Origin: a virus
Taxonomy: Duplodnaviria > Caudoviricetes
Length of the DNA stretch: 31,068 bases
Reading direction: 5' to 3' (one strand)
IMG/VR virus record: IMGVR_UViG_3300021957_000181
Coordinates: 1 to 31,068 of that record
The notes under the pieces: model-generated
The model's database searches: none
What the model was told of the DNA's origin: nothing
The model's input: only the letters and a program-made list of their open reading frames with translations
Position numbers and translations under genes: made by a program
Shown here: in pieces, positions 1-31,068 of the stretch
How positions within the stretch are numbered: the stretch's first letter is position 1
How the letters are laid out: every line of letters begins with the position of its first letter

Positions 1-1043
1 TGTTTCATAGCCATTTCTTTGGCATATGCTTTAGGACTATATGTATCACCCCATTCCCAATCTTTAGAACGAGTGTCCCATTCCATTACTTTCCATTCGC
101 CTTTATGACGAATATTTGAATCATATTGTTTTTCTACTTTAAAACGTCTACCAGTAGGAAACTTAATTTCTACTTCCCCATCAGGCCCAGCTTTTTTCCA
201 ACGAGGACCCGCAGCTTCATTTAAATCTACTTTTTCAACATCAGTTAACCAGCATCTCCATGTTTCATCTTTTGATTCTACAATCAAATAATTAGTACCA
301 AGATGCTTGATATTTCCAACAATTCCTGTTTTAGTCATAACAACAGATTCGCCTTCTTCAAAAATGCTGTTGTTAACATATGCTTCGCGCAAATCTGAAA
401 CAGGCTCTAATTGAACATGCCGTTTAAACTCTTTTGCTTCCTTCAAACCCATGCCTTTACGGACAGCATTAAATAGCTGTTTTGCATCGCTATTTGACAT
501 AGATTTTGGAAGACCTTGAGTAAATGCTACAAAGTCGTTATTCTTAACCGAGTTGCGCTGTTTGGTTGCTGATACACCATCAATATCATCTGATGAATCA
601 TTTCGCTCACCAACATTTACAAACTTAATAGACTTAAAGTTATAGAATCCATGTCTGCCTTTAACTCCATTATATTTGTTTAGTAAAATATCAAACTCAC
701 GAGAACGTTCTCCGTCTCCTGCCATTACTATATTAATATAACCTTCTGCAAAAAGCGCAGAGGCAATATCCATAACTGTTTTCATTTTATTATTTTTAAT
801 AATTTGTCGAGCGTGCTTTGGAAACATCTTACGTGCAAATTTAATTTTGTCATTATATGACAATGGATTCTTTTTAGGGTCGCTTGATTTAGAAAGATAA
901 ATTTTATACGGATTTTTACCTGCTGCGCGAGCAAGCTTGTTTAGGAGCATCTCATGCCCTATCGTTGGCGGGTTTAATCTGCCAAACGTAAAATAAACTG
1001 TTTTTTCTTCTTCAACTAAGAATTGACTAAACGAATTAATCAT
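1..1043 (-). CDS. Cytidylyltransferase/HIGH-superfamily nucleotidyltransferase domain protein (partial, runs off the left edge)
   Basis: Translated by hand from ATG at 1043: MINSFSQFLVEEEKTVYFTFGRLNPPTIGHEMLL...; the FGRxNPPTxGH motif is typical of this family in marine T4-like phages. No stop seen before the window edge. Confidence 0.75.
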   Translation of the reverse strand, partial: MINSFSQFLVEEEKTVYFTFGRLNPPTIGHEMLLNKLARAAGKNPYKIYLSKSSDPKKNPLSYNDKIKFARKMFPKHARQIIKNNKMKTVMDIASALFAEGYINIVMAGDGERSREFDILLNKYNGVKGRHGFYNFKSIKFVNVGERNDSSDDIDGVSATKQRNSVKNNDFVAFTQGLPKSMSNSDAKQLFNAVRKGMGLKEAKEFKRHVQLEPVSDLREAYVNNSIFEEGESVVMTKTGIVGNIKHLGTNYLIVESKDETWRCWLTDVEKVDLNEAAGPRWKKAGPDGEVEIKFPTGRRFKVEKQYDSNIRHKGEWKVMEWDTRSKDWEWGDTYSPKAYAKEMAMK

Positions 1044-1506
1044 TATTTTTTGCACCACCACGTTTTTTAGACATTTCAGCCTGTCTAATCTTAGGAAATA
1101 ATTTTTTTGACAAACGCTCGATTTTTGCTTTTGACGCAGGTGTATCTAATCTTTTTTCAATTTCCTGGCGGCGTGCATAGGTCAACTCACCCTTTGGAAC
1201 GTCTTTTGTAATTCTTTTTAGAACTTGATCTCGCGCTGTTTTTCTAGCACGTGTCTTTAATTTTTCTGGAGATGCAATACGACGTTTTGCTCGCTCTCTA
1301 CCAATCTTAATTCTTGATTGGTATTTCTTTAATTGGCGAGATCGTGCGCGTCTTTGCTGTTGTGTAAGAGCTTCATCTACTGCATCTTCATTAGTGTTGC
1401 CAGTAGGTGTATCCATTTTACGTTTTTTAGCATTTTTCTTGACTTGGTCCGGCATTCCTGGAGCATAGTCAACTGTTAAAAAATCTTTAAAGCCTAGTTT
1501 AGCCAT
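1036..1506 (-). CDS. Basic (K/R-rich) hypothetical protein, likely internal head protein
   Basis: 156 aa ORF translationally coupled to both neighbours; N-terminal FKDFL motif; very basic C-terminal part. Confidence 0.7.
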   Translation of the reverse strand: MAKLGFKDFLTVDYAPGMPDQVKKNAKKRKMDTPTGNTNEDAVDEALTQQQRRARSRQLKKYQSRIKIGRERAKRRIASPEKLKTRARKTARDQVLKRITKDVPKGELTYARRQEIEKRLDTPASKAKIERLSKKLFPKIRQAEMSKKRGGAKNND

Positions 1507-2735
1507 TAGTTTCTTCCCGGTTTATCCCATCCTTTTAATATATTTGGTGAAAAGTTGTTGTATGAAAATTCCATACGATCAACAAGTTTCACGGCGTCAC
1601 CACCTAATTTGTCAATTGCAACAAAGCCTTCAGCTCCTGTTACTTTAAATCCATTACGAGTTTTTACAAATGTCTTTATTTTTTGTAAACTGTTAAGTTT
1701 ATTTATAAGTTTTAATTTCGCTAAAACTATTACTTTTTGTAAATCAAACATCAATTTAAGCGATTTTTTATTTTTTTCTGAGAAAAATACTAAAACATCA
1801 TCTAATTTTTGCTGGACTGTGGCTTGACCACGTGCCGATTTACGTGCCATTCGTTCACGATCAAATTTTTCTTTAATCCATTTGACGAGGTTGTTTGTAT
1901 GCTGTGCTGTATTCCGTATGGTTTCACCTCTTCTGACATAGGTGTTATTGAATTGCTCGATGAGTTGCGCGAGCTTCTGGTTTGATTCCAATTGCCGTAA
2001 CGTTGTGCCAGAGATTTGATTAAACAATTTTCCAGCTTGCGATAAGTGTTCATTGACTTCTTCCGTTTCTTTTTTAGATAAGGTTGCTTTAGTCAAATCA
2101 CGCAGCATTGCGTCCTGTGACCATACTTTTTTAGACTTTTTAAATTTACTAACATCAACACCGTATGATGCTTTCATAGTCTCAAATGTTTTACCTGTGT
2201 AGGTGGTGTGCCATACAATTCCAATTTTAGCGCTTTTAATTTCTTTCACACTGGGTGAATTTGCTGGAATTGCATAAGCAATAGTATTAGGATGAAATGT
2301 AACGTATTTCTCTCCTTTAATATTTTCTGTCTTTAAATCTCCAGGACCATATAAGAAGTCGCCTTGCACGACGCCTTTGATACCCAGAGCAGGAAGCTCT
2401 TTTAAAGCTGCGTTTAGTTTCATAGCAAGATCACCGCTTGTATCATCGTTAACTTCATCAGCAGTTTTATAGACTTTTGGATTTTTATTAAAAATACCTT
2501 TTTTAGCCACAAAGAAACGGCCGTCATTTGGATCAATGCCTGCAAAAATAGAAGGAGCACCGTCCCACTTAACAGATAAGCTGCCATCATGGCTTCCGGC
2601 CAATGTATCTCTTAATGATCGCAAAGCAAGAATTGCTTCACGTGTTCCTTTGACTCCACCATAAAGGACTTTATCCTCAATATGAGTCATGTGAGTGTTC
2701 TTTTGCTCTGATAAAGTTTCTTTAAAACTTAGCAT
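1506..2735 (-). CDS. DUF6267-like protein with RNA-ligase-type nucleotidyltransferase motifs
   Basis: 409 aa; HMTHIED N-terminus, VKWDG (KxDG motif I), VQGD, EGFV and KLV in the order of ligase motifs I, III, IV, V. Confidence 0.6.
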   Translation of the reverse strand: MLSFKETLSEQKNTHMTHIEDKVLYGGVKGTREAILALRSLRDTLAGSHDGSLSVKWDGAPSIFAGIDPNDGRFFVAKKGIFNKNPKVYKTADEVNDDTSGDLAMKLNAALKELPALGIKGVVQGDFLYGPGDLKTENIKGEKYVTFHPNTIAYAIPANSPSVKEIKSAKIGIVWHTTYTGKTFETMKASYGVDVSKFKKSKKVWSQDAMLRDLTKATLSKKETEEVNEHLSQAGKLFNQISGTTLRQLESNQKLAQLIEQFNNTYVRRGETIRNTAQHTNNLVKWIKEKFDRERMARKSARGQATVQQKLDDVLVFFSEKNKKSLKLMFDLQKVIVLAKLKLINKLNSLQKIKTFVKTRNGFKVTGAEGFVAIDKLGGDAVKLVDRMEFSYNNFSPNILKGWDKPGRN

Positions 2736-2744
2736 TTAATTAAC

Positions 2745-3806
2745 CTATCTATATTTGAAATCACACATAAGACGAGTTGGATAGCCATCCTTACCCTGTG
2801 TATCTCTTAAATTAAGTTTAAACATATATGTTTGTGATTGCATTTCAATATCAATACGTTTGCCTTTGCCGCCCTTGCCGCCATAATATATTACGGGAGA
2901 AGATACTTTAGCAGCCTTTGCCATGGCTGCACTATCCATTTTTTTAGATAATATTTTTCCACTTAGTTTATGTATAATATGATAATTGAAACCAATACCA
3001 GACTGCAATAGAGTAGACATAGCAGCTTGGTTAAATTTTGGATTACGATCAATCGAACCTTGGGCTGTGCCATTAAATATGTCACAAAACTTTTGTTGAT
3101 TTATACCAAACAATTTTAAAAGTTTAAGACCATTAACATTTGTAATTTTACTATTCTCAATTTCTTTCTTTGTAAGAATTGTTTTTACGCCAACATTAAA
3201 GAAAGTAGTAGTTCCGCCAAGTTTGAGAGAAAGATATATTGGACCTTTGTCAGTTGTTACTGTAATGTCTGTTACAGCAGCGCCAACATCGTATCCTCTC
3301 CCTTTTGGATTTTTTAATTGAATAGTTGGAGAAAACACCAATGGCCTACGAGTATTTTCCCCGCCTAAAATATCTACTTTAAATTTTTTGGACGACTCAA
3401 TATCATAAGTTTTATTTAAGTCCTCAATTGCTGCTAGCATTTTATTGTCGGATACGGTTTCACCGGCCCACCATTTTAACATTGCATCTGCAAACTGCGG
3501 CTCAAATAAGTTACCACGGTTATTTGCGCCTCGGTTACCAGATGAACCATTTCCAAATTTAACTTTAACTTTTGATAATCCAGCTTTTTGCTTTATTTGG
3601 GCTATGGTCCAATCACCATCTAATGCTCTTGAAATATTTACATTTGTTTTTTTCGCTAAATCAATATTGATAGGTGTTTCAATTTCTTTTGAACGCAAAA
3701 TAGAAAATAGGCTAACAATCTCTTTAACACCTTCAAGTGAAAAGTTATTTGCTTTTAGCTCTCTGTCTAGCTCATCTAAAGATTTTGGAAAAAATGTATA
3801 GGCCAT
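2745..3806 (-). CDS. Putative PD-(D/E)xK-fold nuclease-like protein
   Basis: 353 aa; GNLFE helix followed by TDITV...IYLSLK, resembling an E...D...(S)xK catalytic core; directly downstream of a late promoter. Confidence 0.5.
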   Translation of the reverse strand: MAYTFFPKSLDELDRELKANNFSLEGVKEIVSLFSILRSKEIETPINIDLAKKTNVNISRALDGDWTIAQIKQKAGLSKVKVKFGNGSSGNRGANNRGNLFEPQFADAMLKWWAGETVSDNKMLAAIEDLNKTYDIESSKKFKVDILGGENTRRPLVFSPTIQLKNPKGRGYDVGAAVTDITVTTDKGPIYLSLKLGGTTTFFNVGVKTILTKKEIENSKITNVNGLKLLKLFGINQQKFCDIFNGTAQGSIDRNPKFNQAAMSTLLQSGIGFNYHIIHKLSGKILSKKMDSAAMAKAAKVSSPVIYYGGKGGKGKRIDIEMQSQTYMFKLNLRDTQGKDGYPTRLMCDFKYR

Positions 3807-3829
3807 AAAATCTCTCGTTGTTTTACATC

Positions 3830-3837
3830 TATTTATA
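3830..3837 (-). promoter_or_regulatory. T4-type late promoter TATAAATA
   Basis: Exact gp55 consensus about 24 nt upstream of the ATG at 3806. Confidence 0.75.
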
Positions 3838-3860
3838 ATAAAAGGAGCCGTAGCTCCTTT
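3838..3860 (-). terminator. Intrinsic terminator
   Basis: AAAGGAGC-TACG-GCTCCTTTTA on minus: UNCG tetraloop hairpin with T tail, right after the stop at 3859. Confidence 0.75.
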
Positions 3861-4041
3861 ATGTTCGTTCTATAAAAATTTTATCTCCTTGTCGAATATA
3901 TTCGTATTGATATTTTTCAAATCCAGAGTCAATAAGATCTTGATTAAGATTATCAATCATCTTTTTTACATTAGTAACATCTTCAGGTGATTCGATAATC
4001 CCAACCAAGCTGGGATTATCTTTATCTTCAATTGGTCTCAT
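3859..4041 (-). CDS. Hypothetical protein
   Basis: 60 aa; ATGA overlap with the upstream gene. Confidence 0.65.
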   Translation of the reverse strand: MRPIEDKDNPSLVGIIESPEDVTNVKKMIDNLNQDLIDSGFEKYQYEYIRQGDKIFIERT

Positions 4042-4991
4042 GATGCTGTCGCAAATTCTACAGCTTTATTGGCTGCTTTAAGTTTACGAGACTGATTGAC
4101 GCCAAACCATGCTGACTCCATCCGGGCATCATCTGAACGACCAAGCTTGTGGTCTGTAAGATAAGTCACAGAGTTAAAAGCCTGCCACCAAGTACCAGCA
4201 CCAAACTCAGCACCAGGCTGGGTTTCAAGCAATTCAAATGCTTGTTGTGCTGTACGGGAAAGATCTTTAACTTCAGAAACTGGACGCTTTTCACGGTGAC
4301 TAAATACTTCATTATAGTATTGAAGCAATGCCTCAGTTGAAAACTTACGAGTTGAAAGAAACTCAGCCATCTCTTTATACTGAGCAAACTTTTCAGAAGC
4401 AAGGCCCATTTGCTCTTTAACCATATCAGCATCGAATGTAGAGCGATGGCCAACTTTTACAAAGTTATTAGACGCTGAGTTTAAAGAAAATGTGAGTGTA
4501 TTATTGCATACAACACGAATGGGAGTAAAGCGAATATCAACAGCTTTACCATATTGGTGAGGATTGCTAAACAAAAGATAGGAGTCAACTTGGTCTTCTC
4601 CAAGAATTGAGAATGACTCTTTGATTTTTGCGAGAGCGAATACATTTTTTCCATCCTTTAAAGATCCTGCACAATTCATTTCCATATCACCAGCAAGTAC
4701 GAATTCAGAAAAGAATTCAAATGCTTGATCATTTTGGACTGGATTCCAGTCGTCTCCGACCATGTCTAGGATTTTGCCATCGTCACGAACCAAGGCTTTT
4801 TTGCCCGGAACTTTAACGCCTGATGCGGTAAATACATCTTCTTTTTCTACTGTCCAATCAAGTCCAGCCTTTTGCATGATCTGGCGAGGAGTAAGATCAT
4901 TAGAGACCTGCGCTCCGAGACCATGCCAAGGTGTTTCACCTGCATAAGCCATTTGTGCTACACCGTTTACGAATTCAATTTCATGTGCCAT
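4038..4991 (-). CDS. DUF932/TIGR03299 phage-plasmid family protein
   Basis: MAHEIE...PWHGLG...AGLDW, PVQN, TPIRVVCNNTL and WQAFNSVTYLTDH motifs. Confidence 0.85.
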   Translation of the reverse strand: MAHEIEFVNGVAQMAYAGETPWHGLGAQVSNDLTPRQIMQKAGLDWTVEKEDVFTASGVKVPGKKALVRDDGKILDMVGDDWNPVQNDQAFEFFSEFVLAGDMEMNCAGSLKDGKNVFALAKIKESFSILGEDQVDSYLLFSNPHQYGKAVDIRFTPIRVVCNNTLTFSLNSASNNFVKVGHRSTFDADMVKEQMGLASEKFAQYKEMAEFLSTRKFSTEALLQYYNEVFSHREKRPVSEVKDLSRTAQQAFELLETQPGAEFGAGTWWQAFNSVTYLTDHKLGRSDDARMESAWFGVNQSRKLKAANKAVEFATAS

Positions 4992-5015
4992 AATATAGTT
5001 CCTTCACTTTTCATC

Positions 5016-5088
5016 ATTTGATACGTTTATTCTAACATATTACAATTAGTTTGTAAATAAAAAAGTGAGCCGAAACTCACTTTTTTTT
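5016..5088 (-). promoter_or_regulatory. Terminator + early sigma70-type promoter cassette, copy 1
   Basis: Hairpin GTGAGT-TTCG-GCTCAC-T6; -35 TTTACA (5052-5057), 17 bp spacer, -10 TAGAAT (5029-5034); leader ATCAAATG. Confidence 0.85.
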
Positions 5089-5094
5089 ATTTTT

Positions 5095-5307
5095 TTAGTT
5101 AAGGTGAGAAGGATTATTTTTATATGTTTTGATAAGTTGTTTAAGAGTGATAAGGTGAAATTCTGAAGTTGTTTGGTTATGTTGAGGAAAGATAAGGAAT
5201 TGGTTGGAAGAGGGTAAATTGAGAGATTTAATATGTGAGATGAGTTGAGGAATAGTGTTGAAGGTTGAAAGTGAAGTTTGGTTTTGATTAAGAATTTGGT
5301 ATGTCAT
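5095..5307 (-). CDS. 70-aa hypothetical protein on a nearly G-free coding strand
   Basis: ATG at 5307 preceded by a GGAGA Shine-Dalgarno and the copy 2 promoter (the ORF-track start at 5352 lies inside that promoter). One G (5163) after the start codon. Confidence 0.7.
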   Translation of the reverse strand: MTYQILNQNQTSLSTFNTIPQLISHIKSLNLPSSNQFLIFPQHNQTTSEFHLITLKQLIKTYKNNPSHLN

Positions 5308-5317
5308 ATTTATCTCC

Positions 5318-5391
5318 ATTTGATATAACCATACTACACTATTACAAATCAATTGTAAACAAAAAAGTGAGCAGTTAGCTCACTTTTTTTT
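5318..5391 (-). promoter_or_regulatory. Terminator + early promoter cassette, copy 2
   Basis: Hairpin AAAAGTGAGC-TAACT-GCTCACTTTTTT; -35 TTTACA (5354-5359), 17 bp, -10 TAGTAT (5331-5336). Confidence 0.85.
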
Positions 5392-5599
5392 CATTTATTA
5401 TTTCTGCTTCTCGAGCTTTATATGCAGCCTCAAAACCAATAGCGCCATATTCCGATCTTTCGGTGTTATTCCATAGCCTTTTAAAGTATGACTCGTAAAT
5501 ATGTTCAACAGTCTTATCACTTTCAGATCTGTTGATTAAGCTACCTTTGACTAACCAATTTAAACGGTTGGCTTCTTTACGAACATATGGTGTACACAT
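5375..5599 (-). CDS. Hypothetical protein
   Basis: ATG at 5599 after GGGAGA; its end (EKKVS-stop) lies inside the cassette hairpin. Confidence 0.65.
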   Translation of the reverse strand: MCTPYVRKEANRLNWLVKGSLINRSESDKTVEHIYESYFKRLWNNTERSEYGAIGFEAAYKAREAEIINEKKVS

Positions 5600-5631
5600 T
5601 AGCAATCTCCCTTTATTGCCTATGTATAAAA

Positions 5632-5657
5632 TGTTACCGGTAACGTTACCGGTAACA
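5632..5657. repeat. 26-bp perfect palindrome made of two tandem GTTACCGGTAAC units (LacI-family operator-like)
   Basis: TGTTACCGGTAACGTTACCGGTAACA in an intergenic region. Confidence 0.85.
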
Positions 5658-5663
5658 AAAAAT

Positions 5664-6323
5664 TTATTTTAAATTTTCTTCTTCTTTTGTTTTATATTGC
5701 CATTCGTCAGTATGACCAACAGACCATTTAGGTTGATCTTCAACTGCATAGTTTTGAGTACACACTTTAAAATCTGGTCGTTTTAAATCAGCAGGCGTTA
5801 ATGAGCTGTCTCTCCATATAACCCTGTTATTTGGTTGTGCAGCAAATTGTCCATTGTCAAGTCGGATGACGTTGAACGATTTGTGCTCGGGATCTTGCTC
5901 ACTGAAATTGGTGTCAAGGACAGACTTGTCGCGGTGGGCATTGTCAATAGTGAATTCGTATTCGCCACTGTGCATCTTTTTATCTTTTCCAAAGAACTCA
6001 CACCTACACAAGATTGGCTTTTCAAGAACAGTAATATCATAATCAAAACAATCCCATAGCTGAAGAACGTCAAGCGGGAGTTGTTCGTCAACATTAATGT
6101 CTTCCTTCCAAACAAACGCGGAAATAGGTAGTTTGTCATATAGTGCTCCATAATCAGTAAGTAGTGTTTCAAAATATAATGCTTTTGATTGTGTTGATTT
6201 AACACTGATCCAAATTCCTGGTGTCAAATTACCCCAGCTTGGATGACCCGGTTCTAAATCATAAAGATATTCCATCTTAACATATACCGCAACTGGCGGT
6301 AAAGGATGTACTAAAAATGCCAT
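5664..6323 (-). CDS. Conserved hypothetical phage protein
   Basis: 219 aa; LQLWDCF, EHKS and AAQPNNR motifs; function not recognised. Confidence 0.75.
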   Translation of the reverse strand: MAFLVHPLPPVAVYVKMEYLYDLEPGHPSWGNLTPGIWISVKSTQSKALYFETLLTDYGALYDKLPISAFVWKEDINVDEQLPLDVLQLWDCFDYDITVLEKPILCRCEFFGKDKKMHSGEYEFTIDNAHRDKSVLDTNFSEQDPEHKSFNVIRLDNGQFAAQPNNRVIWRDSSLTPADLKRPDFKVCTQNYAVEDQPKWSVGHTDEWQYKTKEEENLK

Positions 6324-6324
6324 A

Positions 6325-6903
6325 TTAGTTTGCCAACGGATTGTTTAAGGCTCTTTGCAGCTTATCATTTAATGCATTATCAAGCTCTCTCATATCTTTT
6401 TCAATCATTGCTCGAAGTGATTCTAAGTCACGTTCTACTTTAGTTTCTAAATCATTCATGCGACTGTTGTTCGAGTTCCTTAGACTATTTGCTTTTTCAT
6501 CATAGTCATTAGATAGTGCATCACGCTTGTTTTCAAACCGCTCTTCTGCGTTTTGAACAATTTCTCTAGTTTTTTGTTCGCCTTCACGCAACTTATCCTC
6601 TGTGCGATCCACTTGCTTTTCAATGCCAAGTATATCATCTCTAAGACCTGTTTTAATGTCACGGGTATATTCAATGGCCTCGTTAATACGAACCATATTT
6701 TCTTCCATTCTAAGAATAACTTTTTCGTTTTCGGCTGCAATAGAATCTACATCAATATTTTCTACAATCTCTTTCATATTTCTATAATCATTGTAAAACT
6801 CAAAGCCGCCCCATGCTCCACCACCTAATGTTGATAGTGCTGTGAGCACAACGAACATTTTACCACCTCTAAACGTGGTTCCAGCAAATTCAAATTCAGC
6901 CAT
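6325..6903 (-). CDS. Membrane-anchored coiled-coil protein
   Basis: N-terminal TM segment (MFVVLTALSTLGGGAWGGF), long heptad region, GGAG SD. Confidence 0.75.
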   Translation of the reverse strand: MAEFEFAGTTFRGGKMFVVLTALSTLGGGAWGGFEFYNDYRNMKEIVENIDVDSIAAENEKVILRMEENMVRINEAIEYTRDIKTGLRDDILGIEKQVDRTEDKLREGEQKTREIVQNAEERFENKRDALSNDYDEKANSLRNSNNSRMNDLETKVERDLESLRAMIEKDMRELDNALNDKLQRALNNPLAN

Positions 6904-6913
6904 CTATTAACTC

Positions 6914-7336
6914 CTAGTTCTCAAACTCAACGCCGCCAGCTTCGTTTAAACGCTTTAACGCTTCTAATTCTTGTTGCAATTTTAAAACTTCTAATCGTTT
7001 TTTTCTTAATTCTAATTGGTATAGGCTATTACAGTTAATTCTTTCCTTGGGCTTATCGAGTGGTATAACTATTCTTGCATATAACCCTACATCCTTCTCT
7101 TCATTTCCATAATCCGGTTCGCCAAATGGGCTACTATAATTATCAATAACCCCTGTCACTCCAAACTCAAAAGTTGTAGCGCCTCCAATAGAGTTCTTAC
7201 AATCTAAGTCTCCTGCACGAATACTGTCTTGTCCATATGATTGAGCTGCTCCAGGTAAGGATAATCCAATACCGCTATTGTTTGCTAAAGTATATGTAGG
7301 CAATAACATAGCCAATATTATAAAATGTTTTTTCAT
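6914..7336 (-). CDS. Exported protein with Cys pair and C-terminal coiled coil
   Basis: Signal peptide MKKHFIILAMLLPTYTLA. Confidence 0.75.
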   Translation of the reverse strand: MKKHFIILAMLLPTYTLANNSGIGLSLPGAAQSYGQDSIRAGDLDCKNSIGGATTFEFGVTGVIDNYSSPFGEPDYGNEEKDVGLYARIVIPLDKPKERINCNSLYQLELRKKRLEVLKLQQELEALKRLNEAGGVEFEN

Positions 7337-7722
7337 TCTTTAAACCTTTTCACTTTAGAGCATATCCTAGATGATATAATTGTTTTTGTTTCATAAGATT
7401 TACGAAGTTTAGATTTAGAACATATGTAAGTCACAATCAATTTATCTTTATCTCTGATAAATAAATCAATGCTAACTGTGCTTAGATAAGGTACTGGAAT
7501 AACTTTATACGTAGTAACAAATGGAATAGGATTCCAGTCTTTAGTGAATATACCAATTTCGTAATATTCAACATCTTCTCTTTTATTAAAGATAGTAACA
7601 GTAGTTGAATGTAGCCCGGTAATATAAGATGGATTTAACTTAGGGTATGTGGGAACCATTTCATGAGCATGCGCTTTCAGACCCACTAATATAGTAGCTA
7701 ATAACAAAACATAACGTAACAT
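7333..7722 (-). CDS. Exported beta-rich protein, possibly pilus-chaperone/Ig-like
   Basis: Signal peptide ending AHA; P-x-Y...VTIFNKRED...YEI pattern; Cys pair. Fold is inferred. Confidence 0.65.
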   Translation of the reverse strand: MLRYVLLLATILVGLKAHAHEMVPTYPKLNPSYITGLHSTTVTIFNKREDVEYYEIGIFTKDWNPIPFVTTYKVIPVPYLSTVSIDLFIRDKDKLIVTYICSKSKLRKSYETKTIISSRICSKVKRFKE

Positions 7723-7731
7723 AATTATTCC

Positions 7732-8247
7732 TTACTTAGCGATGCACTCAGCTTCTACTAATGCCGTATAATTACCTCCAGGAAAAGCTCGAGAGCCGCC
7801 TAATGTAGCAACTGATTCTGTTTCAAACCATGTTGATCCAGTGGCAGTCAAGTCATACTTATCTGTCATGCCAAGCTCTTGCTTGCCAGTTTCATATGCA
7901 CTCATTCCTGTTGCATCTGATACTGTTTTAACGGTCGTGTCTCCGGTCCAAGTTACCGTATCTGGCAATGTTGGACTAGTAGCAAATTCATCGGGCGCAG
8001 TAATATTAACATAGTAAGAATTAGCCAATGTAACATCTACTCGGATAACAGCATTATCACCACCAGCAGTTGCCTTTGTACTTAATTCATACGCATTAGG
8101 GTTACCATATGTGCCTGAAGTATCGGTTTGAATTACACATCGAGATTGCACGGTACCATTAATTGGTGTATCATTACTTTGTCCACTACCTGTGCTTGCC
8201 ATAGTCGTAATAGACAGAGCAACCAAGTATGTTTTAATATTAGACAT
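7732..8247 (-). CDS. Exported pilin-like beta-sandwich protein
   Basis: Signal peptide; PINGTVQSRC near the N-terminus and GGNYTALVEAEC at the C-terminus resemble fimbrial subunit termini; T/G-rich. Confidence 0.6.
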   Translation of the reverse strand: MSNIKTYLVALSITTMASTGSGQSNDTPINGTVQSRCVIQTDTSGTYGNPNAYELSTKATAGGDNAVIRVDVTLANSYYVNITAPDEFATSPTLPDTVTWTGDTTVKTVSDATGMSAYETGKQELGMTDKYDLTATGSTWFETESVATLGGSRAFPGGNYTALVEAECIAK

Positions 8248-8262
8248 TTAAGTCTCCTTAGT

Positions 8263-9171
8263 TTATTTTTCGTCTGTTAAGCTATACTGCATTTCTACCA
8301 TTTGATTATGCAGCAATTGCTGTGCTAGTCCATTACGTAGGCCTCTATTCGAATCGGGTAATTTCGAATCTACTAAAGTTACTGTATCACTATATTCTTT
8401 ACCTGGTATTTGTTTTGACGCATATAACCTATTTATCTCACCATTCATCGCAGCATTCATTTGGATAATAACTAAATTTTCATTTGCCAATTGAGCCGCT
8501 TGTAAAGAGGTCAAAAGTTTCTCAAGTCTGTATTTTCTTTTACGCTCTTCTTCCTCTTCTTCATCATCTTCTCTAGCTTTCTCTCTATTTATCTCATCCT
8601 GCTCAATTGTTTTATTGCGTTCCATATTGACGTTCTCATCGTCAAATACATCATACACATCATCTAAACTAACTTCTGGAATATCAGGGATCGGCGCAAC
8701 GTAACCTGGACAGTTAGGGTCAAATTGAGGATTATAACATGGTGTAACTCTGTAAGTATAAACAACACTTGTATCATATACAGAGCCATTGCCGTCAACA
8801 TCAATACTGCCGTCTCCCCAAGCTTCTCTAGGCAAGTTTCCTACAGGAACAGCTTTACTAATTCCTGTACCAGCTAAAGATCCAGGTTTCCACTCGTCAG
8901 TTTCTCTAAAAATATATCCAGTACCATTTGCATTTTTATTTTGCACATGAACTGTAACCCACTCACCAGTTTCTTTTTGAATTTTGTAGCTGTATATTAC
9001 ATTTTGAATATCTAATCCAGGTGGATTAGGCAATACGCTAGGCATAGACCAAGCCAAAGACTGGTCTGTAATTGCATTGCCTGTATATCCAAAGTATGGC
9101 GCTATGCTCTCAGAGTAAGAGTAACCAGGCCAGCATACCAGCGCCAATAACAGGAGCAGCTTTTTCTGCAT
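8263..9171 (-). CDS. Exported protein with beta domain, CxxPxxDPxCPGY motif and acidic linker
   Basis: Signal peptide MQKKLLLLLALVCWPGYSYS; 302 aa. Confidence 0.75.
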   Translation of the reverse strand: MQKKLLLLLALVCWPGYSYSESIAPYFGYTGNAITDQSLAWSMPSVLPNPPGLDIQNVIYSYKIQKETGEWVTVHVQNKNANGTGYIFRETDEWKPGSLAGTGISKAVPVGNLPREAWGDGSIDVDGNGSVYDTSVVYTYRVTPCYNPQFDPNCPGYVAPIPDIPEVSLDDVYDVFDDENVNMERNKTIEQDEINREKAREDDEEEEEERKRKYRLEKLLTSLQAAQLANENLVIIQMNAAMNGEINRLYASKQIPGKEYSDTVTLVDSKLPDSNRGLRNGLAQQLLHNQMVEMQYSLTDEK

Positions 9172-9685
9172 CTATAGGTCCCATCAAATTAAGTTCTTCT
9201 TCAGTTTCTTCAACGTGGCTTTCCCAACCAAGTTTAGCAGCTTCACCAATTAAACCATTATAAGGGCAAGGAGTTCCAGCATTCATCATTGCGTCAAAGA
9301 CTTTTGGATCTTGACACATTGTAGATACCGCGGCTACTTTCATTCCCATATCATAAAGAACCTTTGCATTCTTTAATCGTTTACAGTTTTCTTCAGTATA
9401 TGTACCACCAGCAGAAATACCTAGGATTTGTGTTTGTACTGCTCCAGCCACGCCAATAGTACATAGGTCAGAGTTACTACCTGTGCTAAATTGTGGGGAA
9501 ATTGCAGATGGTGGTGGTTGCTCAATTGTCGTGGTCATCTGACCACTAGTAGTAATATTAGAGTCTGTACCCGATAATGTACAGACATATCCATCAGGGC
9601 ATTCAACTGCATCTTGAGCAAAACTTGTTTGTGCAAAAAATACACAAATTATTAATACTAAAATTCCAAATAACTTATCTATCAT
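9110..9685 (-). CDS. Exported Cys-rich protein with C-terminal hydrophobic anchor
   Basis: Start reassigned to MIDK (9685), after GGAG and a late promoter; signal peptide ending SFA; six Cys; hydrophobic tail GMLAWLLLL. Confidence 0.75.
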   Translation of the reverse strand: MIDKLFGILVLIICVFFAQTSFAQDAVECPDGYVCTLSGTDSNITTSGQMTTTIEQPPPSAISPQFSTGSNSDLCTIGVAGAVQTQILGISAGGTYTEENCKRLKNAKVLYDMGMKVAAVSTMCQDPKVFDAMMNAGTPCPYNGLIGEAAKLGWESHVEETEEELNLMGPIDAEKAAPVIGAGMLAWLLLL

Positions 9686-9705
9686 ATTATACTCCATTTC
9701 AGCTC

Positions 9706-9713
9706 TATTTATA
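9706..9713 (-). promoter_or_regulatory. T4-type late promoter TATAAATA
   Basis: Exact consensus about 21 nt upstream of the ATG at 9685. Confidence 0.75.
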
Positions 9714-9725
9714 ACAATTAAAATT

Positions 9726-9902
9726 TTATACTGCTTCAACACAAATAGCTTGCTGGCCAGGATCAAAGTACCCATAACGGTTAGTTAATTCTTTGCCTAG
9801 AGCTTCTCTGGCTTGAAAGCATTTTACCATAGTACTATGCTTACTATGTTCTTCTACATAAGGCTTAGCATCGTACATATAGACAAATAACAAAACCCAC
9901 AT
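9726..9902 (-). CDS. Small hypothetical protein (58 aa; not in ORF track)
   Basis: MWVLLFVYMYDAKPYVEE...CF...AICVEAV; TAATG coupling to the upstream stop. Confidence 0.6.
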   Translation of the reverse strand: MWVLLFVYMYDAKPYVEEHSKHSTMVKCFQAREALGKELTNRYGYFDPGQQAICVEAV

Positions 9903-10252
9903 TACAGATCTTCTTTCTTTTTATCCCAGGGCTGACGGCCTCCATAAGGTTCCCACTCGGCTCCAGCAATAATTAAGCATGACATTATAGGGCCATTATC
10001 ATTTGGAAAAGACAGCACAAATGCAAGTGTGCCGGTATCTTGATTTAAAAATATCTGGGCGCCTGATGTAAAGTTTTTACCATCTTTAGAAGCAATCGTA
10101 CCAGTACCTTGAAGCAATAATGCATTTTTATATTGTAGCATTATCCTCATCACTTCAGGTGCTGGATCGCATGGTACATTTATTTGTATTGTATCAGCAT
10201 GCGCTGGAACACAAGCAGAAACGAATCCTAAGGCCAATAATAGTTTCTTCAT
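9902..10252 (-). CDS. Exported hypothetical protein
   Basis: Start MKKLLL after AAGGA; signal peptide ending AHA; Cys pair. Confidence 0.7.
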   Translation of the reverse strand: MKKLLLALGFVSACVPAHADTIQINVPCDPAPEVMRIMLQYKNALLLQGTGTIASKDGKNFTSGAQIFLNQDTGTLAFVLSFPNDNGPIMSCLIIAGAEWEPYGGRQPWDKKKEDL

Positions 10253-10269
10253 AGTATAGTCCTTTCTCA

Positions 10270-10299
10270 TAAAAAAAGAGGGGCTAACCATGGCCCCTC
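10270..10299 (-). terminator. Intrinsic terminator
   Basis: GAGGGGC-CATGGTTA-GCCCCTC followed by T7. Confidence 0.75.
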
Positions 10300-10331
10300 G
10301 CGCACTTATTAAGTAGTGACCCTATAACTTT

Positions 10332-10339
10332 TATTTATA
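10332..10339 (-). promoter_or_regulatory. T4-type late promoter TATAAATA
   Basis: Exact consensus just after the stop of the porin-like gene. Confidence 0.6.
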
Positions 10340-10343
10340 CGCA

Positions 10344-10736
10344 TTAGAAGGCAAAGGTAGCACCTACTTTAGTCGAAACATTATCAGATGCGTCGACATC
10401 CCATGTTGTTTCACCAAACAACTCAACTCCACCAAATACTTCATATGTTGCACCAAGATTGATTTTTGGATCATCAAACGCATTGCTCAGTTGTAATTCT
10501 TCGTTATTGTATACCGGAATGTCCATATCGGCTGTTAGACCAATACCGAACATTGAGTATCCGATTTCAGGAGTAATCTTAACTCCAAAATCATCTACCG
10601 CAGCGCCTGCTGCGTCATTGATCGTATATGCTGCTTCTGTTTCTACGCCCCAAGTAATACCGGTTGCTCCGATTTCATTGGCTGAGACTGATGTTGCCGT
10701 TACAAGAGCGGCTGCTGCGATTGCTGCAAATTTCAT
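10344..10736 (-). CDS. Small outer-membrane beta-barrel (porin-like) protein
   Basis: Ala-rich signal peptide, alternating amphipathic strands, C-terminal KVGATFAF ending in Phe (BAM signal). Confidence 0.7.
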   Translation of the reverse strand: MKFAAIAAAALVTATSVSANEIGATGITWGVETEAAYTINDAAGAAVDDFGVKITPEIGYSMFGIGLTADMDIPVYNNEELQLSNAFDDPKINLGATYEVFGGVELFGETTWDVDASDNVSTKVGATFAF

Positions 10737-10769
10737 TTCTTTAGTTCCCTTTTAAAATTATCATAATAA

Positions 10770-11135
10770 GATGCCACTTTTCTGTTGCTAGGTAAGTGGC
10801 CAACCCCCTGTGATTATGCCGCTAGGGCAAATCCAGATGGTGCAAAATTATCGTTTGCATTTATGTTTTGTAAACTAGAATACATGTCGATCCTATTTCA
10901 GCCCCATCATAAGCACACTTGCGAAGTCTTTTATTATAACCGCGCTTAATCTTCTTACGTTCACCTGGTTTCCAATGATAGTATTTTTTAGATTTCTTGC
11001 TTAGAGCATCAAACTCATCGCCGCCTTTCATTTTAATACGTGTCGTCATTATGTTTCCAAATGTGCTTGTGGTGGAGCTGCTCGGTACCGCCCCGAGGTC
11101 CATACATCCGTTATTAACGCCTACATTCTATGTAT
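10770..11135 (-). ncRNA. ssrA: Circularly permuted two-piece tmRNA (acceptor piece ~11135-11070, intervening segment 11069-10906, coding piece 10905-~10770)
   Basis: Acceptor piece ends GACCTCGGGGCGGTACCGAGCAGCTCCACCA. Coding piece starts GGGGCTGAAATAGGATCGAC. The 7-bp acceptor stem has the G3:U70 Ala determinant. Tag frame 10858-10814 reads ANDNFAPSGFALAA-stop. Inter-piece pairing CATGTATTC/GGATGTATG. Outer ends are approximate. Confidence 0.93.
10861..11049 (-). CDS. Basic 62-aa ORF starting in the tmRNA intervening segment and reading into the coding piece
   Basis: ATG at 11049 after GGAAAC; MTTRIKMKGGDEFDALSKKSKKYYHWKPGERKKIKRGYNKRLRK... Confidence 0.6.
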   Translation of the reverse strand: MTTRIKMKGGDEFDALSKKSKKYYHWKPGERKKIKRGYNKRLRKCAYDGAEIGSTCILVYKT

Positions 11136-11246
11136 TACTTTATAGCCCTTACTTTGCACATAGCTTTCAACAATGTGCTTATCCTGTGATATAATTATTA
11201 CAGTTTTATTTTCGTCATAAGCATAATACTTATGCTTCTTTTTCAC
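11121..11246 (-). CDS. Possible small protein (41 aa, GTG start)
   Basis: Hand translation MKKKHKYYAYDENKTVIIISQDKHIVESYVQSKGYKVIHRM; fills the gap between genes. Confidence 0.4.
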   Translation of the reverse strand: MKKKHKYYAYDENKTVIIISQDKHIVESYVQSKGYKVIHRM

Positions 11247-11535
11247 TATCGTGGATGTAGAGTTGAATGAGGGCATAATGGAGAACTTTCATTAAATCCT
11301 TACGGGCGTCATCTCGACTACCTTTTTTTCCATAACGATTTGAATACTTGTCAACGTTTCCCATACAGAAACCAGTACCATGTCCACGTTCAATAATTAC
11401 TTCTGTTGATTGAAATTTATTTGTAGCATAATGCCCATCATACGTGGAATCAATATAAGCTTGGAATTCTTCAATCAAGGAGCCTTCATTAAATTTATAA
11501 TCAATATTTACGTTTCCGATTTTTTCTTTTGCCAT
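11230..11535 (-). CDS. DUF3310-like protein
   Basis: HY...FQ..E...FCMGNVDKYSNRYGKK...DLMKVLHY; AGGAG SD before the ATG at 11535. Confidence 0.75.
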   Translation of the reverse strand: MAKEKIGNVNIDYKFNEGSLIEEFQAYIDSTYDGHYATNKFQSTEVIIERGHGTGFCMGNVDKYSNRYGKKGSRDDARKDLMKVLHYALIQLYIHDSEKEA

Positions 11536-11680
11536 ATCCAAGTCTCCTCATTACTGCCATACGCTGCTCTTCAGTATATGACGTCCATTCTTTAATTTCA
11601 TCTATAGTCCGGCCGCAGCCAGTACATGTTCTTAATTCTATACTAATTTTACAGATTTGTACACATGGTGTTACATACAT
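11501..11680 (-). CDS. DUF1289-like small Cys protein (59 aa; not in ORF track)
   Basis: MYVTPCVQICKI....TCTGCGRTIDEIKEW matches the PCxxIC-CxGCxR-EIxxW pattern. Confidence 0.75.
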   Translation of the reverse strand: MYVTPCVQICKISIELRTCTGCGRTIDEIKEWTSYTEEQRMAVMRRLGYGKRKNRKRKY

Positions 11681-11681
11681 T

Positions 11682-12152
11682 TTAGTCTAGGCTGTAAAAT
11701 AAATGATTACCAATTACTTTGGTAAGTTTATATTCTTTTGCCCACCACGGATTTACGTAATTAGCGTGATAAAACTCAGCGCCTTTTGTAGGATCTTCAG
11801 TATTGCCAATCATAATATCACGCGCAATTACTTGAGCTTCTTTCCAAGCTCTTTCTTCAGTTGCTGTATGATCTTTAATCATGTGAGTCCAGCTAAATTG
11901 CTTCGCTTGATAAACAACTTCGCATATAGTGTTGGGCCAATTTTCATGACTAACTCTATTCATTGTTACATGTGCTACTGCAATTTGACCTTCCCAGCGC
12001 TCGCCACGGGCTTCGTGGTAAATGTTGAGTGCCATACATTTGTGCTGTTTAGGATCAACCTCTGGCAACGACATCATTGCTACAAGACCAATTGCTGTTA
12101 TTGTCGCCATTGTTAGAATACCACTTGCTATGTGAACATATTTGTTATTCAT
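11682..12152 (-). CDS. SleB/Hydrolase_2 cell wall hydrolase
   Basis: CMALNIYHEARGE, VAHVTMNRV, QFSW, GAEFYHA and IGNHLFY motifs; N-terminal TM segment. Confidence 0.92.
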   Translation of the reverse strand: MNNKYVHIASGILTMATITAIGLVAMMSLPEVDPKQHKCMALNIYHEARGERWEGQIAVAHVTMNRVSHENWPNTICEVVYQAKQFSWTHMIKDHTATEERAWKEAQVIARDIMIGNTEDPTKGAEFYHANYVNPWWAKEYKLTKVIGNHLFYSLD

Positions 12153-12162
12153 ATTTATAACC

Positions 12163-12333
12163 TTAGGAGACCACTACAGGTTTCATAGTGAGCTTAGCAT
12201 ATTCGTTTGTATCGTGTAGCCTACGAAAGTAATCTGCAGCTTGCTTATGGGCAAGACCAGTTGCAAACTCTTGTAATTCGTATTTGCCATTTTTAAAATA
12301 AAAGGCTTCAATTCTAAAATACTTACTATGCAT
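12163..12333 (-). CDS. Small hypothetical protein (56 aa; not in ORF track)
   Basis: MHSKYFRIEAFYFKNGKYEL...; overlaps the upstream stop. Confidence 0.55.
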   Translation of the reverse strand: MHSKYFRIEAFYFKNGKYELQEFATGLAHKQAADYFRRLHDTNEYAKLTMKPVVVS

Positions 12334-12733
12334 AGTCATAATCCTTATAATTACAAATCTTTGCTAGCTCATTGACTAGCAATTTACCATAATTAGTAAA
12401 CAAGATACCTTGCTCCCAAACAAAATGTTCGACATCTTGAAGGTGATAAAAGGTTTCAGTACCTATCATCCACAAAAGAGCGTTAGTGCGATTACCGGCT
12501 CCAAGCTCGACGATATCTTTGATGCGAGCTTCGAACTTTTCGATGGCGACTACTTCAGCTGCTTTTTCAGCTTTAGCATTTTCTTCGAGTTGCTCACATA
12601 GAGCATCCCAAAGATTTTGCTTCGTTTGTTCGTCAAACGCTAAAAGGTTTTTCATGAAAATTGCAGAAGGGCGAAAGCCATGAACATCTTTATGAAGGTC
12701 TGACCAAAGATCGTCTGAGTAAGTGTAGTTCAT
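12326..12733 (-). CDS. Early hypothetical protein
   Basis: 135 aa with SDLHKDVHGFRP motif; GGAGA SD; follows cassette 3. Confidence 0.8.
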   Translation of the reverse strand: MNYTYSDDLWSDLHKDVHGFRPSAIFMKNLLAFDEQTKQNLWDALCEQLEENAKAEKAAEVVAIEKFEARIKDIVELGAGNRTNALLWMIGTETFYHLQDVEHFVWEQGILFTNYGKLLVNELAKICNYKDYDYA

Positions 12734-12747
12734 AATATATTCTCCAT

Positions 12748-12822
12748 CATTTGATATAATTATCTTACACTATTACAAATCAAATGTAAACAAAAAAGTG
12801 AGCAGTTAGCTCACTTTTTTTT
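12748..12822 (-). promoter_or_regulatory. Terminator + early promoter cassette, copy 3
   Basis: Near identical to copy 2; -35 TTTACA (12785-12790), 17 bp, -10 TAAGAT (12762-12767). Confidence 0.85.
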
Positions 12823-13027
12823 CACCACTCTCAGCGACTAATTCATCAACTAAGTCTATGATCAGATCAGCTTCCTCTTGCAACATTGGTTCAAGATCTT
12901 TGTTATATATGCCTATGACCATTCTATCTTCAATATTTTCACGGTTTACTTTTCCGTTTTTTAAAGGTAGATGCCATTTGTTTAACAAAATATCCATTGC
13001 CATAGTTGAATAATCGCTCATTCTCAT
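12806..13027 (-). CDS. Hypothetical protein
   Basis: 73 aa; ends EKKVS inside the cassette hairpin. Confidence 0.65.
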   Translation of the reverse strand: MRMSDYSTMAMDILLNKWHLPLKNGKVNRENIEDRMVIGIYNKDLEPMLQEEADLIIDLVDELVAESGEKKVS

Positions 13028-13263
13028 TCTATGATCTCCATTCCAGTAAATCCTTCTTGAGTCCAGCCACGAGCTTCAGCATGACCACTTATGATATTAG
13101 CATAATGACTATGAGGCCACATACCTTCTTTCTGGGCCCATTTCTTCATATCTATCTGCACAGCAATTGATTGCTCACCTTGAACATTATTAGCGTGAAT
13201 ACGCGCGACTTCGTCTGCAGCCATAACAAAGCCATTACGGGTTTTTTGAATCCAGGGTTTCAT
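13024..13263 (-). CDS. Hypothetical protein
   Basis: 79 aa; translationally coupled. Confidence 0.65.
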   Translation of the reverse strand: MKPWIQKTRNGFVMAADEVARIHANNVQGEQSIAVQIDMKKWAQKEGMWPHSHYANIISGHAEARGWTQEGFTGMEIIE

Positions 13264-13463
13264 TATGCAGCCCTCCGAGCAGCCAAGAACTGATCAGCCA
13301 TATCATTAAAGAACGAATTAAAGTTTTCACCTAAAACCTCTATCCAACCATCTAAGGCCAAATCAGACTCAACATAATTCCATATAACTGTTCCATCCTC
13401 AGTCTGGTTAACATAGTTATTAGCAGCTTTGTCGAATGCAACTACAAAGTTTGAATCTCTCAT
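13263..13463 (-). CDS. Early hypothetical protein
   Basis: 66 aa; AGGAGA SD; follows cassette 4. Confidence 0.7.
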   Translation of the reverse strand: MRDSNFVVAFDKAANNYVNQTEDGTVIWNYVESDLALDGWIEVLGENFNSFFNDMADQFLAARRAA

Positions 13464-13476
13464 ATTGGTATCTCCT

Positions 13477-13554
13477 TTTGATATATCTATACTACACTAT
13501 TACAAATCAATTGTAAACAAAAAAGTGAGCAGATGGAGAAAAAAGTGAGCAGAT
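13477..13554 (-). promoter_or_regulatory. Early promoter cassette, copy 4 (arm present as direct repeat, no hairpin)
   Basis: -35 TTTACA (13512-13517), 17 bp, -10 TAGTAT (13489-13494); AAAAAAGTGAGCAGAT occurs twice (13519-13534, 13539-13554). Confidence 0.85.
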
Positions 13555-14744
13555 TATAAAAATAATTCTAGTGTATGCGCAGCTCGTTTAACACTATATG
13601 TTTGAGTCTTATTGTCTTGAAGAATGTAATCAGCTTCAACGGTTTCAATATTACCACCAAGAAAAGCTTTTACGTTCTCAGCCATATTCATTGCTGTGGT
13701 GACTGGAACATTTTGGCAAATCATGTTAAGATTTTTTATTCCGCCTTGAAGCTTAAAGTCCTTAGGCATTTTCATAATATCAAGAGCTTCTCGAGTATTA
13801 ATGAATCGATCAATGTCAGGATGAACAAGACTTGTTGGCATATGGCCTACAAATGCGCCAATATAATCTTTGCCGATTTCAACACCTTTACGCATAATGT
13901 TACCGCCAGATGCTAATTTTTCGTGCATCCGTTTTGCTTTTGGAACTAAACGGTCATACCCATTTTTCTCAGCCCATTTAGCAACAGTATTGTATTTAAT
14001 ACCAGCATGCTCAATAGCATCATATGGATTCATTGTTTTCTTTATCTTCTTTACGTAATCAGTATGGCTAATTCCACCTTCAACTTCTTCCAATACAAAC
14101 CTGTACAATGGATCGTCTGTTGGTTTAATTTTATTATTAGCCTGCTCAAACATAACATCAAGTTCATTGGTTGCTGATGATCTGATTTGATCTTCAATAG
14201 GAAGATGCGGTTTATTATAGTATTGAAATATTGGAACGTGATTACCTTTCCAAAAGAAATAGAAAGTACGATCTCGTATTTGACTTAGTCCGTGTAAGAT
14301 TGATTTTGTTTTATAGATTGAGAATGTGTATCCGTATTTCTTTGCGAGGCTTCGTAGTTTTGCAACAACTGGCTCTCCCATTTTACTAGCAAGGCGTGGA
14401 GCGTTTTCACCCCAGAACACAGTTGGTTGGACGGATTCAAGCACATATTCTGCAGACTTGACCATCCAATCATTAGTATTACTATCACCACTACTAGAAG
14501 GACTAAGTGAGCTAAGCCCTGCGCAAGGGCAGACAGTGTTGACCACATCAACGCTCCCAGGTGCACGAGCACCCTCATCAAGAAGAAGATAAGGCACGCT
14601 GTAATTATAATAGTGAATAAGCTGGCTGTCATTTGCTTTAAAATCCGAATAAGAAAGAATGTACTCAGGTCTTTTTCCAAAGACCTTTTCCATTGCAATC
14701 GTTTCACCGCCAATCAATGGCACAATACTGGCGTATGTTGTCAT
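13554..14744 (-). CDS. DNA (cytosine-5)-methyltransferase-like protein
   Basis: Catalytic CPCAGLS, ENAP, QIRDRTF and late CQNVP motifs; motif I atypical (VPLIGG). Confidence 0.8.
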   Translation of the reverse strand: MTTYASIVPLIGGETIAMEKVFGKRPEYILSYSDFKANDSQLIHYYNYSVPYLLLDEGARAPGSVDVVNTVCPCAGLSSLSPSSSGDSNTNDWMVKSAEYVLESVQPTVFWGENAPRLASKMGEPVVAKLRSLAKKYGYTFSIYKTKSILHGLSQIRDRTFYFFWKGNHVPIFQYYNKPHLPIEDQIRSSATNELDVMFEQANNKIKPTDDPLYRFVLEEVEGGISHTDYVKKIKKTMNPYDAIEHAGIKYNTVAKWAEKNGYDRLVPKAKRMHEKLASGGNIMRKGVEIGKDYIGAFVGHMPTSLVHPDIDRFINTREALDIMKMPKDFKLQGGIKNLNMICQNVPVTTAMNMAENVKAFLGGNIETVEADYILQDNKTQTYSVKRAAHTLELFL

Positions 14745-14746
14745 GT

Positions 14747-15088
14747 TTAAGTTTTCAAATCTTGATTTCTAACGTGTGCCATAATTGGCCATGTGGGGGC
14801 ATCAGGTCTAACATCCATATTGTCATCCCAAGGGAAAGAAATAATACAGGTGGTGTCTTTTTGCATAGCCTCAACTTTGTTTGCCCGGTGTTCCATATCT
14901 TCTTTCATTGCGACTGAAGAAAGAGATTGCCATGATAAGATATAAACTGCCATTGGATCATCATCAGTAAGTCTATATGGATTTGCATCCCATACTGTAA
15001 CTTTTACTTTTGAGCGATCAACATTTGCGTATTGATCGCATAAATCTAAAAAGTTACTAACATATAAATTTAATTCTTCGCTATACAT
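14747..15088 (-). CDS. Hypothetical protein in the DNA modification operon
   Basis: Probable start MYSEEL overlapping the epimerase stop. Confidence 0.6.
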   Translation of the reverse strand: MYSEELNLYVSNFLDLCDQYANVDRSKVKVTVWDANPYRLTDDDPMAVYILSWQSLSSVAMKEDMEHRANKVEAMQKDTTCIISFPWDDNMDVRPDAPTWPIMAHVRNQDLKT

Positions 15089-16040
15089 TATAATATTCCT
15101 TGTACCATTCTGCAAATTTTGCTACGCCTTCTGGAATTGAAGTTGTAGGTTTCCAACCCAATGATTGTAGTTTTGTAGTATCAGACCACGTTTCTTGAGT
15201 ATCAGCCGGGTGTTTTGGAAGCATTTGCTTATCAGCCTCTTTATCAAAGTTCTTTTCAATTTCAGTAATAAAATCCATTAATTGAACTTGTTCTCCACGA
15301 CCAATATTATATATTTCAGTTATAACTTCCCTACTGTCCCATGAATTTTTAGTTACAGTTTTAATTCCTTCAACAATGTCATCAACATATGTAAAATCGC
15401 GTTTCATATCTCCATAATTAAATACTTCAATTGGAGTTCCTCTTACAATACCTTCAGCAAATTTAAACAATGCCATATCAGGCCGGCCCCAAGGTCCATA
15501 TACCGTAAAGAAACGAAGACCTGTTGTTTTTGGAATCCCCGATGTCATAAACTGACATTCATTTGTATTTTTAGTATATCCATATGGATTTAGTTGATGG
15601 TTCCTAGGTTCGTCTTCTTTCCAAGGCAATGGATTACCAGCCATAGTGCAAGAAGTAGATGCATAAATTACATCTTCGATTTTAGCTCTTTTGCAAAGTT
15701 CAATAAGATTTTGTGTGCCGATGATATTATTGTCAATATATTCTCTTGGATGTTCTAGAGAATGTCTAACTCCAGCATGAGCGGCTAAATGAATAACTGT
15801 ATCTGGTGTATGTTCTTTAAATAAGTCATCCATTTGGCCATAGTTTTTAAGATCAATAGCCCTAACAATTACGCCTGGAGTTTGATCTAACAACTCTTTA
15901 CGGCGATATTTTAATTCTGAATCGTAATAGAAATCATTAAAGTTATCAAAGCCAAGTACACTATGGCCATCCTCAGCCAAAGACTTTGATAAATGATAAC
16001 CGATAAATCCGGCTGCGCCGGTAACTACTATTTTAGCCAT
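15081..16040 (-). CDS. NAD-dependent epimerase, UDP-glucuronate 4-epimerase (CapI/WcaG/LpsL)-like
   Basis: TGAAGFIG, HLAAHAGVRHSL, YGYTK, LRFFTVYGPWGRPDMA and RDFTYVDD motifs. Confidence 0.88.
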   Translation of the reverse strand: MAKIVVTGAAGFIGYHLSKSLAEDGHSVLGFDNFNDFYYDSELKYRRKELLDQTPGVIVRAIDLKNYGQMDDLFKEHTPDTVIHLAAHAGVRHSLEHPREYIDNNIIGTQNLIELCKRAKIEDVIYASTSCTMAGNPLPWKEDEPRNHQLNPYGYTKNTNECQFMTSGIPKTTGLRFFTVYGPWGRPDMALFKFAEGIVRGTPIEVFNYGDMKRDFTYVDDIVEGIKTVTKNSWDSREVITEIYNIGRGEQVQLMDFITEIEKNFDKEADKQMLPKHPADTQETWSDTTKLQSLGWKPTTSIPEGVAKFAEWYKEYYNV

Positions 16041-17157
16041 GAAGAACCTCTGAAATTTCTTGTTGTGTTACGCTTGTATTTAATGGGTGATTTCCAAGCA
16101 AGCATGAATATTGATCCATTGCTTTTTGCCATAGCTGGTCATCATCCATTGCTTCTAAATCTGAAGGTGTAAAGTTACAGAATTCTTCTCCATAAATTTT
16201 ACCTTCTTCTGGATCGCAGTAAGTAATACATTTTGCTTCTGCGCACTGCAATACTCGTGTGCGCCACCAACCTGATCCGACATTATCATATGCGGGCATT
16301 AAATTACCCCACACTTTTTGATATTCTTTTACCATTTTATCTTCTGTTAAACGCTCAGATTTATAAGCGCCTCGCTGAGCGCCATAAATTCTAACATCCC
16401 ATTCCATACTCGTTTTATCTAGCCATTTACGAGTTTTAGTTTGAACAAGGGAACTAAAGATCCAAGCTTTTTCTTTTTCAGATGGATCTGGAATATCAGA
16501 CTTTGTATCGTCAAAGAAAGCTCTTAAGTCATTTTGATTTATGTCTTCAGACATTCCATAATTATTTAAAAATGATCGACTTAAATGATATGGATTAGGA
16601 TTAAAAGTATATAGTAAATTTTTATTCCAATCTAATCCAAACTTTTCTACATCCCCGCCTTTATATGTGCACAGCAAAACTTTATTATTTTTTTCTTTTA
16701 ACATATCAATTGCATCAAGATATGCTGAATTAAAAGACATTACTTTTTCTTTGTTTTTAATTGTAGCATATTGATCTAAAATATGTGTGCGATAAGCTGA
16801 TGATGGACGCTCTTTTAAAGTTTTACCGTATTGGATAATACCATTATATATGTCTTTTACTTGCCAGTCGTCAAAAGCAAGAATAGCATCAGGTCTTTGA
16901 GATAATGCCCAAAGACCATCAAACAATCGTTGGCAAAACCCTTGAGGATTATGTAGAAATACAATCACATGATCGTATTCAGAAATATCCGTTCCGGGTT
17001 CAGTGTAAGTTTGAGTAAGTTCAAAGTCCATATCTTCTAGACAGCGAACCAAACCAAAATGGCATAAAATAACGCCAACTCGTTTTCTTAAATAGCCATC
17101 ATAACGGGTTTGTTCATTATTAAACCCAGTCACTAAAACTTTTTTCTTAGTCATCAT
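16033..17157 (-). CDS. Putative DNA glycosyltransferase (GT-B-like)
   Basis: 374 aa, two alpha/beta domains, FDDW and GSGWWRTR motifs; lies between the hydroxymethylase/deaminase and the epimerase. Function inferred largely from context. Confidence 0.5.
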   Translation of the reverse strand: MMTKKKVLVTGFNNEQTRYDGYLRKRVGVILCHFGLVRCLEDMDFELTQTYTEPGTDISEYDHVIVFLHNPQGFCQRLFDGLWALSQRPDAILAFDDWQVKDIYNGIIQYGKTLKERPSSAYRTHILDQYATIKNKEKVMSFNSAYLDAIDMLKEKNNKVLLCTYKGGDVEKFGLDWNKNLLYTFNPNPYHLSRSFLNNYGMSEDINQNDLRAFFDDTKSDIPDPSEKEKAWIFSSLVQTKTRKWLDKTSMEWDVRIYGAQRGAYKSERLTEDKMVKEYQKVWGNLMPAYDNVGSGWWRTRVLQCAEAKCITYCDPEEGKIYGEEFCNFTPSDLEAMDDDQLWQKAMDQYSCLLGNHPLNTSVTQQEISEVLHG

Positions 17158-17617
17158 TTACCTCAATAAATTCAAATTCAATTCCAGCTTCGCGAAACAT
17201 CTTTTTAGTCCGTTCAAATGATTCCATCCAATGATCTGGATAGACACCTGCTGGCATTATAACACGTTTTATACCGACTTGTAAAATACCTTTTGCACAA
17301 TCCGAACAAACAGGTAATCCCCATACGTATAGTGATGCGTTATCTAATGATACGCCATTATATGTAGCATTGTAAATTACGTTCTGCTCAGCATGAACAA
17401 CATATTGGTATTTAGTAGCTTTATTTATGTACCTATTTTCGCCATCATAAATTCCACGAGGAAAACCATTGTAACCTTGAGCCAAAACTTGGCCTTTAGA
17501 TCCAATAGCTATTGCTCCAATTTTAGTGGATGGATCTTTAGACCATGTGCTAACTTCTCTAGCAAGTCTAAGATATCGTGAGTCCCATTTATTTGACAAG
17601 GTGAAAATGCCTTTCAT
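17147..17617 (-). CDS. cd: dCMP deaminase
   Basis: SKDPSTKIGA, GYNG, HAEQN and PVCSDC zinc motifs; start uncertain. Confidence 0.9.
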   Translation of the reverse strand: MKGIFTLSNKWDSRYLRLAREVSTWSKDPSTKIGAIAIGSKGQVLAQGYNGFPRGIYDGENRYINKATKYQYVVHAEQNVIYNATYNGVSLDNASLYVWGLPVCSDCAKGILQVGIKRVIMPAGVYPDHWMESFERTKKMFREAGIEFEFIEVNDD

Positions 17618-18266
17618 ACACGTGCAAATTTTGGACTTGCCAAATAATATGTCCAGGTTGGATTAAATGGCGTTTGCCACAATTATAATCAAAGCACAGG
17701 CTGTTGAGTACATGTCTTTGCCAAGCAAAATCGTTTTTATATCCATAGATAACGTCATTAGATCGCATTTGTACAACCGAATGTAATAGGCCATCACGAA
17801 TATAATATGTTACAGCATTGGTGCAAATAAAGTCATTCTTACCACTTTCACAAAAATCTATCCAAATAGATGGTCTGTTATATACTAAGGTGGCTCTGCG
17901 ACCATCTGGATTACTGAGAAGCTCATCTAAAACCATATCGTACTGATTATAATACTTATCAGAATAAATCAAATGACCATAGTTAGAATTAATCTCGCCG
18001 TGGGCATTAGCTGTATATATCCAAGCAGCAGGTGGTTCTTTATTGGTATGAATATCATTAATGTTAGTTGACTTTTTTTCGTACCATTGTATTTCAGCAT
18101 CTACATATTCTTGATTGACTGTGCCAAAAATGGCCGGTTTATCTGCAATAAAGCTGGCACCAATAAGCTCAATAGTTTTTTGGCCAGTTTTATCAACAGT
18201 AAATGCTTCGTCTTTAAGTTCATCAATAAAATATTGACGGACATCTTGTACATTATTCAGTTTCAT
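17589..18266 (-). CDS. dCMP hydroxymethylase (T4 gp42-like thymidylate synthase superfamily)
   Basis: INSNYG, DFICT, QMRSNDVIYGYKNDFAW (Asp at the dCMP-specificity position), LHVYERHF. Confidence 0.82.
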   Translation of the reverse strand: MKLNNVQDVRQYFIDELKDEAFTVDKTGQKTIELIGASFIADKPAIFGTVNQEYVDAEIQWYEKKSTNINDIHTNKEPPAAWIYTANAHGEINSNYGHLIYSDKYYNQYDMVLDELLSNPDGRRATLVYNRPSIWIDFCESGKNDFICTNAVTYYIRDGLLHSVVQMRSNDVIYGYKNDFAWQRHVLNSLCFDYNCGKRHLIQPGHIIWQVQNLHVYERHFHLVK

Positions 18267-18600
18267 TATTACGAATCTCACGATTTAGAAAGTCGCGGTC
18301 AGGGTTCTGGCCAGGAATTTTACGACGACAGAATGCTACGCCAAAGCTGGCATAGTTAATTAGATCTTTAAATGAGTCTTCCATAGACTCAAAGTTTGGT
18401 TGGTACTCAGGGTCATTTTCCATAGCTTCAAGTACTGACCAAAGGCGAAGAGTTTTAGCATTGATAATATCCATGATTGAAGCTACACCACGTGGATAGT
18501 AATCAGCTTGGACAATACGTGATTTATCATTTTGATAGTCACGTGATTTTTGCTGTTGCAACTCAGCACATTCTTGTAAAACTTTAAGTGATTCACGCAT
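18253..18600 (-). CDS. Nucleotide-modification-associated domain protein (Nmad1/DUF1599-like)
   Basis: KSRDY...K.LR...ESMEDSFKDLINYA helical pattern; adjacent to the hydroxymethylase. Confidence 0.65.
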   Translation of the reverse strand: MRESLKVLQECAELQQQKSRDYQNDKSRIVQADYYPRGVASIMDIINAKTLRLWSVLEAMENDPEYQPNFESMEDSFKDLINYASFGVAFCRRKIPGQNPDRDFLNREIRNNETE

Positions 18601-18609
18601 AATTATACC

Positions 18610-19134
18610 TCAATTCAATTGGTGACAAAATGGAAGATCTCGACTCTCATCTTCAGAAAGATATTTTTGAGTTAATCGAACTTCAACATTTTTATGAGTA
18701 CTTACTTCTTCAGTAAGTACGTCGTTGGTTAATGGACAATTGTATTCTATCACATGTTTGGGACATTGTACATAGAAAACTTCAATTCTATCTTTATTTA
18801 GTGAATTCATAACATCCCATATTTTACGGTTTGTTGCATCGCCATATACGCCACGACTATATGTTTCAGCGCGTGAAGCAAATCCGGATGCTCCACCTGC
18901 TTTGCCTATTTTCATAAGTTCATTATCAACAAACATAAAATAAACAACATCGCCTAAGGCCTTTACATCTTTACGGCGTAGACCTTCAGCTTTAGTGAAA
19001 GGCATTCTTCCACCTTCAATTGTAAAATATCCAAGGTAGCTAGCGCGTTTACTTATTTCGCTAAGTGTGCACATTTCTTCACCATTCTTTGTTGACCATT
19101 GATATTTGCCTTTCAGCATCTCAGTAAAATTCAT
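18610..19134 (-). CDS. GIY-YIG-like endonuclease resembling T4 DenA (endonuclease II)
   Basis: VVYFMFVDNELMKIGKA...R..TY, later E...KY...LP pattern. Confidence 0.55.
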   Translation of the reverse strand: MNFTEMLKGKYQWSTKNGEEMCTLSEISKRASYLGYFTIEGGRMPFTKAEGLRRKDVKALGDVVYFMFVDNELMKIGKAGGASGFASRAETYSRGVYGDATNRKIWDVMNSLNKDRIEVFYVQCPKHVIEYNCPLTNDVLTEEVSTHKNVEVRLTQKYLSEDESRDLPFCHQLN

Positions 19135-19415
19135 TATGAATAATCCCGGATGTAAACGTCATAGTGAGTAGCGTTTTCCCAAGGCGTATCTTTTGCCCAC
19201 TGAGACAGACGAGGACCACGAGGACGAATACGAAGGCCTTTTGTGGGTTGTTGACCAAAGAAACTCATGCGGCCATAATTTTTACGAGCACGTTTAATAT
19301 AATCATTTTGTTTAACGAGTATTGATTTAAGATTTGCAATCTCAGGATCATCAAGAGATTTACAAGTAAAACGATAGTCTGATGATGAGCGATTTGTGTA
19401 AGTTACATAAGCCAT
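19134..19415 (-). CDS. Early hypothetical protein
   Basis: Start MAYVTY after AAGGA; RPRGPR...A..YDVY motif. Confidence 0.7.
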   Translation of the reverse strand: MAYVTYTNRSSSDYRFTCKSLDDPEIANLKSILVKQNDYIKRARKNYGRMSFFGQQPTKGLRIRPRGPRLSQWAKDTPWENATHYDVYIRDYS

Positions 19416-19430
19416 AATATAGTATTCCTT

Positions 19431-19500
19431 CATTTGATATAATTATCTTACACTATTACGAATCAATTGTAAACAAAAAAGTGAGCAGAAGCCCACTTTA
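19431..19500 (-). promoter_or_regulatory. Terminator + early promoter cassette, copy 5
   Basis: Hairpin AAAGTGGGC-TTCT-GCTCACTTTTTT; -35 TTTACA (19468-19473), 17 bp, -10 TAAGAT (19445-19450). Confidence 0.85.
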
Positions 19501-19526
19501 TTTTTGTTTTTTATAGCTTAGAATTT

Positions 19527-20009
19527 TTATCCGAATCTAGATAAATACTGCGCTATTCGTCCAACAAAAGGTAGTAGCATGAGAGCCATAAGTAAGTTCA
19601 TTCCAGTATGAGCCATTGCAATGCGTAACGTATCGCCTCTTGGCATTCCATCGGAAACAAACAAACCAGCTAACCATATTGTACCTGTCGTACCAATATT
19701 AGCACCAAGCACACAAGCAATAGCGGCCGGTAAAGGTAAAGCACCAGAAGCGACTAGCGCAATAATAGCAGTAGTAGATAGTGAAGACGATTGCCACAGC
19801 AATGTCATGATTATTCCACCGAAGAACATATAGATTGGACTACCTAGAAACCAGTTAAGGTGTTCCATATTCCCCATAGATTTCATTCCACCTGAGAATG
19901 TCTTAAGTCCAATATAAAAAATGACCAGCCCAACAAGGGCTGTTATCACTGGGTTTCCTAGATCCATCTTCTTTACCTTTTTCCAAAGCTTCTTACCTTC
20001 GTTTTTCAT
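19527..20009 (-). CDS. Na+/Pi cotransporter family (NptA/SLC34) single-repeat membrane protein
   Basis: QSSS signature, GANIGTT, several TM helices; 160 aa. Confidence 0.8.
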   Translation of the reverse strand: MKNEGKKLWKKVKKMDLGNPVITALVGLVIFYIGLKTFSGGMKSMGNMEHLNWFLGSPIYMFFGGIIMTLLWQSSSLSTTAIIALVASGALPLPAAIACVLGANIGTTGTIWLAGLFVSDGMPRGDTLRIAMAHTGMNLLMALMLLPFVGRIAQYLSRFG

Positions 20010-20422
20010 TAGACGATACTCGGTAGATCGCCATGATTGCCTTCATGAGATGGAGGAGTCCAACCACTAGGCTTTAGCAAATCGGGTAATCCAAAACGAT
20101 TAGGCCGACCAGGTTTTACACCAGGTTCCTTTGCCATATTAGCTTCGTAAATAGCATTCCATGCTTTATTAGCATCGACACCCATAACATCAAGAGTACC
20201 GATAGCAAATACACACATATCAATAAGACCATCAACTACTTCTTCTGCATCAGAATTATTAATAGCGGATAGCGTCTCTTGGTATTCTTCACCAATCATA
20301 AGCATACGAAACATGAGATATTTTTGCATTAGATCTTTGTCACCACGATTAGCTTGAAACCAATCATGTACACCAAACTTATCGTGCATATCTTCAATAT
20401 CATTTACCCAATTATCTGACAT
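20009..20422 (-). CDS. MazG-like NTP pyrophosphohydrolase (candidate dCTPase/dUTPase)
   Basis: EEYQE...EVVDGLID...ANMAK...KPSGW; probable start MSDNW. Confidence 0.8.
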   Translation of the reverse strand: MSDNWVNDIEDMHDKFGVHDWFQANRGDKDLMQKYLMFRMLMIGEEYQETLSAINNSDAEEVVDGLIDMCVFAIGTLDVMGVDANKAWNAIYEANMAKEPGVKPGRPNRFGLPDLLKPSGWTPPSHEGNHGDLPSIV

Positions 20423-20441
20423 ATATTTTTTCCTTAATAAT

Positions 20442-20642
20442 TTAGTTTGTTTCCACCAGCCCATCAACTGCTTCCATTATATTACCATCTTTGGAAAGAG
20501 TCCAAGAACCATCTTCATTTGGAGACCATTGTATAAAATCTCCGACTTGCCAACCAAGATCTTCCATCATATCATCCGGAAATTCCAAAAACATTTCGCC
20601 ATCCGAGTCAGCTGAAACTATTATAACATGTTTTTCATCCAT
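20442..20642 (-). CDS. AbrB/MazE-like small protein
   Basis: LEFPDDMMEDLGWQVGDFIQW pattern. Confidence 0.6.
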   Translation of the reverse strand: MDEKHVIIVSADSDGEMFLEFPDDMMEDLGWQVGDFIQWSPNEDGSWTLSKDGNIMEAVDGLVETN

Positions 20643-20859
20643 ATAACATACCTATTTTCTTAACTCCTAATGCCCAATTTTCTGCAGCATCTTCAGCCCA
20701 TCTTAAAGATTTGCCTTTATGATCTTCACTATAAAACATATTGCCTGTATCATCAAAATATTTTATATAAAAATATTCTTCTTTTAAATCGATGTGAATC
20801 TCACAATATTTTCCAGCTTCTACATCTGACCAGTATGTTGAAAGTTTTTTACCCATCAT
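20635..20859 (-). CDS. Hypothetical protein
   Basis: 74 aa; SLRWAEDAAENW motif. Confidence 0.7.
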   Translation of the reverse strand: MMGKKLSTYWSDVEAGKYCEIHIDLKEEYFYIKYFDDTGNMFYSEDHKGKSLRWAEDAAENWALGVKKIGMLYG

Positions 20860-21058
20860 CTTCTTCCACCATCCCTACATGCCGATCATGCTGAGATTTT
20901 CGAAGAAGAGTGTGTCCATTTTCCGTGGCATACGCTTCGGCTTCTGCTGTAGTAGCAAAGTATTCTTTAAAAGTTCCAGTGGCACTATCGCCAAACTCTC
21001 CTTCAAAAGCAAATGCTACTTTACCTGCTCTACTTAAATCTGGTGTTCCTCTACCCAT
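20849..21058 (-). CDS. Hypothetical protein
   Basis: Start MGRGTP after GGAGG. Confidence 0.6.
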   Translation of the reverse strand: MGRGTPDLSRAGKVAFAFEGEFGDSATGTFKEYFATTAEAEAYATENGHTLLRKSQHDRHVGMVEEDDG

Positions 21059-21059
21059 T

Positions 21060-21746
21060 TTACCCTCCTGTAAAATCTTGTATGGCCGGATAAATTCGAC
21101 CAATTGCTTTTCCTATTTCTATGGCTAATTCCATATGTTCTTTTTGTGTACCATTTGCTGAGCGTAATTCAATATAATGAATCCAGCTACGAATAGTACC
21201 ATTAACATATACCCGAGAGACTGTGTTGCCTTCTGGTAATACTGCTCGCGCTTGCTCTTTAGCAATGCCGTTGTCAATCGCCCAATTGTATGCGGCTTTG
21301 GCACAAGCAATAACGTCACCCTGCATCTCTGCCCATCGTTCCTGTAGATCACTGCTGTCATTCTCAATAGAGTTTTGACGGTTCTTTGGATCTTGCAGAC
21401 GAGCGTCTCGAATTACAAAATTATCATCAAGATCGCGGATGTCAGCATACCGCTGAGAAAACTCTTGAAATGAGAATGATCTATGTCGGAGGAGCTGTCT
21501 TGCGATGTCACGGGTTGTTGTGATTTCGATACAGGCTGATGCCATTTCGAATGGTGACCAGTGCTTGTGCTTGATAAGATAGTCGAGTAGCTTTGCAGTT
21601 GTTCTGGTGTTAGCTTGGTTTGTCGGATTCGAGACACGGGCACAATACGCGATGAGATCCTGGATGTTGTCGAGTCCCATGATCCCTGGTTCGCCTGAGT
21701 GTACGTGGGGAAAAGGTTGTGAGTATGAGATGAGACGTACATGCAT
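21060..21746 (-). CDS. thyX: Flavin-dependent thymidylate synthase
   Basis: HWSPFE and RHRSFSFQEFSQRY signature; KEQARAVLP. Confidence 0.95.
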   Translation of the reverse strand: MHVRLISYSQPFPHVHSGEPGIMGLDNIQDLIAYCARVSNPTNQANTRTTAKLLDYLIKHKHWSPFEMASACIEITTTRDIARQLLRHRSFSFQEFSQRYADIRDLDDNFVIRDARLQDPKNRQNSIENDSSDLQERWAEMQGDVIACAKAAYNWAIDNGIAKEQARAVLPEGNTVSRVYVNGTIRSWIHYIELRSANGTQKEHMELAIEIGKAIGRIYPAIQDFTGG

Positions 21747-21865
21747 TATTTACCTTGACCTCGATATTTTTTATATGAACGCTTTTTGCTTTTGTTCATA
21801 GATGATGTTTTAACATTACGACAACCAATGGAAGTCTTTTTTGCATTAGTAAAACCTTTAGGCAT
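21746..21865 (-). CDS. Small basic protein (39 aa; not in ORF track)
   Basis: MPKGFTNAKKTSIGCRNVKTSSMNKSKKRSYKKYRGQGK; GGAG SD; TAATG coupling to thyX. Confidence 0.65.
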   Translation of the reverse strand: MPKGFTNAKKTSIGCRNVKTSSMNKSKKRSYKKYRGQGK

Positions 21866-21868
21866 AAT

Positions 21869-23239
21869 TTACTCCAATTTAAAATCTTCAAATCTTTTAT
21901 TTACTTCCGACTTATCAAAGGTCGGAGTATCATCAACTAATCCAGCATCTGGATTATCTACATCGAATAGTCTCATTTTAGATCTATCCACCGCTACAAC
22001 AAAACGCTTGTTTATATTTGGATCGTTGTATCTATTCTTTAATTGCTTTACCATAATTTGGCCATTTGCTGCTAGTTCTTCATTAGAAATAAGAGCAAAC
22101 ATTAGATCAGCCGTTGCCGGCAAACCAAATGATTCTGAAGTATCTTCCAAACCAACATCCGAATTAGAAAATCCAGATCTAGTTGTTTGTGTAGCTGACA
22201 TAATTGGCACATCAAATTCCACAGCCAAACCACGAATTTCTTCAGCGATTGCTTTAATATAGCTATAAGAGTTAATTGCTCCACCCATACCTTTCATTCT
22301 TGCAGACGCACAAATATTTAGGTAATCTATAAAGATAACTTCAGGAATAAAATTCTTTTTTAGCTTTAATTCATTTAATAGAGCACGAAAATGGTTAGCA
22401 TGTGCTTGACCAGTTGGATACTCTTTAATAATCAGCTTTCCATTAGTACGACCTGCAATTGTCGATACTTTATTCATAAGCATATCTTTAGAGAGAGTCT
22501 CCAACTGATCAATTGGAACATCTAGTAAGTTTGCATCGATTCTTTCCGCAATGCGTTCCTCACTCATTTCCATAGTTATGTATAATACATTTCTACCTTG
22601 AGTTAAGGCAGAGGCTGCAACATGACACATAAAGAGAGATTTACCGACACCAGTACCAGCAAGAGCCACGTTGAGAGTTTTGTTTGGAATCCCGCCTTTT
22701 GTAATACTATTAAAGCGGTCAAGGTCAAACGGTATTCTTTCTTCTTGCTCATGATAAAAATCGTAGCGATTTGAGACATCTTGTAGATAGTCATGCCCGA
22801 TGTTTGTATCAAATGAAACTGCTAGGGCTTTTGTAAGAATATCCGGCAAAGCATTTTTAGTAAGACTTTGGTGTTTGCCATCAATAATGGTAATGGATTC
22901 CATAATTGCATTATATACGGCTCTGTCTTGGCACCACTTTTCAGTAGTGTCTAATAGCCACTTATCGTCTACCTTTTCATAAGTAAATACATTTGGTATA
23001 ATTTCTACAGCATGTTGGTACTGTTCGTCATTAAACCTATCTGATTGATCTACTTCAATCTTAAACGATTCCATAGTTGGTAGCCGATTATACTTTGCAA
23101 CGTACTTTCCAACCTCTTTAAAGAGTTGTCTATACACACCTTCAAAGTATTCGGGTTTGATAAAAGGTAACACTTTACGCATAAACTTTTCGTTAGTAAG
23201 AACATTGCGTAAAACTGTTTGTTCAATATTAATATTCAT
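21869..23239 (-). CDS. gp41: Replicative DnaB-like helicase, T4 gp41
   Basis: Walker A AGTGVGKS, ITMEMSEERIAERIDAN, IDYLNIC, SESFGLPATAD and KQLKNRY. Confidence 0.96.
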   Translation of the reverse strand: MNINIEQTVLRNVLTNEKFMRKVLPFIKPEYFEGVYRQLFKEVGKYVAKYNRLPTMESFKIEVDQSDRFNDEQYQHAVEIIPNVFTYEKVDDKWLLDTTEKWCQDRAVYNAIMESITIIDGKHQSLTKNALPDILTKALAVSFDTNIGHDYLQDVSNRYDFYHEQEERIPFDLDRFNSITKGGIPNKTLNVALAGTGVGKSLFMCHVAASALTQGRNVLYITMEMSEERIAERIDANLLDVPIDQLETLSKDMLMNKVSTIAGRTNGKLIIKEYPTGQAHANHFRALLNELKLKKNFIPEVIFIDYLNICASARMKGMGGAINSYSYIKAIAEEIRGLAVEFDVPIMSATQTTRSGFSNSDVGLEDTSESFGLPATADLMFALISNEELAANGQIMVKQLKNRYNDPNINKRFVVAVDRSKMRLFDVDNPDAGLVDDTPTFDKSEVNKRFEDFKLE

Positions 23240-23502
23240 TCTTGAGGGTGACCTATAGCTGATTCTAATATAGATGATAATATCATACCAGCGTGGTTTT
23301 GTAAACCAATATTTTCGGTATTTAGTGTATCATCTGGTGTATAGACAATATCAAAATTAAAAGTCATACTGTCTATATCATCATTTACTTTCAGGGCGCC
23401 AAATTGAATAACTGTTTCAATAAAGTCGCCCGTCTTGATTCTGACGTTCCAATGCTCTGCATCCTCAATAGGAATTAACTCATAATCTATGTTTTCCTTC
23501 AT
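23236..23502 (-). CDS. Hypothetical protein at the gp40 position
   Basis: Probable start MKENIDY; lies between uvsX and gp41. Confidence 0.65.
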   Translation of the reverse strand: MKENIDYELIPIEDAEHWNVRIKTGDFIETVIQFGALKVNDDIDSMTFNFDIVYTPDDTLNTENIGLQNHAGMILSSILESAIGHPQE

Positions 23503-23683
23503 TACTGTCAACACTCCAAGTTTCACTGAATTCATTTGCAATTGATATTTTATGGGATGGATACCCATTAGTTTTTAAGAAATTATCAAAGTCAGGAGTT
23601 TTTAGATTAATATGCACAGGCATAGCCTTTGGAAATCCGTAAGAGCTCCCTCCCGGTGGATAAATCATTTTAAATTTAGTCAT
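23480..23683 (-). CDS. Hypothetical protein
   Basis: 67 aa; PPGG..YGFPK motif; ATGA overlap with uvsX. Confidence 0.6.
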   Translation of the reverse strand: MTKFKMIYPPGGSSYGFPKAMPVHINLKTPDFDNFLKTNGYPSHKISIANEFSETWSVDSNEGKHRL

Positions 23684-24726
23684 GCTTCCTCAACAATATC
23701 TTCCATGTCCACCAAGGATTGGTGTCCAATACTATATTGTTTATTTAGGAAAGTTTTAAAGTCTGTATTTGCAAAAATTGGCGTCCAAAATTCTTTTTCT
23801 AAAGTTTTGTCATGACGAACTTTAGCTCCAACTTCTCCAGTAGCTTGATCAACCGGAGCATACCAACCATTTGAAGGCTTAGTAGCATATCCACCAGCAA
23901 GAGCACAATCGAGCAAGCCGGAATATTTGCGAACACCGCCATCCCAAGACACTGTAATAGGAATCTTAGATTTTTCTTTAACGTAACGACTTTTCTCTAC
24001 ATTAATTACAAAATGATAGCCTTGAATCTCTGTGCCTTTCTTATCTTGCTGGCGACCCAGAATCCAGATGTTATCTGCACTATAGTAAATGCCAGTACCA
24101 CCACCAACAACTGCCTTGGGAAATAAACCAATCTCCATATACGTATGGTTGACAGCAATGAGAGGAATGTTTTTCATTGTAAGATATGGCGTACTCATGC
24201 GAAATAAACCTTTTAAGGCTTTTGCACGTGACATATCTGCAACTGATTTTTCATTGATAGCGTCATCTAATTCTTTCTTAGATGCTAGATTACCGATAGA
24301 ATCGATTACAATAATTACCTTATCATTTCTATCTATTGCTTCAAGCTGGCCAATTAAATCAAATTTAAGTTCTTCTACATTAGCAATAGGTGTATGCAAG
24401 ATACGAGATGTATCAATATCAAATTGTTCGAAGTATGATTGTGGCGAACCAAATTCAGAATCATAAAATAGCATCACAGCTTCTGGATATTTTTTAAGAT
24501 ATGCACCAGCCATTAGAAGAGCAAAGGATGTTTTAAAATGTTTTGATGGCCCAGCTAAAACTGTTAAGCCGGGAGCTAACCCTCCGTCTACTGAACCTGA
24601 AAGTGCTACGTTTATCATAGGCACATCAGTTGGTGTCATATCTACTTCTGTAAAAAACTTAGAGTCAGCGAGGACTTCAGAGGTTTTGATTTTACTGTTT
24701 TTCTTCAGTTTGTCCATAATTGACAT
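23680..24726 (-). CDS. uvsX: RecA-like recombinase UvsX
   Basis: AGPSKHFKT, YDSEFG, IDSIGNLASKKE and EKSRYVKEK. Confidence 0.96.
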   Translation of the reverse strand: MSIMDKLKKNSKIKTSEVLADSKFFTEVDMTPTDVPMINVALSGSVDGGLAPGLTVLAGPSKHFKTSFALLMAGAYLKKYPEAVMLFYDSEFGSPQSYFEQFDIDTSRILHTPIANVEELKFDLIGQLEAIDRNDKVIIVIDSIGNLASKKELDDAINEKSVADMSRAKALKGLFRMSTPYLTMKNIPLIAVNHTYMEIGLFPKAVVGGGTGIYYSADNIWILGRQQDKKGTEIQGYHFVINVEKSRYVKEKSKIPITVSWDGGVRKYSGLLDCALAGGYATKPSNGWYAPVDQATGEVGAKVRHDKTLEKEFWTPIFANTDFKTFLNKQYSIGHQSLVDMEDIVEEA

Positions 24727-25516
24727 TTTGTTCTTTCTCTCTTTCGTCTAATTCGTATTGAGATCTATAATTATTATTAATTCTAATACATTCTTCAATA
24801 ATTGTAAACCCGTTATCGTAATTAAATAGTGCTGAAGTGTCTTTTGGGAAACATGCTCCGCCATAACCTTGTTTACTATCAAATCCTGGAACCTTAGTAT
24901 GTGATTGACCAATCCGTGGATCAGATCCAATGGCACGAGAAATCTTATTAAAGTTTACACCTTCTTTTTGAGCTAAGTCATATAGCTGATTGAAGAATGT
25001 AACTTTCAGAGATAAGAAATTATTGATGCCATATTTAATTAAACTTGCTTCTTTGTGGCTTACTTTAAATACCGGACAAGGATTACACAAACTATAATTG
25101 TCATATAGTTTTTTTACATAACTAGTAGAAAAATCTGAACCGCCTAAGATATGGAAAGGAGGATTTACGAAATCTTCTTTTGCTGATTTCTCAGTTAAAA
25201 ATTCCGGATTGTAAACTAAAAACTCTGCATTACTATACAAATCAAAAAAGTCTGGAGTAATAGTTGATTTTATAATAATAATCATATTATCTGACAATTT
25301 GCTAAGAACATTTCTTACTATAGAATAATCTACAGTGCCGTCCTTGCCCATTGGTGTAGGTACACAAATAAAAGCTACACTATATTTTGTTTGGTCAATA
25401 TCATCTATTGTTGTTCCATATTTTGGATCAATAATAGTTTTTTCAATATCTGGATGTTGGAAACCATAATCGACAGCCTGACCTACAAAACCATGGCCAA
25501 TGATTAACATTTTCAT
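24692..25516 (-). CDS. ugd: UDP-glucose/GDP-mannose 6-dehydrogenase family (short form)
   Basis: GHGFVG, ICVPTP, IKSTI, NPEFL and GYGGACFPKD; lacks the usual C-terminal domain. Confidence 0.85.
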   Translation of the reverse strand: MKMLIIGHGFVGQAVDYGFQHPDIEKTIIDPKYGTTIDDIDQTKYSVAFICVPTPMGKDGTVDYSIVRNVLSKLSDNMIIIIKSTITPDFFDLYSNAEFLVYNPEFLTEKSAKEDFVNPPFHILGGSDFSTSYVKKLYDNYSLCNPCPVFKVSHKEASLIKYGINNFLSLKVTFFNQLYDLAQKEGVNFNKISRAIGSDPRIGQSHTKVPGFDSKQGYGGACFPKDTSALFNYDNGFTIIEECIRINNNYRSQYELDEREKEQNVNYGQTEEKQ

Positions 25517-25947
25517 TTAGTTTTCTCCGTTTCATAAACTCGTTTACGTAGATCAGATGTAGAAAATCTGTGATCTCTTTTATTATAATAAATTTCAATA
25601 TTACGCTGGGAACAAATATCCCGCCCAGTAAACTTCATTGATTTATATTCTTGGCCAATGATACGTAAATCTAAATCAAACATTTGTAAAATATCTTTTA
25701 GATCTTCTTCAGTTTGATATGGAATAATTTCATCAACATATTTCACGCTTTGCAATTGCATCCAACGCTCAACTAATGTTTGAACTGGTGAGTTTTTGTC
25801 TTTTCTATCTGCAGATGGGTCTACTTGTAAAGCACAAATCAAATAATCACAATGTTCTTTTGCTTCACGAAGCATCGAGCAATGACCAGCGTGTAGCAAA
25901 TCAAATGTAGATGCAGTAAGACCTACTGTCCTTTTAGAATGTTCCAT
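25513..25947 (-). CDS. TagD-like (glycerol-3-phosphate-type) cytidylyltransferase
   Basis: FDLLHAGH HIGH motif, KYVDEII, RFSTSDLR. Confidence 0.85.
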   Translation of the reverse strand: MEHSKRTVGLTASTFDLLHAGHCSMLREAKEHCDYLICALQVDPSADRKDKNSPVQTLVERWMQLQSVKYVDEIIPYQTEEDLKDILQMFDLDLRIIGQEYKSMKFTGRDICSQRNIEIYYNKRDHRFSTSDLRKRVYETEKTK

Positions 25948-26624
25948 GTTTCTTTCCAATCTTTTACATGATAAACTAATCCGCCATAAATGTGTAGCTT
26001 ATTATATAGTGAATGATCATTACCACCAAGTTCGCAGTTGTCACCAAAGAAATAAATTTCGTCGTTGCTTATGTCAAAGTCTTTTAAAATTTGAGACTTA
26101 TCGCCTCCAGGTGGTGTAATATCTATGCCTGTTTCTCCAGCAATTTCAAATTTAATATCTGGATATTTTTTAGACATTTTATCTGCAATAGATGCACGTT
26201 CGTTTTTATGCTCATCCCACTGTTTATACATACTACGTTGTTCTAAATTGCATCCTCGACCAACAATTGAAAAATTTACAAGGCCTGGACGCTCATCAAA
26301 ATGCGTTCCAGTTTTATGGTAAAATTTTGATTCTTTTAAAATAATCTCTAAATCTGCACGAACATTATTTGGCATATCCCAATGGTTAGATCGAATATGT
26401 TTATCCTGCTCCCATACGTCATTACCAGAACATTGATATACGCGCTGACAATTATTATAAATCTCAGGCGTTAATTGTTCTATAGTTTTTTCTCGGTCTG
26501 AACCAGTAACAATATACACTTCCATATTTGTTACAAACTTTTTAAACCATAATTCAAATTCAGGATCTATACGTTGGCGCGATGGCGTTAGCGTACCATC
26601 TACATCAAAAAGATATTTTTGCAT
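25923..26624 (-). CDS. HAD-IIB phosphomannomutase-like enzyme
   Basis: LFDVDGTLTPSR, NFSIVGR, DKSQ and FFGD...GGND motifs of eukaryote-type PMM. Confidence 0.85.
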   Translation of the reverse strand: MQKYLFDVDGTLTPSRQRIDPEFELWFKKFVTNMEVYIVTGSDREKTIEQLTPEIYNNCQRVYQCSGNDVWEQDKHIRSNHWDMPNNVRADLEIILKESKFYHKTGTHFDERPGLVNFSIVGRGCNLEQRSMYKQWDEHKNERASIADKMSKKYPDIKFEIAGETGIDITPPGGDKSQILKDFDISNDEIYFFGDNCELGGNDHSLYNKLHIYGGLVYHVKDWKETWNILKGQ

Positions 26625-26625
26625 T

Positions 26626-26835
26626 TTATCGATGTCCTATATCGTATGGCGCCCAAGGATAATTACGATCAATTTGAGTATTTTTCTTTGGTGGGCTTAA
26701 TTCATTGATTCGCTTATAAGCATATTGCAATTGTTCTTGCAATTGATGCACATTATTTTCAAGTAAGTCTATTCTATTGGCCTGTGCCACAATAATCTTT
26801 CGATTCTTTTCAGCTTCCATTTCATCTGGTAACAT
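26626..26835 (-). CDS. Small coiled-coil hypothetical protein
   Basis: 69 aa; translationally coupled. Confidence 0.65.
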   Translation of the reverse strand: MLPDEMEAEKNRKIIVAQANRIDLLENNVHQLQEQLQYAYKRINELSPPKKNTQIDRNYPWAPYDIGHR

Positions 26836-27767
26836 TAAAACACTCCATTTCTGTAAACGTATTCCAGGGCATTATTTGCTTCTTTTTCAATAGCCCTATT
26901 TTCATACCATCGACCATGATCATTATCAAAAGCGCGACATAGGTCTTCGATTTCTTTTGATGTAATAGGGTAACCTTTTTCTACAGCTTTACCAGCAACA
27001 GCAATCATAATTTGATACATTTTGTGATACCAACCAGTATTGTTTATTGTTGTGTAATCTGATGCCAGTTTCTTTGGCCAAAATGGGCAATCATAATAAC
27101 CGGACCAGCTATACTCAGTATTCTCTAATGAACTTTTACGATGTTCAATTATTTGTTTTCGCCACTCATCTGGGAGACGGTCGAGAAAATTGCCGGAATC
27201 TCTTGTATCATCGTATTTATGTCGAGCAAGTAGCTCGTCCACATCAATAGGAATACCAGTATTCCGGAAAATAAAGTTAAAAGCACTACTGTAATTCGCA
27301 GGGACATAATACATTCTGCTGAGATCCTTAGTTTGGCGATCTCCGATGCTGTCAAGTTCGGTGTTGAGGGCCCACCAAAAGTGCTTGATTTCATCTTGCT
27401 GTATATTTCTATCAAGTCTAAATACAAGCCGGAACTTGGGTAGTTTTTCCAAACTAGAAGCAGTACTATAGCAAATGAAATCCCATAAGCCAAACTTATC
27501 GATAAGGGTATCATTCAAATCTCCTTCAGGTGTCCAATCATCAACATCAACAGCGCACCAGCCTGACCAAGCCAATACGTTCTTGTTGGCCCTAGTTGTG
27601 CCAATATTATAAACAGCTGGTGATATAAGTTCTGCATCAGTTTTTCCTTCTAATGGTCTTTCAGACAATTTAAAGAAAAACTTTGAAAACTTATCCCATG
27701 TTTCAAAATCAAATCTTTTATCTGTTTTATTATCAAATCTACTGGTGAATACAGTCAAAGAATACAT
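26835..27767 (-). CDS. AEP-superfamily primase-polymerase-like protein
   Basis: AVDVDD, YSTAS...KFRLVF and D.SRMYYVP motifs; helical C-terminal domain. Confidence 0.65.
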   Translation of the reverse strand: MYSLTVFTSRFDNKTDKRFDFETWDKFSKFFFKLSERPLEGKTDAELISPAVYNIGTTRANKNVLAWSGWCAVDVDDWTPEGDLNDTLIDKFGLWDFICYSTASSLEKLPKFRLVFRLDRNIQQDEIKHFWWALNTELDSIGDRQTKDLSRMYYVPANYSSAFNFIFRNTGIPIDVDELLARHKYDDTRDSGNFLDRLPDEWRKQIIEHRKSSLENTEYSWSGYYDCPFWPKKLASDYTTINNTGWYHKMYQIMIAVAGKAVEKGYPITSKEIEDLCRAFDNDHGRWYENRAIEKEANNALEYVYRNGVF

Positions 27768-30328
27768 TATGCAAAGAATTCCTCCAAGGTTGCTACCGGT
27801 TCATGTGTCCAATCCATAGCATCAAGGATTGGCTTTAACGGCTCAATAAACGTCTTCCCAAACATTATATCATAGTTTACATACTGATGTAAACCAAATT
27901 CTTTAGGTAAAATCCCAGGAAATGACACAACATTTTCTTTTGTAGGATTCGGGACTTTTAAGTAAATAAACTTGATCTTTTCACCAGTTTTGATTGACTC
28001 ATAACGTTTAGATAAATTTAATTGTTTAAGCCGGTTGTTATATAGCAGAGATCCACGAACATGAATTGGTGTGCCTTTTGTGTATATCAGTTTGCTATCT
28101 TTCCATTTGTTTAGAGCTGTTACACCACGCGGGAATGCTACTGCTTCTGGTGGTAAGCTATTAAACTCTCGTTTAAAATCAGCAATAAATGCTTGAGTTT
28201 CAGATTCAGAACTATTTATGATTACTTTAAACACTTCTTTAAATTTATTGCGAACTACTTCAGGAGTAGAAGACTTAATAGCTTCAATACCCATCATTTT
28301 GAGTTTGGGCTCGGCAAACTGTACACCTTCAGAGTTATGTACGTTTAGAATATATCTTTTCTTTGCTGTCCATATGCCACGATCAGCAATAACTTCTCGA
28401 GCCATTTCCATACGAGGAGTATAGCCATTCATGATAAAGAAAAACTCATCATATGATTTTGCCATAACTTTTTCAAAATGATCTTTACATATTTTATCTA
28501 AAAACTTAACAGGATCTTTTGGTTTAAACTTTTCAATAAGAGGACCCATATTGACATAGATAGAATCAGTATCAATCGCAACGATATAATCTTTATTTGC
28601 TTTTGTAATATCGTTCATGGCTTTGTTCATACATTGCTCTGCCCACTTGATAACAGTCTGGCCAGTAAGTGTAACAGATTCTGCCAGTGCATTATCAAAA
28701 TATTTAAAGTACTTATTAGCAAGAGCGCCATATAAAGAGTTAAGCAAGATTTTAATGGCCATCTGATTGTTTTCAGCTTGGTTAATCTTAGAAAGAAGAG
28801 ATTTATCTTTTGTCTTCTCATATGCAGATTGCGCATCAAGCATTTGGCGTTTAATAGTTGAACGTTCAGCATAGTAGTCAACAATCAATTCGGGAATAAT
28901 ACCTTGGTTTGTCCGGTCATAGGGCACGCCAGATGAGGCGAGAGCATACGTATCACTAACTTGCTTTGTACGATCATGTTCAGAAAGATAATAATCTACA
29001 CCTTGTGGAAAACGTATAGTGTAATCTTTAACAAGTGTTTCAGGTGAAATGTTTTGTTGAACAATAATATTTGGATATAGAGAATTAAGATCAAATGATA
29101 CTACCCAGTCATGGGAGCCAACCTGTGGATCTTTTACATAACCACCGGCAATGCTGCCGGGTTTTCCCGCAGCTGCATCACGAGCATCCGCGCCAAGAAC
29201 TGAGTATGGAACTTTTTTAATCTGATCGACTGGACAAATAACATTCTTACTTAATAGTCGCCGATAGATAATTGATTCCCAAATATTAGTAGTGCCAAAT
29301 GTATCGTTAATATTGACGCCACCTTTATACGCCATAGTTAAAGCCAAAGAAATAAGGCCCATTTTCTGGTCAATACGATCTACTAGCTGGACGTCTTTAA
29401 TGTTATAGTCAATAAACTTTTGGTGGTCTTCTTTATACAAAGTATATAGATTACCGTGTTCTTCATATGATAGCTTACGATCGCCAAGAACAACATAACC
29501 AATATGATCAAGTTTATAAGATTCTTGAGCACCATATGAGTAACCAAACTTTTGAAATAATTCAAGATAATCTGCCTGTTGGATTCCAACAATTTCATAT
29601 GCTGGTAAGATCCTTTGCATTTTCTTTACATCACGTGGATTTACCATATTCCAAGGTGAAAGGCGTCTTGCAGCTGTTTCTGAACCAATCAATGTAATAC
29701 GGTTTACAAGATATGGAATATCAAAGAAACGAGAGTTCCAACCAGTAATTACGTCAGGATAGTTTTTAGTCCAATAGCCAAGAAACTTTGCTAGCAATTC
29801 CTCTTCAGAATTGCAATGGTGATATTGAATTTGATCACCATATAAATCAATATCGCACTTGGCTGGATCATACGAATCTAATCCCCAGACCTGGTAGATT
29901 GAAGACTTACTAGATTTTAGAGCAATAGAAATAATTGGATAAGCTGCTTCTTCTGGCGTTGGAAACCCGTCGTCTGAAGCCACCTCAATATCAAAGTTTA
30001 CAACATTAATATGATTAATATTAAAATCAATATTAGTTGGAAATTTTTCTGTAATAAACTGATGAATATAATTTGTTGTGCCAAAGATACTAACATCATT
30101 TACATCTTTATATTGCTCAACATATTCTTTAGCGTCGCGCATACTATTAATACCTCTTACAGGTACTAAGTCATGGCCAAACAAAGACTTGATTTCAGAC
30201 TTGTTTTGAGATGCACGGTATAACGTAGGAGCAAATTTAATTTTATTTTGAATAGAGCTACCGTTAGCGGTATAGCCACGGTACAAAATAGAATTGCCGT
30301 AACGATTTACTGATGTATAGAATTCCAA
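27767..30328 (-). CDS. gp43: Family B DNA polymerase, T4 gp43 (TTG start)
   Basis: Exo DIE and FDIPY; [26 protein letters not shown]; C-terminal clamp-binding TLEEFF; GGAGGT SD. Confidence 0.97.
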
Positions 30329-30342
30329 ATGAATTACCTCCG

Positions 30343-30402
30343 TTTGGTATATTCTATCATAAATTTAAGATTTTGTAAACAAAAAAAAGGGCCGAAGCCC
30401 TT
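30343..30402 (-). promoter_or_regulatory. Terminator + sigma70-type promoter upstream of gp43 (diverged cassette)
   Basis: AAGGGC-TTCG-GCCCTTTTTTTT, then GTTTACA (-35 at 30374-30379), 17 bp, TAGAAT (30351-30356). Confidence 0.85.
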
Positions 30403-30415
30403 AATTTATTTTTTG

Positions 30416-30574
30416 TCATTCTAAACCTATACAAGGAATAAGAATAGATTGTTTGCAGTTATCTGGATAAGCAATAGCTGAGCCAAGTATAGGCAAACCC
30501 ACCATTATAATAGTAATAAGCAAGAACGCCCAGCCTAGGCCTTTGGTTGTGCAATAATTAGTTTGTTCACTCAT
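30416..30574 (-). CDS. Small membrane protein (52 aa; not in ORF track)
   Basis: MSEQTNYCTTKGLGWAFLLITIIMVGLPILGSAIAYPDNC...; TAATG coupling. Confidence 0.6.
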   Translation of the reverse strand: MSEQTNYCTTKGLGWAFLLITIIMVGLPILGSAIAYPDNCKQSILIPCIGLE

Positions 30575-30786
30575 TATTTTTTATCAGATACAAAGGAATA
30601 CATTTCCTTTGCTTTTTCTTGAAGCTCTTCCATTGTGTACATTGTTGGAACTTCTTCAATAGTTTTTTTACCAGCTTCTACCATCTGGGCAAACAAAGCT
30701 GTGTTTAATTCTACTTGTTTATCCATATAGTCCTTTGCCATAGCAAGGATGTCTGCACGGATTTCGAATGGATTTTTATTAGTCAT
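30574..30786 (-). CDS. Hypothetical protein
   Basis: KNPFEIR...AKDY...A..MYSFV motif; AGGAG SD. Confidence 0.75.
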   Translation of the reverse strand: MTNKNPFEIRADILAMAKDYMDKQVELNTALFAQMVEAGKKTIEEVPTMYTMEELQEKAKEMYSFVSDKK

Positions 30787-30812
30787 AATAGACTCCTGTG
30801 TGTGTGTGATTA

Positions 30813-30834
30813 AGAGGGCGATTTCCCGCCCTCT
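30813..30834. terminator. Intergenic hairpin (terminator or processing site)
   Basis: AGAGGGCG-N6-CGCCCTCT; only a weak T tail on the minus strand. Confidence 0.5.
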
Positions 30835-30847
30835 GATTTTTTGTTAT

Positions 30848-31021
30848 TTAGTCACGCAATCTGGCAACTTCCATCATGCACGCTTTCGCTTCCTCTTGAT
30901 AACCAAGCCTTGCGAGCTCCGCTGCCGCTCTCGAGTATCCCACCACTTGGATGAAACGATCGAATGAAGACCACAAACCCGACAAGGGTGAGAAAACATA
31001 GTTTGCTGCCAAAGTTGTCAT
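30848..31021 (-). CDS. Small hypothetical protein
   Basis: MTTLAANY...GYSRAAAELARLGY; GAGG SD. Confidence 0.65.
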   Translation of the reverse strand: MTTLAANYVFSPLSGLWSSFDRFIQVVGYSRAAAELARLGYQEEAKACMMEVARLRD

Positions 31022-31068
31022 TAGACCCACCCTCTTAGATTTTCATTTGAACGCGCAACGTGATAAAT

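Follow-up and report, generated by a model that had tools for sequence, protein, structure and literature searches.

A small gene of a marine phage with T4-like gene content is written almost without guanine, and selection on nucleotide content is indicated because G stays out of its relatives although their silent positions show saturation among the other three bases. The gene lies at positions 5095 to 5307 on the minus strand of the window, by which is meant the whole 31,068-nt stretch analysed (IMG/VR record IMGVR_UViG_3300021957_000181). Composition, family alignment, AlphaFold2 modelling and family searches describe its product as a small alpha/beta protein of 70 residues that belongs to no known family. 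An earlier note on this DNA had reported one C in the 224 nt from 5081 to 5304 of the plus strand, and this is exact: a recount gives T92, A67, G64 and C1, the sole C being at 5163. Elsewhere in the window, stretches with fewer than two Cs reach 50 nt at most, and at the window's C frequency the binomial probability of a run like that in the gene is 8.5e-21 at any one place and 2.7e-16 for the window as a whole. The ORF (5307 to 5095, minus strand; 213 nt) consists of A80, T67, C64 and G2, so that C makes up 30% of it. One G belongs to the ATG; the only G past the start codon is that of Glu49 (GAA, position 5163), where it is preceded by A. It is missing in the 97% identical sequence L093 and preceded by C in L101. 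The product otherwise uses F, L, I, S, P, T, Y, H, Q, N and K, the 11 residues that had been claimed.

A sequencing or assembly artefact is ruled out by four agreeing DNA runs and by homologues that keep the bias down to 56% identity. In the read check for such an artefact, contigs spanning the full ORF with zero differing letters were found in 4/4 DNA runs from four studies, one of which may be the source of the window; part of the region was present in 20 of the 24 listed runs. A 197-nt contig (5104 to 5300, depth 5) in one of three RNA runs gives a weak hint of transcription, with DNA carry-over as another possible origin; the gene is uncovered in the other two (X19 and X20), which are uninformative.

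A sequence search recovered 6 proteins of 70 residues and a profile search 13 among 215 candidates, and the family was located at 11 viral and 27 metagenome loci, L092 being identical to the window. The family, which belongs to marine T4-like phages, is small, because a scan of 1.84 billion representatives gave only three matches, one of them a 1203-residue protein taken as spurious. The 22 distinct complete sequences have 70 or 71 codons, end in TAA without exception (22/22), never use Gly, Arg, Cys or Trp, and contain between zero (L093) and five Gs after the start codon. Of 231 pairs, 213 have dS >0.1, and their median dN/dS of about 0.25 indicates that the protein is under purifying selection and suggests that the ORF is translated. 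Between the window and all relatives except the nearest, dS is 0.98 to 2.17, and to judge from the alignment the silent positions have clearly been replaced while G was kept out. Wherever a codon could take an optional G, it did so in 8 of 884 cases, where neighbouring genes would predict 203. Variation is seen at 25 of the 30 four-fold columns, 10 columns have A, C and T all represented, and two ever contain G; none of the 22 Lys, Gln or Glu columns has a third-place G, and third-place Gs number 15 in 1526 codons. These codons and columns are not independent counts, since the family sequences share ancestry. The proposal that selection acts on nucleotide content is supported by this exclusion of G at saturated silent sites, and G avoidance persists among homologues despite their divergence.

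The gene appears to be carried as a unit. A Shine-Dalgarno (SD) sequence, GGAGA, stands at 5313 to 5317, behind a predicted T4-type early promoter (TTTACA-17-TAGTAT, 5331 to 5359; pattern scan and comparison with T4), and a predicted terminator hairpin lies upstream of these at 5361 to 5389 (listed on the plus strand by the hairpin scan, with A and T runs on both flanks, and assigned here to the minus strand). A second predicted hairpin follows the gene at 5059 to 5086, and next to it a second predicted early promoter (5029 to 5057) serves a DUF932 gene of normal G content (4038 to 4991, family match), all on the minus strand. The promoter, the SD and the downstream hairpin that had been claimed for the gene were thus located as predicted elements. 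Terminator and promoter together form a module that occurs at six sites in the window, and two of its copies flank the G-purged gene. In the window alone the promoter scan is at chance level (10 found, 9.9 in shuffles); the same pattern in T4 gives 30 TTTAC and 0 TTGAC. Sites that carry no insert are found in relatives. L001, in which the next gene is 97% identical, has one module and no gene between, and the site filled in G013 is empty in G003, with flanks 95 to 96% identical, and in G012. Family members also occupy different sites in different phages. These comparisons indicate that the gene is accessory and travels as a promoter-terminator cassette, sites without it being cleanly empty. 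The arrangement resembles the PeSL cassettes of the T4-type phages RB49 and phi1, in which an early promoter and a terminator stem-loop surround small accessory genes (PMC2839356). In both, a sigma70-like promoter and a terminator stem-loop are repeated (here two flanking copies, six in the window), and a gene is gained or lost between two copies, as between L001, G003 and G012 on the one hand and the window and G013 on the other. Excised mini-circles are a further trait of PeSL cassettes; among the contigs compared here no joint of that sort appeared, which says nothing either way. PeSL accounts for the movement of genes, whereas a nucleotide-purged cargo is absent from the accessible part of its description (PMC2839356).

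Purging of G extends to two further families in slots of this kind, as judged from their composition. The second family encodes proteins of 58 to 60 residues (L056, 2100 to 2282; L120, 2998 to 3174; L122, 1946 to 2122; L124, 2998 to 3177) with a promoter of the same kind upstream; G content is 2 to 6% in the three members measured, L056 having 2.2% and its relatives 5 to 6%, and L056 occupies the same slot as L053. The third family carries a GPxGGN motif, and some of its members match phrog_5922 (L016, 565 to 780; L167, 2501 to 2713; L146-L225). Its G content ranges from 9 to 22% across 42 sequences, and the low-G members form one clade, some of them directly before the DUF932 gene. This is the window gene's own slot, and the DUF932 gene marks it as filled by a low-G GPxGG gene in L011, L016 and L018. 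No kinship among the G-purged families was shown by profile comparison (probabilities 0.6%, 2.7% and 13%); that the second family derives from GPxGG, the pair with 13%, is a hunch. Two other ORFs are G-poor in their first part only. A gene directly behind the family-1 gene (L082, 4290 to 4490; relatives L226-L238) has a first part free of G (60 bases in L082) and an acidic C-terminal half that retains it, and in L086 the spacer between the family-1 gene and the gene behind it is mostly G-free. A 56-residue ORF ahead of a low-G GPxGG gene (L161, 2276 to 2446) has at most three Gs over 125 bases.

Low G as a general trait of early or short genes was rejected, the median G of 55 short promoter-led ORFs being 0.202. 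The 101 promoter-led ORFs that remain when ORFs below 8.5% G and the GPxGG family are left out have a median of 0.216 and a minimum of 0.164, and their AG content is normal too. Among 771 distinct SD-led ORFs from 126 sources the mode lies at about 20 to 22% G and 23 ORFs fall below 4%, a proportion that is no estimate of frequency because the loci were chosen for carrying G-purged genes. G001 has one G-purged gene among 88 SD-led ORFs, and none was found among the 194 and 181 SD-led ORFs of G002 (77% complete) and G003 (86%). In other G-poor segments of G001, G002, G005, G011, G012 and G014 no G-purged gene led by an SD was seen, and these segments resemble intergenic DNA or AT-rich genes read on the reverse strand. 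In the window itself the longest stretch of the plus strand so poor in G runs from 9634 to 9732, with one G in 99 bases.

Local context-dependent mutation might remove G without selection on nucleotide content, and might by itself yield a rule for the context of surviving Gs with no attack biology at all. This explanation is highly improbable. The approximately 20 points of G lost relative to background were replaced mostly by C (10 points, with 5.5 to T and 4 to A), not by the G-to-A change of deamination, and the bias is limited to single genes in several unrelated families with normal neighbours on the same strand.

The Gs that do remain are placed in a particular way. The 70 leftover Gs of the family are preceded by C in 44 cases, T in 22, G in three and A in one, and A comes next in 53. 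With repeats removed, 15 of 21 first-place Gs in the family follow C, where the same codon boxes predict 6.3. The corresponding figures are 50/108 (24.4 expected) in the low-G GPxGG clade and 64/259 (66.8 expected) in its high-G relatives, and background genes slightly avoid C before a first-place G. At four-fold sites, A stands before G in 6 of 69 contexts (0.09), compared with 0.42 before other bases. The odds of C or G over A or T before G are 13 in the family, 5.2 in low-G GPxGG genes, 1.25 in their high-G sister and 0.84 in the background. The contexts were corrected for repeats only, not for independent gains of G, so that p-values are too small. In L167, 16 of 22 Gs follow C, four follow G, and A and T precede one each; between low-G and high-G GPxGG genes the ratios are 1.0 to 2.3 for CG-centred triplets and 0.12 to 0.37 for AG-centred ones. 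Among Gly codons whose next codon does not start with G, GGA accounts for 25/41 in the low-G clade versus 13/108. The coding strand retains about 104 CT and 110 CA per kb, AG and TG being purged. Taken together, the sequences indicate a rule shared by two independent lineages and opposite to the background: the base ahead of a leftover G is C or G, and hardly ever A. Exceptions exist: the window's lone G follows A, the second family shows the pattern weakly, and in the two part-purged genes (MKSFTF and L161) it is not significant.

Because the bias is strand-specific, its target should be either G in the mRNA or C in the template, and because the strand asymmetry is strict, only a transcription-linked cause fits. 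Sequence alone cannot separate template C from mRNA G. If the mRNA is the target, the message may survive a host toxin, an RNase or RNA modifier acting at G in the order AG > UG > GG, CG, and the protein may be an antidote made while other mRNAs are destroyed. We regard this as rather unlikely, yet as the nearest competitor of the reading favoured below; it would give the same G exclusion and strand asymmetry and requires no DNA modification common to the carriers. Anti-phage toxins with nucleotide-level mRNA targets do exist (CmdT, PMC11618068; RelE, PMC5224514), and a guanosine-free leader shields SARS-CoV-2 mRNA from NSP1 (PMC9371909). No enzyme with the AG > UG > GG, CG preference was found in the literature as far as its accessible text goes, and the SD retains GGAGA. 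The defence CmdTAC attacks mRNA at a dinucleotide that includes G, so that a G-free message would largely escape it; CmdT, as described, modifies GA (PMC11618068). Escape from CmdT, one of the reasons suggested in the earlier note, does not agree with the data: GA is the commonest leftover context (53/70), which means that the CmdT target is not avoided, and Gs outside GA are purged too. The suggestion of a G-dependent RNase fails likewise for Escherichia coli RelE, whose preferred cleavage site, according to the text available, has C on the 5' side of the cut and G on the 3' side (PMC5224514). Codons ending in G are avoided here, as escape from RelE would have it, but C before G, its preferred context, is kept (15/21 against 6.3), and escape from RelE was dropped for that reason.

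It is very doubtful that the gene is built for scarce GTP, as in starvation, the stringent response or a GTP-depleting defence, or serves as a GTP gauge, as had also been suggested. Avoidance of G extends to each of the three codon positions, in keeping with such a role, and a G just downstream promotes pausing (PMC4499132, in the part available). Against it, translation also consumes GTP. Moreover, in the consensus pause sequence G is preceded by a pyrimidine (PMC4499132), from which CG and UG would be predicted to be lost first, yet it is A before G that is lost and CG that is kept.

The RNA itself could act, either as an unstructured C-rich decoy for Rho or through highly efficient translation, with the protein secondary; this too has little chance of being right. 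The part of the Rho proposal that holds concerns the RNA. Rut sites are C-rich, G-poor and unstructured, and the native ORF, 30% C, folds to 0.0 kcal/mol, compared with -43.8 +/- 7.6 kcal/mol for 78 window tiles. The remainder does not hold, for the protein is conserved (dN/dS about 0.25) and predicted to fold, and a decoy leaves the C-before-G rule unexplained. Avoidance of structure also agrees poorly with the retention of CG, a strong pairing step, and with U, the partner of A, which is not depleted; moreover, folding of the bare transcript is predicted to sequester the SD.

The alternative target, C in the template, gains interest from the modification genes of the phage. The window encodes a T4 gp42-like dCMP hydroxymethylase (17589 to 18281, minus strand; E 5e-72 to PDB 1b49) that matches cellular-type thymidylate synthases at 9e-6 or weaker, against 5e-72 for T4 gp42, and this gene predicts hydroxymethylcytosine (hmC) in the phage DNA. 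A putative DNA glycosyltransferase (16033 to 17157, minus strand) is a lead only: its Atlas cluster scores 0.96 with Glyco_trans_1_2 on 12% of members, it has no PDB match, and its model (pLDDT 43) is unusable. A gene for an NAD-dependent sugar epimerase (15081 to 16040) adjoins it, and a UDP-glucose dehydrogenase family gene lies at 24692 to 25516, both assigned by family match on the minus strand. The carriers G005, G012 and G013 also encode a gp42-like hydroxymethylase. Across 30 mostly partial contigs the match occurs in 8 (7 strong, 1 weak), in carriers and non-carriers alike, and both contigs that are at least 90% complete include it. It also occurs, together with putative sugar genes, in G021 and G022, which carry high-G GPxGG genes. 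The notion that low-G carriers glycosylate and high-G carriers do not was therefore unsupported, there being putative sugar genes in both groups.

The two groups differ in their -35 boxes. A TTTAC or TGTAC box lies upstream of 22/22 family genes and 13/14 low-G GPxGG genes, whereas 17/18 high-G GPxGG genes have TTGAC, the box of the 18th being cut at the sequence edge; a strict pattern that includes the -10 box matched only 7 of 25 genes of families 1 and 2. The split is contig-wide. TTGAC is found in G021, G022 and G024-G026, with G023 mixed, and TTTAC or TGTAC in the window, G001-G003, G005 and G011-G014; the hydroxymethylase occurs in both groups where the region is present, and the putative sugar genes differ between them. 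G-purged genes were found only in contigs with the T4-type TTTAC/TGTAC boxes, a correlation between box and purging that covers two phage groups only.

The third position of TTGACA is one where sigma touches the C of the template, and the carriers' -35 boxes, as in T4, lack G there. Such boxes, and the hydroxymethylase and sugar genes, could mean that the phage's own bulky cytosine slows the host RNA polymerase and that template Cs were shed for the fastest expression after injection, with no host attack; a strong pair before G might then ease bypass. This is improbable, as the 101 other promoter-led ORFs are normal in G and AG, the hydroxymethylase is present in G002 and G003 (77% and 86% complete) without any G-purged gene, and T4 has none in the part scanned.

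Some further genes merit mention on their own account. The window contains a C5-methyltransferase-like gene (13554 to 14744), though the phage is predicted to replace C by hmC; this gene is present in G021 and G022 and was not found in G002, G003 and G005. Near the hydroxymethylase, G021 (49856 to 52947) and G022 (160620 to 163711) encode a 414-residue protein (no PHROG), a 505-residue protein and a phosphoheptose-isomerase-like gene, a set that likely represents a different DNA sugar pathway. In L243 and L244 (about 1501 to 1510; G013 and G003) one TGA falls at the start of the hydroxymethylase match. It probably lies upstream of the true start, and the open frame is 235 residues long.

We tentatively favour, at somewhat less than even chances, the reading that modified C is kept out of the template strand and that the gene, likely one of counter-defence, can thereby go on being transcribed while bases are excised by the host. 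The phage DNA would carry glycosylated hmC, and a host enzyme would excise or cut at these sugar-modified hydroxymethylcytosines. Lesions in the template strand would halt transcription, while those in the C-rich coding strand would not; a gene without template C would thereby be spared and still be copied by RNA polymerase. Modification or excision may be less frequent at template Cs with G or C next to them on the 3' side than at those before T or A, and the 70-residue protein would block or repair the attack. By the same token there may be in marine T4-like phages, a possibility of like standing, a class of unrelated small early genes in a three-letter alphabet that evade a host defence and alone are transcribed during excision of bases from the genome. 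The optional-G counts (8/884 codons against 203 expected), the strand asymmetry and the rule of C or G before G support this reading. A template free of the phage's bulky modified cytosine was among the four reasons offered in the earlier note and fits best of them; in the present reading host attack is invoked, and not bulk only. Host glycosylases that excise glucosyl-hmC or hmC are known, and the resulting abasic sites have been proposed to impede transcription (PMC11078745; 10.64898/2026.02.25.707755, in the text available). Brig1 and Brig3 thus supply the proposed kind of attack; they differ in being host genes from which, in the parts of these sources available, phages escape by loss of glucosyltransferase, with no mention of genes whose template lacks C. 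Tolerance of GG fits because T4 alpha-glucosyltransferase, as far as these sources go, modifies only one of two adjacent hmC (10.64898/2026.02.25.707755; PMC13216743). For CpG, the best-kept context, no statement of escape from glycosylation or excision was found in the literature, and the accessible parts of PMC5778469, 10.1101/2023.12.21.572611, 10.1101/2025.10.29.685425 and PMC7781912 contain no matching context rule. The carriers' putative sugar transferases differ, and therefore the context rule of one enzyme cannot simply explain all. Several findings count against a template target: T4, a known Brig1 target, lacks G-purged genes throughout the 134 kb scanned; the context rule is drawn from two lineages, and the window's own G is in AG; G021 and G022 are high in G despite their hydroxymethylase and sugar genes; and the protein is not acidic.

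The AlphaFold2 model of the 70-residue protein (pLDDT 83, pTM 0.69) shows a small alpha/beta fold. No family was assigned in Pfam (one FNIP match below the cut-off), PHROGs or PADLOC, and cultured phages gave no match; the best Atlas score is 0.83, and in Rfam nothing reaches the gathering score for the G-purged gene. Three fold searches returned no significant match and no Foldseek E of 0.001 or less. The top row, Erh1 of the ERH fold (Z 5.0, rmsd 3.8, 65 aligned), and a GYF row (Z 4.0, rmsd 3.4, 59 aligned) are both below Z 8, the level at which the tool considers a match meaningful. Known uracil-glycosylase inhibitors are acidic, and the family's mean pI of 8.8 is unlike that of an acidic DNA mimic. 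Kinship with counter-defence proteins was not found by sequence or fold in Pfam, PHROGs, cultured phages or solved folds. A counter-defence role is nonetheless likely, because the gene has an early promoter, a patchy presence and a costly coding. The T4 genes arn, ipI and dmd are comparable as small accessory genes of an hmC phage with TTTAC early promoters; they differ in having no sequence match to the 70-residue protein and in not being G-purged. In the 134 of 169 kb of T4 scanned, arn, ipI and dmd included, there is no G-purged gene, and the lowest G content of an annotated gene is 14.9%.

The earlier note knew of no described system that matches, and a search of the literature (mostly open-access papers, main texts) likewise found no description of G-purged phage genes. 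As far as could be found, purging of one base from a whole gene with a context rule is undescribed, whereas the way in which the gene moves has known precedents. Closest in concept is the guanosine-free SARS-CoV-2 leader that escapes NSP1 (PMC9371909), where missing G in the primary sequence likewise protects viral expression. According to the text available that leader is short and cap-proximal and escapes the virus's own shut-off; in the phage gene the whole coding sequence is involved, at the cost of Gly, Arg, Cys and Trp. A natural protein-coding gene held to three nucleotides by selection is unexpected under any mechanism, and it points to a strand- and context-specific pressure in the conflict between phage and host, for which the order AG > UG > CG is a fingerprint that may help to find the host enzyme. 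If a template kept free of modified C is the true cause, G content and the C-before-G rule would form a homology-free marker for new counter-defence genes that needs nothing but sequence, and from the rule one could predict which contexts a host enzyme yet to be discovered prefers. For the phage itself no host was found, its best match to a cultured DNA polymerase being 54%.

Two remaining features of the window were noted. A palindromic stretch at 5632 to 5657, between genes of 76 and 219 residues, was scored as a hairpin, and the 353-residue gene at 2745 to 3806 (phrog_8438) is replaced in the close relative L001 by an unrelated gene of 258 residues.

Follow-up and report, generated by a model that had tools for sequence, protein, structure and literature searches.

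The window, i.e., the whole 31-kb stretch of DNA that was analyzed (31,068 nucleotides), is a fragment of a virus record that is about 17% complete, and it contains T4-like replication genes for a DNA polymerase, a UvsX-like recombinase, and a helicase. Its minus strand carries a complete permuted tmRNA gene, which matches the full Rfam model tmRNA_permuted (RF04321) at 11121-10814 with 78.9 bits (cut-off 47) and the model alpha_tmRNA (RF01849) at 11163-10770, also on the minus strand; ARAGORN, run on the window, made no tmRNA call at this locus. The gene order is that of a permuted two-piece tmRNA, in which an acceptor piece is followed by an intervening segment (IVS) and then by a coding piece. 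The acceptor CCA ends at 11070, G1 is 10905, and the IVS between them (11069-10906) is 164 nt long. In the sequence and the Rfam alignment, the tmRNA features are intact: a 7-bp acceptor stem with G3-U70, a T arm, the encoded CCA, and a tag frame ending in LAA, with the resume codon at 10858 and the tag ANDNFAPSGFALAA ending at 10814. The features of the locus are as follows.

11070..11121, minus strand: tmRNA acceptor piece, the tRNA-like domain's 3' half (helix 2 strand, T arm, acceptor 3' strand, and the encoded ACCA), from the RF04321 and RF01849 alignments and the CCA position; 5' end approximate
10906..11069, minus strand: IVS of 164 nt, the cargo slot, from the sequence; the syntenic locus L126 has 25 nt instead
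11058..11068, minus strand: 5' arm of the IVS closing stem, which leads into a weak Shine-Dalgarno (SD) motif, GGA, at 11058-11056, from sequence, folding, and relatives
10911..10921, minus strand: 3' arm of the IVS closing stem, which also serves as ORF codons 43-47, from sequence, folding, and relatives
10906..11049, minus strand: 48 codons, reaching G1 without a stop, for a small basic phage protein, from sequence, family profile, and purifying selection
10861..10905, minus strand: read-through tail of 14 codons plus TAA inside the tmRNA coding piece, which would be usable only on the uncut precursor, from sequence and relatives
10770..10905, minus strand: tmRNA coding piece, made up of G1, the acceptor 5' strand (including G3-U70), the D region, a short helix 2, the resume codon at 10858, the tag ANDNFAPSGFALAA, and a 3' hairpin, from Rfam and sequence

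The ATG at 11049 opens exactly 48 codons up to G1, and the frame then continues for 14 codons to a TAA (10863-10861) that lies two bases before the resume codon; the remaining two frames of the IVS contain several stops. The SD motif, which is just the GGA, is 6 nt from the ATG, and three close relatives have GGAG and a GTG start at the same place. The closing stem pairs 11068-11059 with 10920-10911 (10 bp, one G-U) and is present in both the MFE and the centroid folds, the z score for folding of the whole region being only -1.5. In relatives the stem is 8-12 bp long and differs in sequence. A first-pass annotation had proposed this anatomy, and every element of it, from the 164-nt segment and its 10-bp stem to the TAA ahead of the resume codon, has been confirmed.

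Permuted tmRNA precursors are described as being cut by tRNA-processing enzymes (in the available part of PMC11915505), RNase P is described as acting at the tmRNA 5' end (in that of PMC3985003), and two-piece tmRNA is reported to be common in marine phages (in that of PMC9004378, the paper on phage Melnitz). The gene in the window shares its gene order, the G3-U70 acceptor stem, and an ANDN...LAA tag with the two-piece tmRNAs of Alphaproteobacteria (RF01849, RF04321) and of aquatic myophages such as Melnitz. Its coding piece is very short, with 47 nt from G1 to the resume codon (10905-10858) and no space for the usual pseudoknot region, a trait common to the loci L126 and L149. Directly after the tmRNA gene lies a gene (10344-10736, minus strand) for a signal-peptide protein with a C-terminal F that resembles a small outer-membrane beta protein; it has no Pfam or PHROG match, and similar genes follow the tmRNA in L126, L149, and L643. 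A search for smpB in the 31-kb record, about 17% complete, found none.

The ORF within the IVS is a real, conserved gene and belongs to a large family of small basic phage proteins. Lysine and arginine make up 17 of its 48 residues, with a pI of 10.2. The first protein search yielded 48 close homologs, and a 43-member profile reached 961 clusters (50% identity) at E up to 0.001, the weak end of which may include compositional matches, and 182 clusters at E up to 1e-10. Matches to phrog_16066 were obtained for 28 of the 43 aligned members (best E 7e-10). Among copies in IVSs, frame and start are always kept, third codon positions vary most, and dN/dS is 0.39 in the closest clade (7 loci, 40 codons, few changes), 0.19 in another set (8 loci, 20 codons), and 0.14 in the L029 clade (4 loci, 39 codons), although the pairs compared are not independent. 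These values bear on a reading in which the ORF is a passenger from a neighboring position that is lost when the spacer is excised and degraded, with little or no translation. The weak SD beside the stem, the modest constraint in the closest clade, and the presence of a family gene next door to a tmRNA gene in L653 are all compatible with this reading. However, the constant frame and start, the variable third positions, and the low dN/dS in the L029 clade argue against it, as does an SD-like motif, scored by a lenient test, before the start of 102 of 184 cargo ORFs among the matches listed. Thus, a passenger of this kind is considered improbable.

In an AlphaFold2 model of the protein (pLDDT 85), a loop connects a short helix to a long basic one. 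The protein is predicted most likely to bind nucleic acid or the ribosome via the basic C-terminal helix. No named relative was found in Pfam, NCBIfam, PDB sequences, Foldseek PDB, VIA-align, or the ESM Atlas, with the proviso that a missing fold match is uninformative for a two-helix model of 48 residues; likewise, comparison of the model with PDB folds gave no chain with a Z of 5 or more. The fold match obtained was to a 53-residue uncharacterized mycobacteriophage protein (TM 0.72, E 0.28). A tblastn search toward cultured mycobacteriophages returned weak matches, e.g., to gp35 of Mycobacterium phage Thyatira. The phrog_16066 genes, Thyatira gp35 included, match the family but are ordinary stand-alone hypothetical genes.

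That arrangement is the usual one. The 80 loci most similar to an IVS-type query were taken from each of four scans, 320 in total; two could not be parsed, and the rest reduced to 165 unique family loci. In this set, 145 copies are stand-alone, some of them with short flanks, 15 lie in a tmRNA IVS, and 5 lie near a tRNA or tmRNA gene. Given this ranking, the share in IVSs is if anything overstated. The stand-alone copies end at ordinary stops, most often 48 nt after the tyrosine of a conserved YNKR motif. The IVS copies end about 11 codons past this tyrosine, just beyond the core, and all 15 unique copies seen as DNA among the matches listed reach G1 without a stop (frame 0 in 11 of them, frame 2 in the other 4). 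They form about four to five groups on a tree (75 rows, few columns, with 55 stand-alone rows sampled). Beyond G1, the length and sequence of the read-through tail vary freely among relatives.

Several family members come from protein records. Two of these, P0034 and P0045, end in V-S-L-stop, which is the consensus IVS end read in the third, stop-containing frame, and P0034 also carries upstream translation derived from an acceptor piece. Known from protein records alone, they are probably IVS copies of this family that bear a stop at the junction; an IMG/VR scan for the P0045 variant found no locus with the P0045 tail among the matches listed. Five other records (P0056, P0061, P0066, P0113, and P0192) have tails like those of the non-stop IVS copies, P0113 and P0192 being judged by eye. 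In P0037, P0044, and P0077, as recognized from the translations in the protein records, the frame runs without a stop into tRNA-like sequence. The apparent tRNA gene, which is tRNA-Gly-like for two of the three, would provide a second possible RNase P junction.

The family in the window is one of many that occupy this position. Pattern scans of IMG/VR covered four ranges of IVS length (10-40, 110-139, 140-170, and 171-201 nt, with at least 120 loci each; 41-109 nt and more than 201 nt fell outside), and a filter for a paired T arm and acceptor stem removed 0, 19, 31, and 27 loci, respectively. Among the matches listed, 184 of 245 unique long viral IVSs have an ORF that covers at least 70% of the IVS, whereas the antisense strand has 48 such cases and 30 dinucleotide shuffles average 35 (maximum 45). 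Still among the matches listed, these 184 cargo ORFs fall into 59 BLAST families, 26 of them with more than one member, and a closing helix of at least 8 bp is present in 160 of the 184 cargo IVSs versus 404 of 1395 (29%) cross-family end pairs. The commonest cargo, which accounts for 42 of the 184 ORFs, is a family of hydrophobic peptides of 38-48 residues (L209, L213, L448, and others) that always end on the junction TGA.

Near relatives have empty or differently filled versions of the slot. The nearest relative of the tmRNA in the window among the matches listed, L126, is syntenic and 80-82% identical on both sides, yet its IVS is 25 nt long. Conversely, in six loci with the cassette found in the window, the IVSs are 88-99% identical and the flanks 45-86%, a difference that could partly reflect coding constraint rather than exchange. 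Among the matches listed, 75 of 170 pairs of loci with flanks at least 90% identical have IVSs that are less than 75% identical, some of these being length variants of one family. Two pairs with flanks 94% identical are especially clear: L003 and L288 have unrelated ORFs, and in L030 versus L119 one IVS is empty. The IVS is thus a general slot for unrelated, exchangeable small genes. T4-like phages contain modular gene slots that are exchanged between conserved flanks, and the tmRNA slot resembles these in that unrelated small ORFs, or none, occupy one site between conserved sequences. It differs in that a single structural RNA supplies both conserved flanks, as its two halves, and the cargo is carried by a stretch of RNA that maturation removes. 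A tmRNA gene here likely acts as a site of gene exchange in lytic-type phages, and the slot exposes dozens of small phage protein families that had gone unrecognized.

In the sampled set, ORF-filled IVSs look like a viral trait. A tmRNA match over the cut-off was present in 146 of 151 sampled Alphaproteobacteria (a tally that includes the unpublished genome G050), and the 30 best-scoring loci have IVSs of 5-73 nt, in contrast to the protein-coding 164 nt in the window. When 20 alphaproteobacterial loci were picked for long match spans, 17 could be parsed, with IVSs of 5-133 nt, and 3 could not. A looser pattern scan parsed 3 of 120 listed loci, and 2 of these are real tmRNAs with hairpin-rich IVSs. 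Two long bacterial IVSs contain an open frame that starts from a TTG beside the CCA. Two bacterial permuted tmRNAs, L845 and L736, have related palindromic IVSs of 151-159 nt, which are probably a repeat element.

A cultured phage also has the arrangement. In Methylophilales phage Melnitz EXVC044M (MZ577097.1; L1086:602-724), a 142-nt IVS at about 46077-46218 is filled by a 41-codon ORF with an SD motif, which is in frame 0 and has no stop before G1. The record annotates SsrA alone there, an example of how annotation overlooks or mis-calls protein genes that lie within a structural RNA's discarded spacer. The ORF resembles the L219/L453 family, whose other members have their own stop. Melnitz is a cultured system in which a sensor role for the missing stop can be asked about directly. 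Three further cultured phages have permuted tmRNA genes with long IVSs, namely Sinorhizobium phage Phosso (L1084, 410 nt), RcXuper (L1083, 109 nt), and DSS3_MAL1 (L1087, 98 nt); the genes in Phosso and RcXuper are unannotated.

Protein genes in a tmRNA IVS were not found in the open literature, supplements and subscription papers apart, and tmRNA database files may hold such IVSs without comment. The odd IVS contents reported in the available part of a survey of 79 phage sequences (PMC11915505) are one tRNA-Ala gene and one repetitive element; a protein gene such as that in the window is not mentioned in that part, and the word "intervening" is absent from the available part of the Melnitz paper (PMC9004378). 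A permuted tmRNA gene with an exchangeable protein-coding spacer is real and apparently undescribed.

These results have led to a model, considered reasonably probable, in which the missing stop is an unselected consequence of the insertion of a swappable cassette, and one transcript is both tmRNA precursor and messenger. The spacer would form a stem-closed loop, so that the closing stem would loop out the gene while the tRNA-like domain folds, and ribosomes would load directly behind the 5' stem arm. On the uncut precursor, they would read into the tmRNA and yield a 62-residue protein with a dispensable tail. A cut by RNase P at G1 would then leave a non-stop message ending on codon 48, the stalled ribosome would be rescued by tmRNA-SmpB, and the tagged 48-residue product would be degraded, until the spacer itself is trimmed away. 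Because a product made after the cut would be tagged and degraded, output would be limited to the time before processing, making RNA processing a candidate timer of gene expression. Furthermore, a ribosome that reaches the last codons would unwind both the closing stem and the acceptor helix, so that translation may compete with maturation. For the exchange of cassettes between phages, the conserved tmRNA halves would serve as homology arms.

What happens at the junction bears directly on this model. The 3' end of the IVS is conserved, and roughly nine in ten of the long IVSs among the matches listed have TGAT before G1; consequently, a gene entering the junction gets a TGA in one frame and none in the other two. 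By majority, the 59 cargo families (matches listed) divide into 16 that are non-stop in frame 0, 13 with the junction stop, 15 that are non-stop in frame 2, and 15 with their own stop, i.e., 28 with and 31 without a stop. The three frames at the junction are used equally (16:13:15, chi-square p=0.85), and so the missing stop follows the frame. In addition, two multi-member families mix stop and non-stop members, and K+R content is the same in non-stop and stop cargo (0.15 each). The missing stop is thus likely to be a by-product of the frame in which a gene met the conserved spacer end. Besides the uniformly non-stop IVS copies of the family in the window, points that weigh against this model are its weak SD motif, the additional protein records with non-stop tails, and the family genes that end within another structured RNA in 4 of the 26 unique loci of that RNA.

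It could be argued instead that the missing stop has been selected and that the slot acts as a sensor of trans-translation, both in this family and in about half of the cargo families. In that case, the protein, whatever its role, would accumulate only under limiting amounts of tmRNA-SmpB or of the tag proteases. Consistent with this idea, all 15 listed IVS copies are non-stop even though they use two frames, the message from the window would end exactly on a codon, and the three protein records that run into tRNA-like sequence offer a second possible RNase P site. The logic also has a precedent in arfA and brfA, which, according to the available part of PMC8012679, are truncated by an internal hairpin or terminator and encode proteins that recruit RF2 and have in common a KH motif, which binds the mRNA entry channel. 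Like ArfA (PF03889) and BrfA, the protein in the window is small and basic, and its message is predicted to lose the stop and its product to be tagged, although RNase P, acting at the tmRNA 5' end, and not an internal hairpin would cause the truncation. However, the junction frames are used equally across cargo families, P0034 and P0045 end as stop-frame IVS copies would, the 145 stand-alone loci need no such control, and the close relative L653, which lies directly upstream of a permuted tmRNA with a 38-nt IVS, has its own stop. If the captures are independent, a non-stop outcome in five of five lineages has p=0.04 when the slot-wide rate is expected and p=0.13 when two thirds is expected, and adding the probable stop variant raises this to p=0.14-0.35. 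The uniformly non-stop IVS copies of this family are thus a hint and not a significant result, and a selected sensor is judged unlikely.

The first-pass annotation had gone further in proposing a feedback like that of ArfA, and it had suggested asking whether the ORF and its missing stop are conserved. Within IVSs they are, in 15 of 15 listed copies, but the case for selection is countered by the 28 versus 31 families, by the even use of frames, and by the 145 of 165 family loci that sit away from ssrA with ordinary stops, a finding that the same annotation had named as one that would count against it. A fuller version of the idea, in which the spacer is an exchangeable expression socket gated by tmRNA maturation and stop-less cargo is tagged by the tmRNA of the same transcript, giving self-sensing feedback for a ribosome-binding phage protein, must be regarded as rather doubtful.

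The part of the proposal that concerns function, i.e., that this phage protein serves as an alternative ribosome-rescue factor, recruiting a release factor and controlled in the manner of ArfA, fares worst. The protein is small, very basic, and linked to ssrA in several lineages, and since the known rescue factors ArfA, BrfA, and ArfT are unrelated to one another (available part of PMC8012679), a lack of homology is compatible with a convergent rescue function. However, no sequence or profile relation to ArfA or BrfA is detectable. When the family profile was aligned with 19 ArfA sequences by hhalign, the probability was 0.2% and 56 of 100 column shuffles scored as high, in agreement with the remark of the first-pass annotation that clear ArfA homology is lacking. 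PF03889 matched none of the 43 family members, and a PDB sequence search with either family profile gave nothing at E under 0.2 and no ArfA chain, although a control with the Pseudomonas-family ArfA found solved ArfA chains. On these grounds, ArfA homology is rejected. The KH motif is absent from the ORF in the window and from all 15 IVS copies; after the core, it occurs in 39 of 144 stand-alone loci, mostly of one clade, and in 8 of 138 distant representatives. A simple scan for a terminator-like hairpin plus U before the stop, which does not cover RNase III sites, found no such ArfA-type truncation signal in 144 complete stand-alone copies. Non-stop mRNA expression is thus not family-wide but is predicted for the 15 IVS loci only, and the other cargo of the slot is heterogeneous and includes hydrophobic peptides. 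ArfA-like feedback is possible but unsupported, and a rescue factor of this type is highly improbable.

Two other relationships were considered. Mimicry of the SmpB C-terminal tail is rejected, since hhalign gave 0.3% with 26 of 60 shuffles as high (11 of 20 fetched SmpB loci could be parsed). For bS21 (PF01165), hhalign gave a weak match of 3.3% over 28 columns in the C-terminal half, with 0 of 100 column shuffles as high; in the controls, the reversed profile scored 12.7 versus 16.1, 7 of 60 shuffles reached the score of the N-terminal part, and there was no Pfam or PDB match. The likeness of the family to bS21 is at present a weak lead from sequence comparison.

Some RNA elements near members of this family deserve mention. 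At L009:1-231, beside a phage tmRNA with this family's cassette, there is a match to the cspA thermoregulator (82 bits) together with a tRNA-Trp. A conserved structured RNA of 48 nt lies at L1059:501-548 and at 36 other IMG/VR loci (L1046-L1082), just before a downstream start. It is composed of two stacked helices and a pseudoknot, with two-sided changes at 2 pairs; a search of Rfam with three loci gave no match at E up to 5, and the element is a candidate riboswitch or ribozyme. In 4 of its 26 unique loci, a gene of the window ORF family has been inserted in front, with its stop inside the RNA.
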